From: an uncultured Verrucomicrobiae bacterium
GTDB taxonomy: Bacteria > Verrucomicrobiota > Verrucomicrobiia > Limisphaerales > UBA8199
Length of the DNA: 64,000 bases
NCBI GenBank assembly: GCA_963822005.1
Contig: CAWGGD010000044.1
Coordinates: 13,305-77,304 of the forward strand
Reading direction: 5' to 3'
Shown: piece by piece, positions 1-64,000 of the stretch
Numbering within the stretch: position 1 is the first letter of the stretch
Layout of the letters: every line of letters starts with the position of its first letter
The notes under the pieces: model-generated
What the model was told of the DNA's origin: nothing
What the model saw: the letters and a program-made list of their open reading frames with translations, nothing else
Databases searched by the model: none
Program-made: the position numbers and the translations under genes

Positions 1-1013
1 TCTATTTCAAGTTCTCGATGCCGCAGTTGACCGATACCCTGCCCACGGGCGCCGGCTGGGTGGTGGCGGTGCTGGCCACGGGTGTGCTGTTCTCGACCGT
101 CGCCGCCTATGGCTACCGGTTTGTCTCCCGCTTCGCCAACATCGCCGCGCCGTGGATGGTCTTGGTGTTTGTTGCCTTTGGCATCATCGGGCTGCGCGAG
201 ATGGGACTCAAGTCGGTCTGGAATTTCTGGCACATCGCCAGCACCGTGATCTGGACTGGTGGCGCGCCACAGCCCGGTCAGATCAAGTTCACCTTCTGGC
301 ACGTTATGTTCTTCGCCTGGTTCTGCAACATGGCCTGGCACATCGGTATGGCCGACCTCTCGGTGTTCCGCTATGCCCGCAAGTCCTGGTACGGCCTGGC
401 CTCGGCGGCGGGGATGTATATCGGGCATTTCATGGCATGGATCGCGGCGTCTGTGCTTTACGCCGTCCAACTTCACCAGGATCCGGCCAATACCGCCGTG
501 CTGCCCGGACCGCTGGCCTATCGCGCCTGCGGCGTGGCGGGACTGCTCGCCGTGGTCGCCGCCGGCTGGACAACGGCCAATCCGACCCTTTACCGGGCCG
601 GCCTGGCCTTTCAATCGTTGATCCCCACATCTTCCCGTTTCAAGGTCACGCTGATCACCGGCCTCATTGCCAGCGTGACCGCGGTGTTTCCCATCGTCAC
701 GATGCGGTTGCTGGGCTTCGTGGCGCTCTGGGGGATGATCCTGATGCCGATGGGCGCGGTGATCTTCATGGATTTCTGGGTGCTGCCGAAGCTGGGACTA
801 CGTTCCAACTTCGCCGCGGCTGCCGGGGTCCGGTTCAACTGGGCTGCCGGCCTGGCCTGGCTGCTGACGATTGCCGTCTGCACCGGGCTGGTGCTGACTG
901 GGCGCACCCAGATCTTCTTCGTCAGCCTGCCGGGCTGGTTTGTCACGTCCCTGCTCTACGTGGTTCTGAGCAAATGGCTGCAAGGCCCTGCTGTTCGGCG
1001 TGCGGCTGCTTGA
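1..1013 (+). CDS. Purine-cytosine permease/NCS1-like transporter, 5' truncated by window edge
   Basis: Long hydrophobic multi-TM ORF open from the window start; WFCNMAWHIGMADLSVFRYA and AGWTTANPTLYRAG segments typical of this family. Confidence 0.7.
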   Translation, partial: YFKFSMPQLTDTLPTGAGWVVAVLATGVLFSTVAAYGYRFVSRFANIAAPWMVLVFVAFGIIGLREMGLKSVWNFWHIASTVIWTGGAPQPGQIKFTFWHVMFFAWFCNMAWHIGMADLSVFRYARKSWYGLASAAGMYIGHFMAWIAASVLYAVQLHQDPANTAVLPGPLAYRACGVAGLLAVVAAGWTTANPTLYRAGLAFQSLIPTSSRFKVTLITGLIASVTAVFPIVTMRLLGFVALWGMILMPMGAVIFMDFWVLPKLGLRSNFAAAAGVRFNWAAGLAWLLTIAVCTGLVLTGRTQIFFVSLPGWFVTSLLYVVLSKWLQGPAVRRAAA

Positions 1014-1016
1014 GTC

Positions 1017-1193
1017 ATGAAACGAGTCGCTCAAATCATCTCTTACCTGGCGTTGGTGGCGACACTGCTGCCAGCGACGCTGTTCTTTGCTGATAAGATC
1101 GAGCTGCCCGCGGCCAAGCTCTGGATGCTGGTCGCCGCCCTGGCCTGGTTCGTCGCCACCCCCCTGTGGATGGAGCACAAGGCGACCGATTGA
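1017..1193 (+). CDS. Small two-TM membrane protein (58 aa, MKRVAQIISYLALVATLLP...WMEHKATD)
   Basis: ATG 3 nt after the permease stop; hydrophobic; below the ORF-track cutoff and read by hand. Confidence 0.6.
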   Translation: MKRVAQIISYLALVATLLPATLFFADKIELPAAKLWMLVAALAWFVATPLWMEHKATD

Positions 1194-1256
1194 GGCCGGG
1201 TGCGGCCAGAAATGGCTCGCCTGCCGCGGGGTTGTGGGCACAATGGTCGCCGGCGC

Positions 1257-1973
1257 ATGAAGGTGACGCTGTTCATACCGTGCTTCGTTGACCTGTTTTA
1301 TCCGCAGGTGGGCGCCGCCATGGTGCGCATCCTGGAGAAGCTGGGGCACACGGTGGTTTGCCCGGAAAGCCCCGCCTGCTGCGGGCAGCCGGCGTTTAAC
1401 ACCGGTTATTGGGAAGAAAGCCGCGACGTGGCGGTCAGGGTGCTGAAGTCGCTGCAAGGCGCGGAGGTGGTGGTGATTGCGAGTGGTTCCTGCGGGGCGA
1501 TGATGAAGGTGTTTTACCCGGAGCTGTTCGCGGGCACGAAGTACGAGGCGATGGCACGCGAGCTGGCGCCGAAGTGCTATGAGTTCTCCGCATTCCTCGT
1601 CAACAAACTGGGCGTGACCGACCTCGGAGCGCGCTTCCCCCACAAGGTGACGTTCCACGACGGCTGCCACGGCTTGCGCGAGCTGAACAACAAGCGCCCG
1701 CCGCGCGAACTGATGGCCAAGGTGCAGGGGCTGGAGCTGCTGGAGATGGGCGCGGCCGAAACGTGCTGCGGGTTCGGCGGCACCTTCTCGGCCAAGTTCC
1801 CCATGATCTCGACCGCGATGGGCGAGGTCAAATGCGCCAGCGCGCTCGATACCAGGGCCGAATACATCGTCTCCTGCGATTCGAGCTGCCTGATGCACCT
1901 CCAAGGCTTGATTGACCGGCAGCGCAAGCCGGTCAAGACCATTCACCTCGCCGAGGTGCTGGTCCAGTCATGA
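1257..1973 (+). CDS. lutA: Lactate utilisation protein A (CCG-domain Fe-S oxidoreductase)
   Basis: MKVTLFIPCFVD start; CCGQP, SGSC, HDGCHGLR, CCGFGGTF and D..CLMHL motifs. Confidence 0.9.
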   Translation: MKVTLFIPCFVDLFYPQVGAAMVRILEKLGHTVVCPESPACCGQPAFNTGYWEESRDVAVRVLKSLQGAEVVVIASGSCGAMMKVFYPELFAGTKYEAMARELAPKCYEFSAFLVNKLGVTDLGARFPHKVTFHDGCHGLRELNNKRPPRELMAKVQGLELLEMGAAETCCGFGGTFSAKFPMISTAMGEVKCASALDTRAEYIVSCDSSCLMHLQGLIDRQRKPVKTIHLAEVLVQS

Positions 1974-3369
1974 GCACGCCCGCCGCCCAGTTCAAGCAGG
2001 ACGCCCGCCGGCTCTCGGCCGACCTGCGCCATCGCCAGACCATCCAGACGGCGATGGGCAAATACGAGGTCGTGCGCGACCAGCGCAAGGCGGCCTTTCA
2101 GGATTGGCAGGGCGCGCGGCAGATGGCGGCGGAGACCAAGTGGGAGGCGGTCAACCATCTCGACCAGCATCTCGAACAGTTCGTCCAGAAGCTCGAAGGC
2201 GCGGGGCACCAAGGTCCACTGGGCCAGCACCGCCCAGCAGGCGCGCGACATCATCCTCGGCATCCTGCGTGCTAAGAACGCCCGCGTCATCGTGAAGTCC
2301 AAGGCGATGACCTCGGAGGAGATTCACCTCAACGAGGCGATGGAACAGGCCGGTTTCGAGGTGGTCGAGTCGGACCTGGGCGAGTTCATCGTGCAACTGC
2401 GCAAGGAACCGCCCTATCACATCGTGTTTCCGGCGATGCACCTGACCCGCGACGAAATCAGGGACGTGTTCCAGCGCAAGCTGGGCGACGCGCCGTCGAA
2501 CAACCCCGAGGAGCTGACCATGGTCGCCCGGCGGGTGTTGCGCGAGAAATACCTCCAGGCCGACGTGGGCATCACCGGCGCCAACTTCGCCATCGCCGAG
2601 ACCGGCATGCTGTCCATCACCGAAAACGAGGGCAACGCGCGCCTGACGGCGGCGCTGCCGCGGACAATGATCACGCTGGTCGGGATCGAGAAGGTGTTGC
2701 CGCGGCTGGAGGACCTGGCGCTGTTCCTGCCCATGCTGGCGGCGATGGGCACCGGCCAGACCGATCAGCTGCTACAACACCCTGTACGGCGGCCCGCGCC
2801 AGCCCGGCGAAGCCGGACGGCCCGGAGGAATACCACGTGGTGCTGCTCGACAACCACCGCACCGCCCTGCTGGCCGATGCCGAGCAGCGCGACGCGCTGC
2901 ACTGCATCCGTTGCGGCGCGTGCCTGAACGTCTGCCCGATCTTCCGCAACGTCGGCGGGCACACCTACGGCACGACCTACTGCGGGCCGATCGGGGCGGT
3001 CATCACGCCGCAACCTGCGCGGGCTGCAGCGAGTGGAAGCACCTCTCCTACGCCTCGTCGCTGTGCGGCGCCTGCACCGAGACCTGCCCGGTGAAGATCG
3101 ACCTGCACCATCACCTGCTGCAGAACCGGCGCAACGCGTCGCGGCAGAAGCCAAGCTGGTGGCAGAAGATCGCCTTCAAGGCCTTCGCGCCGATCGCCAC
3201 CAAACCGGTGCTGTGGTCGCTGGTCACGAAGCTGGGGCGCCTCGGGCAGAAGTTCCATGGGCTGGTCAGGGGCGGCCGGCTCGACCCGGCCTATGCCTGG
3301 ACGAAGACGCGCGACCTGCCGCCCATCGCCCGACAGACCTTCAAGGAATGGTGGAGAGCGCGCCCATGA
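1970..3369 (+). CDS. lutB: Lactate utilisation protein B (4Fe-4S), split by apparent frameshifts
   Basis: [39 protein letters not shown] and [14 protein letters not shown] spread over several frames; ATGA overlap with lutA. Confidence 0.85.
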
Positions 3370-4054
3370 GCGAACGCGACAACATCCTGGCCCGCATCCG
3401 CGAGGCGCTCACGGCCGCTGCCCCTGTGCCCGGCCAGACAACGACCGCCCAGCCGGCAGTGCGCCGGTCCGGCCGAGCGCTGCCGACCAGCGCCGAGTGT
3501 TGCCGACGGTGGGCCAATCCTTCGATGAGCGCCTGGCTTTGTTCCGGAAGAATGCCGCCGAACTCCGCGCCGACTTCCGGCTGCTCAAGGACCTGGATGC
3601 GCTCGCAGCGGAGTTGAAGCAGCTCGGCGCCGCGGAAGGCTGGCAGCGGGCGGCGTCGCATGACGGGGAACTGACCGGGGCAGCCTGCCGGGCGCTGGGT
3701 CTGCCGGTGCTGCTCGTTGACCAGGCGTTCGACAAGCGCGAACTGGCCGGGTGCGATGTGGGCATCAGCGAGTGCGACGCCCTGGTGGCCCAGACCGGTT
3801 CGGTGCTGGTAACGAGCCGCAGCGCGGGCGGGCGCGCGCTGTCGGTGTTGCCGCCGCATCACGTGGTGCTGGCGCGGCGCGAGCAGCTTGTGCCCGATTT
3901 GCCCGCCGCGTTTGCGCTGCTCAAGTCAAAGCACGGCGCAGCGTACCCGAGCATGATTTCGTTCATCACCGGCCCCAGCCGCACCGGCGACATCGAGCGC
4001 ATCCTCGTGCTGGGCGCGCACGGGCCGAAGAAGCTGACGATTCTTTGCTGCTAA
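3366..4054 (+). CDS. lutC: Lactate utilisation protein C (LUD domain), one apparent frameshift near 3430-3490
   Basis: [15 protein letters not shown] start overlapping the lutB stop; LVAQTGSV, GRALSVLPPHH, FITGPSRTGDIE..LVLGAHGP. Confidence 0.85.
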
Positions 4055-4476
4055 ATGCGCTTCTCGTCGGCGTCAATGAAGTCCACAAAGCTCTGGATAT
4101 CCTCGCGGTGCGCCAGCCCCGCCTGTTCCTTGCGGAGCTTGAGGCGCGCCTGCATTTCGGCATCGTCTTTCCTGGGATAGTTCAACATCCGCTCCCGGTG
4201 GGCGGCTTTGACCGCCTCCGGCTGTTTCACGTTCTGGCGGACCCAGTCGCAGACTTCGCCATCGGTGAGGCTGTGGCGCACCACCTCGAGGAACTGCTGG
4301 GCCTCGACCCCCGCGGTCTCCAGCCACAGGCCGTCAAAGCCCTTGCAGAAGTTGGGCTGGTAATCGGAGTGGAGTTTGCCCGCCAGGTGGAGGCGGACTT
4401 TGTCAATGAAGCGCGGCAGGTGCATCCAGCCGCACATCACTTCGCGCGGGCTCCGGGGATAAATGATATCACTCAT
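4051..4476 (-). CDS. DUF5069-like protein
   Basis: PRSPRE..GW.HLPRFIDK.R...AGKL..DY and C-terminal DFID.DE.R pattern. Confidence 0.7.
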   Translation of the reverse strand: MSDIIYPRSPREVMCGWMHLPRFIDKVRLHLAGKLHSDYQPNFCKGFDGLWLETAGVEAQQFLEVVRHSLTDGEVCDWVRQNVKQPEAVKAAHRERMLNYPRKDDAEMQARLKLRKEQAGLAHREDIQSFVDFIDADEKRI

Positions 4477-4541
4477 GCGCTGAATCATTGGCCCTCGGCC
4501 AACCCCTGTCAACCGCCGCGCGAAGCCCGTGCGAACCTCGA

Positions 4542-6398
4542 TCAGGGTGTCCGCCGCCAGCGCTGCCAGTCGGTTAGCACCAATTGTTCGGGCAGATAGC
4601 CGGCTGGCGATATTCTGAGTGGGAAATAAACGGGCACCTCCTTCCTCAACATCCTCTCCACGATGAAGCTCCCCCAGCTTTGTTCGCCGGCGCGAATCCA
4701 TTGGGTCAGGAACCGCGCATCCATGGTCTGCGGCGTCAGGTAGAGCAGATTGATCGGCTTCTGATAATCGTTGATGGCGAAGAAATTCTCACGGCTGTTC
4801 AGGTCCTTGGCGTCCCGCGAGCATTTGAGGGTGAGCCACACACATTGGCGCTGGCCATACCACGCCACGGCCCACGGGATGTCGCTCATGGCCATCTCTT
4901 CTTCCTTCAGCCAGCCGGCGACGTTCTGGATCGCGGGTGGGTAGTAGGGCGGGTAGACCACGGGAAGGGTCCTGGGCGGCAGGAAAACAAACAGCATCGG
5001 CAGGCAGGCGACCGCGCAGAAAATCCCGATGGCCAGGTAACGCAGTTGCAGGAACGGCATTTGAATCTGATCGAGCAGCAGGAAGAACAGGCTCACGCCA
5101 TAGACCAGCACCAGCGGCGCCAGCAGCACGAGCAGGTTCTCCGAGTTCAGCTCGGGTGAGTCCTCGGAAAGCTGGGTTCGGCCCAGCGCCTGGGCCAGGG
5201 CCAGCACCAGGCCGCAGCCCAGCAGGAAGTAGCGCAGGCGCGTGAGGGCGGGATTGCGAAACCCGACCAGCAGTCCGACCAGGAAGAACGCCGTGATCCA
5301 ACTACCGCCCAGCTTGGGCAGTTCACTCGTGACGATCTGGCGCAGGTTGTTGTTCAGTTTGAGCCAGAAAGGCCATCAGGTAGAGGCGGCTGAAGTCCGG
5401 CTCCAGCGAGCGTTGCAGGCGGTATTCGGGGTAAAGCAGGGTGTTCTCCACGATCGCATAGCCGGCCGTGCCGAAGGCTCGGCCGCTGACGCTGTAGTTG
5501 CGGACAATCCACGGCGCCATTACCGCCGCAAAGGCCGCGAGCGCGAGCAAAGTCAGCGCGATCCGCCGCTGCCCGCCAAACAGCAGCAGAAACACCAGCA
5601 CGGGAATAATCAGCCAGCCAAACGCATAGCGGGTCAGCCCGCCCAAGCCGACCATCGCGCCGGTCAGGGCGGCCAGAATCAGGATGCCGAACGGCCCCCA
5701 CTTGGGCGCGCGCGCCTCCGTCTTCCAGCAACACCACGCACCAGGCCAGGCCGAGAAAAATCAGCAGCAGCAGCATCGTGGACAGCCCCGACACGCTGAA
5801 CCGCCACAGCAGCTCCGTCCCCAGCATCAGACCCGCCGAAAGCCACGCCACCCCGGGATCGAACAGGCGCCGGGCCAGGAAGAAGACCAGCGCGATGGCC
5901 ACCATCAACAAGAACTGGTTAAACAGGGCGATGAGGAAATCGGGCTGGAAGCCGCCAGAACCGCCCTCAGCCGTCTGCTCCAGAACGGCCGTTTGGTGTC
6001 GAGATGTGTAATGGAACGGCAGCACTTTCATCAGTGCGGCCAGCGCCACGCGGATAGACCGGCGGGTTGGCCAGGTCGGGGTGCATCCCACGGATTTCGG
6101 CCAGGTCGGCGACTTTGCCGACTTCCGGCGGGCCCTGTTTCTCCAGGTTGTGCTGCTTTACCAGGAACATGCTGAAGGGGCGGACGAAGAGGGTGGTATA
6201 GCCTTTGCCTTGGGCGATATTGCGGGCCAGTTGCGCCGCGTCCATCGCTTCCGGCGTGGCCAGGTTCCGGTATGCGCGCCAGTTGTAGCCGACGATCAGC
6301 AGCACGACCCCCAGCGCGGCCAGGCCCACGCGGAAATAGCGCATGCCGCCGCCCACTTCAAGCTTGTGCAATACGTCCTGTAGAAACGGCAGGGGCAT
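4542..6398 (-). CDS. GT-C fold (PMT_2/family 39-like) membrane glycosyltransferase, frameshifted
   Basis: Start MPLPFLQDVLHKLE; EAMDAAQLARNIAQGKGYTT, PDLANPPVYP, multiple TM segments and MSDIPWAVAWYG across 4 ORF pieces. Confidence 0.7.
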
Positions 6399-6400
6399 GG

Positions 6401-7774
<1,374 letters not shown>

Positions 7775-7856
7775 GTCCCGGTCGGCTGCCACGGGCAGTT
7801 ACCAGCCGGCAGGATAAAGCAGGTCCCGGGGCTTAAACAACCGGCAAATTGCGCCG

Positions 7857-9348
7857 TGTCGTGTAACATTCAAAAGAGGAAAAGAGTGTGCGATCAAAAG
7901 CGGAAAGGTCAGAAGACGGGACAATGGAGCAGGACGATGGGTTTGGCGCTGGGGTCTGGGGCATGGCGGAGGTAGTAGATGTCACCATCCGGGCGCAGGC
8001 AACGAACGACCCTGGTACGGGGTGGCGCATCAATCGAGAGGCGCTGGGAGCCGACGGGCACTTTGCCGTCATCGCCGACGCAGACACGGCTGCGTTGACT
8101 CCAGACAAAGGGCCACCACGGGCAGTTGGGGACGGGACGGAGGACTGAGCGGTTTTGGGTGCGGGCTTGGTGACGTGCGGCTGCCGGAGTGGTGCCGAGT
8201 TCGCGGTGGATTTCATGCTGGTTGACGTGGGGCAGGAGTTGGTCGAGCAAACGGTTGGCGCCTTCGAGTTCCAAGATGCGGTCAGCCGCCCGGAGGGGCG
8301 GTAGGCGCTTTTGCCAGTAGTCATGGCGACGTTCGATTTTGCCCTTGGCTTGCGGGGTGGGGGCGAAGCGCAAGGCGACGCCGTAGAAGTGGAGCGCCGC
8401 CCCCAGTTGGGTGAAAGCGTCGGGGTTATGGGTGTAGAAGAAGGAGTGGTAGTCGACTAGAGGGCCAGGGGCAGGCCGTTGGCTTGGAAGGTGCGGGGCA
8501 GGAAATCGAAGTGGGAGAGCAGCGTTTCGCGGGCATAGAGGCGGGTGCCGGTGTTGTAGCGTGTGGCGTCGTCCAGGATGTCAAAGAGGTTTTGTTTACT
8601 GGGGTTGTCGGGCAGCCAGGGATGTGGGCTGACGTCGTATTGCCACAGAGCGCCCTCCTCGCAAGCTTGCCAGCGTTTGACCGGCTTGGGAGTAGGTTTG
8701 TAACGGGTGTCCGGAGCGAGGTGATTTTGAATGGCCCAGCGGCGAACGCTGGCACGATTGGTTTTGAAGTTGAGGCGGCGCAGCAGCTCGCTGGCGCAGG
8801 CACTGTAGGAGGAGGCTGGTTTGGAGGAAAGGAGCTTGGTGAGCAAGGCGGTAACTCCGGAGGGCCAGCCTGGGCGGTGGTCGCCGCCGGAGACCCGCGG
8901 GGACCAAGTTTGGGCCTGACCGGCAGCGCAGGCGTGCAGGTATTGGCTGTAGAGTTTGTAAAAGCGCGTGTGCGCCAAGCCCAGTTCGGCGGCAGCGGCT
9001 TTGGCGGAGAGTTGGCCGGCGCGGTGGTTGGCCAGCAGGTGACGGATGAACGGAGCGGGTAAACGTTTGCTTAACTGTAACTTTTCATGGCCGCCGAGGA
9101 TGCGAGAAGCGGATGGATTTTTCGCTTTGAAACTGACTCCGGCAGGAGGGCCGGCCCGGCGGCGCCCAAGCACCACCGAGCCTGCCGTATGTCAGACTTC
9201 AGACGGCGCTCAGGTTGCGTCCCCGCAGAGCCCTATCCTCCGCTGAAGCAAGTTGAAGCTAGGGGATAATGTCCAACTGGCAATGGGGCAGGAGCTTTAT
9301 TCCGCTTTTGATCGCACAGACCTTTCCGCTTTTGATCGCACCACGACA
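7857..9348 (-). mobile_element. Complete insertion sequence, IS1202 family (formerly ISNCY), 1492 bp
   Basis: Ends TGTCGTG...CACGACA; subterminal repeats GTGCGATCAAAAGCGGAA inverted between ends; exact 16-bp flanking direct repeat CCGGCAAATTGCGCCG at 7841-7856 and 9349-9364. Confidence 0.9.
7909..9088 (-). CDS. DDE (rve-type) transposase, two apparent single-base deletions (~9083, ~8458)
   Basis: N-terminal HTH; WQYDVSPHPW, ILDDATR, (Y)VDYHSFF and TPQAKGKIER motifs. Confidence 0.85.
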
Positions 9349-9399
9349 CCGGCAAATTGCGCCGCTGCCTGGGGGCACCCCCGCACACTGACTGCCACC

Positions 9400-9426
9400 G
9401 TAGCGCAGATTTGTAATCTGCGCTAC
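9400..9426. repeat. GTAG-type REP hairpin
   Basis: GTAGCGCAGATT-TGT-AATCTGCGCTAC perfect inverted repeat; same family as 11685-11770. Confidence 0.75.
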
Positions 9427-9473
9427 CACTATTGCCTGTTCCCCCCGCACTGGGTGGGCTAGCTTGCCCGCCA

Positions 9474-10127
9474 ATGGACCCAAGACTGCTGGTCAACGGG
9501 CTGATCCTCTATCTGGGGCTGCTCGTGCTGCTGACCTTCCACGAGTTCGGCCATGCCTGGATGGCCTGGAAGTGCGGCGACGACACCGCCCGCTCGCAAG
9601 GCCGCGTCTCCCTCAACCCCCTGGTCCACATTGACCCAATCGGGACCGTCATCCTCCCGCTGCTGCTGATTTTCACCGCGCCGGGCGGCTTCTTCGCCGG
9701 CTGGGCCAAGCCGGTGCCCGTTGACCCCGACAACCTGCGCAACCCGCGCACGGATGACATCATGATCACGCTGGCCGGGCCCTGGATGAACCTCCTCCTG
9801 GCCGTCGCCATCATGGCCTTGGCCCGCGTCGGCCATGCGATCCATGCCGGCGGCCTGATCGAAGTTTGCCTGAACCTCTCCCACCTGAGCCTCCTGCTGT
9901 GTTTCTTCAACCTGTTGCCGATCCCGCCCCTGGACGGCTCGCAGGTCGTCCGCAGCCTGATCGGCATGAGCTACGAAACCTACCATCAGATCGCCCGCTA
10001 CGGCATGTTCATCCTGATTCTCGTGCTGCAAATCCCCCTCGTCCAGCGCACGCTCTATACGCTCACCACCAACTCCTGGCTCACCATTGCCGACTGGTTC
10101 GGCATGCCCCTCTCAGGTAGTCTTTGA
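9474..10127 (+). CDS. Site-2 protease family (peptidase M50)
   Basis: HEFGH, AGPWMN and FNLLPIPPLDG motifs. Confidence 0.92.
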   Translation: MDPRLLVNGLILYLGLLVLLTFHEFGHAWMAWKCGDDTARSQGRVSLNPLVHIDPIGTVILPLLLIFTAPGGFFAGWAKPVPVDPDNLRNPRTDDIMITLAGPWMNLLLAVAIMALARVGHAIHAGGLIEVCLNLSHLSLLLCFFNLLPIPPLDGSQVVRSLIGMSYETYHQIARYGMFILILVLQIPLVQRTLYTLTTNSWLTIADWFGMPLSGSL

Positions 10128-10139
10128 CTCAAACCTCGT

Positions 10140-11667
10140 ATGAGAACACTTCTACTCGGCATTGACAGCGGCACGCAATCCACCAAGGTCCTCGTCGTGG
10201 ACGCGCGCGACGGCAAAGTCCTCGCCTCCGCGGCACAGGCGTATGACCTGATCCCCAACCTGCCGCCCGGCGCCAAAGAGCAGCACCCGCACACCTGGCG
10301 CGACGCCACCGCCGGCGCCATCCGCCGCGCCCTGCGCCAGGCCAAAGCCGTCGCCGCCGAAGTCAAAGCCATCGGCGTGAGCGGCCAGCAGCACGGCTTC
10401 GTTCCGCTCGACGAGGACGGGCGAGGTCATCCGCCCCGCCAAGCTCTGGTGCGACACCTCCACCGCCGCCGAGTGCGACGAGATCACTGAGAAGCTCGGC
10501 GGCCTCAAGCCAACCATCCGTGCGCTCGGCAACGCCGTCCTGCCGGGCTTCACCGCCTCCAAAATCCTCTGGCTCAAAAAGCATGAGCCAAAGAACTACC
10601 AGCGCCTGGCCACCGTGCTGCTGCCGCACGACTACCTCAACTTCTGGCTTACCGGCGAGAAGACGATGGAATACGGCGACGCCAGCGGCACCGCGCTGCT
10701 CGACGTGCGCAAACGCAAATGGTCGCGCGCCGTGCTGGACGCGATTGACCCCGACCTCGCCGGCAAACTGCCCCCGCTGCAGCGCAGCGACCAGCCCGCC
10801 GGCGCTTTGCAGGCCTCCACCGCCAGAATGCTCGATCTGAACCCCGGCGTGCTGGTCAGCGCCGGCGGCGGCGACAACATGATGGGCGCCATCGGCACCG
10901 GCAACACCCGCGCCGGCGTCATCACCGCCAGCTTCGGCACCAGCGGCACTATCTATGCCTGTGCTGAAAAACCCGTCGTTGACCCGCACGGCGAGATCGC
11001 CGCGTTCTGCGACTCGACCAACCGCTGGCTGCCGCTGCTCTGCACCATGAACGTTACCGTCGCCACCGAGATGGTGCGCGAGGATTTCGGCTGGTCGCAC
11101 GAGAAGTTCGCCGCCGAGGCCGCCCGCGTCCCCGCGGGCTCGCGCGGCCTGCTGCTGCTGCCGTATTTCGAAGGCGAGCGCACCCCGAACGTGCCGGACG
11201 GCACCGGCGTCTGGTTCGGCGTGAACCAGAAGACCTTCGAGGCCGGCCACTTCGCCCGCGCGGCGATGGAAGGCGTAACCCTGGGCATGAACTACGGCCT
11301 CCGCCGCCTGGCCGACTTGGGTGTCAAGCCCACTCAAATCCGCGCCACCGGCGGCGGCGCCAAGTCCAAAGTCTGGCGGCAGATCATGGCCGACGTCTTC
11401 AACGCGGAGGTCGTCACCCTGAAAGTCAGCGAAGGCGCCGCCTACGGCGCGGCGTTGCAGGCGCTCTGGTGCTGGCGCCTGCAGCAGGGCGAGAAGGTCG
11501 CCATCAGCGACCTCACCGACCGGTTTGTCGAGCTCAACGCCGGCGAACGGGCCGAGCCCAATCCCAAGAGCGTCGCGGTGTATGACGAGCTCCAGGCCAT
11601 CCAGGATGAAATGTCCAAGGCCCTCCGCGCCACCTTCAAACGCCACCGCCAGTTCCTCCTGCGCTAG
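10140..11667 (+). CDS. xylB: Xylulokinase (FGGY), one apparent frameshift near 10420
   Basis: GIDSGTQSTK, GVSGQQHG, LLPHDYLN, GGGDN, PYFEGERTP, TGGGAKS motifs. Confidence 0.88.
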
Positions 11668-11684
11668 GGTTCGCCTTCCGACGG

Positions 11685-11770
11685 CGTAGCGCAGATTTGC
11701 AATCGGCAGGGTGGCCGCAGCTCAGCAGGTTGCAAACCTGCGGTACAGCAGATTGCAAATCTGCGCTACG
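11685..11770. repeat. REP doublet (REPIN-like) between convergent genes
   Basis: CGTAGCGCAGATTTGCAATC ... GATTGCAAATCTGCGCTACG inverted arms with inner GCAGGTTGCAAACCTGC hairpin. Confidence 0.8.
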
Positions 11771-11847
11771 CTAAACAGAGACCCGAGGGGGAGAGGAATG
11801 GGGTGGGCGGCTCTTGCTCGAGCCCGGCGGAAAATCGGAATCTTCCT

Positions 11848-13125
11848 TCAAGGAGCCCATTGGGCTCGGTAGAACTGCAGCCAGCCGGGAGCCCCGACCG
11901 TGCAGTTGCTGTACGTGCCGGTGAGAATGTTGGTCTGGAGCGGAATCCAATGCACCAGGTCGGTCGAGCCTTGAACGGCGTAGCGCGCACCCGCCTGTCC
12001 CTCGAGCCGGAAACTGAAAGTGTTGGAAGTCGTCCGCGCCGGGCTGCTGATGACGACCGGCACCACCAGTTTCGAGAGGGTTACGTCGCCGCCATTAGGC
12101 ACGACATCGAAGGTGACAAAGTTGGTCGAGTTCAGATTTGTAAACTGGGCGGGTAGGGCATGGTTGTTCTGCGAAACAGCCGCTCCCGGCCAATTGGCCG
12201 GCAGCGGTCGGCGCAGCGTGATCGGATAATTGTAAATGGAATCATCCAGGTTGTGGGTCACTTGGAGGGTAAGACTGTCGCCGGTGTTGGAGGTCTCCGT
12301 GACCGACGCTGCGTTGCGCTCCCGTATATAGCAGACCACATGACCGAAGGTTTCCACCCAAAACTTGCTCTGGTTGGTGCTCAGGTAATTCAAAGTGGCC
12401 TCTAACGTCGCACTGGGAAGAGGGGAATAACCATTGTCATTATCAATCGCGTGGAGGAGGTACACGCACCAGGAGCGCGCCGTCGCGGCCGCATCCGCTT
12501 TGGCTCGGATATCCTGGAATTGCAATAGGCCCTGTGACCCGCAAACAAACGAGCTGATATTCATGAAGTCCGCCGGTGTGGACGGGACCAGCTGGCCCGA
12601 GCAGCCCCGTGCCGCAATGTAGTAGTTTGAAACCAGGGACGAGTTGGCGGGAGGACTGCAGTAGGGATAGGCTAGAGTGACGCACTTCTGGACCGTGACA
12701 TTCGCATTGATGCTGCTTTGGGAGTTCTGCAGCTCATTGGTCACCACCGCAGCCGAGGCGCTGCTAAGGTTGGGATGCGTCACCGTGTGACTGGCGACTT
12801 CATGGCCGAAGGAGGCCGCTGTTTGCACCGGCGACCAGGCTCCCCCGGGAAGCCAGGTTGTGACCGTGAACAGCGTCATCTTGAAACCCCTGGCGTTGAA
12901 CATCGGAACCGCTATCGAGTATTGGTTCGGCAGATCGTCATCGAAGGTGTAGGTGATCGCTCCCTGCCGGAATCCCTGCCAGGTTCCAATTTGATAGGGC
13001 GGGCTGACCGTGCCTGCCAGGCTTACGGATGCCGCCAGCAGGCCCAGCAAGCCCCGAACGGCTCCCGTGTGCAGGAGTGTGTGTCTGAACCCCAGATTCA
13101 CGGGGAGTCGTGTCGGCACGGGCAT
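11848..13125 (-). CDS. Secreted polysaccharide deacetylase (CE4/NodB) with C-terminal FYR domain
   Basis: TYTFDD, HEVASHTVTHP, AYPY motifs; hydrophobic N-terminus; ends STDLVHW...QFYRAQWAP. Confidence 0.85.
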   Translation of the reverse strand: MPVPTRLPVNLGFRHTLLHTGAVRGLLGLLAASVSLAGTVSPPYQIGTWQGFRQGAITYTFDDDLPNQYSIAVPMFNARGFKMTLFTVTTWLPGGAWSPVQTAASFGHEVASHTVTHPNLSSASAAVVTNELQNSQSSINANVTVQKCVTLAYPYCSPPANSSLVSNYYIAARGCSGQLVPSTPADFMNISSFVCGSQGLLQFQDIRAKADAAATARSWCVYLLHAIDNDNGYSPLPSATLEATLNYLSTNQSKFWVETFGHVVCYIRERNAASVTETSNTGDSLTLQVTHNLDDSIYNYPITLRRPLPANWPGAAVSQNNHALPAQFTNLNSTNFVTFDVVPNGGDVTLSKLVVPVVISSPARTTSNTFSFRLEGQAGARYAVQGSTDLVHWIPLQTNILTGTYSNCTVGAPGWLQFYRAQWAP

Positions 13126-13266
13126 GGCAATTCGCTGGCGATTGTAACTACGCTTTCAGGCGCACAGAATCAACCCAGAACCGGTCATCAAAACAGGAAC
13201 ACGGACTGACAAGTCACAGACCATAAACGGCAAGATCCTGAACGTGAGGGCCAAATTAAATTAAGT

Positions 13267-13341
13267 TGGTAGCGCGTACGGGAATCGAACCCGTCTTTCA
13301 GCCTTGAGAGGGCCGTGTCCTAACCGATAGACGAACGCGCC
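13267..13341 (-). tRNA. tRNA-Glu (anticodon CTC)
   Basis: GGCGCGT/ACGCGCT acceptor stem; anticodon arm CGGCC-CTCTCAA-GGCTG; T-loop GGTTCGATTCC; encoded CCA; 75 nt. Confidence 0.97.
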
Positions 13342-13359
13342 GCTCGGCCACTTGCTCAC

Positions 13360-13387
13360 ATGCTAACCGTCCCCGGCCCGTTGTCAA
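13360..13387 (-). promoter_or_regulatory. Putative sigma70 promoter of tRNA-Glu
   Basis: TTGACA-N16-TAGCAT ending 18 nt upstream of the tRNA. Confidence 0.55.
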
Positions 13388-13405
13388 CCGAAGCTCCCGC
13401 TCCCG

Positions 13406-15578
13406 TCAGTTCCCCGGTTGCCGATACGCGCGCCCGCTCCGATACAGCGCCAGCCGCGCCGCGGCGGCATCCGCCACCTCCTGATTCCCCGCGGCCAGAG
13501 CCAGATTCCGCGTCTGCTCCGCGGCCGTGATGGCCTCCGCCAGCCGCCCGGCCTCCGCATACGCGGCGTCCAAGAGTGCCCAGAAACCGCGCCTCCCGGT
13601 GCCCGCTCAACTCACACGCGCGCTCGGCCAACCGCACGGCCTCGGCGCCGTCGCGCAGCTCGGCCCGGGAAGTGGTGGCCAGCAGCCAAGCCAGGTCGTT
13701 CAGTGGCTCCGGCCAATCGGCCTTGAGCCGAATCGCCTCCTGATAGTGCCGGACCGCCTCCTCTGGCTGACCAAGGATCACCAACGCCAGCGCCAGGTGG
13801 TAGTGGGCCTCGGCGTCCGGCCGGAGCCGAACCAACTCGGCAAACTGACTGGCGGCCTCGGCCGTCCGGCCCCCCTTGGCCAAGGCCAACCCGAGCGCCT
13901 CACGCACCGCGGCGTTTGTCGGGTCGGCCGTTACCACAGCCCAATACTCGCTGATCGCTTCCGCTACCTTGGCTTGCTCCAAAAACGTCTCCGCCAGTTG
14001 GCGGTGACCCTCCGCCTGCCAGAGGGGAGACAAGTGCTGAAGGGCCGCCACCGCATCCGCTGCTTTGTTCTGCCGCGCCCACCCTAGTGCGAGGCTAATC
14101 CGCGCTCGCGCGTAGGTCGGATCCAGCCGCAGCGCCTCGGTGAAATGCCGCTCCGCTTCAGGCCAGTTGTCCTCTGCCACAAGTATAGCGCCTAGGTTGT
14201 TGTGCATCACCGCCGTGCCTCCCGTGACACTAATCGCACGTTCCAGCAAGGCCTTACTCGTATGCCAGTAGGTCAGTTGGTGCCTCGTGCTAAAGGCAAG
14301 CAGCGCCACCACCAGCGCGGTCGCGCCGCCGAGAGCCAGCGCGCGCCACCGCCAGCCGGGCGCGACCTCGGCCGCCCACCACACCACCAGGAGAAAGAGC
14401 CCTATGGAAGGGACATACGTGAACCGGTCGCCCAGCGCTTGCTCGCCGACCTGAATCAGGCCAAGCGCAGGAACCAGTGTGCCCAGGAACCAAAACCAGC
14501 CCACGGGGATGTATGGCCGCTGGCGACCCAGACGCAGCGCACCAAGGCACAGGCCGACGAGCAGCGTAGCGGCCGCGATGGTCTGCCAGGCCGGCAAGAC
14601 CGGTTGGTGCGGATATAGCACCGCCAGGTCGCGCGGCCAAATCGTCATGCCGAGGTACTTCACGTAGGAAACGAGCGCGTTGGCCAGCCGGTGGCCAAAG
14701 GAGAGGTGCACCATGCCCATCGCTCCCGCTGTCCGTTGCGTCCAGTAGGTGACCGCAATCGAGACCGCCGCCAGCGCGAGGAATGGGACCTTCTCGAAGA
14801 GAAGACCCGGGAGAGCCGAGGGGCCAGGGGTGCCGGGCGATGGCTGCGGCAGGGTTGAGGGTTGAGGATTGAGAGTTGAGAGCCGGAAACGTCGCAGCGG
14901 CCAGAAGTCCAGGAGAAGAAGCACGCAGGGCAAGGTGACGATCATCGCCTTGCTCATCAGCCCCAGCGCGAAGAACAGGAGGGAGAGAAGGTAATAGCGT
15001 GAAACGTGATGCGTGAAACGTGATGCGTGATGTGTAGTCCCAGGGTCGGGCTCCCGCATTCCGCACTCCGCACTCCGCACTCCGCATTCCGCATAGCGCG
15101 CATACGCCCACACTGTCAGCATGAAGAAAAAGGTGCTCAGCACGTCCTTGCGTTCGGCGATCCAGGCCACCGACTCCACCCGCAGCGGGTGCAGGCCAAA
15201 CAGGGCGGCGACAGCCGCGCTTGGCCAGGTCGTACCCGTCATCCGCTGGAGAAGCCAAAACAGCAGGACCGTGTTGGCGACATGGAACAGCAGACTGGTC
15301 AGGTGATGGCCCCCGGCATTCAAGCCAAACAACTCCATGTCAACCATGTGCGACAGCCACGTCAGCGGAAACCAGTTGCCGTAATACCCCGTGCTGAAGG
15401 CCCACACCACGTTTTCCACCCTCAACCCGCTCAACACATGCGGGTTCGCCGTAACATAGTAAGGATCATCATAGTTGGTGAAGTCGCAATGGACCACTGG
15501 CCAGAACGCCGCCAGTGTGATCGCGCTCAGCAGTACAATTACCCAACCTGTGCGCCGTCCAGCCTCAATCTGTTGCAT
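13406..15578 (-). CDS. TMTC-like membrane protein (GT-C domain + TPR repeats), frameshift near 13570
   Basis: NYDDPYYV, WFPLTWLSH, HPLRVESVAWIAERKDVLS, DRFTYVP, then TPRs; corrected C-terminus ...YRSGRAYRQPGN stops at 13406. Confidence 0.85.
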
Positions 15579-15625
15579 CGTCAGCTTGTAGTCTTGCCCA
15601 TGGCCGCCCCGAACTCAACCGAAGA

Positions 15626-18001
15626 TCACAGGCTCGAACCCGCGGCGGAGGTTCCTGCTGCTTCTGTTACTAATCCCCGGGACTTGGCCCTGCCTGCCAG
15701 CCCGACGCCCAGGATTCCCAGGAACGCCACCCACCCAGCAAGGCTGATCCAGCGGCCGATCAGGTATCCGCTCGGGGCGTACTCCAGTCGCAGCCGATGG
15801 TTGCCGGCGCCCAGCGGGATGGCCATGAGGGTGTGGTCCGCGGGCAGGACGTCGTAATGGCGCTGGCTGCTGCCGGGCTGGGGTGTCGCAGTGAAGAAAC
15901 GGCTGTAGGAATCGGTGATCACCAGGAGCGCCGGCTGGGGAACGTTCGCCTCGATCGTCAGCGAGTCGGTGGTCTGGCTCAGGACACCGGCCGTGCCCTG
16001 GACCAGACCGGGGGCGGGAGCGGGCACGGGCTGCGATTCCAGGATTACGGTTTTGGCCGGGTCGAAGGCCTCGTCTTTCAGCGCCGCGAAGACGCGGTCG
16101 CGGTTGGTCAGCACCTGATAGTCCTGGGCCAGAAAGACGTGCGGCAGTTGGCTTTTGGCCTCGATGATCCGGGTCTGCCCATCCGGAGTGGGCGGGAAGG
16201 AATAACGCCAGCGCAGCAGGGCGCAGAGGGGATGAAAACGGGTGAAGGCAGGCCACATCAGGTCGTCAAAGTTATTCGGATCCAATCCCTGCGTGAGCGC
16301 GATGAACTCGGCATACCGCCTTGACACGTTTGTAACGTAGCCCCAGACACAATAGGAGCGGGAGGCGAAAGCCTCATTGGGGACGCGGGGCTCGTAGTAG
16401 CGGTAGTCGCCGGGATGTCGGGCCAGGAACTCCTGCACGCCTTCCGCGAGCGAGGTCCCGTAAGGGTAGGTGGGCCGTTCCGTGCGCGCGTTGATAAAGA
16501 GCTCGACGACGGCCACCGCGGCCAAAAGGTATGCCGCTCTCGAGTGGCTGCGGGCATTCCACAGGATAGCCGCGATCAAAGCCAAAGTGAGGGCGCTGAC
16601 ACAACACGCGGCTGCCGCATAAGCGCCGGCTTGGGCGACTCCCGGCGCGGTCTGGTAGACCGCCGGGCTGATATAATGGTGCGCGCCGCCCATTCGCCAC
16701 ATGAACCGGCCCCAAATGCCGCCCGGCCCGTCTTCGGCTAGCACGCTGATGAGCACTCCGATCCCGCCGACGAGCACGGCCAGCGCGATGGCCACCCCGG
16801 CGGCCAGCAGGCGCCGCCTACCGCACTCGGCTAGCCTGTCGAGGCCCATCCCGGCAAGTAGAGACAGGAACAGCATCGCTTGGAAGATGAACTTGGAGTC
16901 CCCGCGGAAACGATCAAAGCCCGGAATGCAGTGGTAGAAGAGGGGGAACAGCGGTGAGTACGACCCCAGCGCCAGCAAGAACAATAACAGCGCCATGACC
17001 AGCAGGAGCCGGGCGCGCCTCCAGGCCCCGAGCACGCCATAGACCGCCAGGGCCAAGCCGGCCACCCCCATGAAGACGGAAGTCTCCCAGAGATACCAGG
17101 AGCCCCAGTACGGAGCGTCAATGGAGTTGCCAAAGAATTGTGGTGCGAGAAGCGTAAGGAAATTCTCAGGCGGAAACGAGAACGTGCCGGCAACCTGATA
17201 GCTGAGACCACTCCGGCCGGCACGAATGCCTTCACTCGCGGCCTGGACGATGGCAATGGTCTGCACCGCGGTCAGGATCAGCCCGGCGATGCCGATCGCG
17301 GCAAAGGCAGCTATCGCCTTGAGCCGGTTCGAGTTGGAAACCAGGCGCAGCAGGGCATAGAGGCACAGAGCGATGGCGGTAAAATAAACGTACTGGGGAT
17401 GTCCGGAGAACATCTGCATGGCCAAGCTGAAAGAGCCAAGCAAGAGTCCGTCACAGTACCGCTGGCTGAGAATGAAATCGAACGAGAGCAAGAGGAGGGG
17501 CACCCAGACCATCGCCGCCATGTTGGTAGCGTGCCCCGGCAGCAGATGCAGAAAAAACGGCCCGCCAAACATCATGATCACCCCGGCCAACAGCCCTGCC
17601 GGCTTGCTCAGGGACCGGTGGCGCGCCCAGAAATAGGTGAACAGCCCGACGAGGAAGGTATGCAGCGCAATCAGGGTGTTGACTGCGCGGTCGGGCGGGA
17701 GGATCAGATGCAGCCAGTTCGGGGGGTAGAGGATGGCGATCTGCGGCTCGGCAAAAAATGGCATGCCGCTGAAAGTGTAGGGGTTGTGGAGCATGAGGTG
17801 GCCGCGCGCCAGTTCCTCGAAGGCCGGGACGCGCCAGAGCAGGTCCCAGGTTGTCATATCCATGCCGAACAGCGATAGCACGGGCCGCTGCAGGCTGAAG
17901 AGCACGTCGCCATACATGGCCAACGTCAAAACGAGAAGGACACCCGGCGCAAAAACGGGGGAGCGAAATCCACTGCGCAAGGTGACCGATGTGAACCTCA
18001 T
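15626..18001 (-). CDS. YfhO-like multi-TM membrane protein (GT-C like)
   Basis: NPYTFSGMPFFA, YPPNW, GHPQY, many TM helices, C-terminal G.H...L.Y.P plus TM. Confidence 0.75.
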   Translation of the reverse strand: MRFTSVTLRSGFRSPVFAPGVLLVLTLAMYGDVLFSLQRPVLSLFGMDMTTWDLLWRVPAFEELARGHLMLHNPYTFSGMPFFAEPQIAILYPPNWLHLILPPDRAVNTLIALHTFLVGLFTYFWARHRSLSKPAGLLAGVIMMFGGPFFLHLLPGHATNMAAMVWVPLLLLSFDFILSQRYCDGLLLGSFSLAMQMFSGHPQYVYFTAIALCLYALLRLVSNSNRLKAIAAFAAIGIAGLILTAVQTIAIVQAASEGIRAGRSGLSYQVAGTFSFPPENFLTLLAPQFFGNSIDAPYWGSWYLWETSVFMGVAGLALAVYGVLGAWRRARLLLVMALLLFLLALGSYSPLFPLFYHCIPGFDRFRGDSKFIFQAMLFLSLLAGMGLDRLAECGRRRLLAAGVAIALAVLVGGIGVLISVLAEDGPGGIWGRFMWRMGGAHHYISPAVYQTAPGVAQAGAYAAAACCVSALTLALIAAILWNARSHSRAAYLLAAVAVVELFINARTERPTYPYGTSLAEGVQEFLARHPGDYRYYEPRVPNEAFASRSYCVWGYVTNVSRRYAEFIALTQGLDPNNFDDLMWPAFTRFHPLCALLRWRYSFPPTPDGQTRIIEAKSQLPHVFLAQDYQVLTNRDRVFAALKDEAFDPAKTVILESQPVPAPAPGLVQGTAGVLSQTTDSLTIEANVPQPALLVITDSYSRFFTATPQPGSSQRHYDVLPADHTLMAIPLGAGNHRLRLEYAPSGYLIGRWISLAGWVAFLGILGVGLAGRAKSRGLVTEAAGTSAAGSSL

Positions 18002-19062
18002 AAAGCTGCCTCGGTTTCCGTCTTTTCGGCCACCGCATAGAGAAGAAGCCCATTAACGACGAACCTTCGCTTCAGCGCGAAGCCGTTCTTTGCCAGAGTG
18101 GCCCGGAGGCGGCTTTTTGTGAAATGGTTGATATGGCCACAGCGGACGCGATGATACCGGCTGCCCCGAATATACCCCAGGTAGATGCAGTTCAGGTTGA
18201 AAAGAATGAAGAAGGGGCCCAGAAAGAGATCGTAGGGGACGGTGATCAGGTATTTGCCACCCGCTTTCAATATCCGGTGAACTTCCTTGAGAGTCTGGTC
18301 GAGGTCGAGCATGTGCTCCAGGACCTCGGAGGTGACAACGATGTCGAACGCACTGGCCGGCAGCGACGTCTCCGCCAGATTGCACGTCACGCGACAGTCG
18401 GCCAATCGCTTGTTCCGGCAGGCCCATTGGAGCATGCGTTCATTGATGTCCACGCCGGTGACGGGCGCCCCCCAGGTGTTCCACCAGCAATTGCCGCAGC
18501 CCAGATCGGCGATCCGCATGCCTGGGCGATAGTGCTCAGCCACCAGTTGTCCAAGTCGTTCATAACGGGATCGGTGGTACCAGGCGCGGAATCGGCTGAC
18601 TTTGGTTGGGTCGGTCTGTTCGTCGTAGTAGTCCTCATCAAGTCCTTGGTAGTCAACCTGCGCCAGTCGGGCGGTGCTGAAGGTTGACACGCGAATCGTC
18701 AGGACACTCAATGCCGAAAGGACGCCGATCGAACACAGTACGCCAAGTGGGAAAGACATCCCCAGGCAGCGGAGAAACAACCAAAGCGGGGCCATGCTCG
18801 CCGCCGCAACGCCGACATAAAGCAGGCCCTGTAATAGCAACGGCGTGCGCATCCGGATCTCGCGGTTTGCATTGATCACGTAATAATACAAGTGATGGAA
18901 TAACAGGTTTACCAGCGTTCCCGCAAAGAACGACCGGAAAGGATTCCACCCCAGGCCCCGATGGAACAAAAGGCTGGCCGCGACATTCAGGCCCGACCCC
19001 AGCAGCCCGCCGAGAAGCAAAACCTGAAGTGGTGAGTGTCGTATCCGTTGATTAGGTTCCAT
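17998..19062 (-). CDS. Class I SAM methyltransferase with N-terminal 4-TM (GtrA-like) domain
   Basis: ADLGCG, FDIVVTSEVLEH, LITVP, GHINHFT; ~125-aa hydrophobic N-terminus; ATGA-type overlap with next gene. Confidence 0.8.
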   Translation of the reverse strand: MEPNQRIRHSPLQVLLLGGLLGSGLNVAASLLFHRGLGWNPFRSFFAGTLVNLLFHHLYYYVINANREIRMRTPLLLQGLLYVGVAAASMAPLWLFLRCLGMSFPLGVLCSIGVLSALSVLTIRVSTFSTARLAQVDYQGLDEDYYDEQTDPTKVSRFRAWYHRSRYERLGQLVAEHYRPGMRIADLGCGNCWWNTWGAPVTGVDINERMLQWACRNKRLADCRVTCNLAETSLPASAFDIVVTSEVLEHMLDLDQTLKEVHRILKAGGKYLITVPYDLFLGPFFILFNLNCIYLGYIRGSRYHRVRCGHINHFTKSRLRATLAKNGFALKRRFVVNGLLLYAVAEKTETEAAL

Positions 19063-19354
19063 CGGTCAAAGCCTCGGTCACCTTTACGTTCCATCGGGCA
19101 TCCATTGTTCCAGGGTGAACCAACAGGCGGATGATTGTGCTCCCGAGAGGGGTAAAGGGTCAAGTTTGCCGCTTCTCCTTGAGCGGACACAGATTTCACC
19201 GCCCGCCAAACGGCACTCTCTCGTCGCTGCGATGGGTGGCGGCACTGAATTGCTACGGCGCAGAACTGCCGGTTCGGGAGGGGGCGAGCGCCCCCGCTGC
19301 CCCGCGGTCAGGGGGAGGTTGAGGCTCGCTGGGACACGCGCCCTCCCGGAGTAC

Positions 19355-19384
19355 AAAAAGAAGCCGCCCTTGCGGACGGCTTCT
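19355..19384 (-). terminator. Rho-independent terminator after PEP-CTERM gene
   Basis: AGAAGCCGTCC-GCAA-GGGCGGCTTCT-TTTT on the minus strand. Confidence 0.8.
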
Positions 19385-19406
19385 GTGAAGAACTCTGTGT
19401 TACGTC

Positions 19407-20066
19407 CTAATTGCGACGGCGGAACGCTAGCAGCGCCGCCACTCCCAGACCTGCCAGCGCGAACGTGGAAGGCTCAGGAATGATATACAGGTTGAAGCTC
19501 GCCGGGAGGATCGTGGTCGGCGGGGTGTTTAAGCTGCCGCCGATATTCGCCAGGCTGAATATTCCACCCTTGCCGGCAGCGATGAGCCCACCTTCAAAAG
19601 CAGCGGCTGCTTGCGTCCAATTCGCATACTTGCCGCTGCTGTTGTCCCAGGCAACCACCTCGAACACAGCCGTAGTAGCATCCGCTGCCACGCCGTTCAG
19701 CGTGACACTCTTGGCGGCGATATTACCCTGCGCGCCACCCGTGCGGAACGTCGTGATGCTGCCTGTTTGCGGGATCAAGCTGCCTTCAGGCGTGCCGGCG
19801 GGCCCGGCAAGGAGCTGGGCAAACGTGGTCGACGCGGAAAGGCCGCCCACGCCACCGATCATAGTCATGCCAGCGGCAGCGTAGTTGACTGTGCCCACCG
19901 GATTATCGTTTGTGCCAAAGCCGATCAAGGACAGGCCGGCTTTGGTGGATGACGGACCCCAGATGTGGGTGGTGGTCCCGAAGCGCATATCGAACGCAAC
20001 TGTGCCTTGGGCGAATACGCCCACGGCGCAAGTGACTGCGAATGCTGCGAGTATCAGTTTTTTCAT
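19407..20066 (-). CDS. PEP-CTERM sorting domain protein
   Basis: Signal peptide MKKLILAAFAVTCAVGVFAQ; C-terminus IPEPSTFALAGLGVAALLAFRRRN. Confidence 0.95.
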   Translation of the reverse strand: MKKLILAAFAVTCAVGVFAQGTVAFDMRFGTTTHIWGPSSTKAGLSLIGFGTNDNPVGTVNYAAAGMTMIGGVGGLSASTTFAQLLAGPAGTPEGSLIPQTGSITTFRTGGAQGNIAAKSVTLNGVAADATTAVFEVVAWDNSSGKYANWTQAAAAFEGGLIAAGKGGIFSLANIGGSLNTPPTTILPASFNLYIIPEPSTFALAGLGVAALLAFRRRN

Positions 20067-20131
20067 AGGTTTGTGTTATTTATCTATTTGTTGTGGGTTC
20101 TTAGATTGGTTTTGTTTGTTCTTGTTTAGGG

Positions 20132-20762
20132 TTACTGCACCGTAAAGTTACGCACCCAACTGGTGCTGACACTAGTAGAGTATTTGAGATAGAAGAAGCC
20201 TTCGCCAACCTTGAGGCTCAGCCCGGACGGCCAAGCCAGGTCAACGTCGTCGAACTTCCAAGAATCATAGCCGGACCCATTCCAAGTGTAGATATAGTCG
20301 TTGGCTTCGCCGGGGATATTGAAGTCCACGGGCGTGCCCGCCTGCGGAACCATCGACGAGCGGAACACTTTCGTGTCGATCGGCAGGTTGTTCGCCAGGT
20401 TGCCTTGCAACACTTCACCGACGAACGTCAGCGTCGTGGCTGCGGGACTATAGTAGTACATTGCTTCACCCGGATTCAGGGTCCACTCGGGGTGAGCCCA
20501 AACCAGATCAACGTCGTCAAACTTGTTGTCCTGGAAGGCGCCGCCTGAGTACTTGTACACATAAGCATTCGGCGGACCGTTCGGGATCAAGGCCCCAACC
20601 GTGTTGTTCGTGGTGTTCAGTTGATTGGCGATCATCTGCTTCGAATTGGCCGCCACCGTGACGTTGTAGTAACCCACAACGTTGAGGGAATAAACCTGTG
20701 CCATCGGTACTGGACAGGCCCGCGGCCAAAGCGACCGCGCATAGGAGTGTTTTTGTTCTCAT
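20132..20762 (-). CDS. Secreted protein with mature start QVYSLNVVGYYN, frameshift in signal peptide (~20708)
   Basis: MRTKTLLCAVALAAGLSS joins MAQVYSLNVVGY; two internal KFDDVDL.W repeats. Confidence 0.75.
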
Positions 20763-20804
20763 ATTTGTCTATTTATGTAGTCTGTGTTTACCGTGTGTAT
20801 CGCC

Positions 20805-20832
20805 ACTTTACAGGAATCCAGGTTCCTGTCAA
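20805..20832 (-). promoter_or_regulatory. Putative strong sigma70 promoter with palindromic spacer
   Basis: TTGACA-N16-TAAAGT; upstream A-tracts; ACAGGAA-N6-TTCCTGT inverted repeat across the spacer. Confidence 0.6.
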
Positions 20833-21104
20833 CAGTTTTCTAAACTTTTTTTGAACAATTTTTGCCCCCCCGATTTGACCTTTTTTGTCGTCCCCAAGGC
20901 CAATTTCGGTTGGGCGTAACTAGCCCCAATTCCGCCTCTTACAAGCCTTTTCCGTGCCATCCCGCTGGCTGGCCCCGGCCTCTCAGGCCCATCTGCGGTG
21001 GAATACAGCGGGGATGGGGGCGGAAGCAAGGGGAATCCGAGACCGAATTCGCTGACAGCCTTTTTGGCTTTGAATCCGCAGGGCGGAATCCTAAATTGGC
21101 CGGC

Positions 21105-21728
21105 GTGAGCACGTCGAATTATCGGGTGCGGCGCGCGACGCTGGATGACATTGGCCAGTTGACGACCTTCTGGGAGTCAATGCATTACCCGGTTTTTGCC
21201 CTGGCCAAGCGTGTGACCGAATTCCAGGTAGCGGAGGGCGCGGACGGCAAATTGCTGGGTGGGGTGGGCCTGCAAATCGCCGAGCGTCAGGGACTGGTCC
21301 ACAGCGAGGCGTTCGGTGACTTCGCGCTGGCGGAGCAGTTGCGGCCGCTGCTGTGGGACCGGCTGCATGCCGTGGCGACGAACCACGGCCTGCTGCGGAT
21401 CTGGACGCAGGAGCCGGCGCCGTTCTGGAATCACTGCGGGCTGGCCAAAGCCGACGCGGAGGCGCTGCAGAAGCTGCCGATGTTGTGGCGCGGACCGACC
21501 TCCGGCTGGCTGACCCTGAAGCTGAAGGATGACGTGGAAATGGTCATGTCGCTGGACAAGGAATTCGCGCTGTTCATGCAATCGGAAAAGCAGCGGACGG
21601 AACGGGTCTTTCAGCAGGCACGGATGCTGAAGACCATCGCGACGCTGATCGCCCTGGTGGTGCTGATTGCCGTGGCGGCGTGGGGTGTGAGCGTCTTCAT
21701 GCGCAACCCGCAGTTATTGCATCGCTGA
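21105..21728 (+). CDS. GNAT-like fold protein with C-terminal TM anchor
   Basis: GTG start; YRVRRATLDD, F.VAE....LLG.VGL and APFW...G patterns; C-terminal hydrophobic helix. Confidence 0.55.
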   Translation: MSTSNYRVRRATLDDIGQLTTFWESMHYPVFALAKRVTEFQVAEGADGKLLGGVGLQIAERQGLVHSEAFGDFALAEQLRPLLWDRLHAVATNHGLLRIWTQEPAPFWNHCGLAKADAEALQKLPMLWRGPTSGWLTLKLKDDVEMVMSLDKEFALFMQSEKQRTERVFQQARMLKTIATLIALVVLIAVAAWGVSVFMRNPQLLHR

Positions 21729-22617
21729 GGCGGCGGGGGAGGCTGAACTCGTCGGCGTGGTAGGAGCTGCGGACCATCGGGGCGCTGGCGACGTGGAGGA
21801 AACCCATTTGGCGCGCGCGCGCGCCGTAGGCGGCAAACTTCTCGGGAGTGACGAACTCCGCCACCGGCAAATGCCTGAGGGTGGGCTGGAGGTACTGGCC
21901 GAGGGTGAGGAGATCGCAGCCGACCTCGCGGAGATCGGCCAGGGCGGTGAAGATTTCGGCCTCGGTTTCGCCCAGGCCCAGCATGAGGCCGGACTTGGAG
22001 TAAACTGACTGGCCGGGCGTAGCCTTGACCTGGGCGAGCACGGTCAGCGAACGGTCGTAGGTGGCGCGTGAACGCACGACGGGGGTGAGGCGGCGCACGG
22101 TCTCGAGGTTGTGATTGAAGATGTGGGGGCAGGCGGCGAGCACGGTGTTGACGGCGGCGGCGCGTGCGTTGAAATCAGGCGTCAACACTTCGATGACGGT
22201 ACCGGGGTTGAGCGCGCGCACTGCCTCGACGGTGCGGCGGAAATGGTCGGCGCCGCCGTCGGACAGGTCGTCGCGGGCGACAGCGGTAATGACGACGTGG
22301 CGGAGGCGGAGGCGGCGGGTGGCTTCCGCGACGCGGGCCGGCTCGTCCGCGTCCAGCGGGAGAGGTTTGGCGGTGGTGACAGCGCAGAAGCTGCAGGCGC
22401 GGGTGCAGCGGTCGCCGCCGATCATGAAGGTGGCGGTGCCTTTGCTCCAGCATTCCCAGTGGTTCGGACAGGCGGCGCTTTGGCAAACGGTGTGGAGCCT
22501 CAGCTCGTCGAGCAGCGCGCGGGTGTGTGCAAAAGTGTCGGTGGTGGGCAGCCGGGTGCGGAGCCAGGCCGGCAGGCGGAGGCGGGGCCCGGTTGCGGCA
22601 GGGGGCGATCCGGTCAT
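21697..22617 (-). CDS. lipA: Lipoyl synthase
   Basis: CQSAACPNHWEC, CTRACSFC, HNLETV, GQYLQP, VRSSYHA. Confidence 0.95.
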   Translation of the reverse strand: MTGSPPAATGPRLRLPAWLRTRLPTTDTFAHTRALLDELRLHTVCQSAACPNHWECWSKGTATFMIGGDRCTRACSFCAVTTAKPLPLDADEPARVAEATRRLRLRHVVITAVARDDLSDGGADHFRRTVEAVRALNPGTVIEVLTPDFNARAAAVNTVLAACPHIFNHNLETVRRLTPVVRSRATYDRSLTVLAQVKATPGQSVYSKSGLMLGLGETEAEIFTALADLREVGCDLLTLGQYLQPTLRHLPVAEFVTPEKFAAYGARARQMGFLHVASAPMVRSSYHADEFSLPRRLSDAITAGCA

Positions 22618-22618
22618 C

Positions 22619-22874
22619 CTACTTCTCCAGCGCCCTCCAGAAGTCAGCCAGTTGCTCGGGGCCGAAGTCGGCCAGGATCTTGCCGTCTGCGTCCAGGTAC
22701 CGGCGCAAGGTCATGTCCGGAAAGGCGGATCATTTCGTCGCAGGCAGTCTCATCGGCGGTGACATCAATTCTCTTGTACGCGACTCCCTGTTCGTCCAGC
22801 CAGCGTTCGGCTTTATGACACCACCCGCAGTAGGGTTTGATGAAGAGTCGAACGCGTTTTGGTTTCACACCCAT
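22619..22874 (-). CDS. Glutaredoxin/NrdH-like protein (CGWC), frameshift near 22700
   Basis: LFIKPYCGWCHKA; SG..LAPV then DGKILADFGPEQLADFWRALEK in the next frame. Confidence 0.75.
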
Positions 22875-22957
22875 ACAGTGGCCGAGGTTAGGCGGTTTAT
22901 CAAATGGGAGTTGGTGGTTGGGGCTGGCACACCAGTCGTTGCCAAAGCGCCGCCGTT

Positions 22958-23036
22958 GGGAGGGCGAGCGTCCGCGCGAGCCCAAGTGTCCCAGGATCCT
23001 ATCGGCGAAAATCAGGGCTCGCGGGGACGCTCGCCC
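22958..23036. repeat. REP doublet
   Basis: GGGCGAGCGTCCGCGCGAGCCC ... GGGCTCGCGGGGACGCTCGCCC; related copy at ~19276-19347. Confidence 0.7.
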
Positions 23037-23057
23037 ATTGGCGGCCCTGCCAAGCAA

Positions 23058-23444
23058 TTACGCTCCGCCGATCTGGGCTTTGTACTCCTCGGGCGTCAGG
23101 AGGGCATCGAGCTCGGCTGGGTGGGAGAGCTTAATCTTGTAGAACCAGCCGGCGGCGTAAGGCTCGCTGTTGACGAGGGCGGGATCGGCGACGACCGCCT
23201 CGTTGACCTCGGAGACCTGACCGCTGACGGGCGAGTAAATATCGTTGGCGGTCTTGACCGACTCGACGACGGCGCAGGCGTCGCCGGCCTTGATCTTCCG
23301 CCCGACGTCGGGCACTTCGACGAAGACGATATCGGTCAGCTCATGCTGGGCGTGGTCGGTGATGCCGACCGTCGCCACGTCGCCGGAGACGCGCACCCAT
23401 TCGTGCGTCTTCGCATACTTCAAATCCTTAGGAACTTTTGCCAT
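23058..23444 (-). CDS. gcvH: Glycine cleavage system H protein
   Basis: YAKTHEW, VGITDHAQ, VESVKTA (lipoyl-Lys), NSEPY..GW. Confidence 0.95.
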   Translation of the reverse strand: MAKVPKDLKYAKTHEWVRVSGDVATVGITDHAQHELTDIVFVEVPDVGRKIKAGDACAVVESVKTANDIYSPVSGQVSEVNEAVVADPALVNSEPYAAGWFYKIKLSHPAELDALLTPEEYKAQIGGA

Positions 23445-23475
23445 AAGCCAATTGAGGCAGGGAGTCGGCGGCCGG

Positions 23476-24616
23476 TCAATCCGCTTTTCGATAAATGGGC
23501 TTGGGCACGATGACCGCCGGGGCGCGCCGGGCGCGGATTTCGACCTCAACGCGGTGTGTTGGCTTTGGCAAATTCCGGCGGCACATAGCCCATCCCGATG
23601 CCCACGCCGAGCGACGGGCTTTGGGTGCCGCTCGTGACTTCTCCGATCTTTGCCGCCCCCGGACCCGTGCTCCAGATGGCATAATGCGGGCGCGGCGGGG
23701 CGGACCGATCCGTCATCCTGAACGCCACGAGCTTCCTGGCCGTGCCGCCGGCTTTCTGTTCGGCGAGAACGGCGCGGCCGACGAATTCGCCTTTGTCCAG
23801 GGCGACGAAGAAACCGAGACCCGCCTCGATGGGGGTGGTGTCTTCGTCCAGTTCATGGCCGTAAAGGGGGTAACACACCTCGGTCCGCAGCGTGTCGCGC
23901 GCGCCCAGTCCGGCTGGTTTCAACCCGTGCGGTTGGCCGGCAGCGAGCAGTTGGTTCCAAATCGCCTCGATGCTTTCGCCCAGCGCCACGATCTCAAATC
24001 CATCCTCGCCCGTATAGCCGGTGCGCGAGATCCAAATCGCGGCGCCAGCATGGGCGAAGTTGGCTACCTGGTTCTTCTTCAAATCCGTCACCTGCTCCAC
24101 CATGGTACCGCTCGTGGCCGGGCCGGGAAAACAGCGGTTGATGAACTCCACTACGCGTGGGCCCTGGACAGCCAGTGCGGCGGCATAGTCTGAATGATTA
24201 TGGAGCTTAACTTCGTTGCGGCGGGGAAACGCGGCTAGTTGCTGATCGAGCCACGCGACATCGGCATCGGTGCGGGAGGCGTTGATGACCAGGAAATACT
24301 CGTTGGCCGCGAGCCGATAGGCGTAAAGGTCATCAATGACGCCGCCGCGTTCGTTGCACATCAGCGTGTATTGCCCCTGGCCGTCGGCCAGTTTGCGCAG
24401 GTCGTTGGTGAGGGTGTGATTGAGAAAAGCCTCCGCGGCAGGGCCCATGATCGTGACCTCGCCCATGTGGGAGATGTCGAACAGGCCGGCGGCTTGACGC
24501 ACGGCCAAGTGCTCGTCGGTGATGCTGGTGTACTGCACCGGCATCTCCCAGCCGCCGAATTCGATGAGCTTGCCGCCGAGCTTGTGATGAGCCGAGCAGA
24601 GCGGGGTGCGTTTCAT
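23476..24616 (-). CDS. gcvT: Glycine cleavage system T protein, frameshift near 23550
   Basis: [47 protein letters not shown]. Confidence 0.95.
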
Positions 24617-24955
24617 CCGCCGAGCATTCGCGGATTCTGGAAGGCTCATCAAGCACATTTTGACGGCCGTTGGTGCCCGTTACACTTCGCGGCCTGGATG
24701 GCGTGTTTCTGGCAAGTGGAACTCTGCTGGAATCGGATGCCGCCGCCCCTGTCAACCCGGCAGGGGTTGACAGAAGGTAGCGGTGGTCGCCAGGGGTTTG
24801 AGAGTGGCGACCGCCGGGTAATGCGCCGCAGAGGCCATGCACCGCGGCAAGGGGTGACAGAAAGACCTTGCCAGCACACCGCACGGGTCTTGGTCTCGCT
24901 CAGGCCGTCGGCCTGGAAGGCGCAAACAATAGAGCTCAAGGCAACGCCGCCTTCC

Positions 24956-25412
24956 GCCTGAAAGGCACAGATAATAGAGCCCAGGGCAACGCCCTGGGAA
25001 TACCGTCCGCACCAATCTCAAGCCCTGAAAGGGCGGCACAACGACCACACCCCTCTCCTGTCCCCATGCGATTAAACCTAAAAGCCGCAGTTGACTTGTT
25101 TCCGCGGCTAAGAAATGGCCCGCGAACCACGCTAAACACGCGAAGAAGCGCAGCCTCGAACTCCTGTCTTCGCTGCGGTCACCGTTCACCTCCCGGGTGA
25201 AGCCGCTTTTCCTCACGCACCTTCGTTTTGCCCTTTGTTTTAGCGTGTTTAGCATGTTTAGCGGGAAATCCAATTGCGGTTTTTAGGTTAAACCCACCCA
25301 CGCACAAATCTGTGAGCAGGCCAATTCTGCCGCCTTTCAGGGCTTTGCGGGGGATGGGCACGTCTATTCCCAGGGCGTTGCCCTGGGCTTTACTATTTCA
25401 GCCCTTTGGGCT
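24956..25412. repeat. Nested inverted repeat (MITE/REPIN-like)
   Basis: GCCCAGGGCAACGCCCTGGG + GCCCTGAAAGGGC at left, reverse-complement copies at right; inner CACGCTAAACACGCG / TTTAGCGTGTTTAGC pair. Confidence 0.7.
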
Positions 25413-25509
25413 GCTGCGGCGCATCCCCATGCCGGTTCGCTCGTCCGCAATGCCGAGGAGTTTCGCTGTCTGGCCGCCGGGGAATCAACCCCGGCATTGA
25501 AGGACGAAC

Positions 25510-25630
25510 CGCCGCACAGGATGAGGTAGTGCAACGGCGAAGTGTCCGAGACAACGACGCTCACGAGTGGGCGAGGATTCTGTCCAGCTTCGTGTTATCA
25601 GCTTCCAAGTCCGCAGGGGAGTAATTCAGC
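25510..25630 (-). pseudogene. Remnant UPF0175-like antitoxin C-terminus + DUF3368/PIN-like toxin N-terminus
   Basis: LNYSPADLEADNTKLDRILAHS* overlapping (GTGA) with VSVVVSDTSPLHYLILCG, both cut short. Confidence 0.6.
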
Positions 25631-26138
25631 GTTGACGATGGCTGTTACCTCTGGTTTTGGATTGGCCGACACGACGGATATGAACGCCTTTTGCGCAGGC
25701 TTTAATTCCTGCAACCGCATGGATCGCCCGCACACATGCACCGATTCAGAATCCGGGCGGGTTGGCGTGGAATGGCCCGGGGGCGTTGAGCTCTGCGCGG
25801 ATGCATGCATCAGGCAATGACCGGTTCTGACTCTGAAGCGGAACTCCACTCGGCACCGCGGCTTTGCGCGAAGGCGCGAAAAGGAATCAATAACGAAGGC
25901 AGAAGAGAGGGGGACTAGAGACAGGGTTACAGGATGGTCGGGATGATGCTGTCCCGAACTGAATCCTGCAAATCCGATGCATCTCGTCAGGCGATCTACC
26001 GGTCGTTCCGGGGTTGCCTGAGTTAATCCCGCCGCACAAGAATGGCTTTGTGAGAGGCGGAATTGACGGCAAACTTGGCCATGGATGAGGTTGAAATAGC
26101 CACTCGCCGCCAAACGAAGGTTTTGGCACAGTGCGAGA

Positions 26139-26948
26139 ATGCTGCTGTACAAGTACGCCAAAGCGCAACGGGGCATCACGATCCTGCGGGACCTTCGATT
26201 GAGGGTCAGCCCTCCTGGCGACTTCAATGACCCTTTTGAGTTCACCCCGACTACGACAGATCCGCTCAACGACCCCTCAGAATTGAATGAATACTTGTTA
26301 GCCTGCGGCGAGAATTCATCCCGCGAGAGGCTTGAGAAGCTGACTCCTGTCTACAAGGCATGTAGCCAAGCCGCCAAGGACTTTGGCCCGAACATGGTGG
26401 CTGCCGATCTGACTTCCCGACGCGAGGCAAGTAGACACTTCGGCGTCCTCTGCCTATCTGAACTGCGGTCGGACATCCGCATGTGGGCGCATTACGGCGA
26501 CAATAATCGTGGCGTAGCAGTCGGCCTAGACTTTGATAACGAGATTTCCGGCATCGAGGGAGTAATACACTTCGGCGCGGTGGGATACGAGCCGAGCAGG
26601 CCGCCGCTCGATCCCATGGTCACTGGGGGTGCAGAGTTTCACAAACAGATGTTGAGAATCACGATGACCAAGAGCATTGATTGGAGCTACGAGCGGGAGC
26701 ACCGAATGATTCTCAGACTCGATAGGCTCCAAAGAGAACAAGGAGGCCAATGTGACCCTCCGGTGCTCGACTACTTCCTGCACATTCGCCCTGAGACTAT
26801 TTGTGAGGTTGTGATGGGGTGCTCTATCTCCGAGCATGACGAGCAGCTAATTCGCGGCTTTCATGCGGCAAGACTGCCCCATGTAAAGTTGTTCAAGCTG
26901 AAGCGGCACGACACGCAGTTCAAGTTGGAACCCGACCCAGTGCTTTAA
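26139..26948 (+). CDS. DUF2971 domain protein
   Basis: LYKY, FNDPFE, CLSE....RMWAHYG, TKS.DWSYEREHR. Confidence 0.85.
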   Translation: MLLYKYAKAQRGITILRDLRLRVSPPGDFNDPFEFTPTTTDPLNDPSELNEYLLACGENSSRERLEKLTPVYKACSQAAKDFGPNMVAADLTSRREASRHFGVLCLSELRSDIRMWAHYGDNNRGVAVGLDFDNEISGIEGVIHFGAVGYEPSRPPLDPMVTGGAEFHKQMLRITMTKSIDWSYEREHRMILRLDRLQREQGGQCDPPVLDYFLHIRPETICEVVMGCSISEHDEQLIRGFHAARLPHVKLFKLKRHDTQFKLEPDPVL

Positions 26949-27002
26949 CCAACTCCCTTTCATGCGGCTTGTTGTTCGGTTGTATCCTACTATCCTGCCT
27001 TC

Positions 27003-28684
27003 ATGAAACCGAATGGCATGCTTTGGGTGCTTCCGCTTCTCATACTGGGTCCAGCTACCTTCCGATCGTCTGCTCAACAGGCTGGAGCTGACCTTAAGTT
27101 GTTTGGGGAGGTCAAGGCTAAAGCGGAAAGAGGCGATGCCGAATCGCAGAACTGCATGGGTAGAGCGTTCTACTTTGGCAACCTTGGCGTGGCGAAGGAT
27201 TACGGGCGGGCGGTGAAGTGGTTTCGGAAGGCCGCCGAGCAGAATGATGCCGCGGCTCAATACAGTCTGGGCGTCTGCTACGGCAGTGGCCAAGGCGTCG
27301 CAAGGGATGAGCCGGAAGCCGTGAACTGGTATCGGAAAGCCGCCGAGCAGAATTACGCTTCGGCTCAGAACAATTTGGGCTTCTGCTACGCCATTGGACA
27401 AGGGGTGGCGAAGGATGAAGTGCAGGCGGTGAAATGGTATCGAAAAGCCGCCGAGCAGAATGAAGCCTCGGCTCAGAACAATCTGGGCTTCTGCTACGCC
27501 ATTGGACAAGGGGTGGCGAAGGATGAGGTGGAGGCGCTAAGGTGGTATCGGAAGGCCGCCGGGCAGGATGACGCGGTGGCTCAACGCAACCTGGGTGCCT
27601 GCTACGCCATTGGACAAGGGGTGGCGAGGGATGATGTGGAGGCGGTGAGGTGGTATCGGAAGGCCGCCGGGCAGGATGACGCGGTGGCTCAATACAATCT
27701 GGGCTTCTGCTACGCCAATGGCCAAGGCGTGGCGAAGGATGAAGTGGAGGCGGTGAGGTGGTATCGGAAGGCCGCCGGGCAGAATAACGCCTCGGCTCAG
27801 AACAATCTGGGCTTCTGCTACGCCAATGGCCAAGGCGTGGCGAAGGATGAAGTGGAGGCGGTGAGGTGGTATCGGAAGGCCGCTGAGCAGAATGAAGCCG
27901 CGGCTCAGATGCAATCTGGGCTTCTGCTACGCCAATGGCCAAGGCGTGGTGAAGGATGAAGCGGAGGCGGTGAGGTGGTATCGCAAGGCTGCCGAGCAGA
28001 ATGAAGCCTCGGCTCAGAACAATCTGGGTGCCTGCTACGCCATGGGCAAGGCGTGGCGAAGGACGGGGTAGAGGCGCTGAAATGGTTTCGCAAAGCCGCC
28101 GAGCAGAATTCGCTGAGGCCCAACGCATCTGGGCCTGCTATCACGATGGTCAAGGCGTGGCCAAGGATCATGCCGAGGCGGTCAAGTGGTATCGGAAAGC
28201 CGCCGAGCAGGGTAACGCGAGGGCTCAATACAATCTGGGGGTCTGCTGCGCCAATGGCCAAGGCGTGGCTAAGGATTACGTCGAGGGTTACAAGTGGGTT
28301 CTGCTGGCGGCGGCACAGGGTGATGATGGCGCAAGAAAGAGTGTGAGCATACTCGAAGGTGTGATGACACGGGAGCAAATTGCGGAGGGCCAGAAGCTGG
28401 CGCGCGATTTCAGGCCGCGGGCGGCGCCTGCCCCCGGGGGCGACAGTTCAGCAGCGAGTATTGTGCAGACACGCCCGGAAATTTCCGGTACCGGATTCTT
28501 CATCACGGAGGATGGATATCTGATTACCAATGAACATGTGGCCGGGAACGGGGCGCAGGTGCGATTGGTCACTGAGGCTGGATTGCTCGCTGCCAAGATC
28601 GTGAAGGTGGATGCGGCGAATGACTTGGCACTGCTGAAGGTGGACGGGAGGTTTGCGGCCTTGGCCGTGGAGAGAAGGCGGTGA
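27003..28684 (+). CDS. Secreted SEL1-like repeat protein with truncated trypsin-like protease domain; frameshifted
   Basis: Signal peptide; ~108-bp tandem repeats AQ.NLG.CY..GQGVAKD..EAV.WYRKAAEQ; GTGFFI...TNEHV...DLALLK then a stop before the catalytic Ser motif. Confidence 0.85.
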
Positions 28685-28901
28685 AGTTGCCACCTGCTAT
28701 GCCCAATCTCTATCGTGCTTGGTTGCGGCTGGCCCGCGCTGCGCTGTATCGCGGGTTTGTAACGTGCCGGTTTTTGGTCAATGCGGGTGGGCTTTGGAAG
28801 GCGAACACTCTGCCAACACATCGGTAAAGCGGCAGCAAGCAGATTTTGAGGGCCGTTGTCTTTGCCCGTGTCGTCGGCTACAGTGCGCGCCATGGATAAA
28901 G

Positions 28902-29954
28902 ATGAAGACCCCAGCCTTTCCCATGCACCCCATCCGCCGCGCGGTCATTGATGTCGGCACCAACTCGGTGAAGCTGCTGGTGGCCGATGTGGCCGGCCAG
29001 GAGATTCGGCCGGTTCGCGAGCAGAGCCACCAGACGCGGCTGGGGGCGGGGTTTTACGAGACGCACCGGCTGAAGGCCGAAGCAATTGACGCTACGGCGA
29101 AGGCTGTGGCCGAGTTTGCCGCGGCGGCGCGCGAGGCCCAGGCCGGATCGGTGCGCGTGATCGCCACCAGCGCCGCGCGCGAGGCGGTGAACCGTGAGGA
29201 GTTGACGGCGGCGATCGAGCAGGCGTCCGGCTTGAAGGTCGAGGTCATCTCGGGCGAGCAGGAGGCGGCTTGGGGATTTGCGGGCGTGACCACCGACCTG
29301 GAACTGGCGCAGGCGTCGTTGCTGCTGCTGGACGTGGGGGGCGGGAGCACCCAGATGGTTTTCGGTCGGGGCGGACACAAGCTTTTCCGTCAGAGCTTTC
29401 CGCTCGGCAGCGTGCGGCTGTTGGAGACGCTCCCGTGCAGCGACCCGCCCAAGCCGGCCGAATTGGCGGCCTGCCGCCAGTGGCTGAAGGATTTCCTCGA
29501 AAGGGAAGTGCGGCCGCGACTGCTACCGGAGATGGGGGCCAGCAAGCAGAGGGCAGCGGGCAGAGGTCAGAGGTCAGAGGCAGATCAGAGTCTCCTTACG
29601 TCGGCTGCTACGGAATTGGGAGAGGTGCTACTGGTGGGAGTGGGCGGTGCGGCGAGCATCCTCGGGTGCATGGAGTCCGGACTCGTGGCGTTCGACCGGG
29701 GGCGGCTCGAGGCGACGCGCCTGAGCGCAGCGCGCGTGTGCTGGCACCTGGAGCGGCTATGGAGTTTGCCGCTGGAAGAGCGGCGGAAGATCATCGGCCT
29801 GCCGAAGAACCGCGCGGACGTCATCCTGATGGGGGTGGCGATCTACCAGGCAATGATGGAGGCATTCGGTTTTCGCGAGCTGCGCATCAGCACGCGCGGG
29901 CTGCGGTTTGCGGCGGTGCGGGAGGGCGGGGCGAGTGACCAGAGGCTGGGGTAG
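28902..29954 (+). CDS. ppx: Ppx/GppA family exopolyphosphatase
   Basis: IDVGTNSVKL, ATSAAREA.N, ISGEQEA, DVGGGSTQ, RADVI, GLR. Confidence 0.88.
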   Translation: MKTPAFPMHPIRRAVIDVGTNSVKLLVADVAGQEIRPVREQSHQTRLGAGFYETHRLKAEAIDATAKAVAEFAAAAREAQAGSVRVIATSAAREAVNREELTAAIEQASGLKVEVISGEQEAAWGFAGVTTDLELAQASLLLLDVGGGSTQMVFGRGGHKLFRQSFPLGSVRLLETLPCSDPPKPAELAACRQWLKDFLEREVRPRLLPEMGASKQRAAGRGQRSEADQSLLTSAATELGEVLLVGVGGAASILGCMESGLVAFDRGRLEATRLSAARVCWHLERLWSLPLEERRKIIGLPKNRADVILMGVAIYQAMMEAFGFRELRISTRGLRFAAVREGGASDQRLG

Positions 29955-29990
29955 CCCCGGTGGGGCGGCGAACATCACAGGAGAGTGGGT

Positions 29991-31400
29991 TCAGGCAGGG
30001 GGCTCTGGGTCGCGAGTGAGCGCCTCGGGCGGCACGAGCCAGCGAGCGGCATCTATTTCGGCGATCAGTTCGTTGCGCAAAGCGAGCAAGTGACGGGCGC
30101 TGATGGGCGCCCGCAGCCGCACCCAGGCGCAGCGGGCGCTGGCGGCGAAGCGGCGCAGCCCGCGCAGGTAGTAATGCGCCACGAGGCTGGCGATGGGCAA
30201 GGAGAGCGCGTACCAGAGGCTGGCCGGCCAGCCGAAGAGCGCGTGGAAGATCGCCAGATAAGCGCCATAGCAGAGGCCAAAACTCACCACGCCGGCGAGG
30301 ATGGCGGTGGTGGAGACATGGGTTCTATCGGTGTCGAGCTGGGCGAAGCGTTTAATGGCCCAGCGGATGACGAGGATGGGGAGCAAGCGGTGGAGCCAGC
30401 CGTACACCGCGACCGGCAGCAGGACCAGGCCGAGAAGCGTCCACGTAAGGCTTTGCCACAAGAGTTGCATTCGGCCGGAGAAGTGGGCCAGTTCTTCGTC
30501 GGAGAGGTTGAGGCGCTTCAGCCAGCGTTCAAAGTGATCCAGCTTGCGCGCGAAAGCGGCGGCGCGGTCAGGGTGATGCTCATAGGTGTAATCCACGGCC
30601 CGGGCGATGGCCTGGGTGAGGAGTAACTCGCCGGCGCGCGGGGAAACGGGTTCGTGGACGACGCGGTTGGCGACGCGCAGGTGGTCGAGGTAGAGGCGTT
30701 TGACGGCTTGGACCAGGCGCGCCCGCTCGAGGCGGTCGAGGTGGAGGATCAGGGATTCGATCCGCCGCTCGATTTCGGCGGTGAGGCGGCGGATGGCTTC
30801 ATGCCGGTTTTCAGGGTAGCCGGCGAGCCAATCCGCCACGGCAATGGGCTGGCCGAAATTGACGAGCACGTCGCTGCGGTAGCGCTCCTTAGCCGAGAAG
30901 GTCAGGCCGACGGGCACAAGGCGGAGGCCGAGCTTGCCGGCGTGGCGATGCTCCAGTTCGAGGGCCATGCGAGCGGCGCCGGTCTTGACGGTCTTGAGCT
31001 GGGGATCGTCATGGGTGATGCCCTCGGGAAAGATGCCGATGGCTTCGCCGCGTTCGAGCACGCGGAAACAGGCCTCGAAGGTGTCCAGGACCGTGCGCAT
31101 GGCGCGCGGGTCGTCTTTGACGCGGTTGATGGGGATGACGCCGCAGCGGGTGAGGAGCCAGCGGAGCGGCGCGAAGCGGAAAAGCTGGACGGTGGCGACA
31201 AAGTTGACCTTGCGCGGCACGGATGCGCCGATGACAAAGGCGTCGGTAACCGAGTTCGGGTGATTGGAGGTGAAGAGCACCGGCCCGGTGGCGGGCACTC
31301 GCTCCTGGTGAAAGCGCTCGATGCGGCTGAAGTAAAAGCCCAGCGCAAGACGGAGCAGCCCGTGCCCGAGGCGGTAAAGCAGTGGGTCAGTCGCGTTCAT
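29991..31400 (-). CDS. Phospholipid/glycerol acyltransferase (PlsC domain) with C-terminal TMs
   Basis: NHPNSVTD (HX4D), IFPEG, KTGAAR. Confidence 0.85.
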   Translation of the reverse strand: MNATDPLLYRLGHGLLRLALGFYFSRIERFHQERVPATGPVLFTSNHPNSVTDAFVIGASVPRKVNFVATVQLFRFAPLRWLLTRCGVIPINRVKDDPRAMRTVLDTFEACFRVLERGEAIGIFPEGITHDDPQLKTVKTGAARMALELEHRHAGKLGLRLVPVGLTFSAKERYRSDVLVNFGQPIAVADWLAGYPENRHEAIRRLTAEIERRIESLILHLDRLERARLVQAVKRLYLDHLRVANRVVHEPVSPRAGELLLTQAIARAVDYTYEHHPDRAAAFARKLDHFERWLKRLNLSDEELAHFSGRMQLLWQSLTWTLLGLVLLPVAVYGWLHRLLPILVIRWAIKRFAQLDTDRTHVSTTAILAGVVSFGLCYGAYLAIFHALFGWPASLWYALSLPIASLVAHYYLRGLRRFAASARCAWVRLRAPISARHLLALRNELIAEIDAARWLVPPEALTRDPEPPA

Positions 31401-31677
31401 AAACGGGGCGTACAAGCCAACCTTCTGGTAACGGGTCTGGCCAGCCCGGTCAAAGGCAATCCGCAGTCGCCGCCAGCAGGGCAGGAGTTGCGCGCAGGCG
31501 GTTGCGTTCCAGTAATCGCTGTGGCCGCAGCGGGTGAGTTTCGCTCGGCAGGCCAACTGGCCCGTGATCGGCTTCGAGCGCCGCCGGCTACCTCCAGCCC
31601 CAGCGGCTTGCGCCCGCCGAGCAACTGCCCCAGCGACAGACCTCCTGACCCGTGGAAACTGGGTGAGCCTGCCGACG

Positions 31678-31742
31678 ACCCCTCTCCCGCCCTGAAGGGC
31701 ACCCTCTCCCCCTCCAAGGGGGAGAGGGACGGGGAGAGGGGG
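31678..31742. repeat. Palindromic REP-like element
   Basis: CCCTCTCCC...CCCTCTCCCCCTCCAAGGGGGAGAGGG...GGGAGAGGG. Confidence 0.65.
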
Positions 31743-31932
31743 CTCACGTCAATTCCCTGTTCCACTCTAATCCAAGCTTGCGGCTCAGGAGTTCGGAACC
31801 TCTCGTCCCGACGCTCGGCCGTCTCGGGTTGACAGGTAGCCCAAGGAATTGCTACTTAGTGCGTTAACGCCCAATCTGGGGCGGGCTCGGGCTCCAATGC
31901 TCCCGAATCTGACCCCACTTTGCTGGCATTGC

Positions 31933-32748
31933 ATGAATACGCGACTAAGACAAATCCGCCATGTCGCCCTCGACATGGACGGCACCATTTACAGCGGCGG
32001 CACGCTGTTCGAGTCCACCCGGCCGTTTCTGACTTTGCTGGGGGAGCTGGGCATCGGACATACGTTCCTGACGAACAACTCTTCCAAGAGCGCCAAGGAC
32101 TACCTCGCGCGCCTGCGCCAGATCGGGATCGCCGCGAGCACCGACCAGCTTTACACCTCCACGCAGGCGACAATCGAGCATCTGCGGGAGCAGATGCCGG
32201 CGGTGAAGCGCCTGTTTGTGCTCGGCACGGCCAGCATGAGCCGGGAGTTGGAGGCCGCCGGATTCGTCCTGACAGCCGACAGCGCCGACGACGAGCCGGA
32301 CGGGGTGCTGGTGGGATTCGACACCGAGCTGACCTATCCCCGGCTGTGCCGCACGGCGTATTGGATCAGCAAGGGCAAGCCGTTCGTCGCCACGCATCCC
32401 GACCGGATTTGCCCGACGGACCAGCCCACCGTGCTGGTGGACTGCGGCGCCATCTGCGCCGCGCTGAAAGAGGCGGCCGGTCGCGCCCCGGACGTTGTCC
32501 TGGGCAAGCCCGATCCGTGCATGTTGCGCGGCATCCTGCACCGTCACGCGCTCAAGCCGGCGCAGCTCGCGATGGTAGGGGACCGTTTGTACACCGACGT
32601 GGCAATGGCTCACCGGGCTGGGGCGTTAGGGGTGCTGGTGCTCACCGGCGAGACCACCGCGGCGGCGGCCGCCAAACATTTACCCCCGCCCGACTTGGTA
32701 GTGTCCGGCTTGGCGGAGCTGGGCGAGCGGCTGCAGGACGCCAGGTAA
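31933..32748 (+). CDS. HAD-IIA hydrolase (NagD-like)
   Basis: DMDGT, LTNNSS, GKP, MVGDRLYTD, VLTGET. Confidence 0.9.
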   Translation: MNTRLRQIRHVALDMDGTIYSGGTLFESTRPFLTLLGELGIGHTFLTNNSSKSAKDYLARLRQIGIAASTDQLYTSTQATIEHLREQMPAVKRLFVLGTASMSRELEAAGFVLTADSADDEPDGVLVGFDTELTYPRLCRTAYWISKGKPFVATHPDRICPTDQPTVLVDCGAICAALKEAAGRAPDVVLGKPDPCMLRGILHRHALKPAQLAMVGDRLYTDVAMAHRAGALGVLVLTGETTAAAAAKHLPPPDLVVSGLAELGERLQDAR

Positions 32749-32762
32749 CAGAAAGGTTCACT

Positions 32763-34310
32763 ATGAAAAACGAAGTCACAGACAGCAAGGGCACTGGGCC
32801 GGGCGCGCAGCGCCAGGCCGCACTGCAATCCTTGCAGGCGAAGCCGCTGGACGTTCTGATCATCGGCGGCGGGATCGTTGGCGCCGGCGTCGCCCGGGAC
32901 GCCGCGATGCGCGGGCTGCGGGTTGGGCTGGTCGAGCAGTATGACTTTGCCTTTGGCACCAGCAGCCGTTCGAGCCGGCTGTTGCACGGCGGGCTGCGGT
33001 ACCTGGCGCAGGGCCGCGTCGGCCTGGTCCACGAGGCGAGCGTCGAAAAGAAGGTCATTCACCACATTGCGCCGCACCTGGCGGACCCGTTGCCCTTCAT
33101 CTTTCCCACCTATCGCGGCAACCGGCATTGGGTGCTGTGGCAACTCAAGATCGGCGTGAAGATCTATGACCTGCTCTGCGGCGGGCGCAACCTGGGCAAG
33201 TCCACCTGGCTCAGCCAGGCTGAAGTGCAGCGGCGCGTTCCAGGCCTGAGCGCGACGAACCTCAAGGGGGCGGTGCGGTATTACGACGGCCTGACCAACG
33301 ATGCGCGGCTGACCCTGGACACCTTGCGCTCGGCGGCGGCCAGCGGCGCCAGCGTGCTGAATTACTGCCGGTTCAAGAATGCAACGCGGTCCGAGCTTTG
33401 GGAATGCGAGCTCGAAGACTGCCTCGCGCAGCGGACTTTCTCTGTGCGCGCCCGTGCCGTTGTGAACGCCACCGGTCCGTGGGCGGACGGCCTGCCGCAC
33501 AGCCGCGTCAAGCTGCGCCTCACCAAGGGCATTCACCTCGTGGTCGAGCGTGGCCGGCTGCCGGTGCCCGAAACCGTCGTGATGACCGAAGGCAAACGCA
33601 TCCTCTTCGCCATCCCGTGGGGCGAGCGGACTATCGTGGGCACAACAGACACCGACTACCACGGACCGCTCGACGACGTGCGGGCCGACGCCGCGGACAT
33701 CGCCTACGTGCTGAAAGTTACCAACCAGTGCTTTCCCAATGCCAACCTGACCGCGTCGGATGTTATCAGCGCCTGGGCAGGGCTGCGTCCCTTGGTGGCC
33801 GACCCAAGCGGCAGGCCGTCTGACGTATCGCGCGCGCACGAGATTCACAATCCCGAGCCGGGCTGGTGGGATGTGGCGGGGGGTAAGCTTACCACCTACC
33901 GCTTGATGGGCGAGCAGACGGTAGATCGGATCGTTGCATGGTTAAATAAGTTACAGGGGTTACAAGGGAAATGGGAGCGGTGCCGGACGGCACAGGAGCC
34001 GTTGCTGCCACGCGCCGAGACGGACGGCATGAGCGGCATTCTGCCGCCGGAGTTCAGCCGCCGTGCGGTGGAACATTACATTGTCCACGAATGGGGGGTG
34101 CATTTGGACGACGTCATGCTGCGGCGCACAAGCTGGCATTATTACTTCCGGGATGCCGCCGCCAAAGCCCGGCAGGTCGCCGACTGGATGGGGGAACTGC
34201 TGGGCTGGTCCGGGGAAGCACAACGGGCGGAGCTGGATCGGTATGCCCGAATGACGGGCAGCCCAATGGAAGCTTCCTCTCCCAAAGGCGTTAAGGCAGC
34301 CTCTGCTTAG
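32763..34310 (+). CDS. glpD: FAD-dependent glycerol-3-phosphate dehydrogenase
   Basis: IIGGGIVG, GTSSRSSRLLHGGLRYL, NATGPW, GTTD, AGLRPL, GGKLTTYR. Confidence 0.9.
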   Translation: MKNEVTDSKGTGPGAQRQAALQSLQAKPLDVLIIGGGIVGAGVARDAAMRGLRVGLVEQYDFAFGTSSRSSRLLHGGLRYLAQGRVGLVHEASVEKKVIHHIAPHLADPLPFIFPTYRGNRHWVLWQLKIGVKIYDLLCGGRNLGKSTWLSQAEVQRRVPGLSATNLKGAVRYYDGLTNDARLTLDTLRSAAASGASVLNYCRFKNATRSELWECELEDCLAQRTFSVRARAVVNATGPWADGLPHSRVKLRLTKGIHLVVERGRLPVPETVVMTEGKRILFAIPWGERTIVGTTDTDYHGPLDDVRADAADIAYVLKVTNQCFPNANLTASDVISAWAGLRPLVADPSGRPSDVSRAHEIHNPEPGWWDVAGGKLTTYRLMGEQTVDRIVAWLNKLQGLQGKWERCRTAQEPLLPRAETDGMSGILPPEFSRRAVEHYIVHEWGVHLDDVMLRRTSWHYYFRDAAAKARQVADWMGELLGWSGEAQRAELDRYARMTGSPMEASSPKGVKAASA

Positions 34311-34328
34311 ACGTGACCACTGAATACC

Positions 34329-34450
34329 ACCACAGATGGACACCGATAGACACAGATACGAAGTGTCCTGAAACCTGCCTTCCGACAGGGATCACCCGCG
34401 CACTAGAGTCTGGCCGGAAGAATCTGTGTTTATCTGTGTTCATCTGTGGT
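34329..34450. repeat. Intergenic inverted repeat element
   Basis: ACCACAGATGGACACCGATAGACACAGAT ... ATCTGTGTTTATCTGTGTTCATCTGTGGT. Confidence 0.7.
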
Positions 34451-34475
34451 TCTTCTTTGCACCCATACCCCTCAG

Positions 34476-35855
34476 ATGTCAGCCCCGGCACCCCAAACTG
34501 AAGCTCCCCGCCCGCCCGTCGCCGAGCGCAAGCGGTTTCCGCTGCTGCTTCGGTTTTTCGAGCCGGCGCCGCCGGTCCCGGTGGTGGTGACCGATCCGGA
34601 GCTGACCGAGGTCAAACACCGCTACTGGCAACGGCGGATTATCGTCGCCACCATCATCGGCTACGCGACCTACTACTTTGTCCGCAAGAACCTGAGCATC
34701 GCCATGCCGGTGATGGAGAAGAGCCTGGGTGTCACCAAGGCCGACCTCGGACTGTTCCTGACACTGCATGGGGTGCTGTATGGCGTGTCGAAGTTCGTGA
34801 ACGGCTTCTTCGGCGACCGCTGCCATGTGCGCACGTTCATGGTGACGGGGCTCGTGCTCTCCGCGACTGTTAATGTGTTCTTCGGCCTGAGTTCGGCGGT
34901 GGCGGCGCTGGGCATTTTCTGGATGATCAACGGCTGGTTTCAGGGCATGGGCTTTCCGCCTTGCGCGCGCGCCTTCACTCATTGGGTTCCGCCGCAGGAG
35001 CTGGCGACCAAGATGTCCATCTGGAACGCCTCGACCAACATCGGCGCGGGACTGGTGGTGGTGATCTGCAGTTACCTGCTCAGTTATTACGGCAACTGGC
35101 GGCTTTGCTTCTTTGTGCCGGCAACGCTCGCCTTCCTGTGCGCCGTGTTCCTCTGGTTCGCTCTGCCCGACACACCGCAGTCGGTCGGTCTCCCTGAAGT
35201 CGCGGGCACTCAGGTTAAGACTGCGGCCAGTGACTCCAGCGATTGGAAAGCCGTGGCCGTCAAGTATGTCTTCAGCAATCCCTACATCTGGCTGCTCGCG
35301 GTGGCGAATTTCTTCGTCTATACGATTCGCTATGCCATGCTCGATTGGGGCCCCACGCTGCTCACCCAAGCCAAAGGTCTCAAACTAACCCACGCCGGCT
35401 GGATGGTCGCCGGGTATGAGCTTTCCGGCATGATCGGCGCGCTGATCGGCGGCTGGCTGACCGACCGGCTATTCGGCGGGCGCGGCTTCCGCTCGTGCGT
35501 GTTTTACATGGCCATGGCCGGCGTCTCGGTCCTGCTGTTTTGGAAGGTCGCCGGCCAATCGGCCTGGCTCAACACCCTGCTCCTGTGCGCCTCGGGGTTC
35601 TTCATCTACGGCCCGCAATGCCTCATCAGCATCGCCGCCGCCAATCTCGCCACCAAACGCGCCGCCGCCACCGCCGTCGGTCTGACCGGCTTCTTCGGTT
35701 ACGCCAGCACCACCCTTTCCGGCTGGGGTTTGGGTAAGCTGGTCCAAACCTACGGCTGGGATGCCGCATTCATCGGCATGTTGATCGTCGCCGCCCTCGG
35801 CACCTTCGCCTGCGCCCTCGGGTGGCGGGCGAAGCCGCACGGCTACGGGGATTGA
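34476..35855 (+). CDS. glpT: MFS organophosphate:Pi antiporter (GlpT/UhpC family)
   Basis: YYFVRKN, NGWFQGMG.PP, W..STN.G, RY...DWGP, IYGPQ; follows glpD. Confidence 0.75.
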   Translation: MSAPAPQTEAPRPPVAERKRFPLLLRFFEPAPPVPVVVTDPELTEVKHRYWQRRIIVATIIGYATYYFVRKNLSIAMPVMEKSLGVTKADLGLFLTLHGVLYGVSKFVNGFFGDRCHVRTFMVTGLVLSATVNVFFGLSSAVAALGIFWMINGWFQGMGFPPCARAFTHWVPPQELATKMSIWNASTNIGAGLVVVICSYLLSYYGNWRLCFFVPATLAFLCAVFLWFALPDTPQSVGLPEVAGTQVKTAASDSSDWKAVAVKYVFSNPYIWLLAVANFFVYTIRYAMLDWGPTLLTQAKGLKLTHAGWMVAGYELSGMIGALIGGWLTDRLFGGRGFRSCVFYMAMAGVSVLLFWKVAGQSAWLNTLLLCASGFFIYGPQCLISIAAANLATKRAAATAVGLTGFFGYASTTLSGWGLGKLVQTYGWDAAFIGMLIVAALGTFACALGWRAKPHGYGD

Positions 35856-35964
35856 AGAAGAAGGCAACACCTAACCGAATTCCAGAGAAGCAACAAGGCG
35901 GGTGCTGGCGCGCACACGGTTTTTCCGCCAGAACCCGCCATCTGGTCACACGACCAGAAAGCTG

Positions 35965-37647
35965 CTAGTCGAGTTGAATGGCTCGATAGAACCGCATTGG
36001 CTCCTGCCGGATGGAAGGATCCAGAAAGAAATGGCAGGGGGCCGTGAGAACCAGCTCGCCAAAGGTGGTCCAATCACCGTTCCGGCTCTGCGGGGAGAAT
36101 TGAAGACGGTAGGTGTGGCCCGCGAGTCCGATGAGCTGCACCCGTGCATAGGCCCCCGGCGCCAGTGTGCGCGTGGGGCTAAAGACAACACCGATGGGGC
36201 ATTCCAAACCACCACCCTGGACCGCCGCACCCAGAAATTGGCCGTTGACGCCACTGAAGCGCTTCAGACTGTCAGAACCGTAGTCCGCGACGTAGAGGTT
36301 GCCGTCCGAGCCAAAAGCCAAGTGGAAAGGCTGGCTCAGGTTGTTGGTAACGAAGTCGCCCATGAAGACGCCGGTTTGGCCGCTAAAGCGTTTGATTTGC
36401 TTGGAACCTGAACACGCCACGTAAAGATGGCCGTCGGGGCCGAAGGCCAGCCCAGCCGCCCCGCTCAGGGTGCTTCCCGTTGTGAAGTTGCCAATGTAGC
36501 TGCGGGCCACAGGGTCAAAGCGCTTGACCTGCTGGTTGGCGTAACTGCTGACATAAAGTTTGCCATCAGGCCCGAAAACCATACTAGCCCCGTCGTTCAA
36601 ATCCCCCAGCGGCAAGGCCCACAGGAATCGGCCGTCTTGTCCGGAATAGACGCGGACCTGGTCCTGACCCGTCACCGTGCTGCACGTGGAAACGTAGAGA
36701 TTGCCGTCAGGCCCGAATTGCAGGGCAAAGGGAGCATCCAGACCGCCGCTGTTGGTTGACACGAAATCTCCCAGGAACGCCCCGTTGGTGCCGTTGAAGC
36801 GCTTGATGGAGTCCGTCAAGAAACTGCAGACGTAAAGGTTCCCATCCGGACCAAACGTCAGACCGGTCGGCCCGTCCAGGCCGCTGCCATCCCCACAGAA
36901 GCCCAGGAGATTGCCTGTAGCGGCGTCGAATCGCTCGACGCGATCAGAGTCGAAGCTGGCAATCAACACCTCCTGCCCCCGTGTCTCGATGCGCGAGATG
37001 TCGAGCAGCGGCCGCGGCGCGGTGGACGCGATCGCCCCCACCGCGTCAATGTCCGCCCCCACCGTATTGCCGGTCACATCGTCCAATAAGGGATCATCCC
37101 GGAGCCGGACGAAAGAGAACCGATCGTTGGGACCGAAGCCGAAGGCATCCAGGTCCACGCCGCGGGTGTGGCCCGTGACTTTGCCCACGCTATGCCAGGT
37201 TAGTCCATCACGGCTCACTTCGACGAAGGTGTCCTCAACATCCGGCCCCACTTCGAAGATCCAGAGGTCCGCGTTGGTGGTGCCGCTGCCGGTCAAGACG
37301 TTGTTCGTGAACTGCAGCGTGATCCGGCCGCCGGGACCCAGCGAAACATAAGCGCACGCGGCCTGATTGGGACATGTCACGCCGCCCGCATAGTCCGGCG
37401 GTCCCAGAGCGTTAGCCGCAAGTCGGTGCGGGAACGACGGGTCGCCTCCGGCTGTATAAACCGGTTCATACGCCGTCACCACATCCGCAAAGGAAGTAAT
37501 CCCTTGCGGGAAGTCCACGCAGCCATATTTATTGCAAAATGATTCCGCGTGCGCGGACGAAACCAGCAGCGCGCCCAACAACAAGCCGCTCCGCACTGCG
37601 CGCGAACGAGGCAGCGAATGTAACAAGTGATCTTTCATAGTTTTCAT
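35965..37647 (-). CDS. Secreted beta-propeller (NHL/Vgb-like) protein with C-terminal RFYR domain
   Basis: Signal peptide; repeated FGPDGNLYV units; ends FFLDPSIRQEPMRFYRAIQLD. Confidence 0.8.
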   Translation of the reverse strand: MKTMKDHLLHSLPRSRAVRSGLLLGALLVSSAHAESFCNKYGCVDFPQGITSFADVVTAYEPVYTAGGDPSFPHRLAANALGPPDYAGGVTCPNQAACAYVSLGPGGRITLQFTNNVLTGSGTTNADLWIFEVGPDVEDTFVEVSRDGLTWHSVGKVTGHTRGVDLDAFGFGPNDRFSFVRLRDDPLLDDVTGNTVGADIDAVGAIASTAPRPLLDISRIETRGQEVLIASFDSDRVERFDAATGNLLGFCGDGSGLDGPTGLTFGPDGNLYVCSFLTDSIKRFNGTNGAFLGDFVSTNSGGLDAPFALQFGPDGNLYVSTCSTVTGQDQVRVYSGQDGRFLWALPLGDLNDGASMVFGPDGKLYVSSYANQQVKRFDPVARSYIGNFTTGSTLSGAAGLAFGPDGHLYVACSGSKQIKRFSGQTGVFMGDFVTNNLSQPFHLAFGSDGNLYVADYGSDSLKRFSGVNGQFLGAAVQGGGLECPIGVVFSPTRTLAPGAYARVQLIGLAGHTYRLQFSPQSRNGDWTTFGELVLTAPCHFFLDPSIRQEPMRFYRAIQLD

Positions 37648-38115
37648 CTTTCTGGTGGGATAAACGGAAAAGGGCCTGAAAGGTTACAGGGCCAGCGCAG
37701 GTGAATCTATTTGTGGTTTCCTTCCCCCAGACCGCCACTATGCTGGCGCCATGGACGAGGCACAACTGGATGGCGGGGAAAAGTGTTCGCCGCCTGGCCT
37801 TTTGCCAGCACACCAGGAGGCCATCACCCGGCACGTGCAACCCAGAGCAGTCTGATGCATTTCCCGGTTGGTTCAATGCCAAATTGACCGTGCGCCAACC
37901 TTGCTGATCCACCCGCACCCGGCAAGAGCGGGGCGCACCGGAGGTGGCGTTGGGGTCGGCAACGCTGGTGTTGAAATACAGGATGCAGTTGTTCAGCCTG
38001 CCGCCCATAGCGGAATTGATAGAAGTCTTGTTGTGTTCTTCATAATGATGCGGTCTTCATTAAGGGTAAATGGAAACAAGGCCCGAATGTTACATGAACA
38101 AAAGGGTGTTTGAAT

Positions 38116-38183
38116 GGAGTGCGGACATTCTTGTCCGCCTCTTGCCTCCCTCGCCCGCGTGCGGACAAGAATGTCCGCGCTCC
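38116..38183. repeat. REP doublet between co-oriented genes
   Basis: GGAGTGCGGACATTCTTGTCCGC ... GCGGACAAGAATGTCCGCGCTCC. Confidence 0.75.
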
Positions 38184-38195
38184 GGCGCCGAAGCG

Positions 38196-38933
38196 TTACT
38201 TGCGCGCGTGCTGCTTGAAGAACGCGACAATCTTCTCCGGCGCGTCATCCGGATACTGGTGCCCGCCGTTGTGGACGACAAACTCAACCGGTGCGTTCGT
38301 GGAGTTGATTCTCCTGGCGGCCTCCACGGCGCGTTCCTGGGTCTTGAAGTCCACCACCAGGTCGTTCTTGCCGGCGATGTGCAGGACCGGGCACGGTTTG
38401 GCCTGGCGCAGCAATTGCGCGCCGCCGGCCGCCACCGGGGCGATCGCCGCCAGCGAGTCGCCGCGTGAGCCCCACAGCAAGTAGGTAAACCCGCCGCCGT
38501 TGGAATGGCCGGTGACATAAACCCGGTTGGTGTTGATGTGCCAGTCGCGCCGGGCGGTTTCCAGCATGGCGTCGAAGAACTTGAGGTCCTTGTTGTTCGG
38601 CCCGGGCAGCATCAGCCAGCCGGCGCGGGTTCCGTCCGGATCACGCGGAGTCCTGGTGGGCAAACCCTGCGGATAGACCACGACCGCTTCCGGCCAGAGT
38701 TCATGCAGGCGAAACCTCCGCGCGGCAAAGTTCATCGTCCCGCCGTGACCGTGAAAGCCAAAGATAATGGGCGCCCCATTGGTGGTGGCCGGAAAATGCA
38801 CCAAAGCCCGGCGCGTGGTGCCGTCAATGTTCCATTCCATCGTGGCCAGGCTGGCCGCGCCCGACATCCCGGGCAGGAGTGACTGGAACGCCAGCAGGAT
38901 CAGCCACGCTGAGGCAAACCGGTGAACGCGCAT
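38196..38933 (-). CDS. Secreted alpha/beta-hydrolase esterase (LpqC/PHB-depolymerase-like)
   Basis: FHGHG, GHSNGG nucleophile elbow, G.ND, GGHQYP. Confidence 0.85.
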   Translation of the reverse strand: MRVHRFASAWLILLAFQSLLPGMSGAASLATMEWNIDGTTRRALVHFPATTNGAPIIFGFHGHGGTMNFAARRFRLHELWPEAVVVYPQGLPTRTPRDPDGTRAGWLMLPGPNNKDLKFFDAMLETARRDWHINTNRVYVTGHSNGGGFTYLLWGSRGDSLAAIAPVAAGGAQLLRQAKPCPVLHIAGKNDLVVDFKTQERAVEAARRINSTNAPVEFVVHNGGHQYPDDAPEKIVAFFKQHARK

Positions 38934-39078
38934 GGCGGGTTCATAGCAGAGCTGGGCTATGGTGGGAAGCGCGGGATGCAGCGCTGCAACGCCGGCTTTG
39001 GCGCCTTTGGGCACAAACCAGGAAGTTGACACGCCGCAACCATGCCGTCTAATTAGGGCTGACGCCGCCGCGCGAAGT

Positions 39079-39861
39079 ATGGAAAACAACCAAGCTCGCA
39101 AACCGTTCCCGTGGGCCACGGCCCTAATTGCCGCCGCCGTGGTGATCCTCGCCGCCTTGGCGCTGTTCGCCTACCTCAAGACCATGCGCGGCATTAAGAA
39201 TACCGTGGATAAGGTGATCAGCACGACGCCCGAGATTGCCCGCAACTTTCTCACCGGCAACATCACCCACACCTTCCGCGAGAGCATCCCCCAGATCACC
39301 TCCACGCAGGGCGATGTCCTCGAACTGGCGGTTTACCGCTGCGACGAGACTTTCAAGCGCACGGACGAAAAGTGGGCCGGCTGGGGCTGGGTGTACCTGG
39401 GAACCACCATTGCCGAAGTCCGCGTGCCGGTTTCTTTCCGCTACCACCTGCGCCTCTCGGGTACCTGGCGGCTGGCGGCCCGCGACCAGACCTGCGTCGT
39501 GCTGGCGCCGCCCATCCGCCCCAGCCTGCCGCCCGCAATTCACACGGCCGAAATGGAGCGGCGCGCCGAAAGCGGCTGGGCGCGCTTCGACAAGAACGAA
39601 CAGCTCGAGGTGCTGGAGCGCAGCATGACGCCCACCCTCGAACAACGGGCCGGCGACGCCGCCCACCTGCAGCTCGTCCGCGAGGCCGGCCGCCATTCAG
39701 TCGCCGCCTTCGTCCGGAAGTGGCTGATGCGTGAAGGGCAGTGGCGCAGTGACCGGTTTACCTCGATCGTCGTGCTGTTCCCCGACGAGGCGACCGCCTC
39801 CTCCGACGAAGACCTGCTGCGCTTCCGCCACGAGCCGACCCTGCGGCTAGGGCAGAACTGA
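39079..39861 (+). CDS. Membrane-anchored hypothetical protein (DUF4230-like)
   Basis: N-terminal TM; LELA, LGTT..E.RVPV..RY pattern. Confidence 0.55.
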   Translation: MENNQARKPFPWATALIAAAVVILAALALFAYLKTMRGIKNTVDKVISTTPEIARNFLTGNITHTFRESIPQITSTQGDVLELAVYRCDETFKRTDEKWAGWGWVYLGTTIAEVRVPVSFRYHLRLSGTWRLAARDQTCVVLAPPIRPSLPPAIHTAEMERRAESGWARFDKNEQLEVLERSMTPTLEQRAGDAAHLQLVREAGRHSVAAFVRKWLMREGQWRSDRFTSIVVLFPDEATASSDEDLLRFRHEPTLRLGQN

Positions 39862-39953
39862 GGCGTCCCCGAGACGCATCGGCGGCTTCATCCCATCCGC
39901 CGTGCTACCGAAGAGACTCGGCCAGTCATCGGCATAAGCTGCCTTTCCTCGAC

Positions 39954-41624
39954 TTACCAGTTGTCCAACGCGAGAGGTTTGCCGCCGTCGCGACTGATGG
40001 AAAGGGCTTTGTTCGCGAGAGCTGCCTGTGGTTGACGGAGTGTCAAGTCCATCTCCAGCAGTGCATAGAGCAGGTAGCCCACTCCATCAACCGCTTCGTA
40101 GTACGGCTTGGCCGGATGGCCGCGAAACAGCCCCTGATGATAGAGCCGCGCGATGGCCTCATCGGCGGTCCGGCGCGCCAGCACCAGGCAACGCGCCTCA
40201 CCGGTGAGCAGGTGCATGTGGATGAAGAATGAAATCGTCTGTCCGTAGCTGCCGGCATGGGTGCCCTTGGGAGCGTACTGCTCCGCATAACCACGATACC
40301 AGGAATTGGTCAGGCAGGCGCGCGGCGGCAGATTCGTCTCGATCAGGCGCGCGAAGAGCTTCGCCGTGTCGAGCATCGCGGCGTCGCCGGTCAGTTGCGC
40401 GGCGTAAGCATAAACCTGCGCCGTCGCTAGCGCGTGTTCATAGCCGGCCACGTACGGCTGCCACAAATCCAGGTGCCCGCGCGGCTCATAGACTTGGTAG
40501 TAGTCCTCGGCACGAATTGTCTCCGGAACAACGCGGGATCCTGCCACGGGCGTGCCGTCCAGGTTCAACGATCCCCAGAACTGGCCGGTCTTGGTGTCGT
40601 AGCCGTAGCGCCGGTACGCCCTGAGATAAGCCAGCGCGTCGTCGCGAAACAGGCTCTCGCCAGTCAGCTCGTAGGACTTGAGGAGCGCGTGGCAGTAGAG
40701 CCCGGTGTCGGCGGTGACAAAGTGCGAGCCGTCAAACCGCGCCGAGCCCGCATTGGGGCGGTCGGGAAACAAGCCCGTGTCCGGGTGGCGGCGGTCCCGG
40801 TAGTAACGCGCCAGCAATTTAGCCCGATCCAGCCAGACCGGTTCGTGCGTGCGGGTGTAGAGGAACGCGAAGGCGTAGAGGCAAGCGCCGGCGCTCATGG
40901 CGAAGTCGCACCCGCGCTGGCCGTCGCCGTGGCGATTGACCTCGCCGGTCTGCTTGTCAATGACGTGCCACTGCCAGATGGCCTCGATCTCCCTGCGCAC
41001 CGCCGCCGGGTTCACGGCCCAGAGCTTGTCCCAGGCGATGCAATGGATGGCGTGAATTTCGTGGGGATTGCCGAGGTGGCCGAGCTTCTCGTCGCGAAAC
41101 ACGTCATAATGCCGATGCCAGCCCCACCAGAGCAGGCCCTTCTCATCCGCCAGGTTGGCGAGATACCAGCCGATGTAATGGTCAGCAAACCACGCATACT
41201 GCCGCTGGCCGGTGACCTGCGAGACCGCGTAGAGGGTCTTGAGGGTCGGCTGGTCGGAGAGCAGGTTGGCACCGGCTGGGTTGCGCCGCTCGCGGCGGGT
41301 CACGCGCCACTGTTCATCGAGCGCCGCCGGGTTGGACGGGCATTGACGGGTCTCCACGTCCAGGATGCTTACCAGGATGGGCGCGGTCTTCGGGCCGTAG
41401 CGGTCGGTGCCAGACTCGATCAGGGTGTCGAGGCAGTTCGTGACGTAGAAGAGATAGTTCGTGCGGCTCGGTGAGTCGGCGGCGAATGCTTGCCTGACGG
41501 GCGCGACCACACTGCTGACGAGAAGGGCAAGGATGATCAACCGAGAGCATTCCACGCACCCGCCGGTGTGCTCGGAAGGGTTTTCGGTCAGGGGCCAGAT
41601 CATCTTCCAGAACTTGCGGCGCAC
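39954..41624 (-). CDS. Secreted hypothetical protein, probable (alpha/alpha)-barrel carbohydrate-active enzyme
   Basis: 556-aa ORF downstream of a sulfatase; GTDRYG, LLWWGWHRHYD and NRH motifs; function not assignable. Confidence 0.55.
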   Translation of the reverse strand: MRRKFWKMIWPLTENPSEHTGGCVECSRLIILALLVSSVVAPVRQAFAADSPSRTNYLFYVTNCLDTLIESGTDRYGPKTAPILVSILDVETRQCPSNPAALDEQWRVTRRERRNPAGANLLSDQPTLKTLYAVSQVTGQRQYAWFADHYIGWYLANLADEKGLLWWGWHRHYDVFRDEKLGHLGNPHEIHAIHCIAWDKLWAVNPAAVRREIEAIWQWHVIDKQTGEVNRHGDGQRGCDFAMSAGACLYAFAFLYTRTHEPVWLDRAKLLARYYRDRRHPDTGLFPDRPNAGSARFDGSHFVTADTGLYCHALLKSYELTGESLFRDDALAYLRAYRRYGYDTKTGQFWGSLNLDGTPVAGSRVVPETIRAEDYYQVYEPRGHLDLWQPYVAGYEHALATAQVYAYAAQLTGDAAMLDTAKLFARLIETNLPPRACLTNSWYRGYAEQYAPKGTHAGSYGQTISFFIHMHLLTGEARCLVLARRTADEAIARLYHQGLFRGHPAKPYYEAVDGVGYLLYALLEMDLTLRQPQAALANKALSISRDGGKPLALDNW

Positions 41625-41641
41625 ACTCTTTGGGCCGGCTC

Positions 41642-43108
41642 CTATCTGGGCCGCTGACGGATCGGGTAGCGGTCGAAGATATCGGGGTCGGGGCTGTGCG
41701 GGCGCCGCGGATCATTCATGGCGGTCATCCAGCGGTCCAGTTCGGTCTGCAAACGCGACTGGGCTGACGAGTAGGCGGCAGTGCCGGCGACGTTGGTCAG
41801 TTGGCCGGGGTCTTTTGCCAAGTCATAGAGTTCTTCGGCGGGGCGGCGGCCATAGGCGCGCAGGTAGAATGGGCGGAATGCGGGATCATTCTCATGCGTC
41901 ACCACGGAGGTTTTTGCCGGCCCCTGGTCATTATCCTGGTTCTTCTGCGGATTATCGCCCGCGGGCAAGCGCTCCGGTTTGAAGTTGCGGATGTAGAGGA
42001 ATTGCTCGGTGCGCACTGCGCGCATGGGAAATCCCACCGGCTGGCCGTTTTCGAGGCGGTAGGAATCATGCCGCTCGCGTCCGAAGAAGACATGGTCGCG
42101 GTCCGTCTCGACCCGGCCGCTGCGGTCAGACAAGAGCATGGGCCAGAGGCTGCGCCCGGTCATTTCTTTGGGCCTTGGCACGCCCGCGGCCTCCAGGAAA
42201 GTGGGTGCCAGGTCGGTCAGCCTGACGAAATCGTCAATCACCCGGTTGGGCGGAATCTTCCCCGGCCAAGCGATGACCAGGGGCATGCGGGTGCCCCAGT
42301 CGTAGAGGCTGCACTTGCCGCGGGGGTAAGGCATGCCGTTGTCGCTGGTGACTACGATCAGGGTGTTCGTCCGAGCACTCTTAGTCTCCAGGTCAGCCAA
42401 CAGCACCGCAAGCTGCTGATCGAATCGCTGCACCTCGAATAGGTAATCCGCGAGGTCCCGCCGTATTTCGGGGGTGTCCGGCACGATGGGCGGCACGATG
42501 ATTCTGGCCGGGTCAATGCCGGATGCTATCCCGCTGCCGGCGTCGTAAGGGCGATGCGGATCGCGGCTGCCGACCCAGAAGCAGAAGGGTTTGCCCGGCA
42601 GGCAGCTTCTGCAGGAACGCGCCCAGCGAAGGGAACTGCGGACCGGCGGGATTGCGCTTGCGGCCGCCGGGCCGCCAGTCGCCCGGGTCCCAGCCTTTGC
42701 CGGCGAACCCGATGCATAACCGGCCTGCTCGAGCAGGTCTGGATAGACGGGCAATTTCGCCGGCAGCGTGCTCAAGAGGCTGGCGCCTTCCTCCAGCCGG
42801 CAGAATGCCTGGCCGGTCAATAAGGCGCCGCGCGAGGGCGTGCAGGACGGGGAGGAACAGAAGGCATGAGTGAACCTGACCCCGGATCTCGCCAAGTCAT
42901 CGAAATTGGGCGTCTTGACCGCCGGATCACCCCCGATGCCCGTATGTGCCCAGGACATGTCGTCGGCGATATAAACCAGGATGTTGGGTCTCTGTGCCGT
43001 AGCCGAACTGCCGCTGGCGAGGGCAGCGCCCGGGCGGAATGCACAAACCCCAGCCACCAGCGCGCAGGAGGTACCCAGGAGAGTTTGGCGTGCGTTCACT
43101 GCTCGCAC
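41642..43108 (-). CDS. Sulfatase (sulfamidase-like), compensating frameshifts ~42600-42720
   Basis: PNILVYIADD, SCTPSRGALLTG, SDNG, EELYDL..DP. Confidence 0.88.
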   Translation of the reverse strand: MRAVNARQTLLGTSCALVAGVCAFRPGAALASGSSATAQRPNILVYIADDMSWAHTGIGGDPAVKTPNFDDLARSGVRFTHAFCSSPSCTPSRGALLTGQAFCRLEEGASLLSTLPAKLPVYPDLLEQAGYASGSPAKAGTRATGGPAAASAIPPVRSSLRWARSCRSCLPGKPFCFWVGSRDPHRPYDAGSGIASGIDPARIIVPPIVPDTPEIRRDLADYLFEVQRFDQQLAVLLADLETKSARTNTLIVVTSDNGMPYPRGKCSLYDWGTRMPLVIAWPGKIPPNRVIDDFVRLTDLAPTFLEAAGVPRPKEMTGRSLWPMLLSDRSGRVETDRDHVFFGRERHDSYRLENGQPVGFPMRAVRTEQFLYIRNFKPERLPAGDNPQKNQDNDQGPAKTSVVTHENDPAFRPFYLRAYGRRPAEELYDLAKDPGQLTNVAGTAAYSSAQSRLQTELDRWMTAMNDPRRPHSPDPDIFDRYPIRQRPR

Positions 43109-43240
43109 GGGTTTAGCACAGGTTCAAGTGCGCCGCCAACATCGCCTGGAACAGTTTGCCGTGGCTCGGTATCCCGCCTCAACCACGTAGCGGACGGAGG
43201 GGCACTGGACGGAACCGGATTCACAGCCGAGGGACGCACA

Positions 43241-43567
43241 CTAACTTCGCTTCACTTTGGCTGCTTGAAAATCTGATTCGTCGCCCTGGTGAAAGACAAT
43301 CCGGCCCGTCAACCGGGTGCCTTCCGCTTTGGCCCAGCCGCGTCCAGTCACCTCATCTCCCTCATCAAAGCCGGAGAACGTGAACTCGACCCGTTCCGCA
43401 TCGGCTTCGGACCGCCAATCGAGTTCGGCGTCCACGCAGCCGAAATGCAGTTGTCCGACCCCGCCCTTCTTGAAGGTGAGGTGGCCCGGCGAAACCAGGT
43501 CCACGAAGTCCTGGTCCCACTGCTCCATTTCCACAATCCGCCAGCGACCGACAAGCGAGGTCTTCAT
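43241..43567 (-). CDS. Small hypothetical beta-rich protein
   Basis: GRWRIVEM..WD.D, G.DEGDEV.GRGWA, HQGDES.F pattern; coupled to upstream ORF. Confidence 0.65.
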   Translation of the reverse strand: MKTSLVGRWRIVEMEQWDQDFVDLVSPGHLTFKKGGVGQLHFGCVDAELDWRSEADAERVEFTFSGFDEGDEVTGRGWAKAEGTRLTGRIVFHQGDESDFQAAKVKRS

Positions 43568-43571
43568 GGGC

Positions 43572-43976
43572 TCAACCACGGTTGGCAAACCACACCACGT
43601 ATTCCCGCACCGGCCAGAAGTTCGGGTCCGTTTTGGGCGTCACCTCCAGGTCACACAGCGGCACGCAGCCGGTTCGGTTCTTTTCCCTCACGTTTACAAG
43701 GATGCCCCGGTCCACGTCTTCTTCCGCCAAGCCTACGACCTGCATCTTGTGGCCCAAGCGGAACAGGGCTTTGGCCGCGCCGGGAGCGAAATAGGCATCG
43801 TCATCATCCTCCTCGCGCGCGACCGTGAAGGGGAAAGCCAGTTGCCGGGCCAACCATTCCGGCCAGGCCCGGGCGGCCCATTCCTGGAACTTCTGCTCCC
43901 ATGCCTCCTCACACTCGGGCAGGTAGCCGTCGTCATCCTCGCTCAAATCCCAACGGTGGTCTTCGGTATCTCTCAT
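43572..43976 (-). CDS. Calcium-binding CcbP-like protein
   Basis: Acidic; L.FPF, VPLCDL, N...V.EY.VWFAN. Confidence 0.6.
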   Translation of the reverse strand: MRDTEDHRWDLSEDDDGYLPECEEAWEQKFQEWAARAWPEWLARQLAFPFTVAREEDDDDAYFAPGAAKALFRLGHKMQVVGLAEEDVDRGILVNVREKNRTGCVPLCDLEVTPKTDPNFWPVREYVVWFANRG

Positions 43977-44003
43977 AAATGTCACCCGGTCTTGTTATGG
44001 AGT

Positions 44004-45631
<1,628 letters not shown>

Positions 45632-45678
45632 GGCCCGAGTGTCACAGATCGCAGCGCCCCTGTGAAGGCGCAATCCGG

Positions 45679-47193
45679 TCACCGCACGCGGGTAATGATG
45701 CGGTCCTTGGTCCAGTGATCCCGATACCAGGTGCTGGCCTCGAAGGTGTCGTCCAGCTCCGCCATGCGCGTTTTCAACAATGCGCGGAAGCGGTTCAGCG
45801 CCGGCTCCCGCTCGGCGCTGTCGGCCAGGTTGTGAAGCTGGTAGGGGTCCTTCAGGTTGTCGAAGAGCAGCTCCTTCTTGTCCTTCCGGTAGATTGCGTA
45901 GGTGAATTGCTTGCTGCGCAGGGCGCGCCATTCGTAGTCGTCTTCCCACACCGCGCAGGCGCCGGTATTCTGCATGAACGCGGCCTCCGGCTCCGGGCCG
46001 GGTTGGCCGAACGCGGAATGGCTCAGGTCCGTGCCTTCGACCTTCGCCGGAATGGGCAGCCCCGCCATCCCGAGCAGCGTCGGCATGATGTCGGGCGTGT
46101 TGAGGCACGCGTCGGTCGTCGTCCCGGCGGGAATCCGGCCCGGCCAGCGCACCAGGAAGGGCACCCGCACTGCTTCCTCGTAAAAGATGTTCTTCGCCCG
46201 CCGCCCCTGGGCGCCCATCATCTCGCCGTGATCAACGGTGAACACCACGATGGTGTTGTCGCGGAGGCCGGCCTGGTCAATCGCCTGGAGCAGCCGACCC
46301 ACGTTCCAGTCCAGGTTGGCCGCCATGGCATAGTAAACACGCATCATCTCCGGAATCCGCTTGCGCTCGCCCGGGCCCTTGAACCTGCCCCACGCATCCG
46401 AGTAAGGATCGTTCTCCGGCCGATAGTTCGGCGGCAGCGTGAACCGCGGGGTCTTCCCCTCGTCAGCAAACATCGCCAAATACTTCGCCGGCACATTCTC
46501 CGGGGTCCACGGGTCGTGCGGTGTGCCGATGGACAGGAACAGCGCGAACGGCTTGCCCGCCGTCGCATAACCTTTGATCTGCCCGATCGCCAGGTCGGTC
46601 TGGACGTCCGGCTCGTAGCCCTTGACCGGGATCTTCTCGGGGCTGTCGGTGTGGTAATAGCCCTTGAAGTATTCGTGGTGGAAGTTGTAGGCGGCCCAGA
46701 AGCCGTCGAAGCCGAGCCGGTAAGGGCCGGGCGGCGTGAACGAGTTTTTCGGATCGTAATGATTGCCCAGTTGGTTGGCCCACAGATGCCACTTGCCGAT
46801 ATACCCGGTGTCGTAACTATGCCGGTTCAGCACCTGCGCCAGAAACACGTGGTTCGTATTCATCCGCAGCTCGTTGATGACCATGCCGGTCGAGGTGGTG
46901 TATTTGCCGGTAAAGAGCGACGCCCGGTAAGCCGCGCACACGGGATGGCCGGACACGGCGTTGCGGAAGATCACGCCCTGCTTGGCGAGCGCGTCGAGGC
47001 TGGGCGTTTTCGCGCGGGCATCCCCGGCGAAGCCGCATGATTGGTAACGAAGCTGGTCGGCCAGAATGAAGATCAGGTTGGGCTTCGCCCCCCGGGCCGG
47101 GGCAGCTTGCGGCGCCGAGCGGGCCGAGGTCTCTGCGAGCACCGAGGGAGCCATGCAGACAACCGTTGTCCAGACGAGCAAAGTGGTTCTCAT
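45679..47193 (-). CDS. Sulfatase
   Basis: PNLIFILADQ, VCAAYRASLFTG, GKWHL, PHDP, DHGEM. Confidence 0.9.
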   Translation of the reverse strand: MRTTLLVWTTVVCMAPSVLAETSARSAPQAAPARGAKPNLIFILADQLRYQSCGFAGDARAKTPSLDALAKQGVIFRNAVSGHPVCAAYRASLFTGKYTTSTGMVINELRMNTNHVFLAQVLNRHSYDTGYIGKWHLWANQLGNHYDPKNSFTPPGPYRLGFDGFWAAYNFHHEYFKGYYHTDSPEKIPVKGYEPDVQTDLAIGQIKGYATAGKPFALFLSIGTPHDPWTPENVPAKYLAMFADEGKTPRFTLPPNYRPENDPYSDAWGRFKGPGERKRIPEMMRVYYAMAANLDWNVGRLLQAIDQAGLRDNTIVVFTVDHGEMMGAQGRRAKNIFYEEAVRVPFLVRWPGRIPAGTTTDACLNTPDIMPTLLGMAGLPIPAKVEGTDLSHSAFGQPGPEPEAAFMQNTGACAVWEDDYEWRALRSKQFTYAIYRKDKKELLFDNLKDPYQLHNLADSAEREPALNRFRALLKTRMAELDDTFEASTWYRDHWTKDRIITRVR

Positions 47194-47447
47194 GAGCCAG
47201 AGTTGCTTATACTCGGCGTTCGGGCCCGGCTCAAGCGAATGCGTTCTGGGTGGAAGATGGCGCGAAAACGGTTCTTCCTCGTTTTCGGGGTAATAGGGCC
47301 CGGTTCAGGCAGCCGATCAGAGCCGGCGACTGGTGCTACCTCGGTTGACCCTGTGCGGAATCAAGGCCGCAGCACCGGTCCTCCACCCCAACGCTCTCGC
47401 CAACGACCCCCCATAGTGATCCCAGCCTACCCCTGATGTGCATCCCC

Positions 47448-47548
47448 AGTACCTCCCTAGTACCTCCGTAGTACATCCGTAGGTCACCTCCGTAGATCAT
47501 ACGGAGGTACTACCTAGGGTACTACGGAGGTACTGACGGAGGTACTAG
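47448..47548. repeat. Inverted array of ~11-bp tandem repeats
   Basis: 4x AGTACCTCCGT-like units, short centre, 4x ACGGAGGTACT-like units. Confidence 0.85.
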
Positions 47549-47621
47549 CGGGAGTGCCCGGTGGAGGTCGTTCTGGCTGCGAGGCGGGGGGGGTGCTCTG
47601 GTTGCCAGGTCAGAGGGCTGT

Positions 47622-47984
47622 TCAATAGCTGGTGGATAGCTTTGGGAACACTGTGAAGTCCGCCGGATTTGGCATCAGCAGCGAAGCGGCGAGCGTCCGG
47701 GCCGCCGCGTGATCCGCGTGCCCCGCAACCCCTGCCGCCACGAGAAAACTCGTGTCGAGTCCGCGCGTCACACACGGCCCTCCAGCATTTCGTCGTAACA
47801 TTCCTCGCGCGTGCCCAGTGGTTTCAGCATCCGGCCCAGGTCCAGCGGCGGCAAATCGAGCGCGCTGCGCCCACTGCCCTTCGTCTTCGTCAGCCGGGCT
47901 TTCCGCACGAATCGTTCGAGTTCCGCCAATTCCCCCGCCGAGAATTGCCGCACCACGAGCTTCCACTTCAGCGAGTGTACTCAT
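47622..47984 (-). pseudogene. VapBC-like toxin-antitoxin remnant (antitoxin 47768-47984; truncated PIN toxin from 47771)
   Basis: MSTLAEVEA...LPPLDLG...DEMLEGRV*; GTGA overlap; VTRGLDTSFLVA....H..H PIN N-terminus breaks off after ~35 aa. Confidence 0.65.
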
Positions 47985-48131
47985 GCCGGAGAAAGCAGCG
48001 TTCGCGCCGGGCTCCGGCGAGCTCGAATGACGCAGGCGAGGGTCCCTTTACTCAAAGCCGTGGGCCTGGAGCTGGGGCAAGGGCAAGTTCTCACTGTTGA
48101 TACTTCTGGCGGCTGTGGCGATGCCTTTGCC

Positions 48132-48368
48132 GTGCCGCGCAAACTGCGCATCCAATATCCCGGGGCGATTTATCATCCCCCTCCGCCATGGCTACGACGG
48201 GACTGGCGTCATGGATCGCGGGGACCAGCGCGAGGTAATCTTCAGGCACGAGGAGGATCGCCAGAGGCTTCTAACGCGTTGGCCCTGCGTTGCCAACCTG
48301 CGGAATGAGAACAACAATCCCAATCGGCTCAGGAGGTGCTGCCTTTGTGTAAGAAGTGAGGACACTTG
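48132..48368 (+). pseudogene. REP-associated tyrosine transposase (RAYT, IS200/IS605 Y1) N-terminal remnant, copy 1
   Basis: VPRKLRIQYPGAIYH-[insert]-VMDRGDQREVIFRHEEDRQRLL; no HUH motif follows. Confidence 0.75.
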
Positions 48369-48532
48369 CTCGACTGAGGCACGTGCGGGTCCACCTGCAG
48401 AACCCGGTGTGACGGCGGAACCGGAGCAGCCTGTAGCCGGTCGCGGCGCGACTCTCGCAAAGGCAGTGGGCGTTCGCGGGCGTGACCTCCTCCGGGACCT
48501 CTGATTCGCGCAAAGCAGGTTTGGCTAGCACC

Positions 48533-48562
48533 AAAAAGGCGCAGCCGGTGAAGACTGCGCCC
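48533..48562 (-). terminator. Putative terminator downstream of BspA-like gene
   Basis: GGGCGCAGTCTTCACCGGCTGCGCCTTTTT on the minus strand; near-copy of the hairpin at 53179-53204. Confidence 0.6.
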
Positions 48563-48744
48563 GTTTGATTGTTTAAGGCCGCTGAACCATCCCGTGCGAG
48601 CGGTTTGGTTGGCCTATGGCTGTGGTGTCGAAGTAGAGCTGCGGACTGAGGTTCCGGTATGGGCCGCGAGCTGGTGAGAGTGCAGGGGCGACACCTGTGC
48701 AGCCCAGCCTCTCTGCGTTCCTAAGACCCAAGCGCCTGCGGCCT

Positions 48745-51700
48745 CTATGGCGACACCACCCGGTAAAAGCGGTTGGGGCATCGGCCGGCGTTGGCGTCTT
48801 CGAAGGTAAACCTGCCATCGCCGTGGTCCACTGCCACACCAATCCTCTCCCAATCCGCGAGGTTGGTGGAGGCCTCGACGACATGGAGGCGGTACGCCGC
48901 GCCTGTGAAGGAGAATCGGCCTTTGGCGCCGGGCCGAGCGAGCAGCCGCACCCTGCCTGAGTGCCCCAGCCCAGAGCTTCCAAGGGCGCCAATCGCCTGT
49001 TGGGCGGCTTCGATGAACTGGCGGGCCAAGGCAGGGTCGGCGACCTGTGCCCGGACCTTGTTTTGGAACGCCTGCAATTGGTTGGTCGCGGAAACCGGAT
49101 TGCCCCGTTCAATGGACGCCTGTGCGGCCCGCAACGTCGCTGTCAACGGCTTCGGATTCCGCACCCCTGAGCCCTCCACCATCGCGATGAGCCACTGCAC
49201 AGCTTGGCCAGTGGTCACGACCGAGACGGTTACCGAATTGGTACTGGTGGCCACAGCGTCGCTCACGACCAAGTCAATTGGGTGGCTGCCGAGAGGCAGA
49301 ACCACCACCGCCACAACCCCGGTGGCCAGGAGCGTCGGAGCTTGAGAGCCGGGGGAGAAGAACCAGAAGTACTGCAAGGCGTCGCCCTCCGGGTCATAGG
49401 AGCGAGAGCCGTCGAGAATGGCCGTGCCATTGGCGCCGTTGGCAGACACGAACCAGGTGCCGGTCGCAGTGGCATCGGCCACGGGTACCAGATTCCACAG
49501 CGCGGTAGGACGGCTAGCAAAGGTCGTTCCCCAGCCGGTAGTCCCCCGCCGGTAATAGACAGTCGCATTGGTGTCCCCCTCGAAGACGTGCCAGCCAACG
49601 CTGGGGGCGTTTCCCTTGAAATAGACTCCCGTCAGGCTGGGGCATGATGCAAACGCACAGTCTCCGATGCTGGTGACGTTCGCGCCGATCGTGACGTTGG
49701 CCAGCCTCGTGCAGGAATAGAATACATACTCCCGGATGCTGCTGACGTGATTGCCTATCGCCGCGCTGGTTAGGCTGGAGCAGGAGGAGAACGCAGCAGG
49801 CCCGATACCGATGACGCTGTCGGGAATCGTAACGCTGGTCAGGTTCGTGCATTGAGAGAACGCATAGTACCCGATCCAGGTGACATTGGTCCCGATCGTG
49901 ACATTGGTCAGGCTCCTGCAAGAAGAGAACGCCCCGTCCCCGATGCTCGTAACACTGTTCGGGATCGTGACGCTGGTCAAGCTGGTGCAGGAGGAGAACA
50001 CATCGTACGCGATGTTAGTAACGCTGTTGGGGATAGTGACGCTGGTGAGGCTTGTGCAGGACGCGAAAGCCCCGCGCCCGATGTTAGTAACGCTCACGGG
50101 GATCGAAACGCTGGTCAGCTTGGTGCACGACGAGAACGCGTAGTCCCGTATGCTGGTGACGTTGGTCCCGACCGTGACATTGGTCAGGCTGGTGCAGGAA
50201 TCGAACGCCTCGTACCCGATGCTCGTGACGTTGTTGCCCATGGTCACGTCGGTTAGGCTCGCACAGTAACGGAACGCGTAGTCCGCGATGGTGGTGACAC
50301 TGCTGGGGATCGTGTAAGCTCCGGCGTTGCCCCCTGGGTATTGAATGAGCGTTATCCGGCCCTTGTCGAACAAGACTCCATCCACGCTGCTAAAGGAGGG
50401 ATTGAGCGCATCGACCGAAATTTGGGTCAGGCTGGTGCAGTAAGAGAACGCGCAATCCCCGATGCTGGTGACGCTGTCGGGGATTGTGACGCTAGTTAGG
50501 TTGGCGCAGCCATAGAACGCCCGATTCCCGATGCTCGTAACACTGTCGGGGATCGCGACGCTAGTCAGGCCAGTGTCAGCGAATGCCCAAGACTCGATGG
50601 TGATGACCGTGTTGGGGATTGTCACGTTGGTCAGGCTGGTGCAGGAATAGAACGCCCCGTCCCCGATGCTGGTGACGCTATCGGGGATCGCGACGCGAGT
50701 GAGGCTCGTGCAGGAATAAAAGGTGTTGACTCCGATGCTTGTGACGCCGTTACCGATTATGACGCTGGTTAGATTGGTGCAGTTCAAAAACGCTCCCTGC
50801 TCGATGCTCGTGACGCTGTCGGGGATCGTGACATTGGTCAGGCTGGTGCAGGAATTGAACGCCTCGTACCCGATGCTCGTGACGCTGTTGCCCATGGTCA
50901 CGTCGGTTAGGCTCGCACAGTAGCGGAACGCGTAGTCCGCGATGCTGGTGACACTGCTGGGGATCGTGTAGGCTCCAGCTCTGGCTCCGGGGTACTGAAT
51001 GAGCGTCGTCTGGCTCTTGTCGAACAAGACTCCACCCACGCTGCTAAAGGAGGGATTGAGCGCATCCACCGTGATTGTCGTCAGGCTGGCGCACGAAAAA
51101 AACGCCCAGCCCCCGATGTCGGTGACGCTGCTTGCCTATCGCCACGTTGGTCAGGCTGGTGCAGGAATAGAACGCATACCAGCCGATACTGGTGACACTG
51201 TCGGGAATCGTGAGGCTGGTCAGGCTCGTGCACCACTCGAACGCCCAGTCCCCGATGCTCGTGACGCTGTCGGGGATCGTGATGTTGGTCAGGCTCGTGC
51301 AGGAGTAGAAGCGAAGCGAACCCGATGCTGGTAACACCGTTGCCGATGGTGACGCTGGCCAGGCTGGTGCAGGAATAGAACGTCCAGTCCCCGATGCTGG
51401 TGACGCCGTTACCTGATCGTTGACGGTGGCTAGGTTGGTGCACGAAGAGAACGCATAGGACCCAACGCTGGATGACGCTGTCGGGGATGCTAACGCTCGT
51501 CGAGGCTTGTGCAGGAAGAGAAGGCATAGTCTCCGATGTTGGTGACGCCGTTGCCGATATTCACGCCTGCTGAGGCTGGTGCAAGAGGAGAAAGCATAGG
51601 ACCCGATGACGGGTGACGCTGTCGGGGATCGTGACGCTGGTGAGGCTCGCGCAGGACTCGAACGCAGAGTCCCCGATGCTGGTAACACTGTTGGGGATCG

Positions 51701-52878
51701 TGATGTTCGGTGAGACTGGCTGCAGGACTTGAACGCGGAGTCCCCAATACTGGTGACGCTGGCAGGGATTGTGATGCTGGCCAGGCTCGTGCAGGACTCG
51801 AATGCAGAATCCCCGATGCTGGTGACGCTGTTGGGAATCGTGACGCTCGTCAGGCTGGTGCAGATACCGAACGCCCAGTCTCCGATGCTGGTGACGCTGT
51901 CGCCGATCGTGACGTTGGTCAGGCTGGTGCAGCAATAGAACGCTCCGCTCCCGATGTTGGTGACGCTGTCGGGAATCGTGACGCTGGTCAGGCTGGTGCA
52001 GTGATCGAACGCCGAGTCGCCGATGTTGGTGACGCTGTCGTGCCGATCGTGACGCTGGTCAGGCTGGTGCAGCCCAGAGAACGCCCAGTCCCCGATGCTG
52101 GTGACGCTGTTGGGGATCGTGACGCTGGTCAGGCTGGCGCAGTCAGAGAACGCTCCGTCCCCGATGTTGGTGACGCTGTCGGGGATCGTGACGTTGGTCA
52201 GGCTGGTGCATTGCCCAGAACGCCCAGTCCCCGATGCTGGTGACGCTGTCGGGGATCGTGACGCTGGTCAGGCTGGCGCAGCCAATAGAACGCACAGCTT
52301 CCGATGTTGGTGACGCTGTTGGGGATTGCGTAGGCTTCCGGCTTTGCCTCCCGGGTATTGGATGAGCGTGGTCTGGCTCTTGTCGAACAAGACCCCATCC
52401 ACACTGCTATAGACGGAGTTGAGTGCATCCACGCGTGATCGCCGTCAGGCTGGTACAGGCAGAGAACGCCCCGTCCCCGATGCTGGTGACGCTGTCGGGA
52501 ATCGTGACGCTGGTCAGGCTGGTGCAGCAACCAGAACGCCTATGCCCCGATGCTGGTGACGCTGTTGCCGATCGTGACGTTGGTCAGGCTGGTGCAGGAA
52601 TAGAACGCCCCGCCCCCGATGCTGGTGACGCTGTCGGGAATCGTGACGCTGGTCAGGCTGGTGGCAGTAGCAGAACGCAGAGTCCCCGATACTGGTGACA
52701 GGCAGGCCATCGATCGTGCTGGGGATGGTCACCGCACCGCCGGGACCGGTGTATCCCGTGATGGTGATCGTGCCGTTCGTTGGTCCGTGTAATTGAATTG
52801 GGCTTGCACCGCGGCGGGCAGCGTCAAAAGCTGCGACGCCAGCGCAAGAACCGCACAGTGTGATCGGATTGATTTCAT
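48745..52878 (-). CDS. Large BspA-type (LRR_5) surface protein; 5' half heavily frameshifted
   Basis: Signal peptide MKSIRSH...[10 protein letters not shown]; 69-bp repeats IP.SVTSIG..AF..CT.LT.VT; PKD-like [12 protein letters not shown]; helical QLQAFQNKV domain; ends NRFYRVVSP. Confidence 0.88.
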
Positions 52879-53244
52879 AACGCTCCTTTTGGGGTAAGGC
52901 TCCCCTTTGAGGTTCAGGGTCTGCCCGCTGCCAACCCAGGACCCGTGCTCACCAACACCGCGATGTGCCAGCTTGTCCACGGATTAATCAGTACAATGCC
53001 TTTTGGCGAGCGCATCATCCAGCCTTACCGGTGCTGGTGCAATACGAAACACCCGCAAAAGCCTTCCGCAAAAGTACGGACAAGCAGAAAGGCGCGGCTA
53101 TGCTTCTCTGCCGGGGGATTGCAAGCCTGATTCTAAGCCCCGCCAGCCCTCAGGCAACAAAGGTGTTGCAGCCAAGAGAGGCGCAGCCGGTGAGGACTGC
53201 GCCCGAGGCAAGCCCCAGTCCTTCCAAATGACACTTATGGCGCC

Positions 53245-53401
53245 CATGAGTCGCGGGGACCAGCGCGAGGTAATCTTCAGGCACGAAGAGGATCGCCAGA
53301 GGCTTCTAACGCGTTGGCCCTGCGTTTCCAACCTGCGGAATGAGAAACAATCATTCCAAGCGGCTCAGGAGGTGCTGCTTTTGTGCCAATGGTGACACTT
53401 G
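53245..53401 (+). repeat. RAYT remnant copy 2; direct repeat of 48210-48368
   Basis: MSRGDQREVIFRHEEDRQRLLTRWPCV.NLRNE near-identical at DNA level. Confidence 0.85.
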
Positions 53402-53445
53402 ATCGCGCCCTGGGATCGCGCCCTCATTCGGCCATCTGCTACCGC

Positions 53446-55135
53446 CTATCCAATACGCGCGGGCAACTCCCCGGCCAGCTCCTCGATTTCCGCAGCCAGC
53501 CGCTCCGCCTCCTTCTCCAATTCGGCCCTCTCTTTTTCGAGCACCTTGGCCCGCTCCGCCGCCAGTTCGCCCAAGACACTCGGCTTCTTCTCGCTGATCT
53601 GCCAAAGCTCGTATTCGGGGCTTTCCCGCAACCGACCCAGCGACTCAATGACCTCGATAATCTCAAGCTGCAACGTCTCATACAACCGCCGCAATTGAGT
53701 GAGTTCCGCCTCCTCGCTGAAATCCAGGCTCCCCCATCCCTGCCGGCGGATGAACCCGTGCGGGTCCTCCGCGATCTCCCGCAGCGTCTCAATGTCGCCG
53801 CTGTCCTTCGCCCGGTTGATTGCGGCGGTCAGCTTCTCGTAAGTCTCAAGCTTCTCCGGCTCGTGGGCGAAACGGTCGGGATGATACAGCTTCACCAGCT
53901 TCTTCCAAAGCCTGGCTCAATTCGCGCTTCCTCGTCGGCGGTAAGCTGTTTCTTCTCGGCCACTGCCGCCGCCGTTTCCTCGTAATCCTTGTCGGTTTGC
54001 GCTTCTGGCCCGCTGGTAAGTTTCCTCGGCCTGTTTCGCCTCTTCGTCGCCGCCGCGTATCAGGGACTCCAGGTACTTCTTCCGGTAATCAACGACCAGC
54101 CGCAGTTGGTCGCGCCTCTGGTAATGCTCTCGCAAGTGCCGGAAAAGGATCGCTTGCACCGTATCCACCCGCGATTTCTCCCTCGTGTAGCGCGACCTCC
54201 AGCTCCGCCAGCCGCGCCCTGGCGCCCGCCACGAGCTGCCGCAGCTTCTCCAGCTCAGGACTCACGTAAATGACAACCGCCGCAAATGTGACCGCAGCCT
54301 CCCTCGGCTCCTTGCGTCCTAGTGGCTTCGTTGCTAAGCCCCGGTCACCCTCAGCCTCCGCCGCGGCAAATACCGCGCTGTCAACCTGCGCCTCTCCCTC
54401 GACTTCCAACTGTCGCAAGTACCACCGCCCCATCTTCGCGCTGCGTGCGTTGGAAGATCTTGCCAGCCAATCCAGCCAGCGCCGCAACTCCGCATCCCTG
54501 CGCGCCTCATGAACCAGCCGCCCCTTGTGTTTCCCAAACGCAATCCGCGACGGATACCACTCCTCCGAGGTGTAAGCCACCACCTTCTCCCACGTATCCA
54601 ACCCCCGGTGCTCCGCAATTGGCCGCAGCACCCTGCCAAACAAATCCACGACGGTTTGCACAGCCCCCAGTGCCGTGTGTGCGCCGTGTTCAGGGAGCTG
54701 GTAATACTGCCGCAAGGTTTGCAGCTTGCAGTTGCCCGCCGGCACCGGATCGAGAAGGCGCTGGGCCAACCGCAGGGCGCACAAGCCGCGCGTGCCGAGG
54801 GGAGCGACTCGCAGCCTTTCCCACTCCGGCGCCAGCACTTCGTCCAGATCATACGCCAAATTGAACGAAACGAGCGGCAACTTGCCCGCGTACTCGCCAA
54901 ACTCCCGATACACTTGCAGCGGCGGCTCACCGTCCCGCTCCAGAATCTCGCGGGTGTAGCCATGCACGTGCGACGCCTCAGCCGGAATCTCTTGGTTTTG
55001 GTTGAGCAGCTTGCGGAATGGCTCCCCGCCCGGCTCCCACCCGCGCATCCGCTGCGCCGCCAATTCGACAACGAAGATTGGCGCGGCCAAACCCGTCGTT
55101 TCGGTGTCGAGTATAATCCAAGGTGTCTCTTTCAT
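53446..55135 (-). CDS. DEDDh (DnaQ-like) exonuclease fused to coiled coil and J-domain; apparent frameshifts ~54190, ~54000, ~53915
   Basis: ILDTETTG, FNLAYD, AHTALG; FGKHKG motif; W.KLVKLYHPDRF J-domain. Confidence 0.8.
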
Positions 55136-55137
55136 GC

Positions 55138-56613
55138 TTAGAAATGCTGATCAGGGCGCTGTAGTAGGCGCGTGGTCTCGGCGTCGTAAGTCAACTCTTT
55201 CAACTCCGTCAGTGGCCGGATGTCCAGAACGCTTATGGGATTGGATGAGCAGTCCAAATCTTCCAAACAGGTTGTCTTGCTCAGGTCCAGCTCGGCGATC
55301 TCGTTCCGGCCACACTCCAGTCCCGTAAGATTCGGCACACGCGACAAATCTAGGTTAGTGAGGAAGTTATCCTCACAGCATAACCGCTCCAGCCGAGGAA
55401 CCGCCCTCAGGTTCAGCTCCCGGATTTCGTTCTGCTTGCACCTAAGGTGGGTCAACTTCGGAACACTTGACAGGTCCAAGTTCGACAACCCGTTGCACTC
55501 ACATTCAAGAGTCTCCAGCTCAGGAAGGAGGCCAAGGCATAATTCCCGGATTTCGTTCTCGTAGCACGAAAGGTGGACTAGCCTTGGGACCCCTGAGAGA
55601 TCTAGCCCTGACAAGCGGTTCTCGGAGCAGTTCAAGTCTTCTAAACGGGCTATTCTGCTCAGGTCCAACTCGGTGATCTCGTTCCGCCCACAGTCCAGCT
55701 CCCTAAGACTCGGCACATGCGACAAATCCAAGCTGGTGAGGAGGTTATCCTTACAGCAGACCTCCTCCAGCCGAGGATGTCCCCTCAGGTCTAGTGCGGA
55801 GATTGCATTCCGGTCGCAGTGAAGGGCTCGTAGTTTCGGGACGCCTGACAGGTCCAAGTTCGACAACGCGTTCCCGTCGCAATGAAGCTCAATTAGATTC
55901 GGAACGCGCGGCAGATCCAAACTCGAGACTTGATTGCACGAACACCAAAGTGCGCCCAGGTTGGGAACAACCGATAAGTCCAACTTGGACAACCGATTGC
56001 CTACGCAGTGCAGGGCTTTGAGGCGAGGCACCTTGCTCAAATCCAATTCTTGGATTCGGCTATGCTCGTACCTAAGCCACGCCAAATTCGGAACCCCCGA
56101 GAGGTCACAAACATCCGCGATAGCAGGCAAGCGCCCAAAGTCGAGCAGAGAGAGTTTGGGCAAGCGCAGATTACGTATCCGAATACGCGAATGCTTGCCC
56201 GACCCAGCAATTTGAAAGCACAGGTGTGTTGTCTCCAAAGCTTCGACCAGTTCAAACTCCCACAGCGGCAGCAGACCAAAGTCCCAATTGATCTTGCGCA
56301 ACCTTCCGTCCTCAAAGCGCGTCTCCCTCCAAGCCTCCCTGATCCGACTCCCACCCTTCAGTAGACGTTCTATCACTTCCTCCGGCCTCAGGCTGAGCGC
56401 CTTCGCCCAAGCCAGAATCTGCCGGTAGTCAGGTTCGCACCATTCGTACTGTCCAATTGCGAACTTCGCAGCAACCAGTGTGGACTGCCGCTGCTTCGCC
56501 AGCGCGAGCGTGTCGGCCACGATAGCGGACTGAATGCGCCTCGCGCCAGCCCCGGCCGTTTCGACCGCACTCGGCGGCCTTCGCACTAGCGCAAAGTTGT
56601 TGTTCTTCTTCAT
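55138..56613 (-). CDS. Cytoplasmic leucine-rich repeat protein (paralog A)
   Basis: 21-aa repeats LDLS.VP.L..L.C..N.I/L; no signal peptide. Confidence 0.88.
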   Translation of the reverse strand: MKKNNNFALVRRPPSAVETAGAGARRIQSAIVADTLALAKQRQSTLVAAKFAIGQYEWCEPDYRQILAWAKALSLRPEEVIERLLKGGSRIREAWRETRFEDGRLRKINWDFGLLPLWEFELVEALETTHLCFQIAGSGKHSRIRIRNLRLPKLSLLDFGRLPAIADVCDLSGVPNLAWLRYEHSRIQELDLSKVPRLKALHCVGNRLSKLDLSVVPNLGALWCSCNQVSSLDLPRVPNLIELHCDGNALSNLDLSGVPKLRALHCDRNAISALDLRGHPRLEEVCCKDNLLTSLDLSHVPSLRELDCGRNEITELDLSRIARLEDLNCSENRLSGLDLSGVPRLVHLSCYENEIRELCLGLLPELETLECECNGLSNLDLSSVPKLTHLRCKQNEIRELNLRAVPRLERLCCEDNFLTNLDLSRVPNLTGLECGRNEIAELDLSKTTCLEDLDCSSNPISVLDIRPLTELKELTYDAETTRLLQRPDQHF

Positions 56614-56644
56614 TGCGCTAACAGCACCCGCTGATTAACTCGCT

Positions 56645-57298
56645 TCAGACTTTCCGTTTGGCCCACGGCGGTCCCCAGGTGATCTCGTTTGGATGTCCCC
56701 AGGCATCCTCCCAGCCTAACTTTCCCTCAACAAGTTGGATTATCCTGTCCGCATCTAATCTGTCAACGTGCAGAAAGGGTTGCTTGTGCCCACTTGCCTC
56801 CAAGTGCCCCAACATTTTCTTAGACCGGCTGTCTCTAGTAAAGAAGCTGAAGCCCCAGTCTATGACTGTGAATCCCTTCCTGGCGTCATAAAACACGTTC
56901 CAAGGGCGAAGATCACCGTGGACCAATCCAACCTGCTCAAGCGAGCCCACAAACGAGTCCAAAGCGCTCCGAATGGCTTCAGGATCCGGCAGACCATCAT
57001 CAATGTGCCACAACAGCGTCCCGGGAGCGCGCTCCACAATGAAAACCCTCTCCTCAATAATGTCCACAATCTTCGCAACCCCGCGTAATCTGTCTTGAAT
57101 GCGCTGTATTCGCAAGAAGTGCTGAGCGTCTTCGTGAGAAGGTAGGCAGACAAAGCCAACCTGCCCGTACTTCTTGGCGGTGAGAACTTTGGCTAGATGG
57201 GTACTGCCACGATAGCTTGCCCTGATTTCCGCCTCGCATTTGTACCCGTGGAAGGCTAAATAGCATTCGTCGTACAGTAGGTCTCTCATGATTATCAT
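56645..57298 (-). CDS. Minimal protein-kinase-like protein
   Basis: HGDLRPWN catalytic loop; VIDWGFS metal-binding loop; IVERAPG hinge. Confidence 0.75.
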   Translation of the reverse strand: MIIMRDLLYDECYLAFHGYKCEAEIRASYRGSTHLAKVLTAKKYGQVGFVCLPSHEDAQHFLRIQRIQDRLRGVAKIVDIIEERVFIVERAPGTLLWHIDDGLPDPEAIRSALDSFVGSLEQVGLVHGDLRPWNVFYDARKGFTVIDWGFSFFTRDSRSKKMLGHLEASGHKQPFLHVDRLDADRIIQLVEGKLGWEDAWGHPNEITWGPPWAKRKV

Positions 57299-57305
57299 TG
57301 TCAGT

Positions 57306-58595
57306 TCACTGACTCCCTCCGAAGTGCTGGTCGGGCCGCTGGACGAGACGCGCCTGGCCAGTGTCATAGTGAAGTTTCCTCAAATGTTGGAGAGGCCGGA
57401 TATCCAGAACGCTGATGAAGTTCCCAGAGCAATTCAAGTCTTGCAGGCGAGGCACGCCGGTCAGGTCCAGTTCAGCGATCGCGTTCCGTTGGCACGCCAG
57501 CTCCGTCAGGTTGGGGACGCCCGACACGCGCAGCCTGGATAATCTGTTGTCAGAACAATCCAGATAAGCCAAGCGCGGTAGTCTACTAAGGTCCAGATCC
57601 AACAACTCGTTGTGCCAGCACACAAGTGAGACCAGGTTTGGCACGACCGACAAGTCCAACTTCGCTAGCCTGTTGGACAAGCACTGCAAGTGCTCCAAAC
57701 CGGAAGCCTTGCTCAGGTCGAGCCGCGCAAGGTTGTTACAGGAGCAATCGAGGTCCATTAGTTTGGGAGCGCCTGCCAGATCCAGACTCGACAAGCTGTT
57801 GCCTCTGCAGTCCAGTTTTTGCAGGCGCGCTGAGGTGCCCAATTGCAACTTCTCGAGTTTGTTGTCGAGGCAACAGACCGTTTGTACGTTGGGAGCACCT
57901 GACAAGTCCAGTTCACGAATTTGATTGCCATCGCAAGCCAAGGATTCCAAATAGTTAAGTCCTGATAGATTCAAGTGGGATATTCCGTTGCTTGAGCAAT
58001 AAAGGATTCGCAGTTGGCGGAGCTCCGCCAAGTCGAGCTCCGTCAAGCTGTTGGATGAACAATCCAGATAAACCAGATTCGGAGCGCGGGACAGGTCAAG
58101 GCGAGCTGAGCACAGCCTATGACAGTCCAAATGCGTGAGCACGGGCAGGGCAGGACCGAGCGCCGGAATGTTCCCAGACCTCTCAAAATCGGTGTAGAAA
58201 GATAGGTGCGTTGTTCTTAAACCATCGACCCATTCGAGGTTTTCCAGAGGCAGCAAGGGAAAATCCCAATTGATCCCCACCAAACGGCCCCCAGAGAACC
58301 GTGTCTCTTTCCAAGGGTCTCCTGTGAGTCGGTTGCCAGTCCGGAGACGATCTATGACTACCTCCGGCTTCAATTTCAGCGCCTTTGCCCAAATCAAAAT
58401 CTGCCTGTAATCCGGCTCGCACCATTCGTACTCGCCGATTTGGAACTTTGCCGCAGCGGGCATCGTCTGCGTCTTGTCCGCCAGCACGAGGGCATCCGCC
58501 ACAATGCCGGAGAGAATACGCTTCGCGCCCGGGTCCACCTTTTCAAGGGCACTTGGCGGCCTTCGCACCAGCGCGACATTGTCTTCTTCAGTCAC
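57306..58595 (-). CDS. Cytoplasmic leucine-rich repeat protein (paralog B)
   Basis: GTG start VTEEDNVALVRRPPSA aligns with paralog A start; 21-aa LRRs; shared C-terminus VLDIRPL...QRPDQHF. Confidence 0.88.
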   Translation of the reverse strand: MTEEDNVALVRRPPSALEKVDPGAKRILSGIVADALVLADKTQTMPAAAKFQIGEYEWCEPDYRQILIWAKALKLKPEVVIDRLRTGNRLTGDPWKETRFSGGRLVGINWDFPLLPLENLEWVDGLRTTHLSFYTDFERSGNIPALGPALPVLTHLDCHRLCSARLDLSRAPNLVYLDCSSNSLTELDLAELRQLRILYCSSNGISHLNLSGLNYLESLACDGNQIRELDLSGAPNVQTVCCLDNKLEKLQLGTSARLQKLDCRGNSLSSLDLAGAPKLMDLDCSCNNLARLDLSKASGLEHLQCLSNRLAKLDLSVVPNLVSLVCWHNELLDLDLSRLPRLAYLDCSDNRLSRLRVSGVPNLTELACQRNAIAELDLTGVPRLQDLNCSGNFISVLDIRPLQHLRKLHYDTGQARLVQRPDQHFGGSQ

Positions 58596-59010
58596 GGGCG
58601 GCTGCCTGTTTCGGATCGGTTGGGCGGGTGAAAAGTCTCTGACAAAGGGCCTCCTTAAAGTCCTGCAGGGGCACGCGGGAGTCAGCCTGAACACAAGGGT
58701 TGTCGCGCACATGCACGAACTCATTCACCGCATCAGAATTCAAAAGGGCGCCGATGTCCTTCAGGGGGTTGAGGTTCTCTTCAATGGTTTGGAACCCCCA
58801 TCCCGGCTGCCCTGGCCATTTATCGATCACGACCTTGGCCAGGTCCACCGCAAGCTCGGCAGCGGTCATTTGAGCCACCGCATCCTTTCCTGCGTATCGG
58901 TTCCGCGCTATTATGTCATCGATCTCCATTCGCAAAGGCATGCCCGTGAGCATCTTCGAGGTTGCTTCCATTCTAGCCCTGATCCTGGAAGCGACAGTAT
59001 CAACATTCAT
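58588..59010 (-). CDS. Hypothetical protein
   Basis: 140-aa ORF whose stop overlaps the LRR-B start. Confidence 0.55.
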   Translation of the reverse strand: MNVDTVASRIRARMEATSKMLTGMPLRMEIDDIIARNRYAGKDAVAQMTAAELAVDLAKVVIDKWPGQPGWGFQTIEENLNPLKDIGALLNSDAVNEFVHVRDNPCVQADSRVPLQDFKEALCQRLFTRPTDPKQAAARD

Positions 59011-59349
59011 AAATGCGGATTCTTTTCCGTTTCGCGATCTCAGCGTGAGTTTAATCCCGTCTCGCGAAGACCGTAAGCAGAAAAACACCCCGCCGAAGCC
59101 AGAGGGTTTCGGGACCTGCCGGAGTCACCTCCCCCTGACGCGAGCAAGGTCTCTTTCGACTTCGTCCACGCGACTTTGTGTCCTTGCCTTGGGACCAATC
59201 CGACAGCACGCTGCCGCCCCTCGGCAGTCTGCTCAAGGGGTATTCCCCGCCGCGCCGCTTCACCAGAACACACCGGCGAGAAACATCAGAAGAAACATCG
59301 TTTCTACAGCCTCTCCCTGGGCGGCGCCCGGGGCCGCAAGCCACTCCCT

Positions 59350-60066
59350 CTAATTCCGTAGAGTTGACCAGCGAACTTGCTTTTCCCGGTCTGTGAGGTG
59401 CTTTGCAGTTAGGCTGCGAACCTTCCGGAAGTAGTAGTCCGGTGCCGCTGGATGAACGTAAATGCGGTGAATCAAGCGCCGGAGGTTCACAGGAAGGCGG
59501 ATTCTTTTTATCGTGCATTTGTCAGCCTGAAACTGCTCTTCAGGCCGGCAAATGCATAACCGAAGCTCTCGTTCGTCGCTGTAACAGGGAAGCTTTTGAA
59601 ACAGCAGGTAGCCAATTTTATTCGGCATGTAAGGGGTCTGCTCGTACCGGACAGATGCCGGATAAACCTCTGCTGCGAGCGGCCCACTTTCAGGGAGCGC
59701 CAGTAACAGATTCTGGAATGTTGTTCTTATGGCGACGCCCTCTGAATCACCACAAAACCTTCTCCACATGTGGTCAGCTTCAAAGTCAGCGACGCTGAAG
59801 CACGTCACCCAGGACCGTTGTCGTATGCTTTCGTGGAAGGCCCGGAGCGCGACAAGCATTTCTGGGTTGTCCTTATACATTCCTTGCATCGCAGCCAATT
59901 GGGAATCGTTCATTCTGGCTTCCGCCTGGTCAGGGAAGCTCGAGACTTGGCAGAGATACAACTCGCCTGATTGAAGAATATCCTCAAAGTAAGGAGCTTT
60001 GTAGTATTTCCAGACCGTTGCCGGCGGAGGCGGAACCGGAAAATGGTAGCGCTCTTCCTCCAACAT
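59350..60066 (-). CDS. DUF2971-related protein
   Basis: VWKYY, F.DQAE, VTCFS....DHMWRRF, GVAIRT, V.Y, K...YSDERELR. Confidence 0.7.
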   Translation of the reverse strand: MLEEERYHFPVPPPPATVWKYYKAPYFEDILQSGELYLCQVSSFPDQAEARMNDSQLAAMQGMYKDNPEMLVALRAFHESIRQRSWVTCFSVADFEADHMWRRFCGDSEGVAIRTTFQNLLLALPESGPLAAEVYPASVRYEQTPYMPNKIGYLLFQKLPCYSDERELRLCICRPEEQFQADKCTIKRIRLPVNLRRLIHRIYVHPAAPDYYFRKVRSLTAKHLTDREKQVRWSTLRN

Positions 60067-60634
60067 CTTTGCCCGCTCTTCTGGTGAGGCCCGGCCTTCC
60101 GCCTTTGCCGCATCCTCGCTGGCGATCCAAAGAATTCCTGACGTTGGTCGGTTGTTCACCACTTCAGACCCATCGTGCTCCCCCGCCGCAGACGCAAGGC
60201 GATTATTACAGGCGCATGTTATGGGCCTGCAAAGGGAGCGCCTCCTCACTGGACTTGGATTGCAGGAATGGCTCGGACCCGTTCAAGCCCGTTCCGCCTC
60301 GACCCCGACGGGCTTGGCCTCGGCCCCGCCGGACTCGAGGTGCCCCTGCTAAAGGGAATGGTCGGCACAGGCAGCAAATTCCCTTCCTCGCTCTCTTGTT
60401 TTCTAGCGGGCTCTTGGTGGTTCATGGTGACCGCATTCTAGAGCAAGTGTCACTATTGAGACTCTTGGCGCAAAGTGAACGGCAAGCAATGGCATGGCTT
60501 ATGCCACCTATTTGGCTCGGCGCCGGGGCAGGTTCTTGGAGTTCGCGGCCTTGCAACAGAGGCCGGGGCGCTATCGCATACATTCAGCCGTGAGCGACTT
60601 CCAACTTCAAGCTGGGGACCTGCGGATCAACCCA

Positions 60635-61957
60635 TCACGGCGCGCGCACGGCCAGCCGGTAGAACGCGCCGCTCACAGCCGTGGAAACCGCTACGGTTGA
60701 CACATTCACCGGTGAGGTCGCAAGAATCGCTGCCTGCACGACCTGGGTAAAACCATCCTCGGGTCTGGCAGTCTGCCGCACCTCGTAGGTTCGGCCGGAC
60801 ACGCTTCGCCAGCTCAGCACCAGGGCGCTTCTGTCAGCGGTTGGGACGGCGCTGAGGAGCCGAAACACCGAGGACGCATCGGTCGGGTCCGTTCCGGCGG
60901 TCTGCTCCTGGGCGTTGGTCATCCCGTCCAGATCCGAATCGGCCGAGCCGGTCGTGTGCGTGGTGGTGCCCCAATAGCGGAGTTCCCAGTCGTCGGAAAG
61001 CGCATCGCCATCCGTGTCCTCCGCCGGCAGAAACTGGCGGAACCAGAGGATGGCCTCGCCATTCAGGTTGTTGTCGTCGGTCATGAAACACCAGTGGTTC
61101 GTGCCGGTGGTGGGCGCGAGCGCGAACCCTTCGAGGTTGCCCGACCGCGGCCCGACATACTCGATCAGCGGCCGCAGACGCCGCTCGGAGCCCTCGAGGT
61201 AGGAGTTGAGCTCCGTGATCTCCAGGTAGTTGGCGCCGAGGTTGTGCCAGATGTAAAGCTTGCCCGTGGAGCGGTCGAACTCCAGCCCGGAGGTCTCCGC
61301 TCTACCGGTCTTGTACCGGCCCACATACGCGAACGTGTTGTTGGTGCGGTTGAGATCAAACACGTGAACGTAGCCCCCGTCCTGGTGGCCAACAAACATC
61401 AGCCCACCCATCCCATTGCTGCTCACATACGGCAGGCCATTGGTTGCCTGGAACCCCTCCCGCCGAAGCCACTCGTCGGGCACGAACGTCAGCGCCTCCG
61501 GGCCGGTTGTCCCGCCGACTTCCGGGCACTGGACGCGGATGTCCCAGTTCCGGTTCTCCTGGATCACGCCATATTGCGAGACGTTGTACTCGCGAATCCA
61601 CCCGTTCTCGTCCATCAGGTAAACCAGGGGCTGATTGAAGTCCGCCTGGCAAATGCTTTCCAGGTCCCCGCCGGGAGACCACTTGGCCTTGGTGCCGGCG
61701 GCATTGGTCGCCACCCGGAAACTACCGGCCCCGTCCTCGACCAGGGCCCAGAAATGGCCGCTGTTGTTGGCGAGCCAGAGCGTGCGCGTCACCGGGTTCC
61801 ACGCCGCGCCGCTCATGTTGATCGTGTTGAAGTCCGGATCCAGGGTTGTCAGCTTCACCGCCTGGCTGGTCGGCTCCGCGGGCCAGGGACTGGCGGCGTT
61901 CAGCGCGTTCGCCAGCGCGACCGCCGCCCACACCGCCACAAAGACACGTTGGCCCAT
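60635..61957 (-). CDS. Secreted beta-propeller (SdiA-regulated-like) protein with D-rich Ca-binding repeats and FYR C-terminus
   Basis: Signal peptide; SG..W, DLESI, GPEAL, NLEG blades; DTDGDALSDDWE; ends GAFYRLAVRAP. Confidence 0.75.
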   Translation of the reverse strand: MGQRVFVAVWAAVALANALNAASPWPAEPTSQAVKLTTLDPDFNTINMSGAAWNPVTRTLWLANNSGHFWALVEDGAGSFRVATNAAGTKAKWSPGGDLESICQADFNQPLVYLMDENGWIREYNVSQYGVIQENRNWDIRVQCPEVGGTTGPEALTFVPDEWLRREGFQATNGLPYVSSNGMGGLMFVGHQDGGYVHVFDLNRTNNTFAYVGRYKTGRAETSGLEFDRSTGKLYIWHNLGANYLEITELNSYLEGSERRLRPLIEYVGPRSGNLEGFALAPTTGTNHWCFMTDDNNLNGEAILWFRQFLPAEDTDGDALSDDWELRYWGTTTHTTGSADSDLDGMTNAQEQTAGTDPTDASSVFRLLSAVPTADRSALVLSWRSVSGRTYEVRQTARPEDGFTQVVQAAILATSPVNVSTVAVSTAVSGAFYRLAVRAP

Positions 61958-62010
61958 ATCGCATCTTCCCAGCGAACGAGAGGCCCGTCAACTACTCAGG
62001 CTGGTTGGTA

Positions 62011-62559
62011 TTACTTGCCTTCTTGTAAAGGGGCCAATCCGCGCAGTCCCAGAACGAGGTTGGCTGCGACCAGCCCAGCGAACGCGACGGCTCCAGCCGC
62101 CGCCAATCCCTGGAGCGCCCAGCCGCTGAATACGCCCCCAAACTTCGCCGCTGACGGCACCAGTAACAAAGCCGCACACAATCCCAGGACATACCAGCTT
62201 TCGGCCCCCTTGCGGGCCCCGGCGTTGGTGAAGCCCCAGGCTGTGGCTGGGACACGCCAAAGGAAGGTTGCTATGCCATACCCGCAAAGCAGCCCCGTCA
62301 GGACGCGCAAAACCGGCCCGTGCGGGATCCAGTGCAGGCCGAAGGGAGCCGCGATCAGCAGGAACAGGCCATGCAGGGCGACAAAGCGGGCCCCATAACG
62401 CGGCCGCAACGCCCAGTGAAGCGCCAAACAAACACAGCCGCCGACGTAGAGTCCCGCGCAGCGTTGACACAGAGGCAGCAGCCCCTGCCCGAGGTCCCAC
62501 GTATGCTCGGGGTTCTGGCCGCAGACCAGTGAGAAGGCTTGCCAGAGCGTCTGGCGCAT
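62011..62559 (-). CDS. DUF2085-like membrane protein
   Basis: VCGQ...H, LPLCQRCAGLYVG, R..TG...G. Confidence 0.75.
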   Translation of the reverse strand: MRQTLWQAFSLVCGQNPEHTWDLGQGLLPLCQRCAGLYVGGCVCLALHWALRPRYGARFVALHGLFLLIAAPFGLHWIPHGPVLRVLTGLLCGYGIATFLWRVPATAWGFTNAGARKGAESWYVLGLCAALLLVPSAAKFGGVFSGWALQGLAAAGAVAFAGLVAANLVLGLRGLAPLQEGK

Positions 62560-62564
62560 ACGCC

Positions 62565-63743
62565 TCAGTCGTCAAACCTGCCCACGCCCACCGGCAGCGG
62601 GATGGGAATCTTGGTGACCGGACGTTTGTCGCTGGCCAGGTCAACAATGAACAGCGCGCAGTCCTCAGCCCGGAAGCCTTTGTCGAACAGCGCCAGGTAC
62701 GTGGAGCTTACCGCCAGGGCCTTTCCGTCATGCGACAGGCCAAACTGAAAACTAGGCAATGACCGTTCTGCGTCTAATTCGGCCCCACTGATGAGCACGG
62801 TGCGCCGCGGCGGGCGGCCATCCAGCGGGAGTTCAATAATGCCCAGCGAGTGGCCGGTCTTTCCCTCCACTCTGCTCTCATAGGCCACGAAAAGGGATCG
62901 CCCGTCGCGCGAAAATTCCACCTGGCTGAGTTTGAGGGCTTCTTCTTCTGCAACCGGCGCCGGCACAGATTTGGCTGGCTGGCCCTCTTCATAAACCTGA
63001 ACCGCCGGCGCCGCGCTCTTGTCCTGGACCAAGGCCACCTTTCGGCCAACCGGGCTGAAGGCGAAGCCGGCCTCACCCTCCCGCGCGCCCTCGATCGGGA
63101 TGCGCCATTCCTTGGTCATGGTTTCAGGGTTCAGCAGCCCCCAGTCAATCCGATCTTTCTCAACCTCCTCCATAAAGCCAAACCGCCCGGAAACCGGCGA
63201 CGCGAACACCATCAGCGGGTGGCGGTTTGTCTGAACCCAGGTCTCGCCCGTGACCAAGTCCAGCGTCACCAGGTTGGACCCCGAGTTAAAGAAAGCGCGC
63301 GTTCCTGTTATCGCGAGAGGATAACTGACGACGGACGAGGATTCCTTGATCCCAGCCAGATCCAGAAGCCGCACTGGCTCCTGGCCGTCAAGTGAGAGGA
63401 TCGCAAAAGTCAGGGCCGACTCATCGTCCTTGGAGTCCTTGAGCGGCAGCAACGCGACCACCACGTTCTTACCGTCTGGCAGCCACTGCGACCGCATCAG
63501 CACCGGCTGGACCTTGCCTCCCGGTGCGGCGATCGCCTTGGAAACAAACAGGACCTTTGTCTCCCGAGCGGCGCGGTCATACACCGCCACGCCCATCGAG
63601 CGGGTTTTGGGATCGAACGTCGGATACAGTATCTGCTTGTCGTCGGGGCTGAAGGAAGTGCACGCCAGAATGCACACGAAGAGCGCGCCCAGGCCTGTCA
63701 GCGCCAGGAAAGGATCACGGTATTTTGCCAAGTTCATATTCAT
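62565..63743 (-). CDS. TolB/WD40-like beta-propeller protein, membrane-anchored or lipoprotein
   Basis: Hydrophobic N-terminus ending ILAC; FSPDDK, WLPDGK, FSRDGR, SHDGK blades. Confidence 0.65.
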   Translation of the reverse strand: MNMNLAKYRDPFLALTGLGALFVCILACTSFSPDDKQILYPTFDPKTRSMGVAVYDRAARETKVLFVSKAIAAPGGKVQPVLMRSQWLPDGKNVVVALLPLKDSKDDESALTFAILSLDGQEPVRLLDLAGIKESSSVVSYPLAITGTRAFFNSGSNLVTLDLVTGETWVQTNRHPLMVFASPVSGRFGFMEEVEKDRIDWGLLNPETMTKEWRIPIEGAREGEAGFAFSPVGRKVALVQDKSAAPAVQVYEEGQPAKSVPAPVAEEEALKLSQVEFSRDGRSLFVAYESRVEGKTGHSLGIIELPLDGRPPRRTVLISGAELDAERSLPSFQFGLSHDGKALAVSSTYLALFDKGFRAEDCALFIVDLASDKRPVTKIPIPLPVGVGRFDD

Positions 63744-64000
63744 CTCCCGGTTCATTGGTTCCACTGCAACTCTGCGCCAGGCTCGCTTGCGAACCTGGCC
63801 CTCGCGCGCGAGCATAAGCCACGGCCCCGCCCGGTCAAGTAGTCAGAAGTCGCCATTGGCGAGCCATTGTGTCACGCTGCCCACCTGGTGCGTCGGCAAT
63901 CTGGATTCCTGAGTTTCTTAGCCCGCGGTTACGACCACAAGAGTGCGGTCGCGCTGCTGTTGGTGCTCGGGCTCTGCGTCGGCATTGGCATCGTGAACCT

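Follow-up and report, generated by a model that had tools for sequence, protein, structure and literature searches.

What could six neighbouring genes do together when two LRR proteins flank a kinase-like protein and are encoded directly upstream of a gene joining an exonuclease to a J-domain? The question is raised by the minus strand of the window, the 64,000-nucleotide stretch of DNA from an uncultured Verrucomicrobiae bacterium that we analysed. A sequence-only reading had described six co-oriented, closely packed genes with reduced GC content, and these observations were borne out. We recovered six minus-strand ORFs. With start codons revised by comparison with homologues, the orphan ORF overlaps the LRR-B gene by 8 nt (revised LRR-B GTG start at 58595), and gaps of 7 nt (LRR-B to kinase, from a kinase start at M24, 57298), 31 nt (kinase to LRR-A) and 2 nt (LRR-A to exonuclease) follow, the DUF2971-like gene being 261 nt apart from the remaining cluster. 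GC content is 0.51-0.58 over 55000-60000 and 0.60-0.66 in the flanks; unlike the rest of the cluster, the exonuclease-J stretch reaches 0.60-0.63. Two other observations from that reading did not stand: the exonuclease-J fusion is not intact, and the supposed RAYT and TA remnants have no Pfam match and come down to a repeated ORF fragment, which we take to be RAYT-like. No paralogues of the cluster were found elsewhere in the 7.96-Mb assembly.

A common leader with interchangeable heads

LRR-B (57306..58595, minus strand, in an ORF spanning 57306-58724) and LRR-A (55138..56613, minus strand) match Pfam LRR_4 at 8.8e-23 and 7.7e-31, respectively, and are paralogues with 45% identity. The GTG at 58595 is the likely start of LRR-B, as read from the sequence and in agreement with the N-termini of homologues. 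Both proteins begin with a conserved leader of about 40 aa (FALVRRPPSALEKAxPGAKRILSGMVADTLALA), located by alignment and HMM match at 58464..58595 in LRR-B (VALVRRPPSALEKVDPGAKRILSGIVADALVLA...) and at 56482..56613 in LRR-A (MKKNNNFALVRRPPSAVETAGAGARRIQSAIVADTLALA...), both on the minus strand. In the 7.96-Mb assembly, the leader HMM has two matches below 1e-19, namely LRR-B (E=3.8e-20) and LRR-A (E=3.7e-22), the next one being at E=0.68.

At least 599 proteins belong to the leader family, with heads that differ between members: receiver (REC), Sel1, LRR and, rarely, others. Among the best 120 of the 599 leader HMM matches, counted manually from the table, 60 carry REC, 20 only Sel1, nine LRR, one Hsp70 and one Toprim_Crpt, and 29 have no Pfam domain. 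REC, the commonest head, suits signalling no less than immunity. Heads are hypervariable even inside a single locus. In one tandem leader pair (L042), 32 of 38 residues are identical and only 16 of 38 third codon positions, which indicates that tandem leaders are kept as protein and not as DNA. Hence, the LRR is not the conserved partner that had been proposed; the constant element is the 40-aa leader, with any head (REC, Sel1, LRR or others).

The J-domain scaffold and its decay in the window

Comparison with intact homologues indicates that the exonuclease/coiled-coil/J-domain gene of the window (53446..55135, minus strand) is disrupted. Each homologue is one ORF of 552-565 aa; here the gene falls into three (54089-55135, 53917-54168 and 53446-53895). 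Placed against three intact homologues (L011, L015 and L003), the window copy shows four +1 insertions near 54192, 54002, 53925 and 53915, and tblastn of P0002 against the window reveals frame changes and one crossed stop. Furthermore, the final Asp of DEDDh (exonuclease motif III) is Ala in this copy (D158A). Judging from its sequence, the J-scaffold gene of the window is inactivated, and the module is therefore probably non-functional there.

The window exonuclease is matched by Pfam RNase_T and, at 1.8e-20, by the PADLOC Cas-associated DEDDh model. PADLOC models reach the exonuclease part only (DEDDh, PDC-S48), leaving both the J-only protein and the leader proteins without a match. The J-domain segment (helix II, HPD and helix III; 53740..53925, minus strand) has its HPD at 53875-53883, within KLYHPDR. 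Pfam DnaJ (PF00226) matches 52 of 68 diverse members of the exonuclease-J family, the family profile matches E. coli DnaJ J-domain structures at 3.7e-5, and HPD conservation is at least 90% across the family. J-only versions of 272-279 aa (L020, L029 and L030) retain leader genes, indicating that the exonuclease is dispensable. Outside the J-domain, residues F49, L52, R59, D60, Y102 and L227 of the scaffold are nearly invariant. The helical bundle has no significant PDB neighbour (Foldseek best E=0.1), and the AlphaFold2 model of the full-length protein is poor (pLDDT 54.5).

A recurrent module with variable neighbours

The linkage of exonuclease-J genes to LRR or repeat genes, whose absence would have counted against the sequence-only interpretation, was checked in 20 informative loci, i.e. 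those including the 5' end of the exonuclease-J or J-only gene and at least 900 nt upstream. Repeat or receiver genes are linked in 16 of them: as in the window, one to three same-strand leader genes lie 550-3215 nt upstream of the scaffold gene. Counting the window, leader genes and J-scaffold thus co-occur on one strand in 17 of 21 loci; in the other four (L017, L031, L032 and L038), the leader HMM found no leader. Among 201 sampled genomes of the order, ten have the leader, and nine of these ten also the J-part. The architecture had not been recognised by the sequence-only reading, and PADLOC indeed has no model for scaffold or leader. Since we found no description of such a module in the literature either, it is apparently undescribed. 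A recurring module without a name in the searched libraries is thus what persists of the earlier interpretation; its LRR partner, general kinase and intact fusion do not.

The gene preceding the leaders is often SIR2-like (L011, L020, L027 and L042), DUF2971-like (L015 and the window), HNH (L016), Ymh/HEPN (L030) or trypsin-like (Trypsin_2, L044). In nine loci, the distance from the enzyme-like gene to the first leader gene ranges from -28 to 44 nt. Flanks vary by locus; SMODS, a Toprim/DUF3631 primase and a PIN gene are among them. Several loci (L012, L036 and L037) lie next to housekeeping genes (hisD, tsaD, arginine decarboxylase, selA) and lack any recognisable effector. Many module copies are fragmentary or contain stops.

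In the window, the DUF2971-like gene (59350..60249, minus strand, likely ATG at 60066) matches PADLOC PDC-S31 (E=9.4e-11) and scores 0.97 in the ESM Atlas, where 27 of 30 matches fall in clusters bearing DUF2971; the Pfam DUF2971 model does not match it at E<=0.01. In L015, a relative with 24% identity immediately precedes the leader genes and overlaps the first by 4 nt, which suggests membership in the module and not autonomy. The window gene would be either the occupant of an 'effector slot' or a stand-alone single-gene unit. A terminator-like hairpin with a 5-bp stem (59088..59104, minus strand) separates it from the remaining cluster, which is weak evidence since the region holds three such sites for 9.1 expected from shuffles. 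The orphan ORF that follows (58588..59088, minus strand; 166 aa, or 140 aa from an internal ATG at 59010) has no match in Pfam, PADLOC or NCBIfam, none by tblastn against 72 other loci, and low Atlas recognition without a usable match; it may not be a genuine gene.

The kinase-like protein (56645..57298, minus strand, about 217 aa from M24, in an ORF spanning 56645-57367) has no leader and is of an APH/RIO/Bud32-like type, with Pfam scores of 28.4 bits for APH (cut-off 23.2) and 24.8 bits for RIO1 (cut-off 22). Only 13 relatives were found among 5.8 billion proteins. HGDLRPWN (VHGDLRPWN in the window, including the HGD motif) and DWG are invariant in the alignment. In our reading, the protein is a lineage-specific accessory in the window.

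Predicted contact and proposed function

Co-folding of the L030 J-only scaffold with its own leader gave ipSAE values of 0.74, 0.73 and 0.74, the best of three controls reaching 0.00. Of 80 solved complexes, 58 attain this ipSAE mark, as do 2 of 110 mismatched pairs; these counts are only rough because own alignments were used in the co-fold. Contact agreement between runs was at least 66% and partner pLDDT at least 57. The predicted interface joins leader residues 23-51 to scaffold residues 44-60, 101-108 and 223-248, and overlaps the nearly invariant residues listed above. These values, which express the confidence of the model and do not amount to a measurement, support a leader helix sitting on the conserved non-J helices of the scaffold.

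We consider it somewhat probable (roughly 55%) that these genes make up a modular system, probably related to conflict, whose dedicated J-domain scaffold passes leader-tagged proteins to DnaK. The core would be a long helical scaffold with an embedded J-domain, usually bearing an N-terminal DEDDh 3'-5' exonuclease, and one to three genes directly upstream would provide the common leader of about 40 residues and, behind it, an interchangeable head. Through its amphipathic helix (GAKRILSGMVADTLALA), the leader would dock into a groove of the conserved non-J helices, and the HPD of the J-domain would then stimulate host DnaK, the recruitment of DnaK by the J-domain being the most reasonable inference. 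DnaK would engage the tethered protein, plausibly through the exposed hydrophobic-basic FALVRR of the leader, a site that we presume from the DnaK motif rule. Heads would confer specificity through ligand or partner binding, and the exonuclease and/or the variable enzyme gene (SIR2-like, DUF2971/ART-like, HNH, HEPN or trypsin-like) would provide the output. All of these steps are inferred.

Alternative explanations

The module might instead be regulatory or proteostatic: the J-adaptor would bring leader-tagged signalling proteins to DnaK, receivers phosphorylated by histidine kinases encoded elsewhere would tune a stress or developmental response, and the upstream SIR2, HNH and DUF2971 genes would be unrelated island neighbours. 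DnaK and DnaJ are established as controlling regulators such as sigma-32, and REC is the top head (60 among the best 120 of 599 leader proteins), some loci lie amid housekeeping genes without an effector-like gene, and PADLOC has no model for scaffold or leader proteins. However, regulation fits poorly with an optional nuclease domain, with the very patchy distribution (leader present in 10 of the 201 genomes sampled from the order), with copies often decayed or fragmented, with heads hypervariable within a locus and with enzyme genes recurrently in tight tandem with the first leader gene (nine loci), so that we hold it to be possible, if rather unlikely. We find quite improbable the linear cascade proposed by the sequence-only reading, in which LRRs sense a ligand, the kinase phosphorylates as a relay and the exonuclease-J protein executes. 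The kinase is indeed flanked by leader genes (gaps of 7 and 31 nt), and so is the 84% identical kinase of L044 (gaps of 19 and 21 nt), a locus retrieved using the kinase as query. However, it is absent from all 42 loci retrieved with exonuclease-J or leader queries (L002-L043), its relatives at 30-49% identity are solitary in unrelated contexts, and its alignment has no invariant N-lobe lysine; moreover, the LRR is one head among several and J-only versions lack the nuclease. The kinase is thus no general relay.

Cargo or maintenance of a mobile element seems improbable. A DnaQ-like exonuclease and DnaK recruitment could help an integrative element to replicate or become established, much as lambda P and the plasmid protein RepA rely on DnaJ/DnaK. 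The patchy presence, the identity of 62-89% across MAGs that carry different taxonomic labels and across different families of the order, and the window segment with GC below its flanks would suit this view, as would the Toprim/DUF3631 primase adjoining the module in L028 and the recombinase-like ORFs adjoining it on an IMG/VR contig (L074), labelled by reading translations only. Yet most loci showed no genes for integrase, replication or transfer, and the variable leader-tagged heads would be left unexplained. Furthermore, 2.9 million viral contigs gave only one clear relative, and no full-length relative was found among 50,697 phage and 72,556 plasmid records. Least probable of all, the genes could be independent neighbours in a variable island. 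The 261 nt and the weak terminator-like site set the DUF2971-like gene apart, and a reported single-gene antiphage system, Aristaios (PMC11381338), consists of DUF2971 alone. For the module core, independence is disfavoured by the same-strand association of leader and J-scaffold, which 17 of 21 loci, window included, show at 550-3215 nt, by the leader being found nowhere else in the genome and by the co-fold support for the contact.

Comparison with known systems

Class III J-domain proteins have a dedicated client-binding domain, for instance HscB with IscU. Like HscB, the scaffold joins an HPD J-domain to a helical domain that presumably binds one client for Hsp70. Unlike in HscB, a portable 40-aa leader on hundreds of proteins with differing heads would serve as the client signal, the genes stand in operon linkage, with patchy occurrence and frequent decay, and the scaffold forms a long helical bundle without a significant PDB neighbour, often fused to DEDDh. 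In toxin-antitoxin-chaperone (TAC) systems, the antitoxin carries a 'chaperone addiction' extension to which a SecB-like chaperone binds. There too, a short appended peptide ties a partner to a co-encoded chaperone component beside a toxic enzyme; however, the module has no SecB homologue, its tag is N-terminal, and it encodes a co-chaperone that would borrow host DnaK. The best solved matches of the N-terminal domain are DnaQ-like/Cas2-DEDDh structures (8h18, 7.9e-14; 8fy9, 6.4e-12; 8fyc, 1.5e-12); unlike Cas2-DEDDh, the exonuclease has no CRISPR context, is fused to a coiled-coil/J-scaffold and lacks the motif III Asp in the window copy.

The antiphage protein bNACHT25 is described as requiring host DnaJ for phage sensing (PMC12169576). 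By analogy, the role proposed for the module would likewise tie Hsp70/J-protein machinery to phage sensing, with a dedicated co-encoded J-domain protein and no NTPase in place of housekeeping DnaJ and a NACHT NTPase. Published predictions class DUF2971 as a DarT-like ADP-ribosyltransferase (PMC11381338, PMC12522546). The first gene of the cluster resembles Aristaios/PDC-S31 by its matches to PDC-S31 and DUF2971 clusters, with no match to the Pfam DUF2971 model. NTP-dependent conflict systems combine a constant adaptor, variable effectors and repeat 'sensor' domains, and one GTPase system with Hsp70 and GrpE has a DnaJ fusion (Kaur et al. 2020, PMC7159879). The module has a comparable grammar of constant element and variable parts, without their STAND, MoxR, vWA or GTPase core; leader and scaffold are absent from the consulted passages of that paper, and its supplements might contain related neighbourhoods.

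The module is found mainly in Verrucomicrobiota, and we read the window cluster as a decaying copy of it. For the module, a role in conflict or anti-phage defence is most likely given that it is patchily distributed, often decayed, built from swappable parts and accompanied by defence-type neighbours, a reading based on neighbourhood and analogy.

Gene content and surroundings of the cluster

The cluster comprises six ORFs, all on the minus strand at 53446-60249 of the window (ORF listing of the window): a DUF2971-like gene, an orphan ORF, LRR-B, a kinase gene, LRR-A and the exonuclease-J (exo-J) gene. The sequence-only reading had described six co-oriented genes with two LRR proteins, tight spacing of the last five genes and a GC content below that of the flanks, and all of this is borne out. 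Both LRR proteins exceed the Pfam cut-off of 27 bits for LRR_4 (PF12799), LRR-A with 105.9 bits (7.7e-31) and LRR-B with 80.3 bits (8.8e-23). From homologues, the start of LRR-B was revised to a GTG at 58595, the codon being read directly, and that of the kinase to M24, at 57298; accordingly, the spacings between the last five genes are -8, 7, 31 and 2 nt. The GC content is 0.51-0.58 over 55000-60000 versus 0.60-0.66 outside.

The first gene is placed among DUF2971 clusters by the ESM Atlas (0.97) and its residues 78-202 match the PADLOC model PDC-S31 (9.4e-11); PF11185 (DUF2971) gave no Pfam match at E<=0.01. The orphan ORF (58588-59088, 166 aa) has no relative or family in Pfam, PADLOC, NCBIfam, the ESM Atlas or a tblastn search of 72 other loci. 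Furthermore, tblastn with all eight products detected no paralogue of the cluster genes elsewhere in the genome, and Rfam detected no RNA family within 52500-61000.

Two directly repeated copies, about 140-175 nt long (48210-48349 and 53245-53385, 96% and 88% identity, 5035 nt apart), flank the BspA-type LRR genes, with 60 nt between the end of the repeat and the stop of exo-J. The repeat holds a duplicated ORF fragment ('...DRGDQREVIFRHEEDRQRLL...') that has no Pfam match and that we take to be RAYT-like. One enclosed gene, of the BspA-type LRR_5 kind (48745-51069), is intact with a repeat spacing of exactly 69 nt. The adjoining region 51044-52732 is split into at least six ORFs, its repeats being spaced by 70, 72, 139, 140 and 142 nt, and appears to be a decayed paralogue of this gene.

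Decay of the exonuclease-J gene

The last gene had been read as a fusion of a DEDDh exonuclease with a J-domain. Its domains are present and homologues carry both in a single gene, but the copy in the window is broken by four 1-nt insertions. The ORF at 54089-55135 matches RNase_T (PF00929; 38.2 bits for a Pfam cut-off of 24) and the PADLOC DEDDh model (1.8e-20), and the J-domain motif reads KLYHPDR. Membership in the single-gene PADLOC model PDC-S48 was rejected: the exonuclease part alone is aligned (residues 1-230 with positions 1-225 of 411, 42 bits) and the model is not matched over its full length. Among 8,000 scored candidates, 1,481 are relatives of the exonuclease (E<=0.001); nearly all of the best 120 have a length of 548-571 aa and an identity of 70-84%, and align with no more than the first ~90% of the window ORF. 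By three-frame translation and by tblastn of the homologue P0002, the window sequence follows the homologue in one frame to residue 315 and then in a second frame, which runs through a stop immediately before ARLWKKLVKLYHPD. Nucleotide alignment with three intact homologues places the insertions near 54192, 54002, 53925 and 53915.

Moreover, of 150 columns conserved to at least 97% in 113 homologues, five differ in the window copy (R56H, E94A, D158A, L185V and N292S), the homologues themselves deviating at 1.6 of these columns on average and at 6 at most. Motif III thus reads HTALGA, and the replaced Asp, retained in 111 of the 113 homologues, is that of the H-x4-D signature. The complete set of D-E-D-D plus His, found in intact homologues, is absent from the window copy. 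The four insertions fall within ~280 nt, the adjoining 3.4 kb (LRR-A, kinase and LRR-B) have no indel and a catalytic Asp is substituted, which argues for real decay of the gene rather than a uniform assembly error; a local assembly fault may still explain them. The central gene has probably been lost from the local copy, which probably makes remnants of the intact genes for the kinase and the LRR proteins.

At the other locus from the genus of the window, L042 (genome G001), a SIR2-like gene and three leader genes (two with REC heads, one without a Pfam domain) accompany an exo-J gene that is likewise fragmented. Thus, decay of the module seems to affect both genomes of the genus. Four other genomes (G173, G048, G053 and G038) each contain many short C-terminal fragments of the scaffold on several of their contigs, nine of them in G173, and some of these fragments contain stops. 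This pattern suggests that the scaffold gene has repeatedly been duplicated and has decayed.

Evidence for a J-domain in the scaffold family

We use scaffold for the exo-J protein and for its J-only version, which lacks the exonuclease. Single sequences score 16-21 bits with DnaJ (PF00226), under the Pfam cut-off of 27.8 bits, and the J ORF of the window alone has no Pfam match. DnaJ is matched by 52 of 68 diverse scaffold members at E<=0.01 (best 7.4e-07), and the family profile matches J-domain structures of E. coli DnaJ (3.7e-05). In 32 diverse sequences, H135 and P136 never vary and D137 is retained in at least 90%. On these profile and motif matches, the J-domain of the scaffold family is very probably real. 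The N-terminal part of the profile matches DnaQ (8h18, 7.9e-14) and Cas2-DEDDh (8fy9, 6.4e-12). With a J-only relative as the query, exhaustive searching retrieved 727 clusters at 50% identity (E<=0.001), including 132 at E<=1e-30.

The AlphaFold2 model of the J-only protein (pLDDT 83.8) has very long helices on either side of a helix-HPD-helix unit (helix 117-133, HPD, helix 143-162). Its structural neighbours in the PDB (Foldseek) are generic long-helix proteins only, none of them significant (best E=0.1). The full-length exo-J model (24-row alignment) reaches a pLDDT of 54.5, with the exonuclease domain below 50, and was left out of the fold search. Some scaffolds (P0241, P0246 and P0278) carry extra parts, namely C-terminal membrane segments or a 230-aa extension before the exonuclease (771 aa). 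A DUF6804 match, noted in connection with the membrane segments, occurs among the 68 diverse members.

A common leader encoded upstream of the scaffold

When the window proteins were compared with the loci of exo-J homologues (tblastn), LRR-like matches appeared directly upstream, and at several loci these covered only the first ~40 residues of the window LRR proteins. The upstream genes encode LRR, Sel1 or receiver domains (Pfam) after one common N-terminus, the leader, with the consensus MNExxxFALVRRPxSALEKAxPGAKRILSGMVADTLALA (alignment A1, 14 sequences). No Pfam family covers it. In the genome of the window, the leader HMM matches the two LRR genes only (3.7e-22 and 3.8e-20; next match 0.68). 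Used as a profile, the alignment retrieves at least 599 proteins at E<=0.01 among 8,000 candidates. In the best 120 of these 599, the variable domain after the leader, or head, is REC in 60 (11 also with Sel1, one also with EIIA), Sel1 only in 20, LRR in nine, an Hsp70 domain in one and Toprim_Crpt in one, and 29 have no Pfam domain. Between tandem leaders, the protein is conserved while third codon positions are only ~42-55% identical. This divergence rules out gene conversion and indicates, at the level of codon comparison, that selection acts on the leader peptide. Two contigs of one assembly (L034, G045:C253, and L035, G045:C2) end within leader genes, which looks as though assembly had been upset by the tandem genes with leaders.

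In the window, as in the definition of the module, genes with an N-terminal leader lie directly upstream of the J-scaffold gene on the same strand. The start codons of the leaders of LRR-A (56482-56613, minus strand) and LRR-B (58464-58595, minus strand) precede the exo-J start by 1478 and 3460 nt, respectively. The sequence-only reading had called for a search of exo-J neighbourhoods for recurring LRR or repeat genes, and the linkage does recur. Twenty loci besides the window were informative, having the 5' end of the scaffold gene and at least 900 nt upstream. A six-frame scan of all fetched loci found one to three same-strand leaders 550-3215 nt upstream of the scaffold in 16 of these 20; the HMM detected none in L017, L031, L032 and L038. 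J-only loci (L020, L029 and L030) retain leader genes, and eight 5'-truncated scaffold copies lack one. Distant exonucleases without the J-part (L006-L010) were not counted as members, and L044 was fetched via the kinase, not exo-J.

Of 201 sampled genomes of the order, 10 encode the leader, and nine of these also have the J-part. The J-part was detected in 24 genomes, with many fragmentary or stop-containing matches. Among 2.9 million IMG/VR contigs, a single clear relative was detected (L074:3631-6575, 43% identity), an exo-J gene following an LRR gene whose diverged leader is visible by eye and was missed by the HMM. Since this leader is still recognizable, part of the leader misses may reflect sequence divergence. 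The ORFs adjoining this exo-J gene resemble a recombinase and a repressor by eye. Phage (50,697) and plasmid (72,556) records yielded distant exonuclease-domain matches only, with coverage of at most 43%.

Predicted contact between leader and scaffold

The J-only scaffold of L030 (32-row alignment) was co-folded with its own leader (54 aa, 20 rows). The pair obtained ipSAE values of 0.74, 0.73 and 0.74, the best of three controls 0.00; 58 of 80 solved complexes and two of 110 mismatched pairs attain that mark, figures that are approximate here since the co-fold used alignments of our own. The runs share at least 66% of contacts, with a partner pLDDT of at least 57. In the predicted interface, an amphipathic helix of the leader (residues 23-51) meets scaffold residues 44-60, 101-108 and 223-248, all outside the J-domain. 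The nearly invariant F49, L52, R59, D60, Y102 and L227 fall within these scaffold segments. This model supports a contact of the leader with the scaffold. The first ~22 leader residues, FALVRR included, are outside the confident interface. These residues resemble the DnaK binding motif, a hydrophobic core with a basic flank, and might therefore bind DnaK.

Accessory genes: the upstream slot and the kinase

The position before the first leader gene, or slot, is occupied by various genes. The first leader gene is preceded in tight tandem by a SIR2-like gene (L011, L020, L027 and L042; PF13289, PADLOC SIR2/Aga_SIR2), an HNH gene (L016), a Ymh/HEPN gene (L030), a Trypsin_2-like gene (L044) or, by a weak match, a HEPN-like gene (L018). 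Upstream genes that lack an annotation encode 251 aa in L018, 276 aa in L029 and 426 aa in L016. A DUF2971-like gene overlaps the first leader gene by 4 nt in L015; in the window, the orphan ORF stands between the two. Ymh is a HEPN family according to a passage of PMC3710099. Passages of two other papers predict DUF2971 to be a DarT-like ADP-ribosyltransferase (PMC12522546) and describe it as the single-gene antiphage system Aristaios (PMC11381338). Some loci have no slot enzyme and adjoin hisD, tsaD, speA-like or selA genes; further ones adjoin a SMODS, Toprim/DUF3631 primase or PIN gene.

The kinase scores just over the Pfam cut-offs for APH (PF01636, 28.4 bits versus 23.2) and RIO1 (PF01163, 24.8 versus 22). 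Its only relatives are 13 among 5.8 billion proteins. The catalytic loop HxDxxxxN and DxG are present: in the alignment of 13 sequences (A6), HGDLRPWN and DWG are invariant, with H150, D152, N157, D170 and W171 invariant and G172 at least 90% conserved, and the N-terminal 90 columns, where the ATP-anchoring Lys and Glu of the N-lobe would be expected, contain no invariant Lys or Glu. A metagenome scan with the kinase gave 30 loci. Only L044, whose kinase is 84% identical, repeats the order of the window (Trypsin_2-like, leader-LRR, kinase, leader-Sel1, exo-J), and the relatives with 30-49% identity are solitary. Therefore, judged from its neighbourhoods, the kinase is a lineage-specific accessory. 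It had been read as a kinase that relays a signal; the protein-kinase-like family (APH, RIO1 or Bud32) is borne out, a core relay is not. Some solitary relatives (L049, L051, L055 and L068; 31-34%) lie beside Abi_2, ResIII/HsdR-type helicase or IS1595 transposase genes.

Possible role of the module

Leader and scaffold are the constant parts of the module; they occur together and, by prediction, make contact. Its variable parts are the heads, the enzyme encoded upstream and the exonuclease, which may be present or absent. The module had not been assigned to any named system, in agreement with PADLOC-DB v2, which has no family for the J-only scaffold, both window LRR proteins or one leader-Sel1 protein; a leader-REC protein matches through its receiver domain only. 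A literature search covering the main text of papers found no description of the exonuclease-J-domain fusion or the leader, and no paper naming DEDDh and J-domain together.

We consider it somewhat probable (about 0.55) that the module is a dedicated J-domain adaptor that hands leader-tagged proteins to DnaK, with a role in conflict or defence favoured because of its patchiness, decay and modular swapping and the kinds of enzymes in the slot. The main alternative is a function in signalling or proteostasis, with which REC as the commonest head is consistent. Within the adaptor reading, we tentatively suggest a new kind of chaperone-gated immune system in which a DnaK-dependent J-scaffold would control leader-tagged sensors and, through them, the effectors. 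The J-scaffold would use the DnaK of the cell to hold or remodel polymorphic tagged sensors (LRR, Sel1, REC, Hsp70-SBD). Depletion of DnaK by infection, or a ligand bound by the head, would make the tagged proteins switch state and thereby release the fused exonuclease or an adjacent effector (NAD-consuming, ADP-ribosylating, HEPN, HNH or protease). The leader might be a portable 'chaperone-addiction' tag, with a helix that docks on the scaffold and a FALVRR segment that binds DnaK.

For the genome of the window, the meaning is more modest, its central gene probably having been lost locally. If the proposal is true, one 40-residue tag and one J-domain adaptor would bring many binding and signalling proteins under Hsp70 control. 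This would extend the connection recently made of DnaJ with phage sensing, and provide a compact and testable peptide-scaffold pair. The module would represent a new organizing principle for accessory, probably immune, systems of prokaryotes.
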